DNA of 64,000 nt from the NCBI GenBank assembly GCA_963809365.1, contig CAWEJR010000023.1, positions 97,390 to 161,389 on the forward strand. The letters are read 5' to 3'. Origin of the DNA: an uncultured delta proteobacterium. GTDB taxonomy: Bacteria > Desulfobacterota > Desulfomonilia > Desulfomonilales > Desulfomonilaceae. The notes below the pieces were generated by a model, which saw only the letters and a program-made list of their open reading frames with translations, searched no databases and had not been told where the DNA came from. The position numbers were made by a program, and so were the translations under genes. Positions 1 through 64,000 of this stretch are shown one piece after another; positions within the stretch are counted from its first letter, which is position 1, and each line of letters begins with the position of its first letter.

Positions 1-210
1 ATCAAGAATAAACGGCGTGGGAGACTCTGAGGGCACTCAAGCCTGCCATTGCACGCCTCCAAATGGAGGCAGAATAATTGGTTGTCATGATGGCAATTCT
101 CCGGTAAACAATATGCAATAATTCTCGACTGTAAATACGAAGATGAGTTGCTGGCGGTGTGGATCGCAGGTGCCGCGTCCTATCGCTAGCGCCTATGGGG
201 AGGTTACTCC

Positions 211-1140
211 GTGAAGAGGGTCTTTATTGTCTTTCTAGGCATGGTGGTGTTGTGTGGCCTGCCTGTGGGCCCAGTCGCGCAAGGATTTTTCGCAACCGGA
301 ACAGGGGCGACTGTTGGTAACATTCCATTCCCCTATCCCGGCAGCACGCCATGCAGCAACAGCCCGGGGTCTGGTTTACTGAGTATGCCAAGCCTGTACT
401 TTGGCTGGCTCGAACATCCTACGGGCAGTACCTGGGCTCTTCAGCGTCAGGCCTCGACAGGTACAGCGCCGTGGCCGCTGAAAGGCTGGTGGTTGGAGGC
501 AACGAAAGAAGTCGCTCTTGATCAGGGCTTTGGCCTACTTGTCTCAGGAGGAGTCTTTCTCCCCCGGCGCACTTCGGGAACATGGTTCACTTCCCCTCTC
601 ACTAGGTCGTTTGACTTTGAAATCCCGTCGTACGATTGGTGGTTTGTGGATGGTCTTGTAAAAGGGTGCGTCTCCGGTCCACTTGAACTTCTGGCCGGCT
701 TACGATGGGATCATACGAGCACTAGGGTGGACTACAGCGATAATACCAGTGACGATTATATTCTCAATTCATACATGCCTATCATCGGAGCGCAAATTAA
801 TCAGCCGTTTTGCAACGGTTCCATGCTAGTTCGATTCGTGGGCTCGCCGCTGGTTTGGGGCCAGCTAAAATATCATTTTTGGGATCGGCTCGGTTACGCT
901 GAGTTTGGGGATTTCCGTGTCAATTCTAAGAGTTCTTTTGTGGAGATCTTGGCGGACTATCGTTTTAAACTCACTGGTGATCTCCGGGTGGGTGCATTTG
1001 CAAAATGGAACTCGCTGAGGGTAAGAACCGATGATCGAAATCTTTCTGGTTTGACGACGGAGTCCGTCTCGTGGGCGGTTGACATCCGATCGTGGACAAT
1101 TGGTGGAGTGGCTTCGCTAGGTTTTTCGAGTCCATTCTAA
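211..1140 (+). CDS. putative outer-membrane beta-barrel protein (hypothetical)
   Basis: 309-aa ORF with a GTG start just after GGGGAGG. N-terminal hydrophobic signal-like segment (FIVFLGMVVLCGLPVGPVAQG). C-terminus ...LGFSSPF ends in Phe, as in many OMP barrels. Confidence 0.45.
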   Translation: MKRVFIVFLGMVVLCGLPVGPVAQGFFATGTGATVGNIPFPYPGSTPCSNSPGSGLLSMPSLYFGWLEHPTGSTWALQRQASTGTAPWPLKGWWLEATKEVALDQGFGLLVSGGVFLPRRTSGTWFTSPLTRSFDFEIPSYDWWFVDGLVKGCVSGPLELLAGLRWDHTSTRVDYSDNTSDDYILNSYMPIIGAQINQPFCNGSMLVRFVGSPLVWGQLKYHFWDRLGYAEFGDFRVNSKSSFVEILADYRFKLTGDLRVGAFAKWNSLRVRTDDRNLSGLTTESVSWAVDIRSWTIGGVASLGFSSPF

Positions 1141-1315
1141 TCATCTGATTTTCCGACTCGGATTACTTCCCTGCGTCATGGATAGAAAAGGGTTTTGCCT
1201 CTGAACTAGCAGATCCCGCTCGCTGTCGATGTGAACAGCCCGCAAGTGCAACGCACCCTCTGCGCAGGAAAACCGACTTGTGGTTTCGAGCAACCTTGAG
1301 GAGATCAGACCGCGG

Positions 1316-2041
1316 TCAGCGCTTGGTCCTGCCCAGATCAATGCCCGTGAGATTCGTCCCGGCGAGATTGGCGCCCCGTAGGTTTGCCTCAGTGAGATCT
1401 GCGCCGGCCAGGTTCGCTTCAGAGAGGTTCGCGTCCCCCAGATCTGCTCCCGCAAGAGTCGCGCCTGAGAGGTCAGCCATTGTCAGATTTGCCTTGGACA
1501 GATTTGTCACGGTCAATACCGCCCCGGTGAGATTGGCCATAGTGAGGTTCGTCCCGCCTAGATCGGCCCAGAACAGATCCGCGCCAGTGAGGTTCGCCAT
1601 CGTAAGATTGCTTTTTGCCAGATTGGTCTGGGAAAGGTTTGCTCCGCTCAAATTAGCCCCGGTCATATTTGTCCAATAAAGGTCGGCATTCACCAAAGAG
1701 GCTCCGGCCAGATCAGCCAAGACCAGGTCCCCGCCGGTCAAGTTCGCTTCGGTGAGGTCTGCCCTTACTAAACTAGCCCCCGTCAGAATAACGCGAGTCA
1801 AATTCGTGGTAGTGAGATTGGCTTCAGAGAGATCAGCTCTCGTCAGGTTCGCGCCGGACAGATTCGCCCCTGAAAGATCCACCTCGGCCAGTCTGACTCC
1901 GACTAGTTTAGCACCGGCCAAATCCGCACCCGAGAGGCTGGTCCCAGGTTTGATGACGGTACGTAGAAGCGCCTTCAAAGAGTCAGCTTCGCCGCTTAGA
2001 ATTATCTCACGGCTTAAGCGATTCCGTATTTCGATTATCAA
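1316..2041 (-). CDS. pentapeptide-repeat protein
   Basis: 241 aa, almost entirely A(D/N)LxG/ANLxx pentapeptide units (ADLSGANLSGANLTRADLSEANL...). Confidence 0.85.
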   Translation of the reverse strand: MIIEIRNRLSREIILSGEADSLKALLRTVIKPGTSLSGADLAGAKLVGVRLAEVDLSGANLSGANLTRADLSEANLTTTNLTRVILTGASLVRADLTEANLTGGDLVLADLAGASLVNADLYWTNMTGANLSGANLSQTNLAKSNLTMANLTGADLFWADLGGTNLTMANLTGAVLTVTNLSKANLTMADLSGATLAGADLGDANLSEANLAGADLTEANLRGANLAGTNLTGIDLGRTKR

Positions 2042-2198
2042 AGCTGCCTCGCGACCCGTTTCATTCCGGTGACCTCATTCGCAAACAGATGAAATCTAAT
2101 TTTCCCAGAGAAGGGGCCAGGGAGACTTCCCGACCGGGTCCCCACGGCACTTTGGGCCTCGTGGGATGCCGGCTGGAAACTCCACTCCTCGCATAGGA

Positions 2199-3398
2199 TC
2201 AGTTCAGAAGAAACTCTCTCACATGATGGATAACCTTATTCCTTTGAGCGGTGGTCAGACCGGGAAAGACAGGCAAAGCCAGCACTTCTCGCGCGGCCTT
2301 TTCACTCTCCGGCAAACTGCCTTCTCTGTATCCCAGCTCAGCGAAGCAATCCTGCAAATGCAGCGGAACAGGGTAGTAGATGGCAGTATCTATAAGCCGC
2401 GACTTGAGATACTCCTGCAGCGCGTCCCGGCGACTGACTCTAATCACAAATTGATTGAACACATGTCTGTGACTGGGCACATCTGAAGGAAGACGGATCA
2501 ATCCTTTTCTCTCAAGGTCCGAAAACGAGTCAATATACGCGCCGGCGTTATCTCTTCTCTGTTGGTGCCACTCTTCGAGGTGAGACAGTTTCACTCTTAA
2601 GGCTGCAGCCTGAATCGCATCCAGCCGGAAGTTCCCACCTACGAGGGAGTGGTAGTATCTGTGCTCGGCCCCGTGCTCGCGTAGCCTGCACAGCTTTTCT
2701 GAAACTTCCTTGTCCTGGGTCAAGATCAGGCCTCCATCGCCGATCCCCCCGAGATTCTTCGAAGGGAAGAACGAGAGGCAGCCTGTATCTCCCATGGTTC
2801 CGGCCATTTTCTCTTGGTAAGTCGCACCAATAGCCTGGGCCGCGTCTTCCACTACCTTTAGGCCGTGCCGGCTGCAAATTTGCATAATTGCGTCCATGTC
2901 GGCACAGAGACCGAACAGGTGCACAGGAATTACTGCTCTCGTGCGAGAGGTGATCAGCTTGTCGAGCTTTGTTGGATCGAGGTTAAATGTCCGCGGTTCG
3001 ATGTCGCAGAAAACTATTTGCGCGCCCAGTCGGCGAACAGAGCCCGCCGTAGCGAAAAAAGTAAAACTCGGCACGATCACCTGATCACCGGCGCCGATAT
3101 CAAAAGCCATCAAGGACGCGATAATGGCATCAGTGCCGGACGAGACCCCGATGGCATGATGTGAGCCGCAATAAGCAGCGATTTCACGTTCGAAGCTTTC
3201 CAATTCGGGTCCGCCGACGAAGCGATTACTTTCCAGGACTCCGAGGACAGCGTCTCTCAACTCAGCCCCGATGGGTCGATGTATGGGACCGAGATCGAGC
3301 AAGGGGACGACAAGCCCGTCATCCTTTTCAGCGTCAAAAGTTATTCGTTGCAAGTTTGCCCCCTCAGTAGCATTATGCAGACAGCCTCTTGAAGCCAA
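2199..3398 (-). CDS. DegT/DnrJ/EryC1/StrS-family PLP-dependent sugar aminotransferase
   Basis: 399 aa with family-typical blocks: FVGGPELESFEREIAAYCG, HAIGVSSGTDAI, FFPSKNLGGIGDGG. The true start may be internal. Confidence 0.85.
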   Translation of the reverse strand: MASRGCLHNATEGANLQRITFDAEKDDGLVVPLLDLGPIHRPIGAELRDAVLGVLESNRFVGGPELESFEREIAAYCGSHHAIGVSSGTDAIIASLMAFDIGAGDQVIVPSFTFFATAGSVRRLGAQIVFCDIEPRTFNLDPTKLDKLITSRTRAVIPVHLFGLCADMDAIMQICSRHGLKVVEDAAQAIGATYQEKMAGTMGDTGCLSFFPSKNLGGIGDGGLILTQDKEVSEKLCRLREHGAEHRYYHSLVGGNFRLDAIQAAALRVKLSHLEEWHQQRRDNAGAYIDSFSDLERKGLIRLPSDVPSHRHVFNQFVIRVSRRDALQEYLKSRLIDTAIYYPVPLHLQDCFAELGYREGSLPESEKAAREVLALPVFPGLTTAQRNKVIHHVREFLLN

Positions 3399-3562
3399 TC
3401 TTTATGTGTCATACTATAGAAGACTCGCTCTGCTCAAGCCCTTTCGACCGGAATCGGGGGCCAAGGCAGTTGCCGGCGATCCTAGAAGGGGGAAACCTGC
3501 CCTGACACGGACGACTATGCAAACAGGAATGGGCTCAAAGAGCGGTCAATAGGCGAAGGTCC

Positions 3563-3805
3563 ATGGAAGACCCGAAGATCTTTCTTGACCATCTGTTATT
3601 TTCGATCATTTGCATTGGGGCGGGGGCGATAGTCCTCTACGTAATTCTCTACGGCATTGGTGTAGAGTCAGCGATCAGCAATCATCTGCTGGCCACGGGA
3701 CTAGCTTGCTGGGTTCTGTGCCTCGGGTCGGCCCTTTGTTTCACGTATCTGATCATGATGAACCGGGCTAGTCGGCCCATTATCTCCACGCGGCGCCAAT
3801 ATTGA
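3563..3805 (+). CDS. small membrane protein (hypothetical)
   Basis: 80 aa with two clear hydrophobic helices. No recognisable family. Confidence 0.3.
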   Translation: MEDPKIFLDHLLFSIICIGAGAIVLYVILYGIGVESAISNHLLATGLACWVLCLGSALCFTYLIMMNRASRPIISTRRQY

Positions 3806-4003
3806 ACCTGTTATAGGCAGGAGCTGGAGCTAAACAGCAGGGAGCAGCACACAGATTACACGAAGGACAGACAAAACAAGGCCCTCCCACTGTGTGAAAG
3901 GGCCTTCGCAAGTTCTTACATTTGAGTTATGTGACTACCGCTCGGTATTGCAGGTTCGCGTTGCCAGATTAGGCATGAGAACCTCGCTGCAGACCGTCGC
4001 TTA

Positions 4004-4282
4004 TTACTTCTTAAACTTGGCCTTGGCTACCTTCGCGGGCTTGTCGACTTTCGGGCACTTTAGCACGGTCATCCAACTGCCGGACCATTTGATCGTGGGT
4101 GCGCAGGGACCGCAGAGCTTTTCCTTGCCCTTGGCTTTGCCTTTGCAGAGAACCTGGTCAACGCAGGGCGGTTTCTTGACGGTCGGCATTGAGTAGCAGC
4201 CCCAATCGCCCATAGCGAAAACCGACCCGGCAAGGGCCAAAGAACTAACCAGAACGACCAACATAACCAACGACTTCTTCAT
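4004..4282 (-). CDS. small secreted Cys/Lys-rich protein (hypothetical)
   Basis: 92 aa. AAGGAGGG SD upstream of the ATG. Signal peptide MKKSLVMLVVLVSSLALAGSVFA. Six Cys and a Lys-rich tail. Confidence 0.5.
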   Translation of the reverse strand: MKKSLVMLVVLVSSLALAGSVFAMGDWGCYSMPTVKKPPCVDQVLCKGKAKGKEKLCGPCAPTIKWSGSWMTVLKCPKVDKPAKVAKAKFKK

Positions 4283-4790
4283 CCTAAACCCTCCTTAAAT
4301 GAAGCATACTCCAATACAAGAGTTGTTAGACCAAAATTTTAGTCACCGTAGCACGCGTTTACGCGGCTTGTCAAGAAAAATCCCGCCGCCATCGGCAGGC
4401 AACCAAAAAGACCGTTTACCCACCAAAACGCTTGGCCTGGCCCCTTCGATCCGTCCCTGCCGGGCTTCCCTGCCAAACGTGTCTTATCAGGTAATCCAAC
4501 TGCACAACAATTGCAAGAAAAATCGTATCGTCTCGGAAAATAGAATGCGGGTCCGGCTTAGCTGCGCGACCGACGAATTACGCTGATCGCCAAAAAAGTG
4601 TCCGATTGCCTTTGAAGACAGCCGCCGCGTCTCACGAAAATGTGCAAGAAGTAAGCGATTTCCTTGTAACGGGTGCCACTGCCGGCTTGCTCAGCAGTAG
4701 CATCCGACCAATGATCCTGGGCACAGGACGTTACTTTTAGCAATGGATATAACAATTATTTCGTGTGAGCCGCGGGAGCGGAACCAAAGC

Positions 4791-4819
4791 GTAGAGACGA
4801 GTTGCAAACCCGTCTCTAC
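4791..4819 (-). terminator. hairpin downstream of rnj (terminator-like)
   Basis: 9-bp perfect stem GTAGAGACG/CGTCTCTAC with an 11-nt loop, 58 nt after the rnj stop. Weak U tract (GCUUUGG) on the minus strand. Confidence 0.4.
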
Positions 4820-4876
4820 TTCACGTGACGGGCGCGCAGACGTTCGCCTACAAGGCTCGGGAAATTACGATGGGAA

Positions 4877-6547
4877 TCAAACCTTGAGGACAATGGTCTG
4901 GACCAGGGGTTTGCGGCCCAGGATTCGATTGATGTGCCTGCGGACCGCGAGTCGGATCGGTTCTTTGGAGTTGTCCCACTCTTCCGGAGTGCCGGGATCC
5001 AGTTCCGCTAATCGCTCTTCGATCGAGATGCGGACCCCTTCCAGCAATTCCGGTTCCACTTCATCAAAGGTAACGCCTCGTGAATGGACCTCCGGGCCCG
5101 CGATCACTCTACCAGTCTCTCTATTAATCACTAAGACCACGGTAACTAAGCCCACTTCGGAAAGCGTCCGCCTGTCGCGGAGAACATCGTGGCCTATGTC
5201 TCCGACGCCTTTCCCGTGCACAAAGACCCGACCAACTTCGAGTTGCTCGATCACTCGGGCCCCTTCGGGGGTGATCTCTACGAGGTCTCCATCCTGTGCT
5301 ACGAGAACCCTGTCAGCAGGAATACCTTCTTCTATTGCGATATGTGCGTGTCGCAACAGATGTCTATACTCTCCATGAATGGGTATGAAACACTTTGGAT
5401 GAACCAGGCGTATTAGGTATCGCAGTTCTTCCTCACTGGCATGCCCGGAGACATGGACGTCGGATACCTTCTCATACATCACGCGGGCGCCACGCCTGGA
5501 AAACTCGTTGATTATGTGCGTGATGGCCCTTTCATTGCCCGGAATGAACTTTGACGAAAGAACCACAACGTCTCCGGGCTTAACTTTCAGGAACTTGTGC
5601 CGGTCCAAGGCCATGAGAGAAAGTGCGGACATGGGCTCTCCCTGAGAGCCTGTGGAGAGTACCGTCACTTTCTCATCCGGTAAGCTCTCCACGTCCTTCA
5701 TGTCCACCAATATGCCGTCAGGAATGTCAAGGTATCCCCTGTCGGCCGCAATCTTGGCGTTGGACGCCATGGACCGCCCTACAAGAACAACCTTGCGACC
5801 GAATTCCTGTGCCAGATGGAGCACCTGTTGAACCCGGTGGATGTTTGAGGAGAAGGTAGCAATGAGGATGCGTCCTGCCGCCTCCCTGAAAATGATCTCG
5901 AAGGCGGGACGGATCATGCTTTCTGAGAGCGTGCTCCCTGTCTTTTCCACATTGGTGCTGTCCGAGAACAGCGCCAGCACTTCATTGCGCGCATATCCGG
6001 CGATCTTCTCCAGATCGCATAGGCGTCCGTCTATCGGAGTGGGGTCCAGTTTGAAATCGCCGGAATGAAGGATCACTCCCGCAGGTGTCTTGATGGCCAA
6101 GCCCACACCGTCGGCCACGGAGTGGCACATGGCGAAGAAACCTATCTCGAAAGGACCCAGTTGAACGATGCTGTCCGTGGAGACTACGTTTCTGACGCTG
6201 CTACCCATAAGGCCGAATTCTTCCAGTTTGTTCTCAATCAGCCCCATAGTGAGTCCCGTTGCATAAATAGGAGCGGGGATTTTCTTGAGAACGTAAGGGA
6301 GCGCGCCTATGTGGTCTTCATGACCGTGAGTGAGGACGATCCCCAGGACGTTCCAATCCTGCCGGATTACGACTTCCAGGTCGGGTATGACGATATCCAC
6401 CCCGGGCATGGACTCGTCCGGGAACATAAGCCCTGTGTCAATGATGAAGGCATCTTTGCCGAGAGCTACGATCATCATATTCAGACCGATTTCTCCCAGT
6501 CCCCCCAATGGAAGCACTCTCAGTTTTGGTGTCGGATCATCGCTCAT
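4877..6547 (-). CDS. rnj: ribonuclease J
   Basis: 556 aa. Metallo-beta-lactamase motif THGHEDHIG, beta-CASP architecture, and a typical RNase J N-terminus (LRVLPLGGLGEIGLNM). Confidence 0.9.
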   Translation of the reverse strand: MSDDPTPKLRVLPLGGLGEIGLNMMIVALGKDAFIIDTGLMFPDESMPGVDIVIPDLEVVIRQDWNVLGIVLTHGHEDHIGALPYVLKKIPAPIYATGLTMGLIENKLEEFGLMGSSVRNVVSTDSIVQLGPFEIGFFAMCHSVADGVGLAIKTPAGVILHSGDFKLDPTPIDGRLCDLEKIAGYARNEVLALFSDSTNVEKTGSTLSESMIRPAFEIIFREAAGRILIATFSSNIHRVQQVLHLAQEFGRKVVLVGRSMASNAKIAADRGYLDIPDGILVDMKDVESLPDEKVTVLSTGSQGEPMSALSLMALDRHKFLKVKPGDVVVLSSKFIPGNERAITHIINEFSRRGARVMYEKVSDVHVSGHASEEELRYLIRLVHPKCFIPIHGEYRHLLRHAHIAIEEGIPADRVLVAQDGDLVEITPEGARVIEQLEVGRVFVHGKGVGDIGHDVLRDRRTLSEVGLVTVVLVINRETGRVIAGPEVHSRGVTFDEVEPELLEGVRISIEERLAELDPGTPEEWDNSKEPIRLAVRRHINRILGRKPLVQTIVLKV

Positions 6548-6863
6548 AAGGACCTTGTTGGATGTAATATCAATTAGCCATAGATCAAGTAAGGTTTTCG
6601 GGATGCCTCCTCCGCTACGAACGGCACAGCCTGACTGCGCTTCGGAGGCACCGAGGGAACGCGGCTGAGTTCCACCTTTTCCGGCAAAACCGTATAATAC
6701 AGATCTGCAGGGACTCCCTCAAGCCAGAAGAGCGATTATCTTTGAAAAGAGGGGTCGCCGGCTTAGTGAAAGCTGCTCTCTCCGGCTGCTACAGCAGCCC
6801 TAAAACGACTCTGCCGCTGAAAAAAAAGACAGCTATCTCAAGGAAAAGTTGCCCGGGCAAATC

Positions 6864-7940
6864 TTACCGGAGACTTGAATCAGCCTCCAGGTTGCGGACC
6901 ACCATGTCTCCCACCTCGGAGGTGGAGTAACCCATACTGCCAGCTCCCAAGCTTTTGAGATTGGGAAGGGTTTTTACTACAGCGTCCTCGATGGCCTTCG
7001 CCGCGGCGGATTGGCCTAGCGTCTCGAGCATCAGGGCTCCGGCGAGTATGCCGGCCAAGGGGTTTATCACGTTCTTGCCCGTATACTTGGGAGCTGACCC
7101 GCCAATGGGCTCGAACATGGAAACACCTTGCGGATTGACATTCCCACCGGCGGCTATACCCATGCCGCCCTGTATCATTGCCCCAAGATCGCTAATGATG
7201 TCTCCGAACATGTTGTCCGTGGCGATCACGTCGAACCACTCCGGGTTTTTTACCATCCACATACATATTGCGTCTACATGGGCATAGTCTGTGGTCACGT
7301 CGGGATACTCTTCAGAGACCTCCTTAAAGACCCTCATCCACAGATCCCAAGCATAGGTGAGTACGTTGGTCTTGCCGCACAGGGTCAGCTTTTTCTTCTT
7401 CCCCCTGGCTCGCGTTGTCTCGAAGGAATAACGGAGCAGACGCTCAATACCTTTACGAGTGTTTATAGACTCTTGGATAGCCACTTCATCAGGAGTTCCC
7501 CATTTGAAGAAGCCGCCGGAACCTACGTAGAATCCTTCAGTATTCTCTCGGACTACAAGGAAGTCGATTTGATCGGGTCCTTTGTCTCTGAGCGGGGTCT
7601 CCACATAAGGATAGAGTTTGACAGGTCTGAGGTTCACGTACTGGTCCAACTCGAAGCGAAGCCTGAGCAGAATCCCCTTTTCAAGAATGCCGGGCGGTAC
7701 GTCAGGGTGTCCTATAGCCCCAAGGTAGATGGCATCCACTTTCTTCAGGTCTTCCAGGACGGAAGTTGGAAGAGTTTCCCCTGTTTCGAGGTACCTCCGA
7801 CCGCCAAGGTCGAAATCAACGAAATCCGCCTTGAACCCGTGAACGGATGAAGCCGCAGCGAGGACCTTCTTCCCCTCTCGCACCACTTCGGGCCCCGTTC
7901 CATCTCCTGGAATGACGCCAATGGAAAACGAATCCGACAT
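6864..7940 (-). CDS. isocitrate/isopropylmalate dehydrogenase-family enzyme (3-isopropylmalate / tartrate / D-malate dehydrogenase-like)
   Basis: 358 aa with IGVIPGDGTGPEV, DQYVNLRPV, VVRENTEGFY and NMFGDIISDLGA motifs. The exact substrate cannot be assigned by eye. Confidence 0.8.
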   Translation of the reverse strand: MSDSFSIGVIPGDGTGPEVVREGKKVLAAASSVHGFKADFVDFDLGGRRYLETGETLPTSVLEDLKKVDAIYLGAIGHPDVPPGILEKGILLRLRFELDQYVNLRPVKLYPYVETPLRDKGPDQIDFLVVRENTEGFYVGSGGFFKWGTPDEVAIQESINTRKGIERLLRYSFETTRARGKKKKLTLCGKTNVLTYAWDLWMRVFKEVSEEYPDVTTDYAHVDAICMWMVKNPEWFDVIATDNMFGDIISDLGAMIQGGMGIAAGGNVNPQGVSMFEPIGGSAPKYTGKNVINPLAGILAGALMLETLGQSAAAKAIEDAVVKTLPNLKSLGAGSMGYSTSEVGDMVVRNLEADSSLR

Positions 7941-8695
7941 TACTAACCTTCTTTCTAGTCAGCCGCAGCCGATGGCATGGCCGAGACTCAGAAAATGGTT
8001 TCTGCAACACCCGGGCGGCGGAGTGCGTGCCTGTCATTGAATTCAGGTACTGCCCTTCAACCTTCCGGGAGCGCGTATGGAGAATGATACATTAAGAAAA
8101 AATGGATCACAACTTGGGTCTGGTCTCCCGATAGGCACGCGCGTTTCCTTGTGTCGCGGCCGGATCTGCGAGTGATTGGGTAGTTTGGATACCCAAAACA
8201 TATGTAACTTTATAAGTTGACAATGTCCCGCCATGACCTATTCTGTCACTAACCGGGAATGGTATCGTGAGGTTCCGGGAGTCATCTTTCACCCCCTACG
8301 TCTTTTTTAGTTCGTAGGGGTTGACTTTTGTACGGACCAGAGATATTTTTAGAGACGAAAGGCCGTCTTCCATTTGTATCATGACTCCCCCCCCTTGATA
8401 CCTTACCGGAGACGGTCTTCATTTTTCTGGGGCTTGAATACTGGGGTTTTCCGGTGAGAGAGGCAATTGTTGCTGGTCAGAGTTGTTTCAGGAATCTCCC
8501 TTTGTCGTTTTTCCATTCCATACGCGCTGGTTCATCCGCCAATATCCTATTGAACCAAAAGTCACTTTCTCAGCGTAACAGCAGTCCCACGACAATGGGC
8601 TGGGTCTTTGAACCCCTTCGCCCCACGGAGCGCCTTGGTTCTCCCAGTCCGACTGTCAGGGTCACGGGGCTGATTTTCCCTGGAGACGCCTGAAA

Positions 8696-9607
8696 ATGTC
8701 GACGCGCAGACTCCCCCATTGGATTCACACAACGTTGCCCACTGCAGTCGCTGTTGCCGAGATGCGCGGTAAAGCGTACGGAAAGGGCCTTCACACCGTT
8801 TGCAGAGAGGCCCGATGTCCCAACCAGGGGGAATGTTCTGCCAGGGGCGCCGCGACGTTCCTTATACTCGGTGACAAATGCACTCGAAACTGTAGTTTTT
8901 GCGCCGTGGCACACGGGAAGCCAGTCGCTCTTGATGACGGTGAAGCCGATCTTGTGGCCGAGTCGGTCGCGGCCCTCCATCTGCGCCACGTGGTGATTAC
9001 CTCGGTGACAAGGGACGATCTCTCCGACGGCGGCGCGTCGGCATTTTCACAAACCGTGCGCGCCATCCGGAAATTCTCGAATCGCACCACCATTGAAGTG
9101 CTGATTCCCGACTTTCAAGGTTCAGCAGACGCCCTGCGGACAGTTATCGCTTCCAGGCCGGACGTCATAGGGCACAATCTGGAGACGGTCCCGCGCCTCT
9201 ACCCGGAGTTGCGGCACGGGTCCTTGTACCCGCGGTCCCTGGAGCTGTTGAGGCGCGTCGGCGAGTGGGGCGGAGACATAGTGACAAAATCGGGCATTAT
9301 GGTTGGTGTAGGCGAAACCCGAGAAGAAATAATGCACGTAGTGAGGGATTTGGTCGAAGTGCAATGCGCGGTGCTGACAATCGGGCAATACCTTCAGCCA
9401 ACACATCGTCATCATGCGGTCCAACGATTTGTTCCGCCACAAGAGTTTGAAGACCTGAAAGAGATGACAGTGGCCGCGGGAATGAAGGAAGTGATGTCCG
9501 GGCCTTTAGTAAGGAGTTCATTCAGGGCGGGCCAGATTGTTGAGAAGCTCAGGTCGTCGTCGGCCCTTCATCGAGACCGCGGTTCTGAAATCCGCGGCCT
9601 AGAGTAA
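8696..9607 (+). CDS. lipA: lipoyl synthase
   Basis: 303 aa. Auxiliary cluster motif CREARCPNQGEC and radical-SAM motif CTRNCSFCAV. Confidence 0.9.
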   Translation: MSTRRLPHWIHTTLPTAVAVAEMRGKAYGKGLHTVCREARCPNQGECSARGAATFLILGDKCTRNCSFCAVAHGKPVALDDGEADLVAESVAALHLRHVVITSVTRDDLSDGGASAFSQTVRAIRKFSNRTTIEVLIPDFQGSADALRTVIASRPDVIGHNLETVPRLYPELRHGSLYPRSLELLRRVGEWGGDIVTKSGIMVGVGETREEIMHVVRDLVEVQCAVLTIGQYLQPTHRHHAVQRFVPPQEFEDLKEMTVAAGMKEVMSGPLVRSSFRAGQIVEKLRSSSALHRDRGSEIRGLE

Positions 9608-9752
9608 GCTGGGTTTGGATGCCTTGTTGGGATTCTCAGTTGACGCTGACGACCGACGGATAGCTGATTTCTTCGCGCTGTTCGTGCCGTCTGGCACCAG
9701 CGACCAGGGGCTTGCAGTGATGCGAACCTCTGTCGCGTTGTGACGGCAACTG

Positions 9753-9929
9753 TTATTGGCCGGCGGTGCGGAGAGCTTCGCGGATTTTCAGCCCCAATTC
9801 AGTGGCCAGGTCCGAATCCGACTCTTTGAGTACCGCGGCTATTTCACTCCATTCGTCCTCATCCCCCGTGAAGGAGATCTCAATTATTTCATCGCGGGCC
9901 CCACTTATAAGAGCTTCAGTGAGTTCCAT
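9753..9929 (-). CDS. small acidic protein (hypothetical)
   Basis: Trimmed to the internal ATG at 9929, which is preceded by AAGGAGG. 58 aa: MELTEALISGARDEIIEISFTGDEDEW... Confidence 0.4.
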   Translation of the reverse strand: MELTEALISGARDEIIEISFTGDEDEWSEIAAVLKESDSDLATELGLKIREALRTAGQ

Positions 9930-10291
9930 CCTCAACCTCCTTAGCCCTGTGGCCTGTGCGCGTTCGTGACCCCGTCTCTTGATGCTGCCCTGCACCGCAA
10001 CGGGCAGCCGGAACAATTCTGAGGTCCAATCTTTCATCCGCCCGGGGCAGCCCGCTTGTCAAGCCTCTCCAAAAATCCTATTAGAAGGATTTTGAAAACG
10101 CAACAATCTTATGAAGACATTTTGGGAAACAGCCTATTGCTTCAGTACGGGCAGGAGATTCTTAAACCAGGGACGAGAACCAGACTCGTGTACCAGCGCG
10201 CCGGTACTGGGGATGGCGGAGCCTCCTCTGGGCACCCCGTCGGTGCAAGAAGTACCGGCACATTTATTTTTCTGATGGGGAGTGTTATCTA

Positions 10292-11281
10292 GTGGAACCC
10301 ATGGCCTTCGATACGATTTTCACGGAATACGTCCCCTGCGACCTTTGCGGATCGAGTGATCAGGTTCTCCTCTATTCGAAAATAGACCCTATCACACGGA
10401 AGGAGTTCCACCTCGTGGAGTGTGCTTGCGGCATGGCGTTCGTCAATCCCATGCCCACGGCCGAATCGATCCCTTTGCTCTATCCGGGTGACTATCTCAG
10501 AGACAAAACGGACCTGGCTTCATTGTATAGCCGAATGATGACGTATCTTCCCGCAGAACGAGGAAAATTGCTCGACATCGGGTGCGGCCGGGGTGATTTC
10601 ATTAATCACGCGTCCAAAGAAGGTTGGGAGGTCGAAGGAGTTGACCTTATGGACTGGGGAACCCCTCATGACGTCCCGATCAGGGTCGGCGACTTTCTCA
10701 CTATGGATTTTCGGGAAAAGCATTATGACGCAATTACTGCATGGGCACTGTTGGAACACGTGAGAGCGCCTTCAGCCTTCTTCAAACGAGTATCGCAGTT
10801 GCTGAAGGATGACGGAATTCTTGTCTTCGCAGTGCCAAATTTCAGCGCGCCCGGCATGAAGCACTGTTGCACCGAGGATGTCCCGAGACACCTCTGGCTG
10901 TTCACTCCCAGGGCGGTCGAGAACTATCTGGGGCGGTACGGAATGGAAGTGCGAGCTGTGTTTCATAATGACGCACTGTACACAGCCTACCCCTTTGGGC
11001 TGGTCAGGTATGGGTTGCAATGGCTTCGCAAACGGCCTGCTCATTGCAGCCGGTATCAGAACAGGTCCGTGGCGCTTCTGAGGAACAGGCAGATTAAGGG
11101 AAACGCAACGGCCTGGTTGGCAGAGGTCCTTAAGTCGGTAGGACCTTTGGACGCGGCACTGGATTTGATCGACTTGGCCTTGGGGGTGCTCCTCGCCCAA
11201 GTGTCGAAGCTTATAGGCAATTACGGAGTGATTACTGTCGTGGCCGGGAGGAATAGGCAAAAAAAAAGCAATCCAAAGTAG
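10292..11281 (+). CDS. class I SAM-dependent methyltransferase with N-terminal Cys4 Zn-ribbon
   Basis: CDLCGS...CACG ribbon, then SAM motif I LLDIGCGRGDF. Confidence 0.8.
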   Translation: MEPMAFDTIFTEYVPCDLCGSSDQVLLYSKIDPITRKEFHLVECACGMAFVNPMPTAESIPLLYPGDYLRDKTDLASLYSRMMTYLPAERGKLLDIGCGRGDFINHASKEGWEVEGVDLMDWGTPHDVPIRVGDFLTMDFREKHYDAITAWALLEHVRAPSAFFKRVSQLLKDDGILVFAVPNFSAPGMKHCCTEDVPRHLWLFTPRAVENYLGRYGMEVRAVFHNDALYTAYPFGLVRYGLQWLRKRPAHCSRYQNRSVALLRNRQIKGNATAWLAEVLKSVGPLDAALDLIDLALGVLLAQVSKLIGNYGVITVVAGRNRQKKSNPK

Positions 11282-11544
11282 GAGGATTGCTAAGAGGGTA
11301 TGGTTAGGAGTCGTTGTTCACCCGTTTCATTTGCAACCGATGTGCCATTATTGTAAGTGCCGGATTTTACGCAATTACCAAAAAACAGACGGTTCTCAGA
11401 TAACACGAAAAGTGAGAAATTTCTTCGCACTCTCCTTCTCGGACTCGACGTGTGCGAATTTTTTTCGCGAACTCCAGGGCACGCGACCACGTACTGAATT
11501 CATTTTTGCGTTCAGCGCGTTTCAAACTGCGCGACAAAATGATC

Positions 11545-11575
11545 GGGGAGACCTTTCTTGTAAGAGAGGTCTCTC
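11545..11575. repeat. palindromic REP-like element, family B (GGGGAGACC..TTCTTGTAAGA..GGTCTC)
   Basis: Imperfect palindrome. Related copies at 22041-22074 and 51060-51095. Confidence 0.6.
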
Positions 11576-11773
11576 TAAATTTACCGTCTTGTAGCAGGTA
11601 CCGGAGTTCTTGACCGATTCAAACCTGCTGAATCCCGCGAAAACGCGGGGGTCCCCACCAAATCATTTCCACTAGCGAACATTACTTATGGCAACTGCTT
11701 CAAATGCCAATTCGTATTACCCGCGCAAATTTCGATCTCTTCCGTTTATTTTCTAAAGTCTCCCATCCTTCTC

Positions 11774-13171
11774 TTAGGCGCGCTGAATGCGCGCTGCGAA
11801 AAAACCATCCAGGGGGTCGTCGTCGGTCGGAGGGAAGGTGCTGAAAAACCCTCTAGGGTCTATAAACTTCGAGGATGGCACGTCGGTGCGATCGACGGGA
11901 ACCAGGGTGTAGCCATCGCGGTTGTTGAGAAAACGGCTCAGAACCCCAGATGTTTCTTCCATCGTGGTGGTACAGACCGAATACACTAAAGTCCCGCCGT
12001 GTTTGAGAGCCGCCGCGGTGGCCTCCAGCATCCTAAACTGGCGTTCCGCGAACTCGGTTGGATCATGCGGTCCCAATCTGTATTTCACTTCCGGATTGTG
12101 GCGAAGGACCCCCACGTTGCTGCACGGCGCGTCAAGCAATATTCGGTCAAAGAGGCCAAGACTGGAAACGAACTCCGGATCACTCACATCGCCGCATCGT
12201 AATTCCGCAGAGCGAACTCCCAGACGCTGGAGGTTCTGACGCGTATCTTCCAGGCGGATCGGATCAACGTCAACAGCCACAATCAGGCCGATGTTCCCCA
12301 TCAGATCAGCCAGTTGCGCGGTCTTCCCTCCCGGAGCCGCGCACGCGTCCAAGATTCGCTCTCCAGGCTTCGCGGCCAGCAGAGGAACAATCATCTGGGA
12401 AGCGCGTGCCTGAACAGTGAAAAAGCCCTGCTCGTATCCAGGCAGAGCGCGAACGGGCCCTCTTAACGCAGCAACTTCTCGACAGTTCGGCATGAGGGGG
12501 ACGGCCCGCGTTGCAGCACCCTCCCTTGCAACTAGTTGTTCAACATTTTCAGGAGTGGCCCTTATCTTGTTGACGCGGATATCTACCGGGGCCCTCGAGT
12601 TATTATGAATCAGAATCTTGCGCGTTGCATCCGGACCGAATTGTTTGACCCAGCGTGTGACAAGCCACAGAGGGTGCGAGTAGTACACGGCCAAGGAGCC
12701 CGCGTCCCCTGGCAACGGGTCAACTGCCTCGCGCTTGCGCAGAGCGTTCCTCAAGACCCCGTTGACAAATGGGGCCGTATGGCTTCCGCAATGGTGGCGT
12801 GTCTGTATGACTGCTTGGTCGACGGCCGCGTGGTCAGGTACCCTATCGAGCAACAGTATCTGGTACAGAGCAATTCTTAGGATTTCCCTCAAGCCGGCAT
12901 CCAGCTTCTTGCCCGGCCGGTCCAAGCAGCGACACAACACAGCGTCAAGCCGGTTCTTCCACCTTAGAACACCATAAACGAGTTCCGTGGCCAGGGCGCG
13001 ATCCTCCGGTAAGGGATTCGCCCTATCCAAATGAACCGACAAGACATGCTCGGCAAAACGGCCGGAGCTGACATCCAGGAGGACGTGCAAGGCTACTTCT
13101 CTAGCAACGCTGGCGCGTGCCGCTGCATGCCGTCCTCTTGTTGCTGAAGGTCTTTCGCTATTTGGGTTCAA
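11774..13171 (-). CDS. rsmB: 16S rRNA (cytosine967-C5)-methyltransferase
   Basis: 465 aa. NusB-like N-terminal domain, SAM motif LDACAAPGGKT, catalytic LLDAPCSNVGVLRHNPE. Located in an fmt-def neighbourhood. Confidence 0.85.
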   Translation of the reverse strand: MNPNSERPSATRGRHAAARASVAREVALHVLLDVSSGRFAEHVLSVHLDRANPLPEDRALATELVYGVLRWKNRLDAVLCRCLDRPGKKLDAGLREILRIALYQILLLDRVPDHAAVDQAVIQTRHHCGSHTAPFVNGVLRNALRKREAVDPLPGDAGSLAVYYSHPLWLVTRWVKQFGPDATRKILIHNNSRAPVDIRVNKIRATPENVEQLVAREGAATRAVPLMPNCREVAALRGPVRALPGYEQGFFTVQARASQMIVPLLAAKPGERILDACAAPGGKTAQLADLMGNIGLIVAVDVDPIRLEDTRQNLQRLGVRSAELRCGDVSDPEFVSSLGLFDRILLDAPCSNVGVLRHNPEVKYRLGPHDPTEFAERQFRMLEATAAALKHGGTLVYSVCTTTMEETSGVLSRFLNNRDGYTLVPVDRTDVPSSKFIDPRGFFSTFPPTDDDPLDGFFAARIQRA

Positions 13172-13418
13172 ATGGATTCTCTACGAGCAAGCATCCGCAA
13201 TTTTTGGCGTATGGAAGAAACTTCTTTGTGGAGGAACATGCCGGCCCGAGACGCAGATTGGCGGGACAGCCCCGCGCGGAACGCGGGGTTGCCTGTCTCG
13301 GAAGGACGGGCATCCTGCCCGTCCCCACCGAGTCATCCTCGGCCGCAGCCATTGCTCTTGCCGATTGCTACAAAAAGGGAGGCTTCAACTTTCGGAGCAG
13401 TATCCTATGCGCCTCTGA

Positions 13419-14255
13419 TTAATATCCGGCCATATGTTGCAGTCTCTCGATCCGCTCCTCAATCGGCGGATGGGTAGAGAACAAATTTGCGATGCCACCG
13501 GCCGCGAAGGGCTTTACAATGAACATGTGAGCGGTTGCCTGCTCTGCTTGCATCGGAACAGCGTCTACTCCCCGTCGCAACTTGTCCAGCGCGCCGGCAA
13601 GCCACATCGGATGCCCACAAATGTGAGCACCTGTTTCATCGGCAATGTACTCTCGGGAACGGGATATGGCCATCTGAATGATCGCCGCTGCCAATGGAGC
13701 AAGGATCATCATCAGGATCATGCCGACAATCGACCCGCCGCCTTCTCTGTCATCCGAACGGCCCCCAAAGAGGAACCCGAAATGCGCCAAGTAAGTAATA
13801 GCCGCTCCGATTGTGGCCGCGATGGTCTGAATGAGTATATCTCTGTTCTTCACGTGACCCAGTTCATGAGCGATGACACCGGAGAGTTCTTCCCACGAGA
13901 GAAGCTTCAGAATCCCTTCGGTGACAGCCACCGCGGCGTGAGACGGGTTCCTGCCTGTGGCAAAAGCGTTAGGAGAATCGTCTGGAATAATGTAGAGCCG
14001 CGGCATGGGCAAACCGGCTTGCTGGGTCAATTGCCTCACGAGACGATACAGATCCGGCAATTCGGCCTCTGTAACTTCCTGGGCGTTGTACATTCTCAGG
14101 ACGATTTTGTCGCTGAACCAGTAGCTTCCGAAGTTCATTACCAGTGCGATTACAAGGGCTATGGTGGCCCCGTTTTTTCCGCCTATGGCCCCTCCGATGA
14201 CCACGAGAAGGGCGGCCAAGAAAGTCAGAAGAACGACCGTTTTAACCTGATTCAT
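13419..14255 (-). CDS. htpX: M48 zinc protease HtpX
   Basis: 278 aa. HELGHV zinc motif, four hydrophobic helices, typical HtpX N-terminus. Confidence 0.9.
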
Positions 14256-14336
14256 GTTGTGTCTCCCTTGGTCTTCATTAACAGAGTTCTAATTGTCCTA
14301 AAGCGTCACGGGGGAGCCGCAGCAGCGACTCGTCTT

Positions 14337-15284
14337 TCAGTTTGCTCCACTCTTTGAGGTATTGAAAACCTCGCCCTGCCGAAGGCGGCGCCCGCGCGCA
14401 AATTCGGCCGCGGACACACGTTTTCGTCCGGGTGCTTGAACCTGCCTCAACAAAAGGAGACGTTTACCGGTTCCTACCAATACCCCTTCAGGCCGGATGC
14501 CCGCAATATAACCGGCCTTTTCGGTTCCTTCCATCGCCACGGCCTCCCAGACTTTAACCGACTCACCCGAGATTTCCGAGAACGCTCCGGGCCAGGGATC
14601 CATGGCTCTGACCAGGCGCGCCAGATACTCAGCGTCTCGCTCCCATTCGATGCGTCCGTCTTCCTTGGTAAGAAGGCGGGTATAGGTTGCTTTCTTATGA
14701 TCCTGCGGTACAGCTTGGATGCGGTTTTCAGCTATACCTTTCAGAGTCTCCACCACCAGATCGGCGCCCTCACTCATTAACCTGTCGTGCAGCGTTCCTG
14801 TTGTATCATCCTCGAGAATGGAAATTTGCCTTTGAAGAAGTATGTCACCTGTGTCCATCCCTTGATCCATAAGAATCGTACAGACCCCTGTGACCTTATC
14901 TCCCCCAAGTATGGCCGAGCTGATCGGTGACGCGCCTCGATAACGGGGCAGAAGCGAAGCATGAAGATTCACACACCCCATCCGGGGGAGTGACAGTATC
15001 CGCGGTGGAAGGATCTTCCCGTAGGCCGCAACTACGATGACATCAGGTTTCCACCATTCAAGCGAGGCCAGAATTTCCGGCGACGCAAGACCAGTCGGCT
15101 GGACAACGGGTAACTCTAACTCAACCGCCGCTGTCTTTATTGCGGAGGGAAGAGTTTTCTGTCCTCTGCCTCTCGGTTTGTCGGGCTGTGTGACAACGCC
15201 TGTTACTAGAAAATTCACGTTTAGCGCCCGCAGGGTAGGGACTGCGAACTCAGGAGATCCCATGAAGACCACCCGGAGGTTCAC
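14337..15284 (-). CDS. fmt: methionyl-tRNA formyltransferase
   Basis: 315 aa with VVFMGSPEFAVPTL and HASLLPRYRGASPI. 4-nt overlap with def. Confidence 0.9.
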   Translation of the reverse strand: MNLRVVFMGSPEFAVPTLRALNVNFLVTGVVTQPDKPRGRGQKTLPSAIKTAAVELELPVVQPTGLASPEILASLEWWKPDVIVVAAYGKILPPRILSLPRMGCVNLHASLLPRYRGASPISSAILGGDKVTGVCTILMDQGMDTGDILLQRQISILEDDTTGTLHDRLMSEGADLVVETLKGIAENRIQAVPQDHKKATYTRLLTKEDGRIEWERDAEYLARLVRAMDPWPGAFSEISGESVKVWEAVAMEGTEKAGYIAGIRPEGVLVGTGKRLLLLRQVQAPGRKRVSAAEFARGRRLRQGEVFNTSKSGAN

Positions 15285-15805
15285 TGATCCCTCCTGGTTC
15301 TCTTTTTGAGCCGTCTTCGGTAAAGGTTCCTTTTCAGCGCGGACGCGTGGTCGAGAAGAGTTGTTCCGTTAAGGTGGTCGATTTCATGTTGGAGCACCCT
15401 GGCAAGCAATCCGTCCGCTTCTATCCTCAACGGCTTCCCCTCCAAGTCGAGCCCCTCCACCTGGACGCACGCAGCCCGTTTAACGTCAATTTCGAACTCA
15501 GGAACGCTCAGGCAGCCTTCTTCCTTACAAACCTCTCCTTCGCTGGAGCAAATTGCGGGATTAATTATAAAAAGAGGTTTCTTCTTTTTGTCTTGCGGCT
15601 CCGCGTAAGGATACACCACATCAATCACGATGAGCCGGAGCAGTTCTCCCACCTGGTTCGCGGCCAGCCCCACACCGGGCGCTTTGTACATAGTGTCGGC
15701 CATATCAAGGGCGAGCTTTCTAATTTGCTCGTCAATATTGGTCACTTCTGCTGCTTTGCTGTCCAAAGCCCCATGCGGGACGACCACAATTGATCGCACG
15801 GGCAT
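15281..15805 (-). CDS. def: peptide deformylase
   Basis: 174 aa with motifs GVGLAANQVG, EGCLSVP and QHEIDHLNG. Confidence 0.92.
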   Translation of the reverse strand: MPVRSIVVVPHGALDSKAAEVTNIDEQIRKLALDMADTMYKAPGVGLAANQVGELLRLIVIDVVYPYAEPQDKKKKPLFIINPAICSSEGEVCKEEGCLSVPEFEIDVKRAACVQVEGLDLEGKPLRIEADGLLARVLQHEIDHLNGTTLLDHASALKRNLYRRRLKKRTRRDQ

Positions 15806-16015
15806 ATCATAACCCTCACTTTTCTTTTCTAATAATATGTCTGCATTGCCCGGCGGCTGTCAAGGTGGACATTAGAGAAACCTTGAAGGGAAGAACACTC
15901 CATAAGCAAAGTTGGGACGAGACACAGATCTTGACCCACGGGTCTGCAAGACCTTTTTCGAGGATGAAATGGGGGAACTTTTGGCCTGATCAGTTCCCCC
16001 TGTTTCCACGCACTC

Positions 16016-16417
16016 TTAGTCCGTCGTGATAGGAATCTTACGCGGAATTGCTTTCTCAACTTTGGGCAATGTGAGTCTGAGCACACCGTCCGACATAGCG
16101 GCAGTAATTTTGCTCTGGTCTATGACATCCGTCAGACGGAAGCTGCGGAAATAGTTTCCTACCCGGTACTCGACCAGGATCGGCTCCCCTTCGTCGCTCT
16201 CAGCACCGACTTTCCCTACGATCGTCAGAGTGCCTTCTTTGAGATCAATTTCCACATCCCCTGAGGGGACTCCCGGCATGTCGGCCAAGAGGACTAACTC
16301 TTTTGAATTCTCGTAAATGTCTACCGCCGGGACAAAATATGTGCCTTCATGAGTGAATTCCCCCTCGGGGGACTCTACCTGCTGTTTTGGTGTGGCCTGA
16401 AGCTCTTGGTCTGCCAT
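16016..16417 (-). CDS. Hsp20/alpha-crystallin small heat-shock protein
   Basis: Alpha-crystallin domain (...SDGVLRLTLPK). Start trimmed to the ATG (MADQEL...) preceded by AAGGAGGAG. Confidence 0.85.
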   Translation of the reverse strand: MADQELQATPKQQVESPEGEFTHEGTYFVPAVDIYENSKELVLLADMPGVPSGDVEIDLKEGTLTIVGKVGAESDEGEPILVEYRVGNYFRSFRLTDVIDQSKITAAMSDGVLRLTLPKVEKAIPRKIPITTD

Positions 16418-16451
16418 GTGACTCTCCTCCTTACTGGCAATCAATGATTAC

Positions 16452-16913
16452 TCATTCCACCTTGACCGTGATCTGTCTGGGCAACGTGGCTTTTTCCTTC
16501 TGCAACGTGACGGTAAGAACACCGTCTTTATATGTTGCGTTAACATTCTCAGCGTCCACTTTGCCGGGAAGCGTCAGGCTTCTCTGGAAAATCCCGGTAG
16601 CCCGCTCGCGACGGTGGTAGCTTATCTCCTCACCAGCCTCCTCAGGCTTTCGTTCTCCCTTCAGCATGAGCGTGTCGCCTTCGATCTTAATCTCGAGATC
16701 GTCGGTCTTCATTCCCGGAATCTCCGCAGTAACAACATACGACTGGTCCAAATCCCTCACGTTGAGCAGCGGAAAGAGCCGGGCTCCTCGCCATAATGGA
16801 TCGAGCGACGGTTTGCGAGTGCCGCTCACCGCATGGAAGAGGTCATCCATGCCCCTTTGAAGCCTCTCAAGTTCCCGCCAGGTCGGATCAGTGCCAAATC
16901 TCCATCGAAACAT
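16452..16913 (-). CDS. Hsp20/alpha-crystallin small heat-shock protein
   Basis: Alpha-crystallin domain (NATYKDGVLTVTLQK). Start trimmed to the ATG (MFRWRFG...) preceded by GAGAGGAG. Confidence 0.85.
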   Translation of the reverse strand: MFRWRFGTDPTWRELERLQRGMDDLFHAVSGTRKPSLDPLWRGARLFPLLNVRDLDQSYVVTAEIPGMKTDDLEIKIEGDTLMLKGERKPEEAGEEISYHRRERATGIFQRSLTLPGKVDAENVNATYKDGVLTVTLQKEKATLPRQITVKVE

Positions 16914-17129
16914 TTTTAATTCTCCTCTCTGATCGTCGGTGCGTTTCCTTTTCCAGAGCCGGTTTTCAGTTATGCATCGCGGAAAAAATGTCAAGCCCCG
17001 CGGTGCGCAGCCCCAGCGGCAGACTGTAGGTCATCTCGGACAGGATATAGAAGCCGAAAACCCTTGAGACGCTAACAGTAGACATGTTATGGAATCTTAT
17101 GGACGATTGAAAGGATTTGACATTATATT

Positions 17130-17453
17130 TTGAGTGAGACTCTTAAGAAGATTCGCGACCTAGCTACCCGAGGAGAAGTGCTCATATCGAGTCACGGCTA
17201 TGATGAGCTAGCGACTGACGACATTCGTGTGAGAGACTTAATATCTGGTTTGGTTAACGCCGTCGAGATCGAGGATTATTCAGAGTACCCGAAAGGCCCC
17301 TGTGTGCTTGTGTTGCAAAAAGACTCACAAGGCAACCCAATCCATGTGGTGTGGGGTGTACCGAAAGGAAGATCGTCGCCAGCGGTTGTGGTTACGGCAT
17401 ACAGGCCAGACCCACTCCGTTGGTCAAGAGATTTCCAGCGGAGAATGCCATGA
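17130..17453 (+). CDS. DUF4258-like toxin component
   Basis: 107 aa with the pattern ...PIHVVWGVPKG....VVVTAYRPDPLRW recalled for DUF4258. ATGA overlap with the next ORF. Confidence 0.55.
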   Translation: MSETLKKIRDLATRGEVLISSHGYDELATDDIRVRDLISGLVNAVEIEDYSEYPKGPCVLVLQKDSQGNPIHVVWGVPKGRSSPAVVVTAYRPDPLRWSRDFQRRMP

Positions 17454-17665
17454 GAAAAAAGCATCAGACAAAGTTAGTCCACGAAGGCGAATATGTTGCC
17501 GAAGTCGATATCGAATTCATCTATACGGATGAGGGTTGGTCGCCATATTTATCGTTAGATGATGCTCTCAAGTTGGATGATGTACGGCAAGCATTACGAA
17601 AAGGTGATCTAAAGGGAGCCTCACAGCATGCACGGGTCTATTCTTTAACCCCAATCGCGCTATGA
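17450..17665 (+). CDS. putative cognate antitoxin (hypothetical small protein)
   Basis: 71 aa, read from the internal ATG that overlaps the upstream stop (ATGA). Typical two-gene TA layout. Confidence 0.45.
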   Translation: MRKKHQTKLVHEGEYVAEVDIEFIYTDEGWSPYLSLDDALKLDDVRQALRKGDLKGASQHARVYSLTPIAL

Positions 17666-17725
17666 AGTGCGCACGGCAGTAGGAGAGTCTCAGCGGGCAT
17701 AACCAAAACGCATCTGCTGCTTTCC

Positions 17726-18865
17726 TTATCCGTCCAGTAGGACCAGATTGTCCGCATGGATGGCCTCGTCGTTGCGTCTGTAACCGAGGACCCAGTCGAT
17801 TTCAGCAGTTTGGCGGCCCATTATCTTTTGCATTTCGTCTGAAGCATAGTTTACGAGGCCCATAGCCACCCTGTTCCCTTGGGGATCGCGAACAATTACC
17901 GCTGCGCCGTGCTCGAAATGCCCCTTGACCTCGGTCACGCCTATCGGAAGGAGGCTCTTGCCCAGCAAAGTGATAGCCTTCGCCGCACCCGCGTCTATAG
18001 TGAGATCCCCCTCAGGTTCTAGGTTGTAGCGAATCCAATGTTTTCGAGCTGAAATTCTTTCTTTCGCCGGCATAATGAGAGTTCCGCACATCTCGGCTTC
18101 CATTGTTCGGCGAATGATATTAGGCGTCTTGCCCCCCGCGATAACCATGGGAATGCCGGATATCCTTACTTTGGCAGCCGCATCCAATTTGGAAGCCATC
18201 CCTCCCAGCCCAACCCCCGATGATGTGCCACCGGCCAGCTTTCTAAGTTCGGGAGTGATATCTTCGACCAGCGGGATTATGCAGGCATTCGGATTGGTAC
18301 GAGGATCGCAATCCATGAATCCTTCTATGTCGGTGAGAGTGAGCAGCAGGTCCGCATCTGCAAGAGTAGCTACAAGGGCCGAGAGATTGTCGTTGTCTCC
18401 GAGCCGGATCTCTTCGACCATTACCGTGTCGTTCTCATTGATGATCGGCACCGCTCCCCAGGAGAGAAGCGTTGTCAGCGTGTTGCGGGCGTTGAGATAA
18501 CGTCTTCTGTGGGTGAGATCATCCTTTGTAAGAAGCATTTGGCCCACACGAATTCCATGACGGCCAAACGCTGCTTCATACACTGCCATGAGACGGCTTT
18601 GCCCTACGGAGGCCGCGGCCTGCTTCTGTGGAATGGTCCGCGCTCCTCCGCGGAGCTTCATGCGCCTTACTCCCGCGGCAATGGCCCCGGACGACACAAT
18701 AATGAATTCTTTCCCAAGGTTCTTGTAATGGCTGACATCGTCCGCGATCCCCCTGATAATTCCGTGGTCAAGCCCCTGCGAAGTAGTGACCACACTGGAA
18801 CCCAGCTTGAGGACCACGCGGCGTACGCATGAAAATATTTCTTTCCTTGCGGCCGCAGCTTTCAT
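17726..18865 (-). CDS. proB: glutamate 5-kinase (with PUA domain)
   Basis: 379 aa. VVLKLGSSVV N-terminus, amino-acid kinase fold, C-terminal PUA-like region. 4-nt overlap with obg. Confidence 0.9.
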   Translation of the reverse strand: MKAAAARKEIFSCVRRVVLKLGSSVVTTSQGLDHGIIRGIADDVSHYKNLGKEFIIVSSGAIAAGVRRMKLRGGARTIPQKQAAASVGQSRLMAVYEAAFGRHGIRVGQMLLTKDDLTHRRRYLNARNTLTTLLSWGAVPIINENDTVMVEEIRLGDNDNLSALVATLADADLLLTLTDIEGFMDCDPRTNPNACIIPLVEDITPELRKLAGGTSSGVGLGGMASKLDAAAKVRISGIPMVIAGGKTPNIIRRTMEAEMCGTLIMPAKERISARKHWIRYNLEPEGDLTIDAGAAKAITLLGKSLLPIGVTEVKGHFEHGAAVIVRDPQGNRVAMGLVNYASDEMQKIMGRQTAEIDWVLGYRRNDEAIHADNLVLLDG

Positions 18866-19875
18866 GGGACCCTACGAATTTGTTTCAATAGTTGCGCGGT
18901 GTGCCGCAAAAGCTCCTTCACTCCCCGGCCTGTCACCGCTGAAATCTCGTGCACCGAGACGCCCTGTTTCTCGAGTACCGGCTTCAGTTCCCGCGCGGCT
19001 GCCTCATTTTCCGGCAGGTCCATCTTGGTGATTACCGCAATCATGGGGGTTTGTAGCAGACCCTTACCGTAGGAAGCAAGCTCGGTCATGATCATTGAGA
19101 ATCGTTCCTCAGGTCCCGGGTCCACTTGTGGAGAGGGGTCAACGAGATGAAGGAGAATCCTCGTGCGTTCGATGTGGCGCAGAAATTGGTCCCCCATGCC
19201 AGCGCCTTTATGTGCGTCCTGGATGAGACCCGGTATGTCTGCCATGACAAAGTCAACACCGTCCCCGGTTCGGACAACCCCCAAGGCAGGCACTTTTGTG
19301 GTGAAGGGATAGTCGGCTATTTTGGGCCGAGCATTGCTGACGCATGAAATCAGTGTGGACTTACCGCTGTTGGGCAATCCCACCAGACCGACATCGGCTA
19401 TCAGTTTCAATTCGAGCCGGAGGGTCCTTTCCTCGCCGGGTCCCCCTCCATCGACACGTCGCGGGGCGCGGTTTCGTGATGTCGCGAACCTTGCGTTTCC
19501 TCGACCTCCTCGTCCGCCCTGTGCAACCAGGACCTTGCTGTCGGCCCCATCTAGATCTGCAAGCAGTTCGTCCGTTTCGTCGTCAATGATTAGGGTTCCC
19601 ACGGGTACTCTTACGATGAGATCCTCGGCTGATCGGCCGTGTCGGTTGTTCCCGCTGCCGTGAGCCCCGCTGCGGGCCTTATAGAGCTGCTGGTATTGGC
19701 AATCCAAAAGTGTATTGAGCGAGGAGTCTGCTTGAATCAGCACACTTCCGCCTTTCCCGCCGTCGCCGCCGTCAGGTCCGCCCTTGGGAACAAAGGCCTC
19801 CCGGCGAAAGCTGAGGCATCCACGCCCCCCTTTTCCGGATATCACTGTAATGCGGGTTTGATCTACGAACTTCAC
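18862..19875 (-). CDS. obg: GTPase Obg/CgtA
   Basis: 337 aa. Gly-rich Obg fold (GGRGGRGN), G1 GLPNSGKST, G3 DIPGLI, G4 TKMD. Confidence 0.92.
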   Translation of the reverse strand: MKFVDQTRITVISGKGGRGCLSFRREAFVPKGGPDGGDGGKGGSVLIQADSSLNTLLDCQYQQLYKARSGAHGSGNNRHGRSAEDLIVRVPVGTLIIDDETDELLADLDGADSKVLVAQGGRGGRGNARFATSRNRAPRRVDGGGPGEERTLRLELKLIADVGLVGLPNSGKSTLISCVSNARPKIADYPFTTKVPALGVVRTGDGVDFVMADIPGLIQDAHKGAGMGDQFLRHIERTRILLHLVDPSPQVDPGPEERFSMIMTELASYGKGLLQTPMIAVITKMDLPENEAAARELKPVLEKQGVSVHEISAVTGRGVKELLRHTAQLLKQIRRVP

Positions 19876-20023
19876 GATGATTCACGTGACGAGGTGAGAG
19901 TGAAAACGGGCTCGGGTGAAACGGCTGTCGGTGCGCCTGATATCTCTTTCGATCTGACCTCTTGGGGGCCCCAGGGGTGCGTCTCACCCCTGAGAGCAAG
20001 TAATAACAAGGAGTTGAAAACGT

Positions 20024-20281
20024 TCACGCGGCGGGGAGTATGGTTACTCGCTTCCTGTTGCGGTCCTTCCTCTCGTACTTGACGATCCCGTCTATCTTGG
20101 CGAACAGGGTGTAATCCCGTCCCATTCCGACGTTTTCTCCCGGATGGATGCTTGTGCCCTTCTGCCTCACGAGGATACTCCCGGCCCGCACTTTTTGCCC
20201 CCCGAAACGTTTGACCCCAAGCCGCTGACCTGGGCTGTCACGTCCGTTCCGAGAGCTTCCTCCTGCTTTCTTGTGGGCCAT
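20024..20281 (-). CDS. rpmA: 50S ribosomal protein L27
   Basis: [29 protein letters not shown]... Confidence 0.95.
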
Positions 20282-20408
20282 TGTTATTCCTCCTCTTACT
20301 ACTCAAAGGGTACGAGTTTTATTCATTTACGCGGAGGCCGTTAATTCTCATTGTCGGCACTAGGTTTCGACAACGCGGCCTCGACTTTGTGTCAAAGATT
20401 TTTCGCCA

Positions 20409-20762
20409 TCACGCTTCGGCAGCGGGTTCGCCTGTCTCCATCGCAGCGCCAGGGTGCTGGATAGCGTCAATCCTCAGAAGGGTGAACCATTGGCGATGCC
20501 CTTGTTTCTTATGATAGCCTTGACGACGCTTCTTCTTGAAGACGATAATCTTCCGGTCACGTGCAGTGCGAACAATGGTAGCCTTGACGCGAGCTTCCGT
20601 GAGCAATGGTTTTCCGAGGGTTAGGCCCTCCGGGGTTGCCACAGCGAGCACCTGATCCAGTTCAATCTCAGAACCGGGTTCCCCGACCAGTTTTTCCACT
20701 TTGACCTGGTCGCCGGTCTGTACCTTGTATTGCTTTCCGCCGGTTTGGACGATGGCGTACAT
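20409..20762 (-). CDS. rplU: 50S ribosomal protein L21
   Basis: Trimmed to MYAIVQTGGKQYKV. About 117 aa with a short C-terminal extension. Confidence 0.9.
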   Translation of the reverse strand: MYAIVQTGGKQYKVQTGDQVKVEKLVGEPGSEIELDQVLAVATPEGLTLGKPLLTEARVKATIVRTARDRKIIVFKKKRRQGYHKKQGHRQWFTLLRIDAIQHPGAAMETGEPAAEA

Positions 20763-20881
20763 TTCATAGCCTCCTGAACAATAACACGACATTAAAACAT
20801 GCCCAAAGGAGGCTGTCAAGTCAAAATCCGCGATCATTCGTGTCCGTTCAGCTACGCGGTCAAGGTCGCAGAATCACATTG

Positions 20882-20956
20882 CACCGCAGAGATCGCAGAG
20901 AACGCGGAGAAACATTTTCTGGGTTTTTCTCAGCGCCCTCTGCGATCTCTGCGGTG
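20882..20956. repeat. palindromic element, family A (CACCGCAGAG-ATCGCAGAGAACGC...)
   Basis: Perfect 19-bp inverted arms CACCGCAGAGATCGCAGAG / CTCTGCGATCTCTGCGGTG. Related copy at 30318-30472. Confidence 0.7.
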
Positions 20957-21033
20957 AAATATTTCTTGTCTTCCTAGGCGAAGTGCGCCGCATGACTGAA
21001 TGATTGCCGCTCGCTCGGTTCCACCGAAATCAA

Positions 21034-21993
21034 TCATCCGCCATCTTCAGCAGGATCTTGAAGTTGTCCGGGCTTTTGAGACTCGCGGAAGGCTTCCTCA
21101 GCCTGATCCATTGGGAAGATCCCTGAAATCAGCGGAGTAGGATCGACCAGACCCGATTCCATCAGCCTCAGGGCCGGGCCGAACTGCCCGCATCGAGACC
21201 CTACAACGGTGATTTCATCAATGACCAGAGGAGCAGGATTGAAATTCAGGCTCCCATGGTACGTGCTCTTGAGAACAATGATACCCCGAGGCTTCACCCG
21301 GCTGACCGCGAGCTCCCAGCCTGACGGGTGGCCGGAAGCCTCGACTACCACGTCAAAACGGTCGTCGTCGGCACAAAACTCATCAAGGGAAATTGCCGAT
21401 CCCTGCATATCGGTAAAAAGTTTCATCTTCTCCGGGTGCTTTCCCACCAACACCAGGTCGCATCCGGTGAGGCGGAGCACCATGCATATTAGCAGCCCCA
21501 ACTTGCCGTCCCCGATGACTGCAACGCGGTGGTCGGGTTGTATCTTCACCTGTTCGAGGATTTCCAACGCGGCTGCCAGGGGTTCCGTGAACACTGCTTT
21601 CTCATCGGAGAGAGCAGGGGGCACTGGCAGGAGGTTCGATGCCGGCAGAGTGAGGTATTCAGCCATGGCTCCGTCACGTCCCAGGATGCCCAGAACAGTC
21701 CTGTGTCGGCAGTGCCGCTCCAAGCCTTTTCTGCAGAAAGAGCATTCCCCGCACCCGGCATTTATTTCCCCCACAACCCGAACACCAACCTGCTGAGGGT
21801 CAGACGATCGCTCTACTGTTCCGACGAACTCGTGTCCGGGCACCCCGCGAAAGCTCATGTAACCTTTCACGATCTCCACGTCGGTTTTGCAAATGCCTGC
21901 CATCCGAACCTTCACAAGGGCCTCGTCCGGTAACGGATTGGGCACGGGCACATCTTGGAGAGACAGCTTTTCCTCAAAGACGAGCGCTTTCAT
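21034..21993 (-). CDS. zinc-dependent alcohol dehydrogenase-family (MDR) oxidoreductase
   Basis: 319 aa. Catalytic GHEFVGTV and structural-Zn motif CGECSFCRKGLERHC. Confidence 0.8.
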   Translation of the reverse strand: MKALVFEEKLSLQDVPVPNPLPDEALVKVRMAGICKTDVEIVKGYMSFRGVPGHEFVGTVERSSDPQQVGVRVVGEINAGCGECSFCRKGLERHCRHRTVLGILGRDGAMAEYLTLPASNLLPVPPALSDEKAVFTEPLAAALEILEQVKIQPDHRVAVIGDGKLGLLICMVLRLTGCDLVLVGKHPEKMKLFTDMQGSAISLDEFCADDDRFDVVVEASGHPSGWELAVSRVKPRGIIVLKSTYHGSLNFNPAPLVIDEITVVGSRCGQFGPALRLMESGLVDPTPLISGIFPMDQAEEAFRESQKPGQLQDPAEDGG

Positions 21994-22040
21994 GGTCTTG
22001 TTTGCCCCTCATGCCAGTCTGTTTTCAAACCAGGAAGAAT

Positions 22041-22206
22041 CGGGGAGACCCTTCTTGTAAGAAGGTCCTCCCCGAACCCCTCCCCAAGAACTTCTAGCAT
22101 TTGCCGGAATCCTCATTTCCTTGCAGGAAAAATGAGGATTCCGGCAAAGTGTTAGAGTTTCCTGGAGAAGCATTGGCGAACCGTCTTTACAAAAAGGAGA
22201 TTCCCC
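22041..22206. repeat. cluster of palindromic REP-like elements (family B copy, a 16-bp-stem hairpin, and a family B half-site)
   Basis: 22041-22074 CGGGGAGACCCTTCTTGTAAGAAGGTCCTCCCCG. 22103-22145 has a perfect 16-bp stem GCCGGAATCCTCATTT/AAATGAGGATTCCGGC. 22182-22206 is a half-site. Confidence 0.65.
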
Positions 22207-22241
22207 AATCCTTACGGCTTTGAATACGGATTCGCATCACG

Positions 22242-22676
22242 TCACTTTTCTGATTTTTCACTGCCCATAATCTGTACGACAAGCGATCTGGTTCTGGATC
22301 TGTTGTCAAAGTCGAGGAAAACCACCTGCTGCCACGTCCCGAGGCACAGCTTGCCGTCCACAATGGGGATGCTCAGAGAGGGCTTCATCAGTGCCGCGCG
22401 GACGTGGGAAAAGCCATTGCCGTCTCCCCAACGCAGATTGTGAGCATATTCCATGTCCATGGGAGCAATACGATCCAAAGCTTGCTTGAGGTCACTGACG
22501 GCCCCGGATTCGTATTCGATCGTTGTAACAGCCCCGGTTGAGCCGGAAATGATGACCGTCAGCAGGCCGTCCCTGACCCGGGATTCCGCCAGGAATTTTT
22601 CAAGGTCCGGGGTTATATCCGTGCAATCGGTGAACCCCTTTGTACGGAGCTTAATTGAAGCATTGTATATGATCAT
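22242..22676 (-). CDS. YjbQ/UPF0047-family protein (secondary thiamine-phosphate synthase-like)
   Basis: 144 aa with family-like blocks GLLTVIISGSTGAVTTIEYE and NGFSHVRAALMKPS. Confidence 0.7.
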   Translation of the reverse strand: MIIYNASIKLRTKGFTDCTDITPDLEKFLAESRVRDGLLTVIISGSTGAVTTIEYESGAVSDLKQALDRIAPMDMEYAHNLRWGDGNGFSHVRAALMKPSLSIPIVDGKLCLGTWQQVVFLDFDNRSRTRSLVVQIMGSEKSEK

Positions 22677-22788
22677 CTTCTGTCCTTTGTAGCATAAAAA
22701 TAGCCGAAATATATGTTATAGAAAGGTACCGATTTCAAGGGGCCGTCACCCCCAGTGCAGAAAGCGGGAGACCCCATCAAAGTAGAAG

Positions 22789-23802
22789 GTGCGCATGAAA
22801 GTGGGCAAAGACTTGATCATAGTTACCGGTGGAGCCGGATTCATTGGCAGCAACATTGTTAAGGCCCTTAATGAGGCCGGGGAAGAGAACATTCTCATCG
22901 TCGACCGTCTTGGAAAGGCCGATAAATGGAAAAATCTGCTCGATTTGAAGTTCCTCGATTACGAACACAAGGATGATTTCCTCATAAAGCTGGAGCGAGG
23001 AATGTTCGATCACGGCGTATGGGCCGTGTTCCACATGGGAGCCTGCAGTTCGACCACGGAAAAAGATGCGGACTACCTCATGGAAAACAACTACTGGTTT
23101 TCCCGCAGGCTGGCTTCGAGGTACATGGGGAAAAAGGGGCTGCGCTTTATCTATGCATCCAGTGCGGCCACGTACGGGGATGGCCGGCAGGGGTATTCCG
23201 ATGACCACGAGTCCATGCACGGGCTGCGCCCATTGAACATGTACGGCTACTCGAAGCAGATTTTCGATCTGTGGGCGCTCAATACAGGTTTCCTGGAGAA
23301 CGCTGTGGGCCTCAAATACTTTAACGTGTTCGGTCCCAACGAGTATCACAAAGAAGACATGCGAAGCGTGGCGATCAGGTCTTACTTTCAGGCCAAAAAA
23401 AAGGGAAGGGTAAAGCTCTTCAAGTCCTATAGGCCTGAATACGGCGATGGAGAGCAGTGTCGTGATTTCATATATGTGAAGGACGCGGTGAAGATTACGC
23501 TGCACTTTCTGGAGAAACCGGAGATAAACGGGATATTCAACGCGGGCACAGGTTCGCCACGCAATTTTAAAGACCTGGCCGCAGCGGTATTTTCAGCACT
23601 CGGGACCGAACCCCAAATAAAATATATCGACATGCCGGAAGGTCTTGAAAAGCGATATCAGTATTACACCTGCGCTCAATCAGAGAAGCTGCGTAAGGCA
23701 GGATTTGAGGACGACTTCTTGAGCCTGGAGGCCGCGGTGAATGACTATGTGACAAACTACCTGGAAAAAGATGAGCGCGGGGAAGTGGAAGCCGGGACTT
23801 GA
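22789..23802 (+). CDS. hldD: ADP-L-glycero-D-manno-heptose 6-epimerase
   Basis: LIIVTGGAGFIGSNIVKALN... is nearly identical to the remembered E. coli RfaD/HldD N-terminus. The SDR fold continues through the protein. The exact start (22789, 22795 or 22813) is uncertain. Confidence 0.9.
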   Translation: MRMKVGKDLIIVTGGAGFIGSNIVKALNEAGEENILIVDRLGKADKWKNLLDLKFLDYEHKDDFLIKLERGMFDHGVWAVFHMGACSSTTEKDADYLMENNYWFSRRLASRYMGKKGLRFIYASSAATYGDGRQGYSDDHESMHGLRPLNMYGYSKQIFDLWALNTGFLENAVGLKYFNVFGPNEYHKEDMRSVAIRSYFQAKKKGRVKLFKSYRPEYGDGEQCRDFIYVKDAVKITLHFLEKPEINGIFNAGTGSPRNFKDLAAAVFSALGTEPQIKYIDMPEGLEKRYQYYTCAQSEKLRKAGFEDDFLSLEAAVNDYVTNYLEKDERGEVEAGT

Positions 23803-24344
23803 TTGACTCATGCCGCTCCCCTTTTACGCCTTCCCCTCTTCATTGTGCGGCGAACATTATTTGATTCGATAACCACGCAAAGCTACTGACCAATCGTTTA
23901 GCCTCTCCCTGCGTCATCACCATCTTGGATATGTAATAAAACCAGAATGTTGCAGAGGTTTTTCATTGAATCATTGATTCGCGGCGGTTTTTTGGTATAC
24001 TAAAATTAGAAGGTCGAAGAAAGTTAGTACGATTGCCCAGCCAAATCTCCGCGGCTGGATTCTCATTCATGCCTTTTCCCAGACTAGTTTGATGACACGA
24101 ACCGCTGGAGGGAGAGAGCCCAGTAGGCTCCGGCCCATCTCCTCCCAAACTTACGGAGTGGTGCCCCGAAATCCCAGAGTCAGTATCGGCCGCATCAACG
24201 GCTTGCCACGCGATTAGTTCTCAACAGCACTAAAGAAAGTCCATTTCTCAAAATTTACCACCCGGTCTCTTGGAATATCTACTTCGGTTTACACCCAGGT
24301 CCATTGGAGTCTGTCATTTTCACTTCGATGAAAGGAGAGTACGT

Positions 24345-25223
24345 ATGATTGAAACTGAAGAGCAGCGGCGCTGGTGGTTCGCCACTCATCCGGAGTATAG
24401 CTGGAGCCGCAGAGGAATTAGAGGCGACGCGGAGCGAGAAGGGATGACGACAAGGTAGATCCGGAAGAAGTTGACAGCGTACGTGGACGAGGCCCTGAAA
24501 TACGAGACAGGAGCCGTCGCCGATCTGCTGAAGTCCGTGAAACGGAATTTCGGCACCGAGGCAGATTCACAGGAAGGAGGGCAAAACAAAGGCATATTGG
24601 CGGGTCACCGCGGAGAGAGTTCGGTGAGTCTCACGGGGTATCACGCTGATGGTGGCGTTTTCATGCCACGACTGCCCACCACGGAGGAACTTTCCCGGTG
24701 GCCCAAAGAGATGGTCAGACAGTTTCTTTCGAATGCTCGATGCAATGTTGCAAAACAATCCATTACTTATAGATCCGAACTCACTGGAACGCCATCATGC
24801 ACTGCCCAGGAAATTCGTAAATTATTTTCTGGACTGTGGCTTAAGAATCGAGGATTTTATAATGATAATGCGGGCAGCCGACCATCGACTCAAACCTGAT
24901 GGTTTGCACACCGGAAAGGGACGAGGCGGGGACTGGAATAAGCGAATGGGACGAGTTTATCGAGGACACACCCGCTCAAGAATACCCCGAAACATAAAAA
25001 GCGAGTTAAGGAGCAATTGGACGAAATGATAGAGAAGTATGGAATCGACAAGAAAAGCTCTTCTATCGCATCCAAAACCGAAGCGAAAGTAAGCCTCACG
25101 CAATTTGCGGGCAGCCGGAGTGGGAGAGTCGATTCGGCCGGGCCGAATGGAGCGATAAAGTGGGTGGACTTTCCAGCGGCTGACTTGCCTTGCCCGTCAG
25201 TAGCCCGAGACAGTGTCGGGTAG
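24345..25223 (+). pseudogene. disrupted polymorphic-toxin-like protein with HNH/EndoVII-type C-terminal module
   Basis: AAAGGAGAG SD plus ATG. The reading frame is broken by an in-frame TAG (24456-24458) and three +1 shifts. The reconstructed C-terminus is ...LERHHALPRKF...DHRLKPDGLHTGKGRGGDWNKRWDEFIEDTPAQEYPE.HKKRVKEQLDEMIEKYGI. Confidence 0.5.
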
Positions 25224-25261
25224 GGCTCCTACGAGAAAATAGCCGAGGCCAAAGGGTCCAA

Positions 25262-26094
25262 ATGAAGCGAATCGAGAAGCGTTCTAAGCCGGAACCTGGG
25301 GAGCCAAATTCACGACCGACAGCAACGGATGCGGCTCGGCGTTTGGTGATCCTAAAATACGTTGTGGGCCGGCGCTCGCCGCTCCGCCGCGTGAGATCGT
25401 AAAGGAATGGTTTGACAAGTGGTCCTCAGACGCGCGCGATGAATTCACCCACTTTGCCGAAGAGCAAAACAAAGGATTTTGGCAAGAGTTTCACGATGCG
25501 GATTGGTGGCAGTATTTCTCCCCGTGGGAACAGCAATACGCTTCTCGCACGATCGTCACTATGACACACGAGGAACAGGTTGAGGCTTCATGGCGGGTCG
25601 AGGCCGTCCAGGTTCTGATGTGGGCGTTAGGTTTACTTTCGGAATTGCCGCCTTACGACGAAATGGCCGACCACGATCTGCTCAAGTCTATTCCGCAAGA
25701 GAATTTGCTAGATCTTGTCGCGTCAGCAAAACTGCGACCACAGGTCGAAATTGAACGAGCACGCGATATCGCCGAATTTTGGCACTGGAGGGCCGTTACC
25801 CAGTACTTAATCGAGTCCGGCGAAGAATTAAAGCCCGATGAGAAGCTCAAGGCGCTAGGGTTTCACTCATACGACGACATAGTCCGTTTCTCCGCACGCA
25901 AAGGGGCCGAAGAGGGCACCATACCCCCGTGCATCGGCGACGATTTCCCAGCACGTGGCAAGGCTTATCGTGACTTGCCCCCAGAGGAGTGGTTCGAGGT
26001 GCGATCTATTGCTGTCCAGCGCCACTTCACCCTCAACTGGCTCTGCGGATATGCACCTGGGAACAGATGGGACGAGACACCGACAGACACGTGA
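25262..26094 (+). pseudogene. DUF4272-like protein, frameshifted (possible immunity partner)
   Basis: N-terminal part MKRIEKRS...AARRLVILKYVVG continues in another frame as ...PPREIVKEWFDKW...EASWRVEAVQVLMWALGL.... The DUF4272 assignment is from memory only. Confidence 0.4.
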
Positions 26095-26217
26095 GAAAGC
26101 TGCTTCACACTTCACTTCTGTGTAAGTGTCAGGAGGTCGCAGGTGAAACCCAGTCGCGCCTGACCAGAAAAGATGATCAAAATCGTCGAGTCACCAATGC
26201 CGATGCGACTGTTTTTC

Positions 26218-26255
26218 TCATTTATACGAACTGCCGCTGTAAAAATCCGGATGGG
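26218..26255 (-). other. fragment homologous to the 3' end of the PAS/Cys-motif gene at 28650-29900
   Basis: TTTATACGAACTGCCGCTGTAAAAATCCGGATGGG compared with TTTATACGAACCGCTACTATAAAAATCCGGATACA at 28653-28688. Confidence 0.5.
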
Positions 26256-27044
26256 GGTATCCGGTTGACTCAACCTACCACTAGGGGTAGTGTGCGGCGA
26301 TGGAAGACTACTCCTAGAACGACTACCGAGCTTGAAAAGCGGTTATCTTCTGAAGAGGCGCGTCGTGAGCCCCTTATTCGTTGCGTTGGCCCCGTGGGTC
26401 TCGTTGTCCACATTGTGGGCAAGACGTTGCCTGGAATACCTCCGGGGTTTACGATTGTGCCGCAGAATGCCGTTCTCAGATTTCTTCGGTCGCCAAGTCT
26501 TTCTTGATAGGTTCAAAGGACAAACTATGACGTTGGTTAGATAGCGAGTGTGATCTTTATTACCATGGTGAAAATGGTGCTCACCGACGGAGAAATTCTC
26601 GGGGATGATGGTCGATAGTTTACTGAAATAGACAGGTCCACGGGTCTGGATTTATTCGGCTGCATCTCGGTATATCTTCTTCCGCAGTCTTATGACCAGC
26701 TCGTCATAACTGATCAAAGGCTCTCCAGCTCATTCGTCGAAGCTTTTGAGTCGGTACTACCTTCAACGTCGTGTGCAACCGTGGCTTCATCCTGAGAGGC
26801 TCGTTGACAGGCTTAGACTAGGTGCTGTGCACATGTTACCACTCATTAATTCTGGGAGACATCATACTTAATTTTCAGTGGCGTCATACTGACCGCGCGT
26901 TAGCAGCTTTGCTACTGACTGAACCTTCAGTCGGAGCGCCTTAGACCAACTCGGGGTACCAAATACGCTGCGGTGCTAGCTTCCCGCTTGCAAATGGTGG
27001 CTGTCGGTGCCTATGGTACCTCCAAATCGGGATGCAACTTAGAC

Positions 27045-27175
27045 GCGCAACCGGGGCATATACTATCGCTGAAATCAGCTTCTGAATGCTCGCGATCTGG
27101 ATACTCCAACCTTATTCCCAGTAGCCTTTGTCATCTGCGTTAGAGGCTTGCACGACTCGCGAGCATCGGCGGCAT
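27045..27175 (-). pseudogene. decayed C-terminal Cys-motif module (paralog remnant of 28650-29900)
   Basis: DNA similarity to 28690-28800. The reverse translation gives ...ADDKGYWE*...EYPDREHSEADFSDSICP, with stops and frameshifts. Confidence 0.6.
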
Positions 27176-27280
27176 GTCACGTAGGCTGAGGTGACCAAGG
27201 GGAACCGCGTCGTTGGCCTTACACGGAGTCTTTTCGCGACCGATGCGGTTCGTCCCGCGTGACGCGGGATTCACCGCATC

Positions 27281-28489
27281 CTAGCCTTGGCTAATGATTG
27301 AGCCAGCGGCCAGGAGAAAACCATCTCTTCCCTGCCTCGCCAGCAAAGACAAACCAATAGGAACTCCTGAGACGTCGGCCACCGGCAAGGTCACCTGCGG
27401 TAGGCGCCCTATCCCGGCAACGGCTGTCAGCGAAAGCGTCCTGGGATAGTAGTCACCGGTGGTGCGGTCGAGTCCCAGAGTGCCTTTAATTGGAGCCAGC
27501 GCCGGGGTGGTGGGCATGCACAGAAGATCATTGGGGCCGAGGAACTTGTTCAAAAGCGAAAAATAGTCCTCTCTTTGACGAACGGCCTTCACGATCGCCG
27601 CACGGTCCATGTTTTTGACAAACTCGAAGTTCATTTTGGTTGTTGGGCCGAATTCAGGCTTGGCCTCTTCCACCCAGGATCCCAGACAGCTCCAGATCTC
27701 AGCCCACTGGACGTGGTAATAAGTGTTACACCAGCCCTTCAGCCCTGATTCAGAGGCTTGTTCGCCAATATCCTTCAAAGAAGTTTTCTCGACTTTTCCT
27801 GAAAAAATGGTCTTTATCAGGTCGACAGGTTTGGCCAATGCATCCTGTACTTCGGCATCGGAAATAGCGAAGGCTTCTTCGAGCAAATGCACCGCGCCGA
27901 TGTCAAAGCTGGAGGGAATGTCGCAGGCCAATAATACTGAAGCCGCCTTTGCCAGCACCTCGATACTGCAAGCCAGGACACCCACTGTGTCAAAGGAGGG
28001 AGCGAAAGGATTGACTCCTGCTATTGAAATCCTGCCGTGGCTGGGGCGCATTCCGAAGATCCCGCAATTACTCGCAGGCACCCTTACCGAACCGCCCGTG
28101 TCGGTACCGAGCGCAAAATCAACTATTCCGCAAGCCACAGCAGAGGCAGATCCGCAGGATGATCCGCCTGGAACGCGATCCGGGGCTCTGGGATTCAATG
28201 GCGTGCCATAGAAGAAGTTCTCGCCACTTAGCCCGAAGCCGAGTTCGTCTGTGATCGTTTTCCCGACACATTCGGCGCCTGCCAAGAGAAGCTGATCCAC
28301 GCATACCGCGTTCGTAGCCGCCTTCGGATGGGTATCACGCCAGGTGGGATTCCCGCAGGAAGTCTTGTAGCCCTCCAGGTCGATGAGATCTTTAACGGCA
28401 AACCGCAAGCCGGTCAAAATCCCTGAGCCCTTGGGTTCGATAACCATCGTTTCAACGAAAGCCTTGGATTCTTCAATGCTGTACGGCAT
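27281..28489 (-). CDS. amidase-signature family amidase
   Basis: 402 aa with the Gly/Ser-rich signature GGSSCGSASAVACG...GTDTGGSVRVPA. Confidence 0.85.
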   Translation of the reverse strand: MPYSIEESKAFVETMVIEPKGSGILTGLRFAVKDLIDLEGYKTSCGNPTWRDTHPKAATNAVCVDQLLLAGAECVGKTITDELGFGLSGENFFYGTPLNPRAPDRVPGGSSCGSASAVACGIVDFALGTDTGGSVRVPASNCGIFGMRPSHGRISIAGVNPFAPSFDTVGVLACSIEVLAKAASVLLACDIPSSFDIGAVHLLEEAFAISDAEVQDALAKPVDLIKTIFSGKVEKTSLKDIGEQASESGLKGWCNTYYHVQWAEIWSCLGSWVEEAKPEFGPTTKMNFEFVKNMDRAAIVKAVRQREDYFSLLNKFLGPNDLLCMPTTPALAPIKGTLGLDRTTGDYYPRTLSLTAVAGIGRLPQVTLPVADVSGVPIGLSLLARQGRDGFLLAAGSIISQG

Positions 28490-28520
28490 GAGCGCTCGGG
28501 GTGTAAGGTAGATCTAAAAT

Positions 28521-28645
28521 CGTAACCGTTCAACGGGGATTTGGCGACCGGCACGGAGGCCGGTCCTACCGGACTCATAGTAGGGCCGGCGTCCCTGCCG
28601 GCTATGCTTCAGACGGGGTAAACCGCTTTCCAGGTCAACGGTTAC
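28521..28645. repeat. ~125-bp structured REP/MITE-like element, family C, copy 1
   Basis: Terminal inverted repeat GTAACCGTTCAACGG...CAACGGTTAC. Internal palindromes GACCGGCACGGAGGCCGGTC and GGGCCGGCGTCCCTGCCGGC. Second copy at 35493-35617. Confidence 0.75.
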
Positions 28646-28649
28646 AACA

Positions 28650-29900
28650 CTATTTATACGAACCGCTACTATAAAAATCCGGATACAGCCTCGCCGCGCA
28701 ATCCGGGCATATACTATGGCTGAAATCAGCTTCGGAATGATCGCGAATGTATACTTCTACTTGAGTCCAGTAACCTTTATCATCGCGTATTTTCTTACAT
28801 GACGCGCAGATCGGCAACAGACCGCTCAGAGCCTTCACCTTTGCCAATGCTTCTTGCAGTTCCCCAACAAGTTTGGATAAATTCTTTTCGGCTCTTTCTC
28901 GCTCAGCGACCTCTTGTCTCAACTGTTCATTTGTTCGCGAGAGTTCAACAGTCCGTTCCTTCACCCTTTCTTCGAGTTTATCGCGGGCATTGCGCAGGTC
29001 TTCCTCCGCCTCCTTGCGGTGGGTTACGTCCTGCCTCATCACCCAGAACCCCATGAGATATTGGCCCTTCACATTGCCTACGAGCGTGGTTTCAAAGTAT
29101 CTTGTCAGCCCGTCGGGCTCGACCTCTTTTGTCTCAAAGGAATGAACAGGACAACCCTCTATCAGCCAGGAACTCAATTGGCTCGTGTAATCGCCATTCA
29201 GGGGCAACAACTGTTTCATCCGGACCCCCCTGAGGTCTTCTATGCCTTCTCCGCCGCCCATTCTGGCCAATTCGCCATTTCCACCAACCAATTTCGCCTC
29301 TGATAGAGAGTGCAACAACTCGGACACGGGCCTATTCCATGAAATCTGACGCGTAAGAACGAATTCGCCGATGCCAATCGGAAACACGTCAACTAATTGC
29401 TGATATTTGTTGCTTATTATGAGTTGTTTTCGTTCCGCGGTCAGGTCTTCGACTAGAGATAGAGCCAATCGCGAATCTTTGAATCGAATGGAACGTAGAT
29501 TTAGCCTGCACCAAAAGGGTTTCTCGGCTATCTCCACCAGGGCTTCGAAGAGTCCGTTCTTTCTGTGCGAAAAAATCCGGTTCACCTCCGACAAAGCCTG
29601 TTTACTGTCTGCCGGGTCCGGGAATAGGGATGAAAACTGGCGGCCAACAAGGGTCTCATCTCCATTGGCCATCTTTCTCGCCGCTTCGTTAGCGAAAACT
29701 ATGGAATGCCCGCCATCAATTAAGAGGGTCGGTATGGGCATTGCTTCCAATAATTTGCCGAAGGTGACGTTCTTGATTTTTCGAAAATCAAAGCTTCCTG
29801 ATGTGGTCACGTCTCGGGTGAAAACGCTGTCCAGGTCAATTGTTTGTGTGGCAAGCGGAGATACTCGGCAGGATGCCGGATTCGGCAAGAAGTTGGTCAC
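28650..29900 (-). CDS. PAS-domain sensor protein with coiled coil and C-terminal Cys-motif module (no canonical output domain)
   Basis: 416 aa. PAS-like segments, a heptad-rich EE/ER region, then LLPICASCKKIRDDKGYWTQVEVYIRDHSEADFSHSICPDCAARLYP. Confidence 0.75.
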   Translation of the reverse strand: MTNFLPNPASCRVSPLATQTIDLDSVFTRDVTTSGSFDFRKIKNVTFGKLLEAMPIPTLLIDGGHSIVFANEAARKMANGDETLVGRQFSSLFPDPADSKQALSEVNRIFSHRKNGLFEALVEIAEKPFWCRLNLRSIRFKDSRLALSLVEDLTAERKQLIISNKYQQLVDVFPIGIGEFVLTRQISWNRPVSELLHSLSEAKLVGGNGELARMGGGEGIEDLRGVRMKQLLPLNGDYTSQLSSWLIEGCPVHSFETKEVEPDGLTRYFETTLVGNVKGQYLMGFWVMRQDVTHRKEAEEDLRNARDKLEERVKERTVELSRTNEQLRQEVAERERAEKNLSKLVGELQEALAKVKALSGLLPICASCKKIRDDKGYWTQVEVYIRDHSEADFSHSICPDCAARLYPDFYSSGSYK

Positions 29901-30317
29901 GTTCTCTCGGTGTGCGTCGGCCCTTGTTGTCCATTAGGAACTTTCCCGCCCCGCGAAGAATAAATGGGTCGAACCCCTGTTTTCAGTGTTTTAATTTTGT
30001 CTGCTTGTTTCCCCGCGCCCTTTAGACAAGAAAAGGATTTGTTTTGAGGACGGTTCCGTATACGACGTGCCGTCATGGCAAGGTTAAATACACGATGTCG
30101 TTGGAAGGGTCAAGCAAAAAAGGAGTGGCTTAATTGCTGGCTATTTGTTCAACTACAGATAACGATTAGTATTTCCCAACGGCGTCCAGACGACATGTCT
30201 GTCCCACCACCCGACTTGACATTGTAACCCCGTAATCCTAACTTGCCCTTATGTCGCAGATACTTATGAACGACGTCAACCGTGTCTTTTGGTAAGCGTT
30301 CAGCGGGCAAGAAGGAC

Positions 30318-30472
30318 TCACCGCAGAGTGCGCGGAGAACGCAGAGATGACTATAGACTCGAACAAGACCACCGGAAACTTCAGTGTTTCAGCGCTGCGA
30401 CGCGGAATACGTCGTCTTGTAAACAAGTTAAAGGAGAATTTGCCTCCGCGTTCTCTGCGCTCTCAGCGGTGA
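30318..30472. repeat. family A inverted-repeat element, copy 2
   Basis: Arms TCACCGCAGAGTGCGCGGAGAACGCAGAG (30318-30346) and CTCCGCGTTCTCTGCGCTCTCAGCGGTGA (30444-30472) flank about 100 bp. Confidence 0.65.
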
Positions 30473-30509
30473 ACGTTTTCTTTATTATTTATCAGCAAGA
30501 AGGCAGAGT

Positions 30510-31604
30510 GTGACCGACAAACAATTACCGTCTTATCTTCCAAAGAAGTTTCAGCGGATACACCTGGAGCTTACCAACAAGTGCAACTTCTCCTGCGTCT
30601 TTTGCCCGGACGGCCAGATGACCCGGAAGCGCGGAGTCATGGATGAAGCCCTGGCCCGATCTGCTCTGGATCAGATTTCTGAGCTTGCCTTGGCAGAGAA
30701 AGTGACCTTTCACGTAATGGGGGAGCCGTTGTTGCACCCCCGTTTTTTCCCCATTCTGGATCATGCTCACGCTCGCGGTCTAGCAGTCGGGCTCACCACC
30801 AACGGGGCACTCCTGAAACCTGAGACGATACAGGCACTGGCAGAGAGAGATCTGCACCAAATAGATATTTCCTTGCAGACCCCGGACAGAGAGAGCTTCC
30901 TCGCCACCCGTGGGACGCGTATGGACTTTGAAGATTACCGGGCACGAATACTCGATCTGTTGGCCGCGTGCGCTGCCAGACCTACGCTTCCCATCTTTAA
31001 GTTCCGTATCATGACCACGTCCTTTGCGAAGAAGATGCGAGATCAGCTTGGTATACCCAATTTTATGGGCAGCTCGGAAGTTCTAAGGAACACGATACAG
31101 GAATGGGCCGAAATAATTTATAAGCGGCTCGGCCTGGATGGCGACAGAGGGAACCTGTCCCAAAAGATAAAGAGAATCGGCATTCATGGATGGAACGTAA
31201 TCGAGGTCAGCCCAAATGTCTTCATAGAGACTTACGTGCTCACCGACTGGGGTAACGCCTTTGCCGAAAACGGTGTTATCGAGGCGGGACACGGCTATTG
31301 TTTCGGAATGCGCGACCATTTTGCCATTCTCTACTCAGGGGATGTTGTCCTATGCTGCGTAGACTTTGACGGACGCACCTCGATAGGTAACCTGAAGGAT
31401 TCATCGCTTCATGAAATTCTCCGCGGCCCTGAACTTGAACGTATAATGAAAGGGTTTCGGCTGGGACGTCTAGTCCACCCGCACTGTCGTCGATGCCTGG
31501 GAAGCGGCAGCCGTTTTGGCTCATGGATCAAGCCCGCTGCGTCCATCCTCGGACTGAAGATTCTCAAGCCTTTCTTCTACCGCAAATACAAGTTGTTCGA
31601 TTGA
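30510..31604 (+). CDS. radical SAM / SPASM(twitch)-domain protein
   Basis: 364 aa. CNFSCVFCPDG radical-SAM cluster motif. C-terminal Cys-rich SPASM-like segment GYCFG...VVLCCVDFDGRTSIGNL...HPHCRRCLG. Confidence 0.85.
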   Translation: MTDKQLPSYLPKKFQRIHLELTNKCNFSCVFCPDGQMTRKRGVMDEALARSALDQISELALAEKVTFHVMGEPLLHPRFFPILDHAHARGLAVGLTTNGALLKPETIQALAERDLHQIDISLQTPDRESFLATRGTRMDFEDYRARILDLLAACAARPTLPIFKFRIMTTSFAKKMRDQLGIPNFMGSSEVLRNTIQEWAEIIYKRLGLDGDRGNLSQKIKRIGIHGWNVIEVSPNVFIETYVLTDWGNAFAENGVIEAGHGYCFGMRDHFAILYSGDVVLCCVDFDGRTSIGNLKDSSLHEILRGPELERIMKGFRLGRLVHPHCRRCLGSGSRFGSWIKPAASILGLKILKPFFYRKYKLFD

Positions 31605-31837
31605 GATGTTGAAATTATTGCGTGAATCTTCCGGCAGGTAAGCGGCTGCTCCTTGATTCTTGGGAAAGAAAGGTTTACCTATAAATAAGATCACATGCCG
31701 GAAGGACGGGGGCCCGAATAGTGACTTCCTCTGAACGAGAGGAAAAGCAAAGATATCGAATCTCCGACGGCAGATTAGTCAGAAACTGCCCGGCAATGGC
31801 TTCAAATGCTGTTTTCGGGCTACCAGGAGGCAAGAAG

Positions 31838-32131
31838 ATGGACAAAGATCCCACATGCCCGCATTGCGGCACCCAGATGGATCCTATCGAGACTCCGCTG
31901 GATTCATCCTGGGGTGGCGAGACACATTATGTCTGCTTTAATGACGAGTGTTGCTACTTCAAGAATAGCTGGGAAGCCCTTGATATGCAGGGAGTCACAA
32001 AGACAGGTTATCGTTGCCGCATAGACGCCCGAGGAGCGTGCGGTCCAATGGCAGTTTGGTCTTCCGACGCTCTGAAGGATCAGGTCTGCCGGAACATCGA
32101 GGAAAAGGATTCTGGAAAAGGCGCTGATTGA
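31838..32131 (+). CDS. Zn-ribbon protein (hypothetical)
   Basis: Trimmed to MDKDPTCPHCGTQM..., preceded by AGGAGG. Second Cys pair in VCFNDECCYF. Confidence 0.5.
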   Translation: MDKDPTCPHCGTQMDPIETPLDSSWGGETHYVCFNDECCYFKNSWEALDMQGVTKTGYRCRIDARGACGPMAVWSSDALKDQVCRNIEEKDSGKGAD

Positions 32132-32160
32132 CGAGATGCCACAACTGACATTTGGTGCGA

Positions 32161-32188
32161 GGGCGACTTACAGGTCGCCCGTTTTGTT
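32161..32188 (+). terminator. rho-independent terminator after the Zn-ribbon gene
   Basis: GGGCGAC-ttacag-GTCGCCC followed by GTTTTGTT. Confidence 0.6.
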
Positions 32189-32294
32189 GGTGGAGTAGTA
32201 GTGTAGCGATTCTCAAAAAAAGGATGACAAACATTGGCCGGTAAGGTACATATAACTCTCTTTTTAGCCATGTGTCATAGTGAAGGAGGAAAGG

Positions 32295-32567
32295 ATGCAG
32301 TGGATTAAACCAGCTAAGATATTTCTCTTGGTGGCCGCCCTTGCCATCGCGGCAGTGCCTTTTGCCGCGGAAGCGGGCTGATGTGGTTTTGTCCCCTCCT
32401 GGTCAGGGGGAGGCAGCAGTTATAGTGCGGGGGCAGCTTCTTATGGCGGCGCTGGGTACGGATATGGATATTACGGATATCCCGGCCAGTTCGACTACGG
32501 ACAAGCGCCGGCCCGGACTTACAAAGCCAAGAGCCGATCTTCCAAAGCAAAGCCAGCCAATCAGTAA
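32295..32567 (+). CDS. candidate secreted selenoprotein/peptide (in-frame TGA at 32379-32381); alternatively a +1-frameshifted small secreted protein
   Basis: AAGGAGG (32283-32289) lies 5 nt before the ATG. Product reads MQWIKPAKIFLLVAALAIAAVPFAAEA|G-TGA-CGFVPSWSGGGSSYSAGAASYGGAGYGYGYYGYPGQFDYGQAPARTYKAKSRSSKAKPANQ*. The 61 codons after the TGA have no ATG, GTG or TTG. Not in the supplied ORF track because each half is under 60 aa with a start. Confidence 0.4.
32391..32414 (+). promoter_or_regulatory. SECIS-like hairpin downstream of the in-frame UGA
   Basis: GUCCCCUCC-UGGUCA-GGGGGAGGC. Nine-position stem with 6 G-C pairs, 2 G-U wobbles and 1 C/A mismatch. The stem starts 10 nt after the UGA, and 18 nt separate the UGA from the apical loop, which contains GGUC. 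Confidence 0.35.
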
Positions 32568-32591
32568 GCGATAAGATTATTGAGCTACGCG

Positions 32592-32619
32592 GGAGGATCT
32601 CACCAGAATGAGGTCCTCC
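32592..32619 (+). terminator. hairpin after the small-peptide gene (terminator-like, weak U tract)
   Basis: GGAGGATCTCA-ccagaa-TGAGGTCCTCC, an 11-bp stem with one mismatch, 25 nt after the TAA. Confidence 0.35.
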
Positions 32620-32910
32620 TAATTGAAAATCCCAGCTCGGAATAGCACGGCAGGAAAATGAGAGGCCGGAAGCTATGTGTCCCACATCGGGGCACAAATA
32701 CTTCCGGCCTTGTGGTTAACGCGGTCGAATAGTCGACTTCCTACATTCCCGACCAGTCTTTCTTATTTCCGAAAGCAAGCCAAAGAACTGCTGTTGTTAC
32801 CGATACTACTAAAAGTATCTCCATCTGTGCCTCACCTCCACCGAACATTCTCACTACAGGAGGAGGCAACATCATGTCAATAGCATTTTTGTCTAGGACT
32901 GGCGGCCGTT

Positions 32911-34056
32911 TCAGAGGCGCCCTTCCAAAGAATGAGCGTACCCCGTCAATTCCGCATACCCACGCCCCTTAATTTTCTTTCCGTCCCGGAACCCCTGGGC
33001 AGTGACCGCGCCCTCCCAGTAGATAATCCCTGTTGACGATCCGGAGGTAAGCTCCTGGGCTTCAATTGCGGGTGTGACCTCCAGCCTGATGTTACGGCCG
33101 GGGATCTCCACGGTCCACCCGGACGGATAGACAGCCTTTGTCGTGGGACTTGTCCATGTTCCTTTGGGCTGGATCACGATCCGTTCTTCCTCCAGGTCAA
33201 CCGCAGGGCCTTCCTTGGGAACGAAGGTGCCGAAGGCTCGCTCAAACGTGTTATCCTTCTTTCGCAAATGGAACACCATGATTTCGGTTCCGTCATCGAG
33301 TTGAAGACTGAACCAGTCCCATCCGCTCTGGTCGTTCTGGAGAATGCTGGAGCCGAATTCATGGTCCATCCAGGCCAGCCCTGTGACAGTGTGGTTGATA
33401 CCCTTGAAGGTCAAGGTCCCTTCTGCCTTGAGTCTTGTGAAAGAGTAATAATAAGATGCTTGATCTTTTGAATCTCCCTTTCGGCTGAACCCCGCGTCAC
33501 CGTGCAAAACAACCGGCTTCAGCGGCAGGAGTCGAAGGTTGAGCGCGTAGTCTTGCTCTCTGGCTGTAATTTGTATCTCGTCTCCCTGCATCTTCGCGGT
33601 CCAGTCGCTGACGCCCACGTCGAGATCGCCCAGGGCCGCGTGAGCAAGTCCCGGACCCTTGCGTGTCAAAAGTTCGGTGTGGAAGAATTCACGGTTGGTA
33701 ATGTCGGTGATGGCAAAATGGGCTGGATATAGGTCCCTGACCGCCCAGGCGGACAGTTTACGCGTAGGTTCACGGACCAGGGTGCGGCGAAAAAAAGTCA
33801 ATTGGAATCCCCACCCGTGATCTTTGTCGGAATCAAGGTTCCCTGTGAAATACCACCACTCCGTCTGAAAATCAGGATGCTTTCCATGATCTTTGGGAAA
33901 GGTGAGGACTCGCCGCGGGCCTGTGTCGGCAATTGGAACTTCCGAGGCCAAGGGTGCGGACGGAAAAAAGGCCAGTGCGCACAGCCAAACTGCCAAGATT
34001 CGAGTCACTATCAACTCCTTGTCTAAAGAGTGAACGTACGGAATTATGGCAGACAT
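32911..34056 (-). CDS. AttH/CrtC-like (lipocalin-like, carotenoid 1,2-hydratase family) secreted protein
   Basis: WWYFTGNL...GFQLTFFR and AWMDHEFGSS blocks. N-terminal signal-like ILAVWLCALAFFPSAPLASE. Start trimmed to the second Met. Confidence 0.7.
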   Translation of the reverse strand: MSAIIPYVHSLDKELIVTRILAVWLCALAFFPSAPLASEVPIADTGPRRVLTFPKDHGKHPDFQTEWWYFTGNLDSDKDHGWGFQLTFFRRTLVREPTRKLSAWAVRDLYPAHFAITDITNREFFHTELLTRKGPGLAHAALGDLDVGVSDWTAKMQGDEIQITAREQDYALNLRLLPLKPVVLHGDAGFSRKGDSKDQASYYYSFTRLKAEGTLTFKGINHTVTGLAWMDHEFGSSILQNDQSGWDWFSLQLDDGTEIMVFHLRKKDNTFERAFGTFVPKEGPAVDLEEERIVIQPKGTWTSPTTKAVYPSGWTVEIPGRNIRLEVTPAIEAQELTSGSSTGIIYWEGAVTAQGFRDGKKIKGRGYAELTGYAHSLEGRL

Positions 34057-34184
34057 CCGCGGTTGAGGTGAAGCTCTTTGAGCATGACGGAACAAAAGCG
34101 ATCATCCTTGGAGTTAATATGGTATAGGAAGCAGCGGTCCACAGGGTAAACTCAGATACAAGATTACAGCGGAGCCATTTGAGC

Positions 34185-35480
34185 ATGACGACTCTCAAAT
34201 TCATCCACGCGGCGGACATCCACTTGGGCCGCCCCTTCTCTGGTTTGAGGCGGTCCAGTCCGGAGCTGGGAAACCTTTTCTTACAGGCAGGATACGATGC
34301 CTGGGACCGGATTGTCACTACCGCGATTGATCGGAGTGTCGATTTCTTGACTCTCGGTGGGGATGTGTTTGACGCCCCTAACCCGACGGTTCGCGCTCGG
34401 GTTGCGTTCAAGAATGGTGTGGAGCGTCTTTATGATGCGAGAATCCCGGTTTACCTGGCAGTGGGTAACCACGACCCGTTAAAGAGTTTTCCCGAATCGC
34501 TGCGAACTCTGCCGGGGCTGCATCTTTTCGGTCCAAATCCTGAAGGGATTCGGTTTGCAGGCCAAGAACAGACTGATGGTGTGATGATTTTCGGCGCGGG
34601 ATTTGAAAAGGCTGTAATCACCGATAACCTCGTCCGGAAGTTCCGCCGGGATCCGGGAGTGGACCTAGCCATAGGCGTTGTGCACACGAATGTTGCCGGA
34701 ACATCGGGACATGAGAATTACTCACCGTGTACGCTGGATGATCTGAGGACTGCGGGGATGGATATCTGGTGTTTAGGTCACGTTCATTCATCTGAGATCC
34801 TGTCGCAGGACCCTCTGATTCTGTATCCGGGGACAAGTCAGGGGGCCCATATTAACGAAAGTGGACCTCGAGGCTGTCATCTGATTGTTGCACAGGCCGG
34901 CAGCGCTGCCGTGGCGGAATTCATACCACTGGCGCCCGTCTGTTGGCTCAGAGTGGATGTGGATGTGACGGAGTGTCACAGTGCCGAGGATCTCGTGGAC
35001 GAGGCCGTGGCCCTGTGTTCTCATACTTCTCTCGATGCAGACGTCATCCAGGCCGTCGTGGTACGCCTAAACCTCACGGGACAGGGTGGTTCGCAAGGTC
35101 TTGGAACGATAGCAAGAGATCCGGAGTTTTTCGAGGTCCTGTGCGAACGGCTGGCAACGCTGTCTTTGCCTGTGTTCCCCGAATCTGTGCGCGATTCGAC
35201 CCGATCATCTACGAGTCTGAACTCGTTGAAGGATGAAGAGGGTTTTCTGGGGGACTTTCTCGAACTGTGCCGAAGATCGGTCGAGGAGCCCGCCATGCGT
35301 GACCATCTCCTGGGAGGGGTGCAGGCTGAGCTTTTGAAAAAGCTGCATAGGCGCTATATACCCGCGGAACTTGACCTCGAAGGACTAAAGAATGACTCAA
35401 AAGCAGTTGCAACTCTGCTAAATGAGGCCGGTGACCTGGTAGCTCGAATGTTCTTGGAATCTCGGGACATAGGCTCTTGA
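34185..35480 (+). CDS. SbcD/Mre11-type metallophosphoesterase nuclease (YhaO-like)
   Basis: Calcineurin-like motifs IHAADIHLG, GGDVFD, GNHD, GHVH. Confidence 0.8.
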   Translation: MTTLKFIHAADIHLGRPFSGLRRSSPELGNLFLQAGYDAWDRIVTTAIDRSVDFLTLGGDVFDAPNPTVRARVAFKNGVERLYDARIPVYLAVGNHDPLKSFPESLRTLPGLHLFGPNPEGIRFAGQEQTDGVMIFGAGFEKAVITDNLVRKFRRDPGVDLAIGVVHTNVAGTSGHENYSPCTLDDLRTAGMDIWCLGHVHSSEILSQDPLILYPGTSQGAHINESGPRGCHLIVAQAGSAAVAEFIPLAPVCWLRVDVDVTECHSAEDLVDEAVALCSHTSLDADVIQAVVVRLNLTGQGGSQGLGTIARDPEFFEVLCERLATLSLPVFPESVRDSTRSSTSLNSLKDEEGFLGDFLELCRRSVEEPAMRDHLLGGVQAELLKKLHRRYIPAELDLEGLKNDSKAVATLLNEAGDLVARMFLESRDIGS

Positions 35481-35492
35481 GATGCGTTTAGA

Positions 35493-35617
35493 AGTAACCG
35501 CTCACCGGTCAGTTGGTGACCGGCACGGAGGCCGGTCCTACAGGGCTTATGGTAGGGCCGGCGTCCCTGCCGGCCACGTTTCAGGCCTGGTAAACCGCTT
35601 TCCTGGTGATCGGTTAC
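35493..35617. repeat. family C structured element, copy 2
   Basis: About 85-90% identical by eye to 28521-28645. Sits between the nuclease and ATPase genes. Confidence 0.75.
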
Positions 35618-35682
35618 AGTGAGCGTGCACGGGATTGCGCCCAAAGAAAATCTTGAAAAGGGGGTCATAAGGACAGGCGGAA

Positions 35683-38600
35683 ATGTGGGTCGAGGAAATA
35701 TCTATTGAAAGCTTCGGTGCCTGCAAGCACGTAATGATTAGTGATCTTGGCCCAGGGCTGACGGTGATCGTCGGTCCCAATGAAGCAGGAAAGAGCACGA
35801 TCTTGGAATTTATGCGTTGCATTTTCTTCGGCTTCAGACGAAAAAGCGGGAGGACAAACATCTATGAGACCCCGGAAGGGACCCCACGAAAGGGATGGAT
35901 GACGGTTCATACAGGACAAAGCGGAAGACTCCGCATCCAACGGACTGAAAAGGTGGGTCGCAAAGACGGGATTCTGACGATTTCGGATGAAAGGGGGAAC
36001 TACCTCGACACGGCGGCTTTGCCCTTGTTTCGTGCAGGACTCGAGAGAGCTGCGTACGAGACGCTATTTGCCTTCGATCTTGACCGGTTGCGACAATTGG
36101 ACCAAGAAGCCCTTCGAGGCAAGATCGTCTCTGCGGCACTGGGTTCAGTGGCTGTGAATCCTCTCGACATCCTCAAAAGGTTGAACGAGCGTGTCAAACA
36201 ACTGATGAAACAATCCATGAAGGAGGATGAATCGCTGTGGGCAATTCAGTCACGCATGAGCGCACTGGACAAACAACTCAAGGAACTCGCCCAAGAACCT
36301 GTGAAGCATTCTGAACTCAAGGCGCGCCTGGTGATGGTCGATCAAAGGCGCGGACAAATATCGGCTGAAATTGAGAACAAAGAGGTTTGGCTGCAAAATC
36401 TGGCGAATATCAACCGCTATGAAGATCAATGGAAAAAGCTGGTCTCGCTGGATCACGAATCACTGAGGTTTCAAGACGCTCGTGACTTCCCGACGGATGG
36501 AATCCCCCGTTTGGAACAGGCCCTGGACAGAAGGCGTGAAGCCTCGCAAGAGGCATCGGAATTGGAAGAGCGCCTGAGCCTTCTCAGGGATCAAGTAGGA
36601 AGCCTCAATCCGGATATGGTGCTCCTGGAGAATGCGGACTCCCTTGACTCGCTGATTCGGGATGCCCGGAGCATGGCTCGACGACCCAACGAATTACAAC
36701 AATTGGAAGCTGCGCTAGCCCAGTCCAATCGCAACCTTGACGAAGAAATTGCCTCTCTTGGCAACGGCTGGAATCGGGAGCGGGTGATCCGATCAGACCC
36801 CTCACTGGTTCTCGACGAGGAAATCCGGACATTTATGGATTCATGGCGAAGCTGCGGCGTGAAGATAGCGGCCCTGGAGACGCGGCGGGCCGAGTCCACG
36901 GACAGGGTGAAACTCCAGGAAGAGAAGATGGAGCGTAGGGCCGAGGAATTGGCCCAGGTTATGCCCGACTGTGAGGGTTATCTTGAGCCAAACGTTCGTA
37001 ACAGGCTCCAGGAATGGAAGGGGATTCACAGCGAAATTTCCGGCCTGGACGCGCGCCTTTCCGACAAGGGCGGAAGGGTCCGGCTTCTCATTGCGGAACG
37101 CGAAGAGGTGGATGCGAATCTGAAGAGACTGGCAGACGAACCCGCATCCGCGATCTCTCCGTTTTCTTTTTGGGCTCTCATGGCGCTGCTCAATGTTGCC
37201 GGAATCAGCATGCTGGTCTCCGCGTGGCTCAGTTCAACTCCTGTCTTCCACATTCTGCTTCTAACGGGCTCGTGCACGATTCTGTCCAGCGCCTTTGTTG
37301 TCCGCTGGAAGGTCCTTGAGGAACGCCGGCGCCGTGTCCGAATCCATAGTGAGGAGGAGGCCCTCGAAGCAAAGAAGAGAAATGTCACGAGCGAGATAGT
37401 CGAGACGGAAAAAGAACGACGCGCTCTTCTGCAACAAATCCATGACCTGAGGCAGAATCTTCGGGGAATTGCACGCGATGTCTTGGGCGATCCGGATGCG
37501 GGTGTGAATGAGGTTTTAGAAGCCGAAAGAGGCTCTCTGGCCGCTGAGGAACCGTTTCGCCGACGCCGCCTTCTTGAGGAAGAGCTGAAGTCTGACAGGG
37601 CGGATCTGGAGTTCGAAAGAAGCCGGAATGCCGAAACGATAAGGCTCCTGACGGAAGCGGAGAGTGAGTTCGAAACCCTGAAGCGAAAATGGGACGATTT
37701 CGCCGCGGATCAATGGTTTGGATACCGGCTTAAAGCCTGAAACCGCACTGGAATTGGTTCGCCACCTCCGTGACGTGAAGAGCAAACTACGAAAGATCTC
37801 CGAACAACAAGATGCCTTGGAGACCATGAAGGGGGATTGGGAGGAGTTTTCTCATCGGGTGAGTGGGTTGGCTCAGGAAATGGGCCGTCCTCTTTCCCTG
37901 GGTGTCTCACCCGTGGATCAGGTGGAGCTATGGGGTCGTGCCGAACGAGAAGCTTCTGACTCTCTCTCCGAAAAGAAGGTGATTCTGGAGAGGGTTAAGG
38001 AACATGAGATCCACTTACGGGTCTTGAGAAGGAGGATGGAAGACGCTGACAACCAGATAGGCGCGCTCATGGAAGCGGCTGCGACTGAAGATGAAGAGTC
38101 GTTCCGTGACGTCTCGCAACGGCACGCAAGATACAAGACCGTCGAACAGGAACGCCGCGTTCTCATTGAAAATCTCTTGGCCGGGCTGCGAAAGGAAGAC
38201 GAGGACATTTTGCGCGAGGAGATGAAGGCTCGCGATTGGGATGAGAGTCGACGCATGGCTGGATCCCTTGAGGAAGACCTACAGCGTCTGAGAGAAGAGT
38301 CCGAGGGGTTGGCCCGGGAGGCCGGCATGCTCACCAAGGAGATCGAGACCTTGGAGGCCCAAGATGAAACGGATCGTGTGCTCGCTGAGAAAGAAGAATT
38401 GCTGGCGCGGTTCGGCGACGGCCTCAAGGAATGGATTGTTTTCAAGCTCTCATCCGATTTGCTGGAGCAGACCATAAGAATGTACGAGTCGGAAAAGCAG
38501 CCCAAGCTTCTTGCACGGAGTTCTGAAATCTTCAGCGCAGTAACCGGTAATTCCTACAAAAAGGTCCTCTTTCCACTGGATGGGGATCGCGTCAAAGTGG

Positions 38601-38926
38601 AACGCGCGGACGGCGCCAGGATCGAAGAGGAGCTGTTAAGTCGAGGGACACAGGAACAGCTATACCTTTCCATGAGGCTGGCTCATCTGGACGTATACCA
38701 TCGAGAGAAATTCAATATTCCCATGATGATGGATGACGTGCTGGTGAACTTTGACCACGCTAGGGCCCGTCGAACTGCCGATGCCCTGGTAAAATTTGCG
38801 AAGGAGACAGGCTTACAAATCTTGTTCTTTACCTGTCATCCACACACGGCCGACCTTTTTCCCGACAGTGTTACCCGATTCCAATTGGGACCGACCCTGG
38901 CGGGAGAGGGCGGCTTTAACCATTGA
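35683..38926 (+). CDS. SbcC/Rad50-like AAA ATPase (YhaN-like) with central transmembrane hairpin; +1 frameshift near 37705 in this assembly
   Basis: Walker A GPNEAGKST. Long coiled coils. Two hydrophobic helices (about 37150-37310). ABC signature LSRGTQEQLYLSMRLA and Walker B PMMMDDVLVNFD lie in the second ORF (37718-38926). The junction reads ...WDDFAA / INGLDTGLKPETAL. Confidence 0.8.
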
Positions 38927-38981
38927 AAACTACGTCGCGGTTTTCCGAGAATCCACGGCTGTTCATAGACTTGAAGGAGTA

Positions 38982-40012
38982 ATGATGCTTTCCGTTAACC
39001 ATCTATACCTCATGAAACATCGCGTAAGGGAAACATGCTTCAATTGGAGCAAAACAGCCTTGGTCGTTGGAATTCTTGTTATCTTGCCGATCCTTGGTTC
39101 ATCCTTCGCGCTGGGCCAAGCCGTTTCCAACCGAGGACCCAGGGATCTTACAGGAGGCGTTCAGGGCTGTCGCCAGGACTGTAAAACCCGCGGTGGTCAG
39201 TGTCCTGGCGGTGAAGACGACTTCAGCCCGTCAGGCAGCGCCCTGATCTGGATCCCTTCTTCAAGAACCATCCGTTCAGGGAATTCTTTGGAGATGAGTT
39301 TTTCAGACAATTCTTCGGGACTCCGGGAGGAACACAGCGGTACCGCCAGCAGGGGCTCGGGTCTGGCTTCATAATTGACCCGAGAGGTTACATAGTTACG
39401 AACCGGCATGTAATAGTTGGCGCCGACGAGATCCAGGTGACTCTTGAAGGTAAGAAGAAGTTCAAGGCGACGGTGGTGGGCGCAGACCCGAAGACCGACG
39501 TGGCGATAATCAAGATTGACGGCCGAAATCTGCCTTCTGTAAAGCTCGGGGACTCGAAAACCCTTGAGGTGGGGGACTGGGTGCTCGCGGTCGGCAATCC
39601 GTTCGGGTTGATGCAAACGGTCACCGCGGGGATCGTAAGCGCCAAAGGGCGCTCCGACATGGGGATTCTCCCTTATGAGGACTTCATCCAGACCGACGCT
39701 GCAATCAATAAGGGGAACTCCGGAGGCCCGCTCGTGAACATAGAAGGAGAAGTAATCGGGTTGAACACAGCCATCGCATCTACGCAGGAGGGCTCCGAGG
39801 GCTTCTTAGGAATAGGCTTTGCGATTCCGGTGAACGTCATCAAGAAAGTCGTCGACGCTGCCTTATCGAAGAGGCTTGCGGGCCCAGGCGGAAATAGCAG
39901 CGCCCCGCAAAGGTCGGTTGTGCCGCGCAAGGCGCCTGCGCCGTCTCGCCAAGGCCAACCACCTCAGGATCGCTCTCTCCCTTGCGGTCGAACCAGGGCG
40001 GGGAGTATCTGA
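38982..40012 (+). pseudogene. HtrA/DegP-family serine protease, frameshifted twice and lacking PDZ domains
   Basis: Signal peptide, then [22 protein letters not shown], catalytic TNRHV / DVAIIKI / GNSGGPL in three different frames. After [13 protein letters not shown] there is no PDZ-like sequence in any frame. Confidence 0.65.
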
Positions 40013-40202
40013 CGAGCACGGCTCAGACTCCTTCTCGCCGGTAAAGATACTTTCCATGCATTTTGGCAACAAATGGGGAGGTGTCCCCCTCTTTTGGCGC
40101 AGTTGAGGCGCAAACTTTACCCTTGACGGCAGGTTTCACTTTTATATAGACTCATGATGGTGTATTATGGGATTACTCTTCAGTCCAATATCGGAGGATT
40201 AA

Positions 40203-40667
40203 ATGAATAGTGCGAGTGCACGTTTTTGTATAATTACGATCCTGTGCATGATTATTTCGGTGGCGGTATGCGCCTCCGCTGTTGCCAAGGTCCCGGAAGG
40301 TTACAGGGACATCAAACTCGGCATGAACAAAAGCCAGGTCCTGAGCCTTTTGCAGCAGAGTCCGCTGCACTTCACCTACGATGATATGGGAGACGAGGTC
40401 GGGGAGATCATTCGCGGGGACGACCTTTTTCGTTATGCCCTGTACCGCTTTGATGGCGAAGGAATCCTCGTCGAGATAGGCTTGGAAATGCGCGAAATCC
40501 TGGGCAGGGAGCAAGTCCTGGAACGGTATAACAGCCAGCATGGCCTCAAGCTCAGCCCACGGCAGGCCACGGTTGAAGCAGACTTCAGCATTGAAGTGCG
40601 CGACAACTGCCTGATAATGAAAAAGGCACCGGGGAAGGATACACGTTCCGCAAAGGGGAATTCGTGA
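40203..40667 (+). CDS. secreted hypothetical protein
   Basis: 154 aa with signal peptide ...MIISVAVCASAVAKV. Confidence 0.45.
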   Translation: MNSASARFCIITILCMIISVAVCASAVAKVPEGYRDIKLGMNKSQVLSLLQQSPLHFTYDDMGDEVGEIIRGDDLFRYALYRFDGEGILVEIGLEMREILGREQVLERYNSQHGLKLSPRQATVEADFSIEVRDNCLIMKKAPGKDTRSAKGNS

Positions 40668-41024
40668 CGCACTTGGCAGGTCTAATAGGAATTGGCGCAT
40701 GGAGTGTCCATATTGACGTCCTATGTTATGTTTCGTTATCGAGCCAAGGCCGTCATTTTCTGGGATGTAGTCCTCTCGCGTAAATGCGGAGTCTGGCTAC
40801 AAAAACTTAATATAGTAAGATGGTTACGGCGACAATCCTGCCCGATCACCACGCGATGCAACGCTTTTCGCCGCGCCGTTGCTTGACACAATCTTTCCGC
40901 AGTTCTAGATTCCAACCTTCTGAACCGTTCCCCGATCCGTAAGCGCGAGCCTCGGGGCCGCCGGGATGGACCGCGGTACAAGATCATAGGATACTGGACC
41001 GACGAGAAGCCGGGATGTTTTCCC

Positions 41025-42504
41025 GTGACGTCGGGAATGGAACACACTTTGACGACCAAATATAAGCACGCTCTGTGCCTTCATCCATATTTTCGAGACA
41101 GCCATTCCGGATCGTTGGGCCTGGCCGTGTTTCCACCCGTTGGTTTGGAATATATTGCCGCTTCCCTCAGTCCCCACGTTGAGAAACTCACCTTCCTGGA
41201 TTTGAGGCTCCCGGACCCGCTTCGGAAACCGGAGAAACTAAAACGCTTCATCGAGGAAGAAATCGACCTTCTCTGCATAAGCATCAATTGGGAGTACAAC
41301 TTTCGTGAAGTCTGCGAACTCGTGAACTCCCTCCCGTCTTCCATCACCACTGTAGTTGGAGGCAAGCAGGCGACCGATTTTGTCGACGAGATATTCGTTG
41401 CCTGCCCGAATGTCGATGTCATAGTACGGGGGGAAGGGGAAGAAAGCGTTGTAGAGATCGCCCAGGGAAGAGACTTCAAGGACATATGCGGAATATCCTA
41501 TCGGGATGGGGACAGTGATAGTGCACAACAAAAACCGCCCCCTTCCCGAGGTGGACGATTACCGTTACCCGGATCGCGGCCTGCGACGCCAGGATTACCA
41601 CATGAACGTCGGAGGGCTTGCTTTGCGCGGGGAGCAGTTCGATATCATTCTCACGTCCCGCGGCTGCCCTTACAACTGCAAATTCTGCACGTTCAATTTG
41701 AACCCCTTGGGCCAGAAACGAAATTACTCTGCGCGTTCAATAGATTCCGTCATGGAGGAAATCAGGCAGGTTTCCGCGGGGATGATACTTATCGCGGATG
41801 AAAACTTTTTCGTGAACCCGCAACGTGCCAAGAGGATATGCGAACGGATCATCGCGGAGGGCATAAAGAAGAAATTTCTCGTTCAGGCCAGGATAGAAAT
41901 ATTTGAACATCCTGACGTCCTTGAAGCGGCCGCCCGCGCAGGGATAAAGGCGTTGCTCCTGGGGATCGAATCACCGCAGGATCGTATTCTGGAACAGCTC
42001 AATAAAGGATTCGACACCGCGAAATTAAGGCAGGCCTTCGAGACCTTCAGTCAGTTCCCGTTTTACTATCATGGATACTTCATCTATGGGAACGTGACCG
42101 AAACCGAAGAGGAAATGATGCAGATCCCAGTCTTTGCAAAAGAGTTGGGACTCGACTCCATCACCTACCAAAAACTGCGTATTGAGAAGTATTCGCCGCT
42201 TAAGGAACTGGTGGAAGCTACGCCCGGATACTACATAGGCGATGATTCGATTGTCTATTCCGAGTCCCTTCGGCGCCCGGGCTTGAAACGAATCAGTAAG
42301 CAGATAACGCGAAAGTTCTATTCGCCGATGCAGTTGCTGCGGATTGCGAGAAAGCTTGTCCGCATCGGCTTCCTGGATTTGCGGCTCTTGCCCGCTTTCG
42401 CTTTGAGCGTACCGATTGTCCTTGGGAACGCGCTGGGTCGCAAGGTTTCTAAGAAGGCGCAAAGGTCCCGTTTCTGGAGGCGTGTGGCCGGGGCCAAAGC
42501 TTAA
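41025..42504 (+). CDS. B12-binding-domain radical SAM protein; +1 frameshift at GGGG run 41508-41511
   Basis: N-terminal B12-binding-like domain (IDLLCISINW...VVGGKQATD...VIVRGEGEE). Radical-SAM motif SRGCPYNCKFC in the second ORF. The junction reads GISYRDG / TVIVHNKNRP. Confidence 0.8.
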
Positions 42505-42585
42505 GGGCGGCTTTTCAGGGGCGGTCCGACCATTTGGAGAATGGGGAAGGGCTTAGGTGTTAGCCCAACCCTGCGCAACGCGGGG

Positions 42586-42669
42586 TCCCCCCTTTGGTAA
42601 AGGGGGGCAGGGGGGATTTTGAAGTAACATATTGAAAATCCCCCTAAATCCCCCTTTAGAAAAGGGGGA
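42586..42669. repeat. G/C-tract palindromic REP-like elements (family E)
   Basis: CCCCCCTTTGGTAAAGGGGGG, GGGGGATTTTGAA..TTGAAAATCCCCC and TCCCCCTTTAGAAAAGGGGGA in tandem. Confidence 0.6.
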
Positions 42670-42808
42670 CTTTGAACGCCTTCAGTCGCCTAATGTGCGC
42701 ACTTCTATTGGAACTGAATTCAAGTTGACACCCATGGGGGAAGCGAATTCAACACGGATGGGAGAATTGGCATTCGCCTGCTCCTTCGGTGTTGCTCCGG
42801 AGAGTTGA

Positions 42809-43171
42809 CTATTCACGGCTTTCCGGTGCGTTCTCAACTACGGTTCCGATTGCCTCAAGCAAGGGATGAATTTTCGGGTTGTCCGTGAGGATGCGCCTCA
42901 CCTCACGGTGCTGGTAAATGGTTCCCATCACGATCATGTCGGTGACAGCACCGTTTTCCTCGAAATATGCTTGATGGCTGATTGCTGCCTCAGCTCCGAT
43001 GTCGTTATAGACGGTTTTGAGAAACCGGGCTTCCGGACCGGGCACTTGTCGGACCAGAACGTTGATGTGAACAGCCCGACTTGCCATCAGGCGGCTGTTA
43101 TTTGAGCCCAGGCCCTCTATGGCCGCAGTCGCCTCACGAATGGAATCAAGAACTATCTTGCGGGCATCCAT
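42809..43171 (-). CDS. hypothetical protein
   Basis: 120-aa ORF with a coding-like composition. Family not recognised. Confidence 0.4.
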   Translation of the reverse strand: MDARKIVLDSIREATAAIEGLGSNNSRLMASRAVHINVLVRQVPGPEARFLKTVYNDIGAEAAISHQAYFEENGAVTDMIVMGTIYQHREVRRILTDNPKIHPLLEAIGTVVENAPESRE

Positions 43172-43464
43172 CTTTTTCTCCTAGAATTTCTCCAGTTAGG
43201 GCCTGGCAATGCCTGGCGACCATGCCCACATGTGCAGATCGCCGGTCGATTGTGCCACAGAAAGCAGATATTCAAAACCCGAATGTTGCAAGAAAAACAT
43301 CTATTCAGAGACGAGTCTGTTCATGTAAAATGTTGTTCGGAGTGCTGTGAGGGCCGAGGGTGTGATGCCCCACTGTTGTCCCACATTCTTGACCAAATGA
43401 CTCAGAAAGGGTAATCTAAATATTCAGGACCGGACAGGGAAAAGGTCCGTTTGGAGGTATGTGA

Positions 43465-44655
43465 ATGTCTGAATTCCAGGTGAACAAAACTTTTGCCGAG
43501 ATCAACAAAAAGATCAAACAAGGTGAAGCAGTGGTGGTCACGGCAGAGGAGATGATCGGTATCACGAAAGAGTTGGGACCCGTAGAAGCAGCGAAAAAAG
43601 TGGACGTGGTGACGACCGGCACATTTGGAATCATGTGCTCATCCGGGGCTTTTCTCAACTTCGGACATACAAAGCCCAGAATCAGGGCCTCCAAAGTCTA
43701 TCTCAACAACGTGGAAGCGTATGCAGGCATCGCCGCGGTGGACTGCTATATCGGTGCAACCCAGACGAGAGAAGACGATCCCTTGAACAAGGTTTTTCCG
43801 GGCCGTTTCAGGTATGGCGGGGGTCACGTGATCGAGGACCTTGTGGCAGGACGTGAGGTGCTGCTTCAAGCGACCTCCTATGGGACCGATTGCTATCCCA
43901 AGCGCTCTTATGAATCTAAAATGACATTAAAAGATTTCCCGGACGCGGTGCTTCTCAATCCCAGAAATGCATACCAGAACTATAACTGCGCAATAAATCT
44001 ATCCAAGAAGACCATATACACTTACATGGGTATTCTCAGACCGGAATGCATGAATGCAAACTATTCGACGTCAGGGCAATTGAGCCCTCTACTGAACGAC
44101 CCGCTCTATAAGACTATAGGGATAGGTACACGGATTTTCCTCGGCGGAGGCATCGGGTACGTGATCGGGGCCGGGACACAGCATACACCTACAGTAAAAA
44201 GGTCGGAGAATGGAGTGGTTATGGGCGGAGCGGGCACGCTTTCCGTGCGTGGCGACCTCAAAGGCATGTCCTCAAAGTTCCTGAGAGGAGCATCCCTAAC
44301 CGGCTACGGTTGCTCGCTGAATGTTGGCATAGGAATCCCGATCCCGATCTTGAATGAGGAAATGGCTCATTTTACGGCGGTATCGGATGATGAGATATTC
44401 GTTCCGGTAGTTGACTACGGCGGGAGTTACCCCGAAGGAGGCGGCGCGGCAATAAGCTATGTCACTTACGGCCAACTCAGGAGCGGAGAGATAGCGGTGG
44501 ATGGGCGAAAAATTACCACTGCTCCGCTTTCCAGTTATTCTGCGGCCCGTGAGATAGCTACGATTTTGAAGGAATGGATCAGCTCAGGAAGTTTCGTGCT
44601 CGGCGAACCACAGGAAACTCTCCCGTCGGTTCCTTTCAATGCGTTCGGAAAATAG
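43465..44655 (+). CDS. COG1900/DUF39 homocysteine-biosynthesis protein
   Basis: 396 aa. N-terminus KTFAEINKKIKQGEAVVVTAEE...VDVVTTGTFG is typical of the family. Clustered with an NIL-ferredoxin gene. Confidence 0.8.
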   Translation: MSEFQVNKTFAEINKKIKQGEAVVVTAEEMIGITKELGPVEAAKKVDVVTTGTFGIMCSSGAFLNFGHTKPRIRASKVYLNNVEAYAGIAAVDCYIGATQTREDDPLNKVFPGRFRYGGGHVIEDLVAGREVLLQATSYGTDCYPKRSYESKMTLKDFPDAVLLNPRNAYQNYNCAINLSKKTIYTYMGILRPECMNANYSTSGQLSPLLNDPLYKTIGIGTRIFLGGGIGYVIGAGTQHTPTVKRSENGVVMGGAGTLSVRGDLKGMSSKFLRGASLTGYGCSLNVGIGIPIPILNEEMAHFTAVSDDEIFVPVVDYGGSYPEGGGAAISYVTYGQLRSGEIAVDGRKITTAPLSSYSAAREIATILKEWISSGSFVLGEPQETLPSVPFNAFGK

Positions 44656-44684
44656 GTTTGCGAACCTCCAATAAGTTGAGCCCT

Positions 44685-45483
44685 ATGGCCCATAAAACAG
44701 GACGGATCAGTTCAGACTGCCCGATGACTCCACCTACCTTATATCAACCGAGAACCTACAGGGACCCGGACGACACTGATCGGTTCAAGACCTTCAGGGT
44801 TGCGATCGAAACTTCGGACCTGTACGTGAAGGCCCTCTCTTCACTTGAGAAACAGACTGAAGCGCTGATTCGCGAGAGCAGAGACCAGATCACGTGGGCC
44901 ATTGAGCGCCGGCCCGATTTTCTCAAGAGTCTCGTTCCTCTGGAAGAAGATCCGAGTGATTCCCCTATCGTCCTCGCCATGATCAGGGCCGGTCAAAAGG
45001 CCGGAACTGGCCCCATGGCCGCGGTAGCGGGCGCGGTGGCGGAATTTGTGGGGAAAGGTCTGCTGCCTTTGTCTTCGGAGGTCATAATAGAGAACGGCGG
45101 GGACATTTTCCTAAAGGTAGATCGCCCGGTCACTATAGGGCTGTTTGCAGGAAATTCGCCTTTCAGCGGGCGCATCGGAATCAGAATCGAATCGACTCCC
45201 ATCCCCTTGGGGATATGTACATCCTCCGGAACCGTAGGACCGTCGCTCAGTTTAGGCATGGCAGACGCTGCTACGATTATCTCCCGCGATGTGCCCCTGG
45301 CGGACGCGGTGGCTACGGGAGTAGGGAACAGAGTGCACAAACCAGGAGGACCTGAAGGGCGCTGTCGAATGGGCCATGAAAGTGTCTGGGGTAGACGGGG
45401 CGCTTGCCATATTGGGTGATAAATTTGCCGCACTGGGAGATATTGAACTGGTCCCATTACCCGAGTCGACGACAGGAAAGTAG
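44685..45483 (+). CDS. UPF0280 / COG2122 (ApbE-like) protein; +1 frameshift near 45340
   Basis: The frame switches at CACAAACC. The continuation QEDLKGAVEWAMKVSGVDGALAILGDKFAALGDIELVPL matches the usual family C-terminus. Confidence 0.65.
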
Positions 45484-45573
45484 GCGCCGGAGGCCGATCG
45501 AATATATTCGTCCCGCTGCGCACAAACGTAGCAGTGGGCCCTAACTGATTGAAAAAGAAAAAGGGGCTAGACC

Positions 45574-46020
45574 ATGACTTCACAAAACGTTCTGCTGATA
45601 TTCAAATCGGACATTATGTACAAGCCGGTAATCTACAGGCTCGCGAAAGATTTCGACCTGGTCTTCAACATCCTGGAGGCGAAGATATTGCCGCGCAGAG
45701 AAGGCCGCATCCTCTTGGAACTGCGCGGTGAAGACGACCTTATCAAGAAAGGGATAAAGTTTCTCGAAGACCACCGGGTGGTTGTAGAGTATCTGGCTGA
45801 TAAGGTGTGGCGCGAAGAAGAACTTTGTGTTCACTGCGGCGCGTGCACCGGCTTGTGCCCAACCGAAGCCCTCAGCGTGGCAGAGCCTGACAAGAAGACC
45901 GCCTTTAACGTGGAAAAGTGCGTGGCCTGCGGTATGTGTGGTCTGGTATGCCCATTTGGGGCCATGAAGGACGTGACGCTCTTCGATCCGTTTGCCGAAG
46001 GGCGCACCGGCTCGGATTGA
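45574..46020 (+). CDS. NIL-domain / 2x[4Fe-4S] ferredoxin protein
   Basis: NIL-like N-terminal domain, then CVHCGACTGLCP and CVACGMCGLVCP. Confidence 0.8.
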   Translation: MTSQNVLLIFKSDIMYKPVIYRLAKDFDLVFNILEAKILPRREGRILLELRGEDDLIKKGIKFLEDHRVVVEYLADKVWREEELCVHCGACTGLCPTEALSVAEPDKKTAFNVEKCVACGMCGLVCPFGAMKDVTLFDPFAEGRTGSD

Positions 46021-46264
46021 TTCCTGAATACAATAAGCCCCGACGTCAGCTAGAAACGCCGGGGCTTCACCAAGAGGAAAATTTGATGGTAGCTATGTGC
46101 CATCGAGACCACAGAGAGGCAAGGACTGTGCCACATCAATGAATCCTCGGCAACGCAGCTATTGATCGGACAAACTGCCAAGACATCCCGGATGATCCGC
46201 TACGTTTTCCCTACATTCCGGTATCATACACCTCAGAGAAGTTACCATAAGGTATGAATATCGG

Positions 46265-47614
46265 CTATGTTGGCACCAACATGGTCCCCAGCACCTTTTC
46301 ATCCACGATCCGCTCCAGGGTCACCTGAAACGCGTGTTTGCATGGGAGGGTCGAAGCCGCCCGCACGTGGACCGGTATGTAGTTGTCTGTTCTTGTGATA
46401 ATGAACCCTGTGTCCGGATCAGGCTCGGACTCCGGGACAACGGAAAGAGTCGTGCCCACGAAGCGTTCATAGAAACGCCGTCGCAGAGTCTGAGAGAGTG
46501 ACCTCAGCTCCTCTACCCTTCGTCGGGCAACCGTCTCAGGTACTCGGGGTCGGAAAGAGGCCGCGGGAGTGCCGGGCCTGGGGGAAAATGGAAATACGTG
46601 CAGATACGCTGCTCCCGAATCCTCGATCAGGGTCAAAGTCTTCCTGAATGATTCTTCATCCTCTCCAGGGAAGCCCACCATTATGTCCAGGCCAATGCAC
46701 GTCTCAGGGGCGCTGGTGAAAATGCGATCCATCAAATCTCGGATAAAAGCGGTATCGTAGGGCCTTCCCATGCGGCCAAGGATGTTGTCATCGCCGCTCT
46801 GTAGCGGAATGTGGAAATGCCGGCACACTCTCGGATGACCGGCCGCAAGCTCAATCAGGCGAGGGGTGATCTCCTGAGGTTCTACGGAACTCAACCTGAA
46901 CCGCGTGGCCGGGCACTCCTCGACGAGGCGCTCCAGCAAATCTTCCAGGCCCATCGGAGGCTCAAGGTCTCGGCCGTAACTCCCCAAATGGATCCCTGTG
47001 AGCACTATCTCCGCGAATCCACGGGCGCCCATGTTGCTTGCGTGAAGCAAGACTTTGTCCGCGGGCAGACTTCTAGAGGGGCCTCTGGCAGCGGGCACTA
47101 TGCAGTAAGCGCATGATTGGGAGCACCCATCCTGGACCTTCAAGAAGGCCCTAGATCTGCTCCTCATCCCCGGAGGGCCAAGATCGACAAACGTCGTGCA
47201 GGCAGAGGCACCGCCATGCTCCTTGCTCCGAGCATTGATGGGCGCTTCACCGATGAACTCGTCAAAGTGGTCCTTCTCAAATGTCCCGAGCAAAACAGCT
47301 CCAGGGGCAACCCTTTCCAAAGAAGGAGCGTTTATCTCGGCCAGGCAGCCGGTTACGATCATTCGCACGCCGGGAAATTTGTCTGCCAGGCGATTGACCA
47401 TCCTTCGGGATTTACCTTCTGCCTTCGAGGTCACGCAGCACGTATTCACTACGACGAGATCCGGGTCATCGGCCGAAGGGTCAATGTGATACCCGGCGCC
47501 TTCCAGCGCACGAGCCATTGCTTCGGCTTCGGCCTGGTTTACTTTGCAACCAAGGACGCGGACCAGGGCCTTTTTTCTCACGCGTAACGTTCCTGTTGTT
47601 ATGGTTTTTGACAT
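46265..47614 (-). CDS. mtaB: MiaB/MtaB-family tRNA methylthiotransferase (MtaB-like)
   Basis: 449 aa. N-terminal UPF0004 Cys triad (LGCKVNQAE.., NTCCVT, TGC), radical-SAM CSQSCAYC, C-terminal TRAM-like domain. Confidence 0.8.
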   Translation of the reverse strand: MSKTITTGTLRVRKKALVRVLGCKVNQAEAEAMARALEGAGYHIDPSADDPDLVVVNTCCVTSKAEGKSRRMVNRLADKFPGVRMIVTGCLAEINAPSLERVAPGAVLLGTFEKDHFDEFIGEAPINARSKEHGGASACTTFVDLGPPGMRSRSRAFLKVQDGCSQSCAYCIVPAARGPSRSLPADKVLLHASNMGARGFAEIVLTGIHLGSYGRDLEPPMGLEDLLERLVEECPATRFRLSSVEPQEITPRLIELAAGHPRVCRHFHIPLQSGDDNILGRMGRPYDTAFIRDLMDRIFTSAPETCIGLDIMVGFPGEDEESFRKTLTLIEDSGAAYLHVFPFSPRPGTPAASFRPRVPETVARRRVEELRSLSQTLRRRFYERFVGTTLSVVPESEPDPDTGFIITRTDNYIPVHVRAASTLPCKHAFQVTLERIVDEKVLGTMLVPT

Positions 47615-47725
47615 AGATGTTTATCCATGCTATCAATCCACGCATCCAAGGTCAATTCTCCTCAATGCCGGCAGGCCGCGCGGTGGGACTCAGGCCTGAT
47701 TTGACCTCTTACGGAGGAAGTTCAC

Positions 47726-48251
47726 GTGAGATGCACTGACCTGATGAGAGGCTGGATTGTCTGCTTAGCGGTGATTCTGATCTATTCTACTGCTTATGCT
47801 CAGAAAAAATCCGGAGCTCCGGAGGAACAAGAGCCGACCGCAGTCGAGCAAGCCGACAGGTTCTTTGATATGAAGGTCCCGGAGGGCTTCGCGCCTGAGG
47901 CCGTGGATGAGCCCGGAATCCTCAAGTGGAAAAAAGATTCGGGAGAGATTTACCTGGTGGTCGGAAATCTCTTTACTGCCTCCGGGCGATACGCTTTTCA
48001 AGGCGCTCCGCGAAGCCGCGGATAAGGACAAGAAACTCGAAGAGGTCCGTACTCTCCAAATCAAGAGAGGAAAGGCCTTGTTGTGCAAAGAAAAAGCCCC
48101 GGACGATCCCGGACGGCTCCGTACCTGGCATTTGCTGGTCATAACCAAGAAGAAGATGATCAACGTTGACTTCTCGGCGCCAGCCAAGGATTTCGATTCA
48201 TTCATACCAGCGTTCGAAGGTGCGGCAAATTCCTTTAAGCTGAAACCCTAG
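47726..48251 (+). CDS. secreted hypothetical protein; +1 frameshift near GGG 47984-47986
   Basis: Signal peptide WIVCLAVILIYSTAYA. The junction reads ...VVGNLFTASG / DTLFKALREAADKDKK. Confidence 0.45.
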
Positions 48252-48272
48252 TCCTGACAAGGAAAGTTCCAT

Positions 48273-49703
48273 ATGGGAGAAGATCCCGCCACAGCCCTGT
48301 TTCGCTCGATCCCTTCCGTAGACAGCCTCTTGTCTGATCCCTCATTGGCTTCTCTCAGGGAGAAATATTCGGAAGAAATAGTGAAGAGTATGGTGAGGCG
48401 CGCCCTGGAGGAACTTCGAGACGAGATCCGTCAGGGAAAGGCGTCGCACACGGACTGCTCGGCCTCCGCGCTGGTTCAGCGCACGTCAAGAATAGCTGTG
48501 GAGCGGGTAGGGCCGAAACTCTGTACGGTAATAAACGCCACGGGAGTGATTGTTCACACCAACCTCGGACGTTCACCGTTGTCGAATAGGGTTATGGAAC
48601 GGATATCCGAAGCCGCGCTTTCTTATTCCAACTTGGAATACAGCCTTGAAGGCGGCCGGAGAGGAGAGAGAAACGCTCACCTGCGACAGCTCATGCAGGA
48701 ACTGACCGGCGCGGAGGCCGCGCTTGCAGTCAATAACAATGCGGCTGCCGTTCTGCTGGCGTTGTCCAGTCTGGCCGCGGGGCGAGAAGTCATAGTTTCC
48801 AGGGGTGAACTCATAGAAATTGGCGGCTCCTTCCGGATTCCCGACGTGATGGCTCGATCCGGGGCAATACTGAAGGAGGTCGGCGCCACCAATCGGACTC
48901 ACCCCAAAGACTACGTTGAGGCAATTAGTGCAAATACCGCTCTGATCTTGAAGGTGCACACAAGTAATTATCGGATCGTCGGCTTCACCCGCGAAGTCGA
49001 GCTCGCGGAACTGGTGGCCATAGGGAAAGAATACGCAATCCCAACGATGATGGACCTTGGAAGCGGCTGCCTGGTGGACCTGTCGCCGTACGGCCTGGCG
49101 GAAGAGATAACCGTCCAGGAAGTCCTTGCCAAAGGTGTGGACGTGGTGAGTTTCAGTGGGGACAAGCTTCTTGGCGGCCCCCAGGCTGGGATTCTGGCCG
49201 GCCGCGTGGATCTCATAGAAAGAATGCGCACAAATCCCCTAGCGCGTGCCCTACGAATGGACAAGCTTACTCTTGCAGGTCTCGAAGCCACTCTCGTAGA
49301 GTACACGAGGCCGGAGGGGCCGGCCGCTTCCATCCCGACACTGGCCATGATAACCAGGTCCCAGTCGGAGCTTGCGGAATCTGCGGCCGCGCTTGCCGAC
49401 GCGATACGTAAGCGCGTCGGAGACCGCGTCGAGGTAAGCATTGAGCCGGGAATCGGCAGGGTAGGGGGCGGAGCGCTGCCGATGGGCGACCTACCGGGCC
49501 CGCGGGTGGCCATTCATCCCCGCCAAATTTCAGCCGCGCGTCTGGAGCAAGGGCTCAGATTGGGCAGTCCACCGGTAATCACTCTGGTTAAAGACGATGC
49601 CGTGCTCATGGACCCTCGAACTCTTCTTGGCGATCAGCCGTCGATGATTCCGGGACTTGTGCAGGAAGCACTAGACCGCGGTACTTCCACCAATGATGGG
49701 TGA
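48273..49703 (+). CDS. selA: L-seryl-tRNA(Sec) selenium transferase
   Basis: 476 aa with INATGVIVHTNLGRS, VNNNAAAVLL and FSGDKLLGGPQAGI (PLP Lys). Confidence 0.9.
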   Translation: MGEDPATALFRSIPSVDSLLSDPSLASLREKYSEEIVKSMVRRALEELRDEIRQGKASHTDCSASALVQRTSRIAVERVGPKLCTVINATGVIVHTNLGRSPLSNRVMERISEAALSYSNLEYSLEGGRRGERNAHLRQLMQELTGAEAALAVNNNAAAVLLALSSLAAGREVIVSRGELIEIGGSFRIPDVMARSGAILKEVGATNRTHPKDYVEAISANTALILKVHTSNYRIVGFTREVELAELVAIGKEYAIPTMMDLGSGCLVDLSPYGLAEEITVQEVLAKGVDVVSFSGDKLLGGPQAGILAGRVDLIERMRTNPLARALRMDKLTLAGLEATLVEYTRPEGPAASIPTLAMITRSQSELAESAAALADAIRKRVGDRVEVSIEPGIGRVGGGALPMGDLPGPRVAIHPRQISAARLEQGLRLGSPPVITLVKDDAVLMDPRTLLGDQPSMIPGLVQEALDRGTSTNDG

Positions 49704-50724
49704 ACTGAGGGCGGCTTTCTCGCCAGCCAATTTCCAACACATGGACCTTCCCTCCTCATTTGTAATCCCCGCAGACGCTGTCCCGGACCGGGCAGACAAG
49801 ATCCTTGCCGATTGTCTTGCCGCCGCGGCCAGCCGATCATCAATGGCCCGCATCATCCGAAGCGGCCGTGTGCTTGTGAAAGGCCGTCCAATCAGCCCGT
49901 CCACTGTTCTTAACCCTGGTGATCGGATAGAAATTCTCCCTGAGACAACCATTGCAGCCACCACACCCGTAATCCAAGTCCCACCATTAGAAATCATTTT
50001 CGAGGACGAAGACCTGATAGCGCTGGACAAGCCGCCGGGGCTTGTCGTGCATCCCGGTGCGGGGCGTCCGTCAAATACGCTTATGGATATCCTGGTAAGC
50101 TCCAGACCGGAAATGGTTGGGGTGGGGGAACAGGGTCGTTGGGGTGTGGTCCATCGCCTCGACAGGGACACATCCGGGGTCATGGTATTGGCCAAGACAG
50201 CTTCCGCGCATGCCGCGCTTTCAGCGCAATTCAAGGCCCATTCAATTCACAGGGTGTATCTGGCGCTGGTAAGGGGTAACCCTGGTGAGGACAGCGGGAC
50301 CGTCGATGCTCCCATAGGCCGGCATATCAAGGAGAGAAAACGCATCTCTACCAAGACGGGAAAGGCTCGCCACGCGGTTACAAGGTGGGCGGTCAAAGAG
50401 CGCTTTGGGGGCCTGACACTTCTCGAAGTTTACCCGGAAACGGGGAGAACCCATCAAATCAGGGTGCATCTTGCATTTGTCGGCCTGCCGGTGGCCGGAG
50501 ATACGGTCTATGGAAAGATGCGCAGAAAGGGCGGGACCGATGATCCGAGGCTCCGAAAAGCTCTGGAAGTGCTCAAGAGGCAGGCGCTTCATGCCGCGGT
50601 GCTCGGTTTCGTTCATCCGATAAGCCTGAAATACGTGGAGTTCTCTTCGCCGTTGCCGGCGGATATGGCTGACGCGATAGAGATATGTACTTTAGGCAGA
50701 AATGTTGTCGCTGAGCCGGGATGA
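49693..50724 (+). CDS. rluD: RluA-family pseudouridine synthase (RluD-like, S4 domain)
   Basis: S4-like N-terminus. Catalytic HRLDRDTSGVMVLAK. The tail reads ...QIRVHLA..G.PVAGDTVYG. Confidence 0.8.
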   Translation: MMGELRAAFSPANFQHMDLPSSFVIPADAVPDRADKILADCLAAAASRSSMARIIRSGRVLVKGRPISPSTVLNPGDRIEILPETTIAATTPVIQVPPLEIIFEDEDLIALDKPPGLVVHPGAGRPSNTLMDILVSSRPEMVGVGEQGRWGVVHRLDRDTSGVMVLAKTASAHAALSAQFKAHSIHRVYLALVRGNPGEDSGTVDAPIGRHIKERKRISTKTGKARHAVTRWAVKERFGGLTLLEVYPETGRTHQIRVHLAFVGLPVAGDTVYGKMRRKGGTDDPRLRKALEVLKRQALHAAVLGFVHPISLKYVEFSSPLPADMADAIEICTLGRNVVAEPG

Positions 50725-50797
50725 TATGAGTTCGTGGCCAAACAATGGAAAAACCATTAATAGCATTTCGCTTTCAAAGAAGTGACATCCGCTTGAT

Positions 50798-51095
50798 AGG
50801 GGCGCACCTGCGTGTGCGCCCAAAGAGCGGGCAGACACGCAGGTCTGCCCCTACAAGAGTTCCTATCTCGCCCATTAGAATGGGGATTCTTCTCTCGTTC
50901 CCAGGCTCCGCCTGGGAATGCTTCATGAGGAGGCTCTGCCTCCGTTAATGGCAGGATTTGAGTATACACCGGGCAGAGCCCGGAAGACATGGATTCCCAG
51001 GCAGAGCCTGGGAACCAGAGGATGACGGTCGCAATAATTAGGAGTTTTTGGGGAGGGGTCCGGGGAGGGACTTTTTGCAAAAAGTCCCTCCCCGG
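50798..51095. repeat. intergenic array of different palindromic REP-like elements (family D units plus a family B palindrome)
   Basis: Units: GGCGCACctgcgtGTGCGCC, GGGCAGACacgcaGGTCTGCCC, TTCCCAGGCtccgCCTGGGAA, TTCCCAGGCagagCCTGGGAA, and CCGGGGAGGGACTTTTTgcAAAAAGTCCCTCCCCGG (51060-51095). Confidence 0.7.
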
Positions 51096-51112
51096 TTACT
51101 TTTGCATGTCTT

Positions 51113-52279
51113 CTAGCCGATCTTCTCTGCAATCAACTCGGACAGGTCCATCACTTTAAGCTCTTCGGATTTGCCCATCACGTTGCACGAATCTTCGAGC
51201 ATGGTTATGCAGTACGGGCAGGAGGTAACCAGGGTCTTGGCGCCCGCGTCGATAGCCTCGGTAATCCGCAGCTCCGCAAACCGCTCACCTGCCTTGGTTT
51301 CCATCCAGACTCTTCCGCCGCCACCGCCGCAGCACAGGCTGTTCTTGCGGTTGCGGGAGAGTTCTTTCGGCTCGGAACCGGGAATGGCTGCGATCAGCTC
51401 GCGGGGCGCATCATAGATCTCGTTGTGACGTCCCAGATAGCACGGATCATGCATGGCCACAGGACCGGCGGCATCCCCCGAGAGCTTCAATTTTCCGTCA
51501 GCCACCGCTTGAGCGAGGACCTCAGTGTAGTGGTAGACTTCCCATTTTCCACCCAGGTCTGGATACTCGTTTTTGAATGTGTAAAGGCAGTGAGGCGAAG
51601 TGACGATGATCTTTTTCACGCCTTTGCTGTTGTAAAGGTCGATGTTGGATTTAGCCAACTTCTGGAAGAGTTCCTCGTCGCCTACCTTGCGGATGGACTC
51701 TCCGCAGCAGCTCTCCTCGTTGCCGATGATGCCGAAGCTGATACCCGCGGCCTGCAGTGCCTTGGCAACCGAGCGCGCGATCTTCTGGCTCCTGACATCG
51801 TAACAGGAGGTACAGCATATTGAGAGGAAATACTCGGTATTTTCCGAGAAGGTGGGGATGTCTATATCCTTGATCCACTCAGTCCGCTTGCCTCGGTCGC
51901 CGGACCACGGGTTCCCCTGAGCGTGCAGGCTCCCTGCGATGGGCTTGAGGCTCGGTGGGATCGTCCCCACCTCAGCCATCATGCTGCGCATCCCTCTGAC
52001 GTTGCCGATGATATCCACGCCTCTCGGGCAGCGATCCACGCAGGTCTTGCACGTGGTGCAGGCAAAAAGGCAATTCTCGGATTCAAACCCCTCCAGACCA
52101 AGTTGGCCGAGGCGCTGCACCATCCTTATGTTGAACTGCTCCGATGCCTCGCCGGGTACCAGACGGTAGGGGCAGGAGCCTGTACAGAGGCCACATTGCA
52201 TGCACCAGTAGAGCGTTTCAGCTCCCGAGTATACGATAGCGTCGCTAACTTCCAGTTCGGGTGTTCTTGTTTCCATCAT
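51113..52279 (-). CDS. HdrD-like Fe-S protein (2x[4Fe-4S] ferredoxin plus CCG domains)
   Basis: CMQCGLCTGSCP and CTTCKTCVDRCP, then Cys-rich CCG-type segments (ESCCGES, LCCGGGGG). Confidence 0.8.
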   Translation of the reverse strand: MMETRTPELEVSDAIVYSGAETLYWCMQCGLCTGSCPYRLVPGEASEQFNIRMVQRLGQLGLEGFESENCLFACTTCKTCVDRCPRGVDIIGNVRGMRSMMAEVGTIPPSLKPIAGSLHAQGNPWSGDRGKRTEWIKDIDIPTFSENTEYFLSICCTSCYDVRSQKIARSVAKALQAAGISFGIIGNEESCCGESIRKVGDEELFQKLAKSNIDLYNSKGVKKIIVTSPHCLYTFKNEYPDLGGKWEVYHYTEVLAQAVADGKLKLSGDAAGPVAMHDPCYLGRHNEIYDAPRELIAAIPGSEPKELSRNRKNSLCCGGGGGRVWMETKAGERFAELRITEAIDAGAKTLVTSCPYCITMLEDSCNVMGKSEELKVMDLSELIAEKIG

Positions 52280-52287
52280 GTTTCCTT

Positions 52288-54427
52288 CTAGAAACCTTTG
52301 TACGGGTTCGGGCCGAGTTCTTCCAGCCTTGCGGTGAACTCCTCCAGGATTTGCGGGATTCTCCAGTAGTCGTCGATTGATATCTGCTCCAATCGTATCC
52401 TGTCAGATTCGAGCACCAACCGGTCCAGGGTCTCTTTTATCTTGCTCATTCGGGTATCTGCCAACTCACTCCCTTTAATGAAATGGCACTGGTAATCATC
52501 GCCGAACCGACAGCCGAAGAGCACTATCCCATCGATTCCCTTGGATAGTGCGTCTGCTATCCAGACCAGGTTTATAGAGCCCAAGCACCTCAAGGGGATA
52601 AAGCGCACCCACGGCGGGTACTGCAACTTGTGAAGACCCACCATGTCCAATGCAGGAAAAGCGTCGTTTTCGCAGATAAATCCTATAACGCGAGGCTTCT
52701 CGTCATATTCATCAGGCACGTTGATCGATTTTATCATGGAGCCGATCATGTCCACGGAATAGTTATTAAAGGATATGATGCGCTCCGGACAGGAACCCAT
52801 GCAGATTGCGCAGCGCCGACAGCGTGTCGGATGCGGCAACGGGGTCCCTTTTTCGTCTTCGTTGTACATGCCGAACGGGCATTCCTCGGTGCATCGTTTG
52901 CACTGTGTACATCGCTGTATGAACAGTTCGGGGTAGGACAAATCACCGGCACGAGGATGGACAGCCTTACCCTGCGAGGTAAGCTCAACGCACTGAATGG
53001 CTTTCAGAGCCGCGCCGGTCCCATCGCTGGTTGCCCTGGACGCGGTCATGGGCTGCCTAACGCACCCCGCGGTATAGATACCCGTCCGCCGTGTCTCATA
53101 CGGGAAGCAGACGAAGTGAGAGTCCGGGAAACCGTACTTCAGCTCCGGCAACGCGGGTCCCTGGCGATACTCAAGGTTGAGGATCGGGTCGTCCAACACC
53201 GCGGGCTGCATGCCTGTCGCCAGGACCACCAGGTCGGCCTGCATCTGAACCGGTTCGCCCAGCAGTTCGTCCATCGTCTCGATGGACAGCTTGTGGTCGG
53301 TTCCCTCGCTGATCGCGACCTGTGATGTGTCGGTCTTTACGAAGACAACGCCGTCCTTCTGCACTTTCTTGTAGAATTCTTCATGCTGTTCGGGAGTCCG
53401 GATGTCTTTGTAGAAGACGACGACCTTGTTTTCTTCGTTTTGCTCCTTCACGTACAGGGCCTGTTTCAGAGAGACCCGGCAGCAGACTGCGCTGCAGTAC
53501 GGCAGATGGTTCTGATCGCGGGAGCCCGCGCACTGGATGAATGCAACGACCGAGGGCTCTGAGCCGTCGGAAGGGCAAGTGATCTTCCCGGCCTTGGCCA
53601 TTTCTTCCATCTGGACATTGGTAATGACATCGGGGAATTTGCCGTACGAGAGGTGCTCCAGTTTGGTAGCATCGTAAGGCTTCATTCCCGCAGCCAGCAC
53701 GATAGAACCGACCTTGTGGGTCCCACCGCCGTTAGCAAGCGTGACGTCAAACATGCCGGGCGCGCCGGAAATCTTTTCAATCGTTGTGCCGGTATGGACA
53801 GCGATGGTGCTCTCGGCTCTTACCAGATCGGCGGTCCTCTTGTACGGTGATCTCTTCGATCTCCTGGTACGGCGGGCCAGTTGGCGTGGTCTTGTGCCAT
53901 TTGGCCATATGTCCGCCCAGGTCGGGCTCTTTTTCCACCAGCATGACCGAATAGCCGGCACGTGCGGCATCCAGGGACGCTTGCAGACCTGAGACTCCTC
54001 CTCCGACAACCAGGACGGTCTTGTCCGCTGCTTCCTGGTACGGTTTGGGCAGGGTCGATTTCTCCACTCTGGTAATGGCCATCCGCATATAATCTTCGGC
54101 CATCATCTGGGTGTCTTCTGCTCCGGCCGGTTGGCACCAGGCCACGTGCTCCCGGATATTCAGCCTTTCAAGTATGGTGGTCATGGGATCGAACTCGAAA
54201 ACGTCCGTTTTGACCCGCCCGGAACACGCCGCTGCCACCACGCAGTTGACCGCGCCGGATTCTATATCGTTTCTGATTAGCCCAGCCCCTTCTTCGCTGC
54301 AAAGGGTGGGATGACTCTCAGTCTTGGCTATTTTGAACTCGTTGGCTACGCCGGAGAGGGCCTCCACGTCTATGGATTCTCCGATACCGCATCCCGAGCA
54401 TATATAGACCCCGATTTTCTGATCCAT
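52288..54427 (-). CDS. qmoB: QmoB-like HdrA-family flavoprotein with MvhD-like C-terminus; +1 frameshift near 53830-53840
   Basis: MDQKIGVYICSGCGIGE N-terminus, FAD motif VVGGGVSGLQAS, CTQCKRCTEECP and CRRCAICMGSCP, MvhD-like tail (IGFICENDAFPA...LRCLGS). The two ORFs overlap at 53777-54009. Confidence 0.75.
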
Positions 54428-54432
54428 AAACA

Positions 54433-55689
54433 CTACCTCCCCATCGTCCGCTGAATTGCTTTGAGCGCCGCAGCCGTTGCATCCTGCAGGCAAGCCGCGA
54501 CTTCCATGGGCGCTTTGACACAGCCGGCCGGAATGATCCCCGAGTCTCCGGACGCGGTCACAAAACCGAAATCGTCATATTCCATCTCAAGGGTCGGTTT
54601 CACAGTTGCCGTGCCGGGAACCATGCCCACGGCCAGGACCGCGAGATCAACCACTTCTTTGACCATTGCCCCTTGGCTGATGTCCTCACCTTCAACAAGG
54701 ACGCCGCCGGATTCCGGATCTTCAGAAATCCGAGAAATTTTGCTCTTTATGAGCGTTACGTTCTCGTCCTGGCTCACCTTGGTATAGAAATCCTCGTATT
54801 TTCCCATGGCGCGCACGTCAATATAGTAGATAAAGGCTTTGCTTTCAGGCGCCTGCTCCCTTATGTACGTGGCCTGCTTGAGCGAAGCCAGACAACAGAT
54901 TCCGGAACAATAGGCGAGGTGGTTCTCGTCTCTTGAGCCTGCGCACTGGACAAACGCGACGCTCTTCACCTCTTTGCCGTCGGATGGTCTCAGGATTTTT
55001 CCGCCGGTGGGTCCGTTGTGTGAGGCCAGTCGTTCAAACATGACACTGGTCACAACATTGGGAATCCGTCCCAAGCCCAGGTAGTCCACGTTCGCGGCCT
55101 CGTAAGGGTCCCAGCCTGTGGCCCACACTACCGCTCCCACATTGTAAGTGACCTTCTCGGGCTGCATATCGAGGTCTATGGCGTTGTAGGCACATGCCTC
55201 CGCGCACTTCTGGGCTTCCGGAGTCCCTATGATTTCCGGCGCCAGCACGTACTTGAACGGGAACGCCATCGAATGGGGCAAGTAAGCTGCCGGGACCGTA
55301 TCCATATTGTAGTTTACAGGATTCGGGATCCGGGTCTCGGACACCTCCCCACACTTGCCGCAAACCGTGCAGTTGTCGTTTACGTAACGAGGTTTCAGCA
55401 GCACTGTAACTTCATAGCTGCCTGGCCCCCCCGAGATCGATTCCACTTCCGCCAGAGTATGGAAAGTTATCTTGGGATTCTGTTTGATGCGCCTGAAGTT
55501 TATCTCCAGGCCACAGTTGGTAGGGCAGAGCTTGGGGAAATACTGATTGAGAAGGGTCACGCGCCCGCCCAGATAGGGATTCTTTTCCACGAGGACTACG
55601 TCTGCTCCTGCTTCGGCGGCTTCAATGGCAGCGGTCATCCCGCTTATCCCGCCTCCGACTACCAGGATTTTTCGCTCTTCATCACCCAT
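54433..55689 (-). CDS. qmoA: QmoA-like HdrA-family flavoprotein
   Basis: 418 aa. ILVVGGGISGMTAAIEAAEAG FAD motif and HdrA-type CAGSRD...YCSGICC block. Lies immediately upstream of qmoB, whose GGAGG SD sits within the qmoA 3' end. Confidence 0.75.
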   Translation of the reverse strand: MGDEERKILVVGGGISGMTAAIEAAEAGADVVLVEKNPYLGGRVTLLNQYFPKLCPTNCGLEINFRRIKQNPKITFHTLAEVESISGGPGSYEVTVLLKPRYVNDNCTVCGKCGEVSETRIPNPVNYNMDTVPAAYLPHSMAFPFKYVLAPEIIGTPEAQKCAEACAYNAIDLDMQPEKVTYNVGAVVWATGWDPYEAANVDYLGLGRIPNVVTSVMFERLASHNGPTGGKILRPSDGKEVKSVAFVQCAGSRDENHLAYCSGICCLASLKQATYIREQAPESKAFIYYIDVRAMGKYEDFYTKVSQDENVTLIKSKISRISEDPESGGVLVEGEDISQGAMVKEVVDLAVLAVGMVPGTATVKPTLEMEYDDFGFVTASGDSGIIPAGCVKAPMEVAACLQDATAAALKAIQRTMGR

Positions 55690-56051
55690 GAACTACCTCC
55701 GTGTAATATGTCAGGTCTGATTCCGGTTGATCTTCAATCTGTTATCCTTGAAGCGCTTCGCGGCACAGCCTGCGACGTAAATTGATTCCCGCGGCCATAC
55801 TCAAACGAGCCAAATCATCCGATATGCCGAAAGAGGGCATCAGGGATGATTGTTGACGGCTTTGTTTGAACTCGTAAGCAGTGATGCTCGACGATACAGT
55901 GTCCGGAGGGGCAACTAGTTAATATTCTATCATCTTGTGCGATTTGTCAACTACTCACAGCGCCTAGGAGAAAATACGTCATGCCTATAAAAACGGAAAT
56001 GATTATGGTATAATATAATAAAAGATCAAAGGATAGGAATACATAGGAAGC

Positions 56052-58706
56052 ATGAGCATCATGCAGGAACAACTCATACACTCAGCCCGTGTCGGTAATC
56101 TGGCAGCGGTTCAAGAAATCCTGGCCGCAGGGGCGGATGTAAACGCCGATAGCCCCGATGGAACCGCATTAATGGCCGCTACATTGGGGGGGCATTGGGC
56201 TGTAGTGAAATTGCTCCTCGAGGCCGGCGCAGAGGTTAACGCTGGAGATACTTCCGGAAACTCCGCTCTGATGGAGGCTTCTCTTGCAGGCCATGCCCGG
56301 ATCGTCCAACTCTTGCTGGATGAGGGGGCTGAGATCAACGCGGCCAACACGGAAGGGGACACCGCGCTGCACAAAGCCGCCCTATGGGGACATACAGAAA
56401 CCGCGGCCTTGCTTTGCAAATGTGGCGCGGCCGTCGATACTCCTGACCGAGAAGGAAATACCCCACTGGGTTGGGCGATCAGACAGGGGCACGTGCAAGT
56501 GGTCGAATTGCTACTGGACGCCGGAGCTCATGCGGGCGCGGAAGACACTGCGCACAGGACTGCGTTGCGTCTGGCTGCGGCATCAGGCCACCCTGAAGTG
56601 GTTGAGTTGCTTCTAGACCGTGGTGCGGACGTCGACGCAGAAGACGGGTCCGGAGACACACCTTTAATTGCTGCTGCCAGAGCCGGAGATGCTGAGTTGG
56701 TCGAGTTGCTCCTTGAAAGAGGGGCCGAGGTCAATACCAAGGAGAGTCGGTACGGGTGCACCGCGCTGTTCTGGGCCTGCTCCAAGGGCCATTCGGATGT
56801 GGCGGAACGTCTCCTGGCTCGAGGGGCTGATATCCAGGTACGCAACAAATATGGCAGCACGCCTTTGATGTGGGCCTCATTCAAGGGACGCGCAGCGGTG
56901 GTGAGGCTTCTGCTCACTCAAGGGGCCCGAGTCAACGTCCAGAACCTGTTTGGAGTCACCCCTCTAATTTTGGCCTCTCGTGCAAATCATCCGATGGTTG
57001 TGGAGATTCTCCTGGCCTGGGGGGCCGACGTCAATGCCTGTGACAAAGATGGAAAGACAGCCTTGATCTGCGCTGCCGGGGCTGGCGGTGTTGCCGTTGC
57101 AAGCCTCTTGCTGGATCGGGGAGCCGACGTGAACGCCCACAGCAAATATGGCAACTCAGCCCTCTTCTGGGCATCCTATAAGAGTCATGCGTCGATGGTA
57201 AGACTTTTGTTAGCCCGAGGCGCGAACATAAATGCGCGGAACAATAACAACCACACGCCATTGTTCTGGGCCTCCTTCAGCGGGAACGAAGAAGTGGTGG
57301 GTCTCCTTCTGAATAGTGGAGCCGACCTCACCGTTAGGGACAAGAGATACAAGAGCACCGCTCTGTTCTGGGCCGCGTACACGGGTCATACCGAGGCCGT
57401 GAAACTTCTCCTGACCAAACGATCGGATGTTCATACACGGGACGGCTCCGGGAATACACCCTTGCTGTGGGCGGCCAGGGCAGGGAAGGCCCGGATGGTG
57501 GAATTCCTTTTGAACCGGGGAGCATACCCCAACGCGCACAGCAGAACCGGCTGTACCCCGCTGTTCTGGGCTTGTGACAGAGGCGACGTTGAGTTAGCCC
57601 GCATCCTGCTGGAGGGGGGCGCCTCGGCTGACGGACGAGGAAAAAACGGCACTCATCCCTTGCTATGGGCTGCCTGGAAGGGGCATCTTTCGGTACTGGA
57701 CCTTCTCCTGTCCGCGGGAGCCGACGTCAATGCTCATGACAGGAAGCACAGCATCACGGCCTTGTCCTGGGCATCGTACAAGGGCGATCCAGCCGTCGTG
57801 GATCTTCTGCTTGCTCAAGGGGCGGATGTCCATGCTACGGATACGAGATACGGTAATACCAGCCTATTCTGGGCGGCAGTGAAGGGGCACGAGCTTGTGG
57901 TTGAACTTCTCTTGTCCAGGGGCGCGGATGTCAATGCCCGGAATAAATTCGGAAAGACGCCGCTTATGGCCGCAGCAATTGGAGGCCACAGCCACGTGGT
58001 GGAGCTTCTCCTACGACGCGGCGCGAAGACGGACGCGGGCAGTAACCAAGGGACCACTGCCTTGTCATACGCGCTGAGGTTGGGGCGCGCGGAGGCTACA
58101 GAAGCACTATTGGCAGAAGGGACTGAGCTTACAGGCAGCACCATTGAGGCAGGCAATGCCTTGCTCGATGCATCGTATTGGAATCACACGCGGATCGTCC
58201 GTTTTCTTCTGGACCGTGGGGCGGACATCAATGCCAGAGACGGCGAATACGGCAATACCTCGTTATTTTGGGCCTGCCACAAAGGCAGCAAGGAGGTGCT
58301 GGAACTCCTTCTGGAACACGGGGCTGACGTCAACGCGACAAATAAGTTCGGAAATACTCCCTTATTCTGGGCCGCGGCCAAGGGGCAGGCCGAAATCGTT
58401 GAACTCCTCCTTTCCTGGGGAGCCGACGTCCGAGCGCGAGACAGAGACGGGAAAACTGCATTGATGGTTGCCGCTGCTGCGGGCTCTCTGGAAGTCGCCA
58501 AAATGCTGGTTGCCGCGGGCGCGGATGTGAACGCCAAGACAGACTTCGGCTGGACGGCTCTGATGGAAGCCTATTTTGAAGGCTACCCTGAAGTCGCGGC
58601 GTTCCTAAACGAAGTGGGAGCGAATCTGACCGGCTTTTTGGAGGGTCAATACCTTGCACGAAGCAGCGCGGATGAACTCAGATGGCTGGCAGGGACGGCG
58701 GATTAA
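56052..58706 (+). CDS. giant ankyrin-repeat protein (~26 ANK repeats)
   Basis: 884 aa of near-continuous 33-residue units (G.TPL..A...GH..VV.LLL..GADVNA). No signal peptide and no other domain visible. Confidence 0.9.
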   Translation: MSIMQEQLIHSARVGNLAAVQEILAAGADVNADSPDGTALMAATLGGHWAVVKLLLEAGAEVNAGDTSGNSALMEASLAGHARIVQLLLDEGAEINAANTEGDTALHKAALWGHTETAALLCKCGAAVDTPDREGNTPLGWAIRQGHVQVVELLLDAGAHAGAEDTAHRTALRLAAASGHPEVVELLLDRGADVDAEDGSGDTPLIAAARAGDAELVELLLERGAEVNTKESRYGCTALFWACSKGHSDVAERLLARGADIQVRNKYGSTPLMWASFKGRAAVVRLLLTQGARVNVQNLFGVTPLILASRANHPMVVEILLAWGADVNACDKDGKTALICAAGAGGVAVASLLLDRGADVNAHSKYGNSALFWASYKSHASMVRLLLARGANINARNNNNHTPLFWASFSGNEEVVGLLLNSGADLTVRDKRYKSTALFWAAYTGHTEAVKLLLTKRSDVHTRDGSGNTPLLWAARAGKARMVEFLLNRGAYPNAHSRTGCTPLFWACDRGDVELARILLEGGASADGRGKNGTHPLLWAAWKGHLSVLDLLLSAGADVNAHDRKHSITALSWASYKGDPAVVDLLLAQGADVHATDTRYGNTSLFWAAVKGHELVVELLLSRGADVNARNKFGKTPLMAAAIGGHSHVVELLLRRGAKTDAGSNQGTTALSYALRLGRAEATEALLAEGTELTGSTIEAGNALLDASYWNHTRIVRFLLDRGADINARDGEYGNTSLFWACHKGSKEVLELLLEHGADVNATNKFGNTPLFWAAAKGQAEIVELLLSWGADVRARDRDGKTALMVAAAAGSLEVAKMLVAAGADVNAKTDFGWTALMEAYFEGYPEVAAFLNEVGANLTGFLEGQYLARSSADELRWLAGTAD

Positions 58707-59058
58707 CGCGATAGCCAAAAGTAGTATCCGATACTGAGGATGATTTGGTGGGGACGCCCCGTGCGGAGTTGCCCGTTTTCAGGACAGGCAAGATGAACGT
58801 CTCAAAAAAACCGAAGCGAATGAATTCTAGCCGAATACCTCACGTGTCCCTCTCCCAGGAGAGGAATCTAGAGCGCATTGCTCCTCGGGAGAGGTTGGGG
58901 TACAAGAAACCGCATCGCAGCCTCAATCGTGGCACTATATTCGCAATTTCCGGGTTTTGAGACAGTCTCAGATGCTTGTCCCACCGATCTGGGGCCGGGA
59001 TGGATGTGTATTCAGCTAGCGTAGGGCGCTATGCCCTACCGGGGCCATACAACAGGTG

Positions 59059-59937
59059 TTAATTCCCGGGGAAGCCTCGATCCAGCATCAACAGGGACAG
59101 AAATTTCGGAACCAGCGGTCCATAAGCGGTTCTCACGGTTTGATTGTGAGCCACGGCAATTTCGAGAAAGTTCCTGATCAAGATTCTCCCCTCAGGCCGA
59201 GTACTGTAAGAACTTTCGGGATGCCCCTGAACTCCGTAAACCGGCTTGGTAGGGTGGCGCATGATCTGGTTGGGACTGCGCTTGTCCGATGCCAGCAACA
59301 GAAAACCGGGGGGCAACACCTTGACTTCGTCAAAGTGGCTTTCCAGAATTCGCAGCTTGCCGTCAATACCTCTGAAGATCGGATCAGAGGTCGTGAGCGT
59401 AAGCGGCACCACCCCGCCCTGGCGTTCACGGGTGTACGGCATGCAATCATCTTCACCGGCCCTTATTGGACCGACCTTGCCCCCGAATGCCAGAGCGAGG
59501 GCTTGATGGCCACCACATATCCCCAATATAGGGATATTCATCTCTTCGGCCGCCATAGGTAACATCCAGAGGAAATTCTGAAGGGAAACCCCCATTTCGC
59601 CATTGTAGCGGCACCACGGCGTTCCCTGGGGGCTGAGAATGATAAAAGACGGTTGAAGCTCTGCAAGCCACTCAGGGGTCACCTTGCTGAAGTGAACAAT
59701 TAGACCGTTGGGATTGCCGCTCAGCTCTTTAACGACTGAAAATACATGCCTGCACCCCCTCGAGCATCCGTCAGGAGATAGGCCCACCATCACCCACGGA
59801 CGAGCGTATGAGGGAGGGGCTTTTGGGCTGATGGTACCTGACGGCTCTTTCGCCGAAACGTTCGCGGCAAAGGCCACTGCTATCAGGCTAAAGACCAGAA
59901 GATGCCACCCGACGCGGATGTGCCGAAAAAGCTTCAT
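59059..59937 (-). CDS. class-I glutamine amidotransferase-like protein with N-terminal signal/anchor
   Basis: Nucleophile elbow ILGICGGHQALA and VYGVQGHPE His-Glu motif. N-terminus MKLFRHIRVGWHLLVFSLIAVAFAANVSA after trimming to Met23. Confidence 0.65.
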   Translation of the reverse strand: MKLFRHIRVGWHLLVFSLIAVAFAANVSAKEPSGTISPKAPPSYARPWVMVGLSPDGCSRGCRHVFSVVKELSGNPNGLIVHFSKVTPEWLAELQPSFIILSPQGTPWCRYNGEMGVSLQNFLWMLPMAAEEMNIPILGICGGHQALALAFGGKVGPIRAGEDDCMPYTRERQGGVVPLTLTTSDPIFRGIDGKLRILESHFDEVKVLPPGFLLLASDKRSPNQIMRHPTKPVYGVQGHPESSYSTRPEGRILIRNFLEIAVAHNQTVRTAYGPLVPKFLSLLMLDRGFPGN

Positions 59938-60016
59938 TGGTGAGTCCATGAGTACAGTCTGGGATGGACCACCCTTATACACCATCGACCAATCCGAAGA
60001 CAACTTGAAATCGTCG

Positions 60017-60553
60017 TCACATAATTTTCAGAGCGCGTTCCTTTTCACTGTATACGCAACCGCAGTATTTCTGTCGGTAAAGGCCTAGTTTCCGGTACCT
60101 TCTCACACCTTCGTTCCAGCCGGTGCGCCAGTCTCTATAAACAAACGGGATTCCGTATTTCTCAGATACTGCTTCACAAACCGACTTCAGGAGTTCGTGG
60201 TTCTGAAAACGGCTGTAAAGCAACGTAGTAGAGAAAGCGTCAAACCCCTTGGCCTCGGCGAGCCGGGCGATTTTGTCCATCCTGAAGTTAAAGCAGATTC
60301 GGCAACGTTGAGATTCTCGAAAGGCCACCTCTCGAAGCCATTCTTCCATGCCTTCCCGGAAATCCTCGTTGAGTACCCGCACATTGTTTTCGCGGGTATA
60401 GACGGTAAAGGCATCCAGTCTGCGTAGGTATTCTGTGTAAGGGTGTATGTTGGGATTGAAGAACACAGCAGTAATCTCGTGGCCTTCAGAGCGCAGATCA
60501 TCAAGAGGGTGCACCAGACAAGGTGCACAGCACGCATGAAGAAGAATTCTCAT
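60017..60553 (-). CDS. queH: epoxyqueuosine reductase QueH (DUF208)
   Basis: 178 aa with ILLHACCAPC, FFNPNIHPYTEY and C-terminal YCGCVYS. Confidence 0.85.
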   Translation of the reverse strand: MRILLHACCAPCLVHPLDDLRSEGHEITAVFFNPNIHPYTEYLRRLDAFTVYTRENNVRVLNEDFREGMEEWLREVAFRESQRCRICFNFRMDKIARLAEAKGFDAFSTTLLYSRFQNHELLKSVCEAVSEKYGIPFVYRDWRTGWNEGVRRYRKLGLYRQKYCGCVYSEKERALKIM

Positions 60554-60646
60554 GAAAAAGGTTGTCTCCTTTCAGTCGTCGTGGTATGAGTTTTGCCGTG
60601 AACCGGCCTTACAGAGCCCGGAATGTTATTCCAGATCGTGTTAGTC

Positions 60647-61138
60647 ATGAAACGAATTGCTTGCCTGTTGATCCTGATTTCATTACTGTATCCGCCGATA
60701 TCCCGAGGAGCCGATGAAGCGGTCTTTCTCAACGCTTTCGGCGAGACCGCGACCGCTTATCTCAACGACTCTTTTCTCCTGTTGGGAACTACGGCTGACG
60801 GGTTCGTGGCAGACATAATCCCCAAAGCAACTGCGCTTGAGATCGTCAAGAACGTCCAAAAACGAGTCCAGATGATTCGGGCGAAGTTCCAGGCCGTTGC
60901 CGCGAGCCGGATTTCGAAGGCGGACAAACAGCTCATCGGACTCCTGGACAATGCTTATGGCTGCATGGATCATCAAGCCTGGGCATTGATCCAGTACGTT
61001 CAAGAAAAGACGCCTGACACGGCCCGCCGCTTCGAAGGACAGAGGACGGACTGCCTCAGCCACATGAAAAAAATAGCTGACTTCTACTCGACTTTACCTC
61101 CATCGCCGGAAGTCCCGAAACCCCTCAGCACGCGCTGA
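60647..61138 (+). CDS. secreted hypothetical protein
   Basis: Trimmed to MKRIACLLILISLLYPPISRGA, a signal peptide. Confidence 0.45.
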   Translation: MKRIACLLILISLLYPPISRGADEAVFLNAFGETATAYLNDSFLLLGTTADGFVADIIPKATALEIVKNVQKRVQMIRAKFQAVAASRISKADKQLIGLLDNAYGCMDHQAWALIQYVQEKTPDTARRFEGQRTDCLSHMKKIADFYSTLPPSPEVPKPLSTR

Positions 61139-63010
61139 TCGCCAACCCTCATAGTAAAACGTTCCCTGTCGAGATACTCGAGTAGAGGTATATTATACTT
61201 CCTTGAAGATCCGGTGATTTCATGAAACTGCGAGGGGGTCAGGCCTCCTTCCCGCTGTATGAACTCGACAACCTTCCGCTTGACTTCGTTGACAAAAGTT
61301 CCGGAAAAATAGAGATCTTCTTTGACTCTAACAACCTGACCTTCCTTTTCCAGAAGATTCAAGAGGTTCCGGACCTGCTTGACGTCCGTGGCCGTGGCTT
61401 GGAGTATCTCCTTGAGAACCGGCGGCGAGTTTCCACCACCCACGATCAATTTCATCAGGCGGTCCTTAAGGCCCTTCTCATCATCTTTTAGCCGGATCTC
61501 ATGAGTAGAGTGGCGGACCGTGTCCCCTTGATCCACAACCTCACCCTTTGCCACCAGGCTCTCGATCACGGTCTTGAACAGCTTGTCGCCGCCGGGAACA
61601 GTGGAACGTAACTCCTGTCTGGGTATTCCGGCCTTGAGTGGCTGCTCCTTGTGGAAAGTGGTGAGCTTCTCCCGTATCTTGTTTTTTACCACATCGAAAA
61701 AGTCACTGTGGATCATTCGGTTTTCAGTAGGGTCAAAACGGATCACTGTCCTGGCGTTCCTAAGAGAATCCAGTGACCTTGTCCAATCGCTTGGCCGAAA
61801 AGCCTGACATCCCCAGCAATTCGTTCCGCGCGACCCCGACCAGACCGCCGCTACGAACCAATGAGGCCACAATGGCGGCATCATCCTCGTGATCCAGTTC
61901 CACGAAGGACTTGGCTGAGCGGGCTCTTAGTTTGGTTCCTCGCGGATTAACTACCACTCCCCCTCCTAGAGTGATGGATGGAGAAAGTGCCCTAATTACA
62001 AAGCGGTCGCCGGTTGACGGAACCACCGGAGAGGAGGTTCTCAACTGGGCCAACGTTTCCTGGCCGGGCTCGAGGGCTTCCAGGTCCGGGAGCACCACAC
62101 GGGCTTCTACTTCAGACGTGTAATGGTGAAGCCTCACTTTGCGGCGATTTTTCAGGGCTATTGGGCAACGCGCAAGCGCTGTAAGTTTTACGTCCACGAT
62201 ATATGAGGGGCGGAACTCTCCGGGATGAGTTAATACTTCTCCCCTGTGGATCTGCGCCTGTTCCAAACCTCGGAGGTTGACGGCAACTCGTTCGCCGGGA
62301 AAGGCTTTTTCCTCGGGCCTGTTGTGAGATTCGAGCGAACGCACGGACGAACGTAAACTGTCGGGCAGTATCTCGACCTCGTCGCCTGTTGAGAGCGTGC
62401 CCGATATGAGAGTTCCGGTGACAACCGTCCCGTGTCCCTTCATGGTAAAAACTCTATCCACGGGCAGGCGAAGCAGTCCGTGAACCGGCCGTTGGGTGAC
62501 CTGCAACGCCAATTGTTTGAGGGTATCACGAAGCGCGTCTATTCCTTCGCCGGTCTTGGAAGAAACCCGCATCATAGGAACGTTTTCCAGAAAGGTTCCC
62601 TTGACCGCCTCTTTTGCATCTTCCTCGGCAAGAAGAGCAAGCTCCTCATCCACCAGATCCAACTTTGTGAGCACGATCAGGCCCTGCCGAATTCCGAGGA
62701 GGCTGAGGATGTCGAGGTGCTCCGTCGTCTGCGGCATTACCCCCTCGTCCAGAGCAATCACGAGCGCGGCTATGTCTATACCGCCTGAGCCTGCCACCAT
62801 TTGACGGACAAACTTCTCATGTCCCGGCACGTCCACGATACCCATGCGAATGTCTTTGTCCAGATCGAGGAACGCGAAGCCTAGCTCTATACTGATGCCG
62901 CGCTGCTTCTCCTCCTTAAGGCGGTCTGTATCAATGCCTGTGAGAGCGCGCACCAGTTCTGTCTTGCCGTGATCTATATGGCCTGCAGTGCCGAGGATCA
63001 CTCGTTTCAT
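61084..63010 (-). CDS. selB: selenocysteine-specific elongation factor SelB; +1 frameshift near 61790
   Basis: G1 [12 protein letters not shown]3 DVPGHEKF, G4 TKLD in ORF 61760-63010. Winged-helix C-terminal domains in ORF 61084-61884. The combined length of about 640 aa is typical of SelB. Confidence 0.85.
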
Positions 63011-63065
63011 CGGCTATTCTCCGGAAATTCTGAAGGCTTGGGCGATTGGGGAGTTTGGAGAATTC

Positions 63066-63974
63066 TCATTCCGGCCAGATATCAATGGATCGTTTCACGG
63101 GGAATGCGTACGGAGTTTCCGGTCCGAACCATTGGTCGTATATTTTCTTGAAGGAGCCGTCTGCTGCCATGTCCTGAATAGTAAAGTTGATCAGGTCCCG
63201 CCATGCGGAATCATCCCGAGGGAGCGCCACAGCAACCTCTTCAACAGCATCCGAAGCGTTGATAAGCTCGAAACGGCCGGGGCTGCGGGAAGAGTACTCG
63301 ATGAGGGTCATGCCGGAATCCAGCCACCCCCCCACTTTGCCTTGTCCCAGTGCCATAAAGCATGTGGGCCGGTCCGGAAAGGAGACTACATTCTTCTCCG
63401 CCATCTGGTCACCAGCTTCTTTGAGGAGACGCATGGCAGCTTTTTCGGACGGCGATCCTTGGACCGCGGCAATCTTGTTGCCTTTGAGATCCCCGGTTGA
63501 TTTAAAGCTACCCTTCAAAATGAGAATGTTCGGGGCATCAAAGAAATACGGTACGGAAAAGTCGAAAGGGTTCTCAAGGGAACGCCTGTGCGTTATGCGA
63601 CAAAGGGCCGCGTCTATCCGACCACGGGTAAGCGTGGGGCCCCATGTCTGTTCATTGATCTTGACCGTTTCCAGCTTGAGATTCATGTGTTTGGCCATTT
63701 CCGAAGCCAAATCCAGCTCAAAACCGACCCATTCTCCCGAAGACTTGAGAAAACCCTGAGGAATGTGGTTATAGGGGACTCCCAGACGCACGGTCCCGCT
63801 CTTCATCACCCGGTCGAAGACAGCACCGCATTTGGCGGTGCTCCACGGGACGAGCAGGGCGACCATTGCAACGGCAGTAACGAAGCCATAGCGCACGGCA
63901 ATCAGGCCGCGTATACCGCCGTGGCAGACCGAGTCACGGATTCTGGTGCCGGAATTCATGCTCCCCACTTTCAA
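63066..63974 (-). CDS. ABC-transporter substrate-binding protein (family 3, amino-acid type)
   Basis: 302 aa with a signal/anchor. Blocks: GTVRLGV.., GFELDLA..MA, and ID...RITHRRS....FS.PYF. Confidence 0.75.
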   Translation of the reverse strand: MKVGSMNSGTRIRDSVCHGGIRGLIAVRYGFVTAVAMVALLVPWSTAKCGAVFDRVMKSGTVRLGVPYNHIPQGFLKSSGEWVGFELDLASEMAKHMNLKLETVKINEQTWGPTLTRGRIDAALCRITHRRSLENPFDFSVPYFFDAPNILILKGSFKSTGDLKGNKIAAVQGSPSEKAAMRLLKEAGDQMAEKNVVSFPDRPTCFMALGQGKVGGWLDSGMTLIEYSSRSPGRFELINASDAVEEVAVALPRDDSAWRDLINFTIQDMAADGSFKKIYDQWFGPETPYAFPVKRSIDIWPE

Positions 63975-64000
63975 AATGGTCTTGGGACATCTTGAGGAAG

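Follow-up and report, generated by a model that had tools for sequence, protein, structure and literature searches.

The window that we analyzed is a stretch of DNA of 64,000 nucleotides from an uncultured delta proteobacterium of the Desulfomonilaceae (contig CAWEJR010000023.1, positions 97,390 to 161,389 of the forward strand), and it harbors a short gene with an in-frame TGA codon together with genes for selenocysteine (Sec) insertion. The features that are discussed below are as follows; positions are those of the window, and types A and B are sequence lineages of the Sec-containing forms.

32161 to 32180: stem of the upstream terminator, followed by GTTTTGTT (terminator scan).
32224 to 32252, plus strand: promoter-like pair ATGACA-N17-TACATA (hexamers at 32224 to 32229 and 32247 to 32252, 17-nt spacer); the letters were read directly, and the promoter role is putative.
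32283 to 32289, plus strand: Shine-Dalgarno sequence AAGGAGG, separated by 5 nt from the ATG at 32295 and invariant across the type A and type B loci.
32295 to 32567, plus strand: coding sequence of a predicted selenoprotein precursor of 90 residues with Sec29, up to and including the TAA stop, translated as MQWIKPAKIFLLVAALAIAAVPFAAEAG before the UGA and CGFVPSWSGGGSSYSAGAASYGGAGYGYGYYGYPGQFDYGQAPARTYKAKSRSSKAKPANQ between the UGA and the TAA.
32295 to 32375, plus strand: predicted Sec-type signal peptide (residues 1 to 27), with Lys in the n-region, a hydrophobic core of 15 residues, and A-E-A at -3 to -1.
32379 to 32381, plus strand: UGA, codon and residue 29 and by prediction the second residue of the mature peptide, aligned with TGA in all Sec-form loci and with Cys in homologs.
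32382 to 32424, plus strand: extended hairpin or lower stem, starting directly after the UGA (RNAfold on the window and orthologs).
32395 to 32410, plus strand: apical SECIS-like stem-loop CCUCCU-GGUC-AGGGGG, with the GGUC loop at 32401 to 32404, 19 nt past the UGA.
32382 to 32516, plus strand: Cys30 and the Gly/Ser/Tyr-rich low-complexity region, predicted to be disordered (translation; AlphaFold2).
32517 to 32564, plus strand: Lys/Arg-rich C-terminal tail TYKAKSRSSKAKPANQ; a basic tail is found in nearly all of 29 aligned family members.
32592 to 32619, plus strand: 11-bp hairpin 3' of the stop (32592 to 32602 pairing with 32609 to 32619), kept in types A and B and in a Cys form (L033), with compensatory changes.
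48273 to 49703, plus strand: selA, encoding the trans-acting L-seryl-tRNA(Sec) selenium transferase (TIGR00474, 596 bits versus a cut-off of 268).
61084 to 63010, minus strand: selB, encoding the Sec-specific elongation factor (TIGR00475), present as two overlapping open reading frames (ORFs) at 61760 to 63010 and 61084 to 61884.

Re-reading of the sequence showed that the first-pass annotation of this DNA had placed the ATG, the AAGGAGG, the ATGACA-N17-TACATA pair, the GGG run (32375 to 32377, shortly before the TGA), the TGA, and the TAA correctly throughout. The same re-reading confirmed its observation that the TGA is followed by 61 open codons, none of which is ATG, GTG, or TTG, before the TAA at 32565 to 32567. 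The upstream terminator that it had described was recovered by the terminator scan. The promoter-like pair was not called by the consensus scan because its second hexamer ends in A; approximately 80 nt 5' of the ATG are almost the same in the type A and type B paralogs despite different flanking genes. The hairpin that had been noted past the stop codon (32592 to 32619) is indeed present with an 11-bp stem. It has no T-run behind it and was not called by the terminator scan, and it probably marks the end of the transcript or stabilizes it.

Both selA and selB had also been reported in this window. The selA gene is intact. The selB gene is present as well, but it is split; its two ORFs score 338 bits for positions 1 to 346 and 54 bits for positions 380 to 580 of the TIGR00475 profile, and the break is probably an assembly indel. 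With regard to selC, no tRNA gene was found in the window, and selD was not found among the few ORFs that were checked. TGA is otherwise the commonest stop codon, ending 13 of the 29 long ORFs in the window, and a reassignment of TGA in the genetic code was therefore ruled out.

The first-pass annotation had proposed a search for orthologs in which the TGA is conserved or aligned with Cys, and both kinds were found. The in-frame TGA is present at the aligned codon in every one of more than 20 independent contigs, which stem from different projects and were sequenced with different technologies. The TGA-bearing loci are L001, L002 to L007 (GTDB metagenome-assembled genomes [MAGs] of Desulfomonilaceae and "delta proteobacterium"), L013, L017, L019, L023 to L025, L029, L030 to L032, L034 to L037, and a tandem copy in L038. 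A DNA-pattern search of metagenome contigs yielded further loci, and a protein-pattern scan of metagenome contigs gave 600 low-complexity candidates, none of which was confirmed. The Sec forms split into four sequence lineages, with the motifs G-U-C (type A), S-U-WNC (type B), and CS-U-AGC and AA-U-AGC (types C and D). In addition, approximately 25 homologous proteins of 81 to 107 amino acids harbor Cys at the aligned position, in the form of CxxC or CxC. Two of them, P0010 (CWNC) and P0002 (CSSC), are closely related to the U-WNC forms, and the TGC-TGG-AAC-TGT of P0010 aligns with the TGA-TGG-AAC-TGT of type B (UWNC). Further Cys clades carry CPAC (GCPAC), CAC (ACAC), and CPLC (GSCPLC). In type A (U-C), U can be matched to the first Cys only to within one position. 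As judged from the alignments, CxxC or CxC is what most family members have at this site, and Sec has replaced the first Cys in four lineages.

The gene is a member of a hitherto undescribed family, distributed among the Desulfomonilaceae and related anaerobes, of Gly/Ser/Tyr-rich peptides that are predicted to be disordered and carry an N-terminal Sec/Cys pair. The family was not met in the selenoprotein literature searched, where sequences stand in figures, and has no match to any curated Pfam or NCBIfam family. A score of 24.8 bits (cut-off, 22.3) was obtained with Pfam Chorion_1 (PF01723, insect chorion) across the signal peptide and the Gly/Tyr-rich region; we read this as likeness of composition. 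There was no other sign of relationship. ExtJ (NF040942), the small protein of a selenite/tellurite reduction operon, was considered and rejected, as only 1 of 29 members matches, through the signal peptide alone, at 11.9 bits and E = 0.22 (cut-off, 52.5 bits). In the databases, three JGI records (P0001, P0003, and P0008) have Trp written at the UGA, record P0009 ends at the UGA, and the gene at 8728 to 9012 of L038 is uncalled.

The nine-position stem downstream of the UGA that had been proposed in the first pass (32391 to 32399 with 32406 to 32414) is present, with one C-A mismatch and two G-U pairs, and an additional pair, U32400-A32405, narrows the loop to the GGUC tetraloop. The Sec forms all bear out the proposal of a stem-loop with a small, G-containing loop at bacterial spacing, and no Cys form does. 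In every Sec form of all four lineages, a CCU-GGUC-AGG hairpin lies 16 to 19 nt past the UGA, and a hairpin at the corresponding place was found in 0 of 6 Cys-form loci; in L033, a Cys form, the 5' arm has decayed. Counted from the U of the UGA, the GGUC loop occupies nucleotides 23 to 26 in types A, C, and D and nucleotides 20 to 23 in type B, and the apical stem comprises 5 to 8 bp across the Sec forms. Among 14 distinct Sec-form sequences, CCU-GGUC-AGG is invariant and the stem is 100% paired, with stem pair 19-30 varying between C-G, U-G, and U-A. For the extended hairpin (32382 to 32424), 87.5% of cells are paired, versus 69% or less in shifted registers.

The fold energy is unremarkable relative to shuffles for a single G+C-rich sequence (z = +0.9), and the significance of the hairpin therefore rests on the comparison of homologs. 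A loosely SECIS-like hairpin follows 2.6% of the 2193 TGA trinucleotides in the window, and the TGA at 32379 is the only one of them followed by a GGUC-tetraloop hairpin. Covariation in the 14-sequence hairpin alignment was not significant (128 of 500 shuffles scored at least as high as the real alignment) because the stem scarcely varies, though the structure is fully compatible. Since the stem also codes for a conserved (S/P)-W-S-G-G, constraint on the RNA and constraint on the protein are separable only via codon choice and the Cys forms. The hairpin codons CCC, TCC, TGG, and TCA display zero synonymous variation; third positions do change in other conserved codons (those for Pro, Gly, Gln, and Tyr), and SWSGG is present solely in UGA-bearing members. 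Rfam returned nothing relevant, either in a gathering search of the whole window or in a permissive search of 32150 to 32750. A search of the window for a second selenoprotein gene as a SECIS benchmark gave 64 read-through candidates, and the two that were inspected were noise. Viewed across the homologs, the UGA is a conserved recoding site, with the hairpin strictly co-occurring with it, and the in-frame UGA at 32379 to 32381 is almost certainly read as selenocysteine. The first-pass interpretation of the gene as a selenoprotein gene is thus supported by the conserved TGA, the aligned Cys, and a hairpin that tracks the TGA.

An explanation that had been set against this interpretation from the start is that the TGA is an assembly artifact, produced by a 1-nt insertion in the GGG run, and that the true protein is encoded by the +1 ORF at 32341 to 32574. 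An open +1 frame is indeed present in the window, and frame breaks do exist there and in related long-read MAG loci: selB is split, flanking genes are fragmented in L004 to L006, and in L007 and L017 the selenoprotein gene itself contains frame breaks. However, the TGA and its frame relation are identical in the more than 20 contigs of unrelated projects, and the codon before the TGA is AGT (...GCG AGT TGA), not GGC, in L002, L005, L007, L023 to L025, and L034 to L037, so that there is no G run for slippage in several lineages. The coding lengths of the homologs are 270, 273, 279, 282, 285, and 288 nt, and every length difference is a multiple of 3. Variable columns downstream of the TGA number 14, 12, and 31 at codon positions 1, 2, and 3, respectively, and NG86 dN/dS is 0.18 to 0.45 in frame 0 on either side of the TGA, versus 1.2 to 19 in the +1 frame downstream of it. 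In L005, a stop codon breaks the +1 frame, and the full-length Cys homologs align with the frame 0 product from end to end. This pattern of conservation shows that the frame translated after the TGA is frame 0 and refutes the frameshift, whose probability we consider negligible. It is also improbable that the UGA is read through without Sec, with Trp, Cys, or Gly inserted by a near-cognate or suppressor tRNA and the hairpin merely stimulating the event, or that termination prevails and the full-length protein is a minor product. A stable structure past a stop codon can favor read-through, the hairpin is devoid of the bulged U of the Escherichia coli element, and selB is split in the window. 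Against this, the alignment of UGA with Cys is a classic Sec/Cys signature, the GGUC loop stands at the distance of the SelB-binding loop of E. coli fdhF, and both selA and selB are present. Moreover, purifying selection is equally strong upstream and downstream of the UGA, which would be unexpected for a rare by-product.

Turning to the protein, the Ala at -1 is invariant among the 29 aligned family members, and the small residues at -3 and the hydrophobic core are conserved; signal peptide cleavage is predicted to occur before G28. A lipoprotein processed by signal peptidase II was rejected on inspection of the sequences, as the lipobox [LVI][ASTVI][GAS]-C does not occur and Glu, Trp, Gly, or Asp is found at position -3. 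The first Cys/Sec is not at a fixed distance from the invariant Ala, the difference being 1 to 2 residues, and the AxA motif would suit signal peptidase I better than it suits a lipoprotein. In the AlphaFold2 model, the signal segment is the sole helix, and the mature chain of approximately 62 residues has no secondary structure, with pLDDT values below 50. A thioredoxin-fold UxxC/CxxU oxidoreductase was excluded on the basis of these values and of the absence of a thioredoxin match in Pfam and NCBIfam. YG repeats are conserved throughout the family, and the conserved basic tail is exemplified by KSKKRAPKEKPAAQ.

The Cys clade and the tandem Sec copy in L038 lie near four kinds of genes, in varying order. 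These encode an ExtKL/MccSep multiheme (seleno)cytochrome (NF040886, 308 bits), a PF04060 Fe-S protein, ArsR regulators, and ACR3 arsenite pumps (TIGR00832, 433 to 454 bits). This As-, S-, and Se-related neighborhood is known from a single group of related contigs. No conserved gene context was found among Sec types A, B, and C, and no homologs of ExtKL, ACR3, ArsR, rhodanese, DGC, or DUF4405 were found in the window or in the Sec-form loci. The radical SAM/SPASM, Zn-ribbon, and CrtC-lipocalin neighbors are common to close orthologs only, and synteny was dropped as a functional clue for this reason. The other neighbors in the window (SbcCD-like, PAS, and amidase proteins) are unrelated, and the neighbors of type B are toxin-antitoxin, recombinase, and histidine kinase genes.

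The gene with Radical_SAM and SPASM domains that lies 0.7 kb upstream (30510 to 31604) raises the question of whether the peptide is a RiPP precursor matured by this enzyme, as in the SbtM "selenobiotic" system, with its N terminus serving as the leader. NCBIfam includes a family of Sec-peptide maturases (TIGR04082, SbtM), and the order of radical SAM, Zn-ribbon, and peptide genes is maintained in L003 to L006. This order is of little weight because the loci that share it are close orthologs with complete synteny, and radical SAM neighbors are absent from types B, C, and D and from all Cys forms. Furthermore, the upstream protein scores 30 bits against SbtM TIGR04082 (cut-off, 350), the two genes are separated by a terminator and by a distinct promoter region that is conserved, and the N terminus has the n-h-c layout and AxA of ordinary signal peptides. 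We find maturation of this kind highly improbable. The product could also be a genuine selenoprotein that acts not as a metal or redox carrier but as a secreted cationic antimicrobial or an adhesive/matrix peptide, comparable to Gly-rich bacteriocins and microcins or to Tyr/Lys-rich adhesives. It is a small cationic peptide, rich in Gly and Tyr and predicted to be disordered, that has a pair of Cys at the N terminus; its gene is a mobile, self-contained unit with paralogs at unrelated genomic sites; and the match to Chorion_1 mirrors the composition of structural proteins. Nevertheless, there are no conserved adjoining genes for immunity, export, or processing, and a Sec-type signal peptide would bring the product only as far as the periplasm in a diderm cell. 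Replacement of Cys by Sec is typical of catalytic and metal-binding sites and atypical of structural disulfides, and the Cys clade adjoins ACR3, ArsR, and ExtKL genes. An antimicrobial or adhesive role therefore seems unlikely to us.

Our results lead us to conclude, with a probability of roughly 0.85, that 32295 to 32567 is a self-contained, monocistronic gene for the 90-residue precursor of a small exported selenoprotein, whose UGA is recoded via the downstream hairpin. Translation would start at the ATG at 32295. When the UGA at 32379 is in the ribosomal A site, the downstream mRNA hairpin would recruit SelB with GTP and Sec-tRNA(Sec), and selenocysteine would go in at the UGA in place of termination. 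The same frame would then be read for 61 codons to the TAA at 32565. The N-terminal 27 residues would function as a Sec-pathway signal peptide that is cut after A-E-A, and the periplasmic product of approximately 62 residues would begin with G-U-C-G. This product is predicted to be intrinsically disordered, with a body rich in Gly, Ser, and Tyr and a C-terminal tail rich in Lys.

The GGUC loop resembles the loop of E. coli fdhF. As in fdhF, the stem-loop is part of the coding sequence, follows the UGA directly, and has a small G/U-containing apical loop, and selA and selB are present. In the E. coli SECIS element, the loop bases G23 and U24 are essential, and the 17-nt upper stem-loop is 11 nt from the UGA (PMC8659212). 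The hairpin described here differs in that it has no equivalent of the bulged U17, a U-A pair closes the loop, the distance from the UGA is off by -2 to +1 nt, and there is no match in Rfam. The presence of Sec in a UxxC-type motif is shared with families defined by bSECIS searches (Zhang and Gladyshev; PMC1088965 and PMC12013277). Most of these are thioredoxin-fold or otherwise globular enzymes, whereas here we find an exported low-complexity peptide of approximately 62 residues that is predicted to be disordered. Haft and Gwadz have presented CC and CU motifs as marks of heavy-metal-handling selenoproteins; their CU/CC selenoproteins SaoL, SaoB, SaoC, and HgcA are proposed soft-metal binders, and among them are small, signal peptide-bearing "dark matter" proteins (SaoC) (bioRxiv 10.1101/2022.07.06.499078). 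Our family is similar in having adjacent Sec and Cys (here U-C) and database products that are truncated or mistranslated. It displays no sequence similarity to these families, however; the motif is UC, not CU, and is found at the mature N terminus, not the C terminus, and there is no SAO neighborhood.

Mammalian thioredoxin reductase has a C-terminal GCUG redox center, in which a Gly-flanked, selenenylsulfide-forming Cys/Sec pair is situated on a flexible terminus. Here, the motif is mirrored (GUCG) and N-terminal in a predicted-disordered secreted peptide that has no known flavoprotein partner, and the adjacency of Sec and Cys is not conserved, as the paralogs have U-WN-C or U-AG-C. Vicinal-thiol sites include the CVC of ArsR and the CC of ArsD, and NiSOD has an N-terminal "Ni-hook." Our family resembles these in that closely spaced thiolates (CxC, CxxC, or CC-like) would be positioned near a free N terminus generated by leader cleavage, and the Cys clade adjoins ArsR and ACR3 genes. 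It is not homologous to those sites, however; its spacing varies, Sec types A to C have no ars neighbors, and metal binding is putative.

As to function, we tentatively suggest that the vicinal Sec/Cys at the free N terminus may be the reactive center and that the cationic tail and the Tyr/Gly-rich body may hold the peptide on surfaces. The Sec/Cys pair could form a selenenylsulfide redox couple, or it could chelate a soft metal, metalloid, or chalcogen, candidate ligands being As(III), Hg, Cu(I), sulfane sulfur, and Se. The tail and body would provide attachment to the anionic envelope or to mineral surfaces. The spacing of Sec and Cys varies (UC, UxxC, CxC, and CxxC), which argues against a single fixed metal geometry. 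More speculatively still, these proteins might be the first class of disordered exported mini-selenoproteins, in which an N-terminal Sec-Cys "hook" would capture or shuttle chalcogens, metalloids, and soft metals (S0/polysulfide, Se, As(III), Hg, and Cu(I)), and the Tyr/Gly body and Lys tail would tether the peptide to the envelope or to mineral particles. Such a peptide would be a partner of ExtKL/MccSep-type S/Se respiration or of ACR3-type detoxification, and its (S/P)-W-S-G-G would be there only for the SECIS RNA.

The finding adds a selenoprotein family that automated pipelines misannotate everywhere. This family departs from the usual enzyme-type selenoproteins, as its members are tiny, secreted, and predicted to be disordered, with Sec at predicted mature position 2. 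A natural experiment is offered by the occurrence of one short protein in four Sec and many Cys lineages, with a Cys copy and a Sec copy in tandem in one of the genomes. An RNA signal here visibly dictates protein sequence, SWSGG occurring only with the UGA, and this helps to refine SECIS descriptors for the Desulfobacterota. If the idea of a metal or chalcogen carrier is true, the family would indicate a new role of selenium outside the cytoplasm, in anaerobic S, As, or Hg cycling in wetlands and peat soils.

Our results indicate that the gene at 32295-32567 on the forward strand is a genuine selenocysteine (Sec)-recoded gene, with a probability of about 0.85 to 0.9. The first-pass annotation had proposed a selenoprotein at this position, and this reading is supported by a conserved TGA, by homologs with Cys at the same site, by dN/dS in frame 0, and by a hairpin that tracks the UGA. 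Reading of 31900-32900 and translation of 32295-32567 agreed with that annotation in all coordinates for the gene and its signals, and the upstream terminator and 3' hairpin were both present as described:

32161-32180, upstream terminator, stem followed by a T-run (called by a terminator scan)
32224-32252, forward strand, promoter-like pair ATGACA-N17-TACATA
32283-32289, forward strand, Shine-Dalgarno sequence AAGGAGG, 5 nt upstream of the ATG at 32295
32375-32377, forward strand, GGG run
32379-32381, forward strand, TGA, codon 29
32565-32567, forward strand, TAA stop, closing 61 sense codons after the TGA
32592-32619, forward strand, 3' hairpin with an 11-bp stem and without a T-run

The product is MQWIKPAKIFLLVAALAIAAVPFAAEAG-U-CGFVPSWSGGGSSYSAGAASYGGAGYGYGYYGYPGQFDYGQAPARTYKAKSRSSKAKPANQ, and no ATG, GTG, or TTG occurs among the codons between TGA and TAA.

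The first protein search yielded P0001, a 90-aa, 92% identical protein from a JGI metagenome, whose DNA (locus L001) contains the same TGA. When GTDB species genomes were scanned, six loci were obtained, all six with the TGA and located in Desulfomonilaceae and "uncultured delta proteobacterium" MAGs, and a DNA-pattern scan of metagenomes gave further loci (L013, L017, L019, L023-L025, and L029). More distant members were added by a full HMMER search and a profile search, and their DNA was then retrieved. The Sec forms comprise four lineages:

Type A, AEAG-U-C[GS]F[VM]PSWSGGG: the window, L001, L003-L006, L013, L017, L019, L029
Type B, AEAS-U-WNC[VA]PWSGGG: L002, L007, L023-L025, L034-L037
Type C, FCS-U-AGCFPSWSGGS: L030-L032
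Type D, VEAA-U-AGCSRSWSGGS: L038, 8728-9012, forward strand, an uncalled gene (MRTLRF...VVEAA-U-AGCSRSWSGG...)

The type D gene lies in tandem, approximately 480 nt downstream of a Cys paralog (P0019, L038 8001-8252), and public annotation instead places a 115-aa ORF there on the other strand (8418-8765); a single genome here harbors a Cys/Sec pair of one small protein. JGI calls render the TGA as Trp in P0001, P0003, and P0008, with some gene ranges overrunning the true stop, and the 37-aa record P0009 terminates at the TGA. The gene family is therefore mis-annotated wherever it is found.

Homolog searches recovered both kinds of ortholog that had been named as a check of the initial proposal, those with a conserved TGA and those with Cys in its place. 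Approximately 25 clusters of proteins of 81 to 107 aa keep the architecture with Cys at the Sec site (GCPAC, ACAC, GSCPLC, TCSSC, and TCWNC). P0010 (locus L033) is a close Cys counterpart of type B, with TGC TGG AAC TGT versus TGA TGG AAC TGT, and shares with it the promoter region and the 3' hairpin. By the published working definition (two or more Cys homologs, two or more distinct TGA sequences, and a stem-loop resembling a SECIS element; PMC1088965), these sequences qualify as a new selenoprotein family.

The proposed stem (32391-32399 paired with 32406-32414) is present with one C-A mismatch; an extra U-A pair narrows the loop to a GGUC tetraloop (32401-32404), and the helix extends to 32382-32424 (RNAfold). 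The loop of E. coli fdhF reads GGUC. In E. coli, the essential bases of the loop are G23 and U24, and a distance of 11 nt separates the UGA from the 17-nt upper stem-loop (PMC8659212). With the U of UGA counted as nt 1, the GGUC loop spans nt 23-26 in three of the types (A, C, and D) and nt 20-23 in type B, and the hairpin differs in being without a bulged U. The energy of the window hairpin alone is unremarkable (z-score, +0.9), and a loosely similar hairpin follows 2.6% of the 2,193 TGA trinucleotides in the window, among which the GGUC tetraloop is unique to this gene. CC(U)CCU-GGUC-AGG(R)GG was found in 14/14 distinct Sec sequences, the six apical pairs being paired in 100% of them (pair 19-30 is C-G, U-G, or U-A). 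Across 13 sequences, the distant type C among them, the stem codons CCC, TCC, TGG, and TCA show zero synonymous changes, while conserved codons elsewhere (Pro, Gly, Gln, Tyr, and Ala) vary freely at the third position. Covariation shuffle controls gave no significance for the hairpin alignment because the stem hardly varies, and no Rfam model matched the hairpin. In the Cys-form loci, not even a 5-bp hairpin was found at the corresponding place (0/6), and L033 has a degraded 5' arm, with CTCCGCCGA in place of GTCCCCTGG. Because the hairpin is absent from the Cys forms, the (S/P)-W-S-G-G peptide motif is found only in Sec forms and looks like a protein-level footprint of the RNA signal.

The GGG run could suggest that a 1-nt insertion has split an ordinary ORF whose true product continues in the +1 frame, but this explanation fails. 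A codon other than GGC precedes the TGA in L005 and throughout types B, C, and D, so that no G run is present there, and coding lengths are 270 to 288 nt, every one a multiple of three. Downstream of the TGA, type A has 14, 12, and 31 variable columns at codon positions 1, 2, and 3, respectively, and in five equal-length type A sequences (NG86) the frame-0 dN/dS of 0.18 to 0.45 resembles the upstream value, whereas in frame +1 dN exceeds dS in all pairs (ratios of 1.2 to 19). Reassignment of TGA in the host genome was ruled out, TGA being the stop of 13 of 29 long ORFs. Two loci have 1-nt indels of their own inside the gene, in an AAAA run in L007 (~6150-6200) and as an extra A before the TGA in L017 (~1780); these provide a measure of the assembly error rate, and the TGA and hairpin are unbroken in both.

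With regard to the Sec machinery, selA at 48273-49703 was confirmed (596 bits). The selB assigned to 61084-63010 on the reverse strand is recognizable, but as two overlapping ORFs rather than one intact gene:

61760-63010, reverse strand, selB half matching TIGR00475 positions 1-346
61084-61884, reverse strand, selB half matching TIGR00475 positions 380-580

The split is probably a 1-nt assembly error, like those of fragmented genes in related long-read MAG loci (L004-L006), the alternative being a Sec factor truly broken in the host genome. No tRNA genes were found in the 64-kb window.

The promoter-like region and 5' untranslated region (~80 nt, 32215-32294), compared among the window, L001-L007, L013-L029, and L033-L037, are near-identical among paralogs in unrelated genomic contexts, with variation restricted to the 17-nt spacer, around a CCGG/GGTG core. 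Such near-identity points to duplication or movement of the entire unit and possibly to a shared regulator site as well. The 3' hairpin, GGAGGAUCUCA-CCAGAA-UGAGGUCCUCC, is kept in Sec types A and B and the Cys form L033, downstream of the stop in L001-L007 and L033, with compensatory changes in L033 (AACCUCA/UGAGGUU) and L005 (U-G to U-A). Lacking a T-run, it is not a canonical intrinsic terminator and may mark the transcript end or stabilize the mRNA.

The genes flanking this unit are as follows:

30510-31604, radical SAM/SPASM gene, upstream of the selenoprotein gene
31721-32131, Zn-ribbon gene (136 aa, Cys-rich, Ogr/Delta-like), downstream of the radical SAM/SPASM gene
32911-34095, reverse strand, CrtC-type lipocalin gene, downstream of the selenoprotein gene

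The radical SAM/SPASM enzyme raises the possibility of a RiPP, a peptide matured by this enzyme with its N terminus serving as a leader. The enzyme could not be assigned to a specific NCBIfam family (its top score, 87 bits versus a cutoff of 380, was to the tungsten-cofactor maturase TIGR04317), and together with the Zn-ribbon protein it could form an independent pair of maturase and substrate or partner. All three neighbors are common only to close, fully syntenic type A orthologs, and neighboring genes are unrelated in types B and C. The gene travels with its own promoter/5' untranslated region and 3' hairpin and is therefore a self-contained unit, making a RiPP unlikely.

The only recurrent neighborhood is that of the "MRIV" Cys clade, to which the genome carrying the tandem type D gene also belongs. 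Here the gene follows an ExtKL/MccSep multiheme (seleno)cytochrome (NF040886, 308 bits) and a PF04060 Fe-S protein, and ArsR regulators, a MacB-type ABC transporter, and ACR3 arsenite pumps (TIGR00832, 433 to 454 bits) lie within a few kilobases, in an order that varies among contigs. None of these neighbors was found in the window or in type A to C loci. Elemental-sulfur respiration was recently shown to require MccSep/ExtKL (PMC13510729). In Cys-clade loci L008, L038, and L040-L044, a conserved cluster precedes the peptide gene (thioredoxins, rhodanese, MauE/DoxX, a DGC-domain protein, a HEAT-repeat protein, DUF4405, the ExtKL/MccSep-type multiheme (seleno)cytochrome, a 98-aa protein, and the PF04060 Fe-S protein), and ArsR, the MacB-type ABC transporter, a CdhD/HgcA-like corrinoid-domain Fe-S protein, and ACR3 come after it.

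At the N terminus, a basic n-region is followed by a 15-residue hydrophobic core and A-x-A, with Ala at -1 invariant in 29 family members. Signal peptidase I fits better than a lipobox, since the distance from this Ala to the first Cys/Sec varies by 1 to 2 residues and -3 is often Glu. The predicted mature peptide has a Gly/Ser/Tyr-rich body and a Lys-rich tail, and searches of Pfam and NCBIfam gave no family match except a compositional one to Chorion_1. AlphaFold2, with the 29-sequence alignment, gave only the signal helix, the mature part having pLDDT below 50 and no secondary structure; on this model, the mature peptide is predicted to be a disordered chain of approximately 62 residues with Sec at position 2 and Cys at position 3.

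Our tentative proposal, which we consider rather doubtful, is that the Sec/Cys pair at the free N terminus would be a reactive center in the periplasm, either redox-active or binding a soft metal, metalloid, or chalcogen. Such a role is in line with an earlier argument that CC and CU motifs are a hallmark of selenoproteins that handle metals (bioRxiv 10.1101/2022.07.06.499078); the main alternative for its function is an antimicrobial or adhesive role. Searches of the Sargasso Sea, GOS, Olavius symbiont, deep-Sep, and Haft and Gwadz papers and of the 2022 and 2026 reviews, in which sequences appear only in figures, gave no description of such a family. The recoding mechanism is the well-known bacterial one. 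What is unusual is the prediction of a secreted and disordered selenoprotein with Sec at its mature N terminus, in a family where several parallel Cys-to-Sec replacements have taken place.
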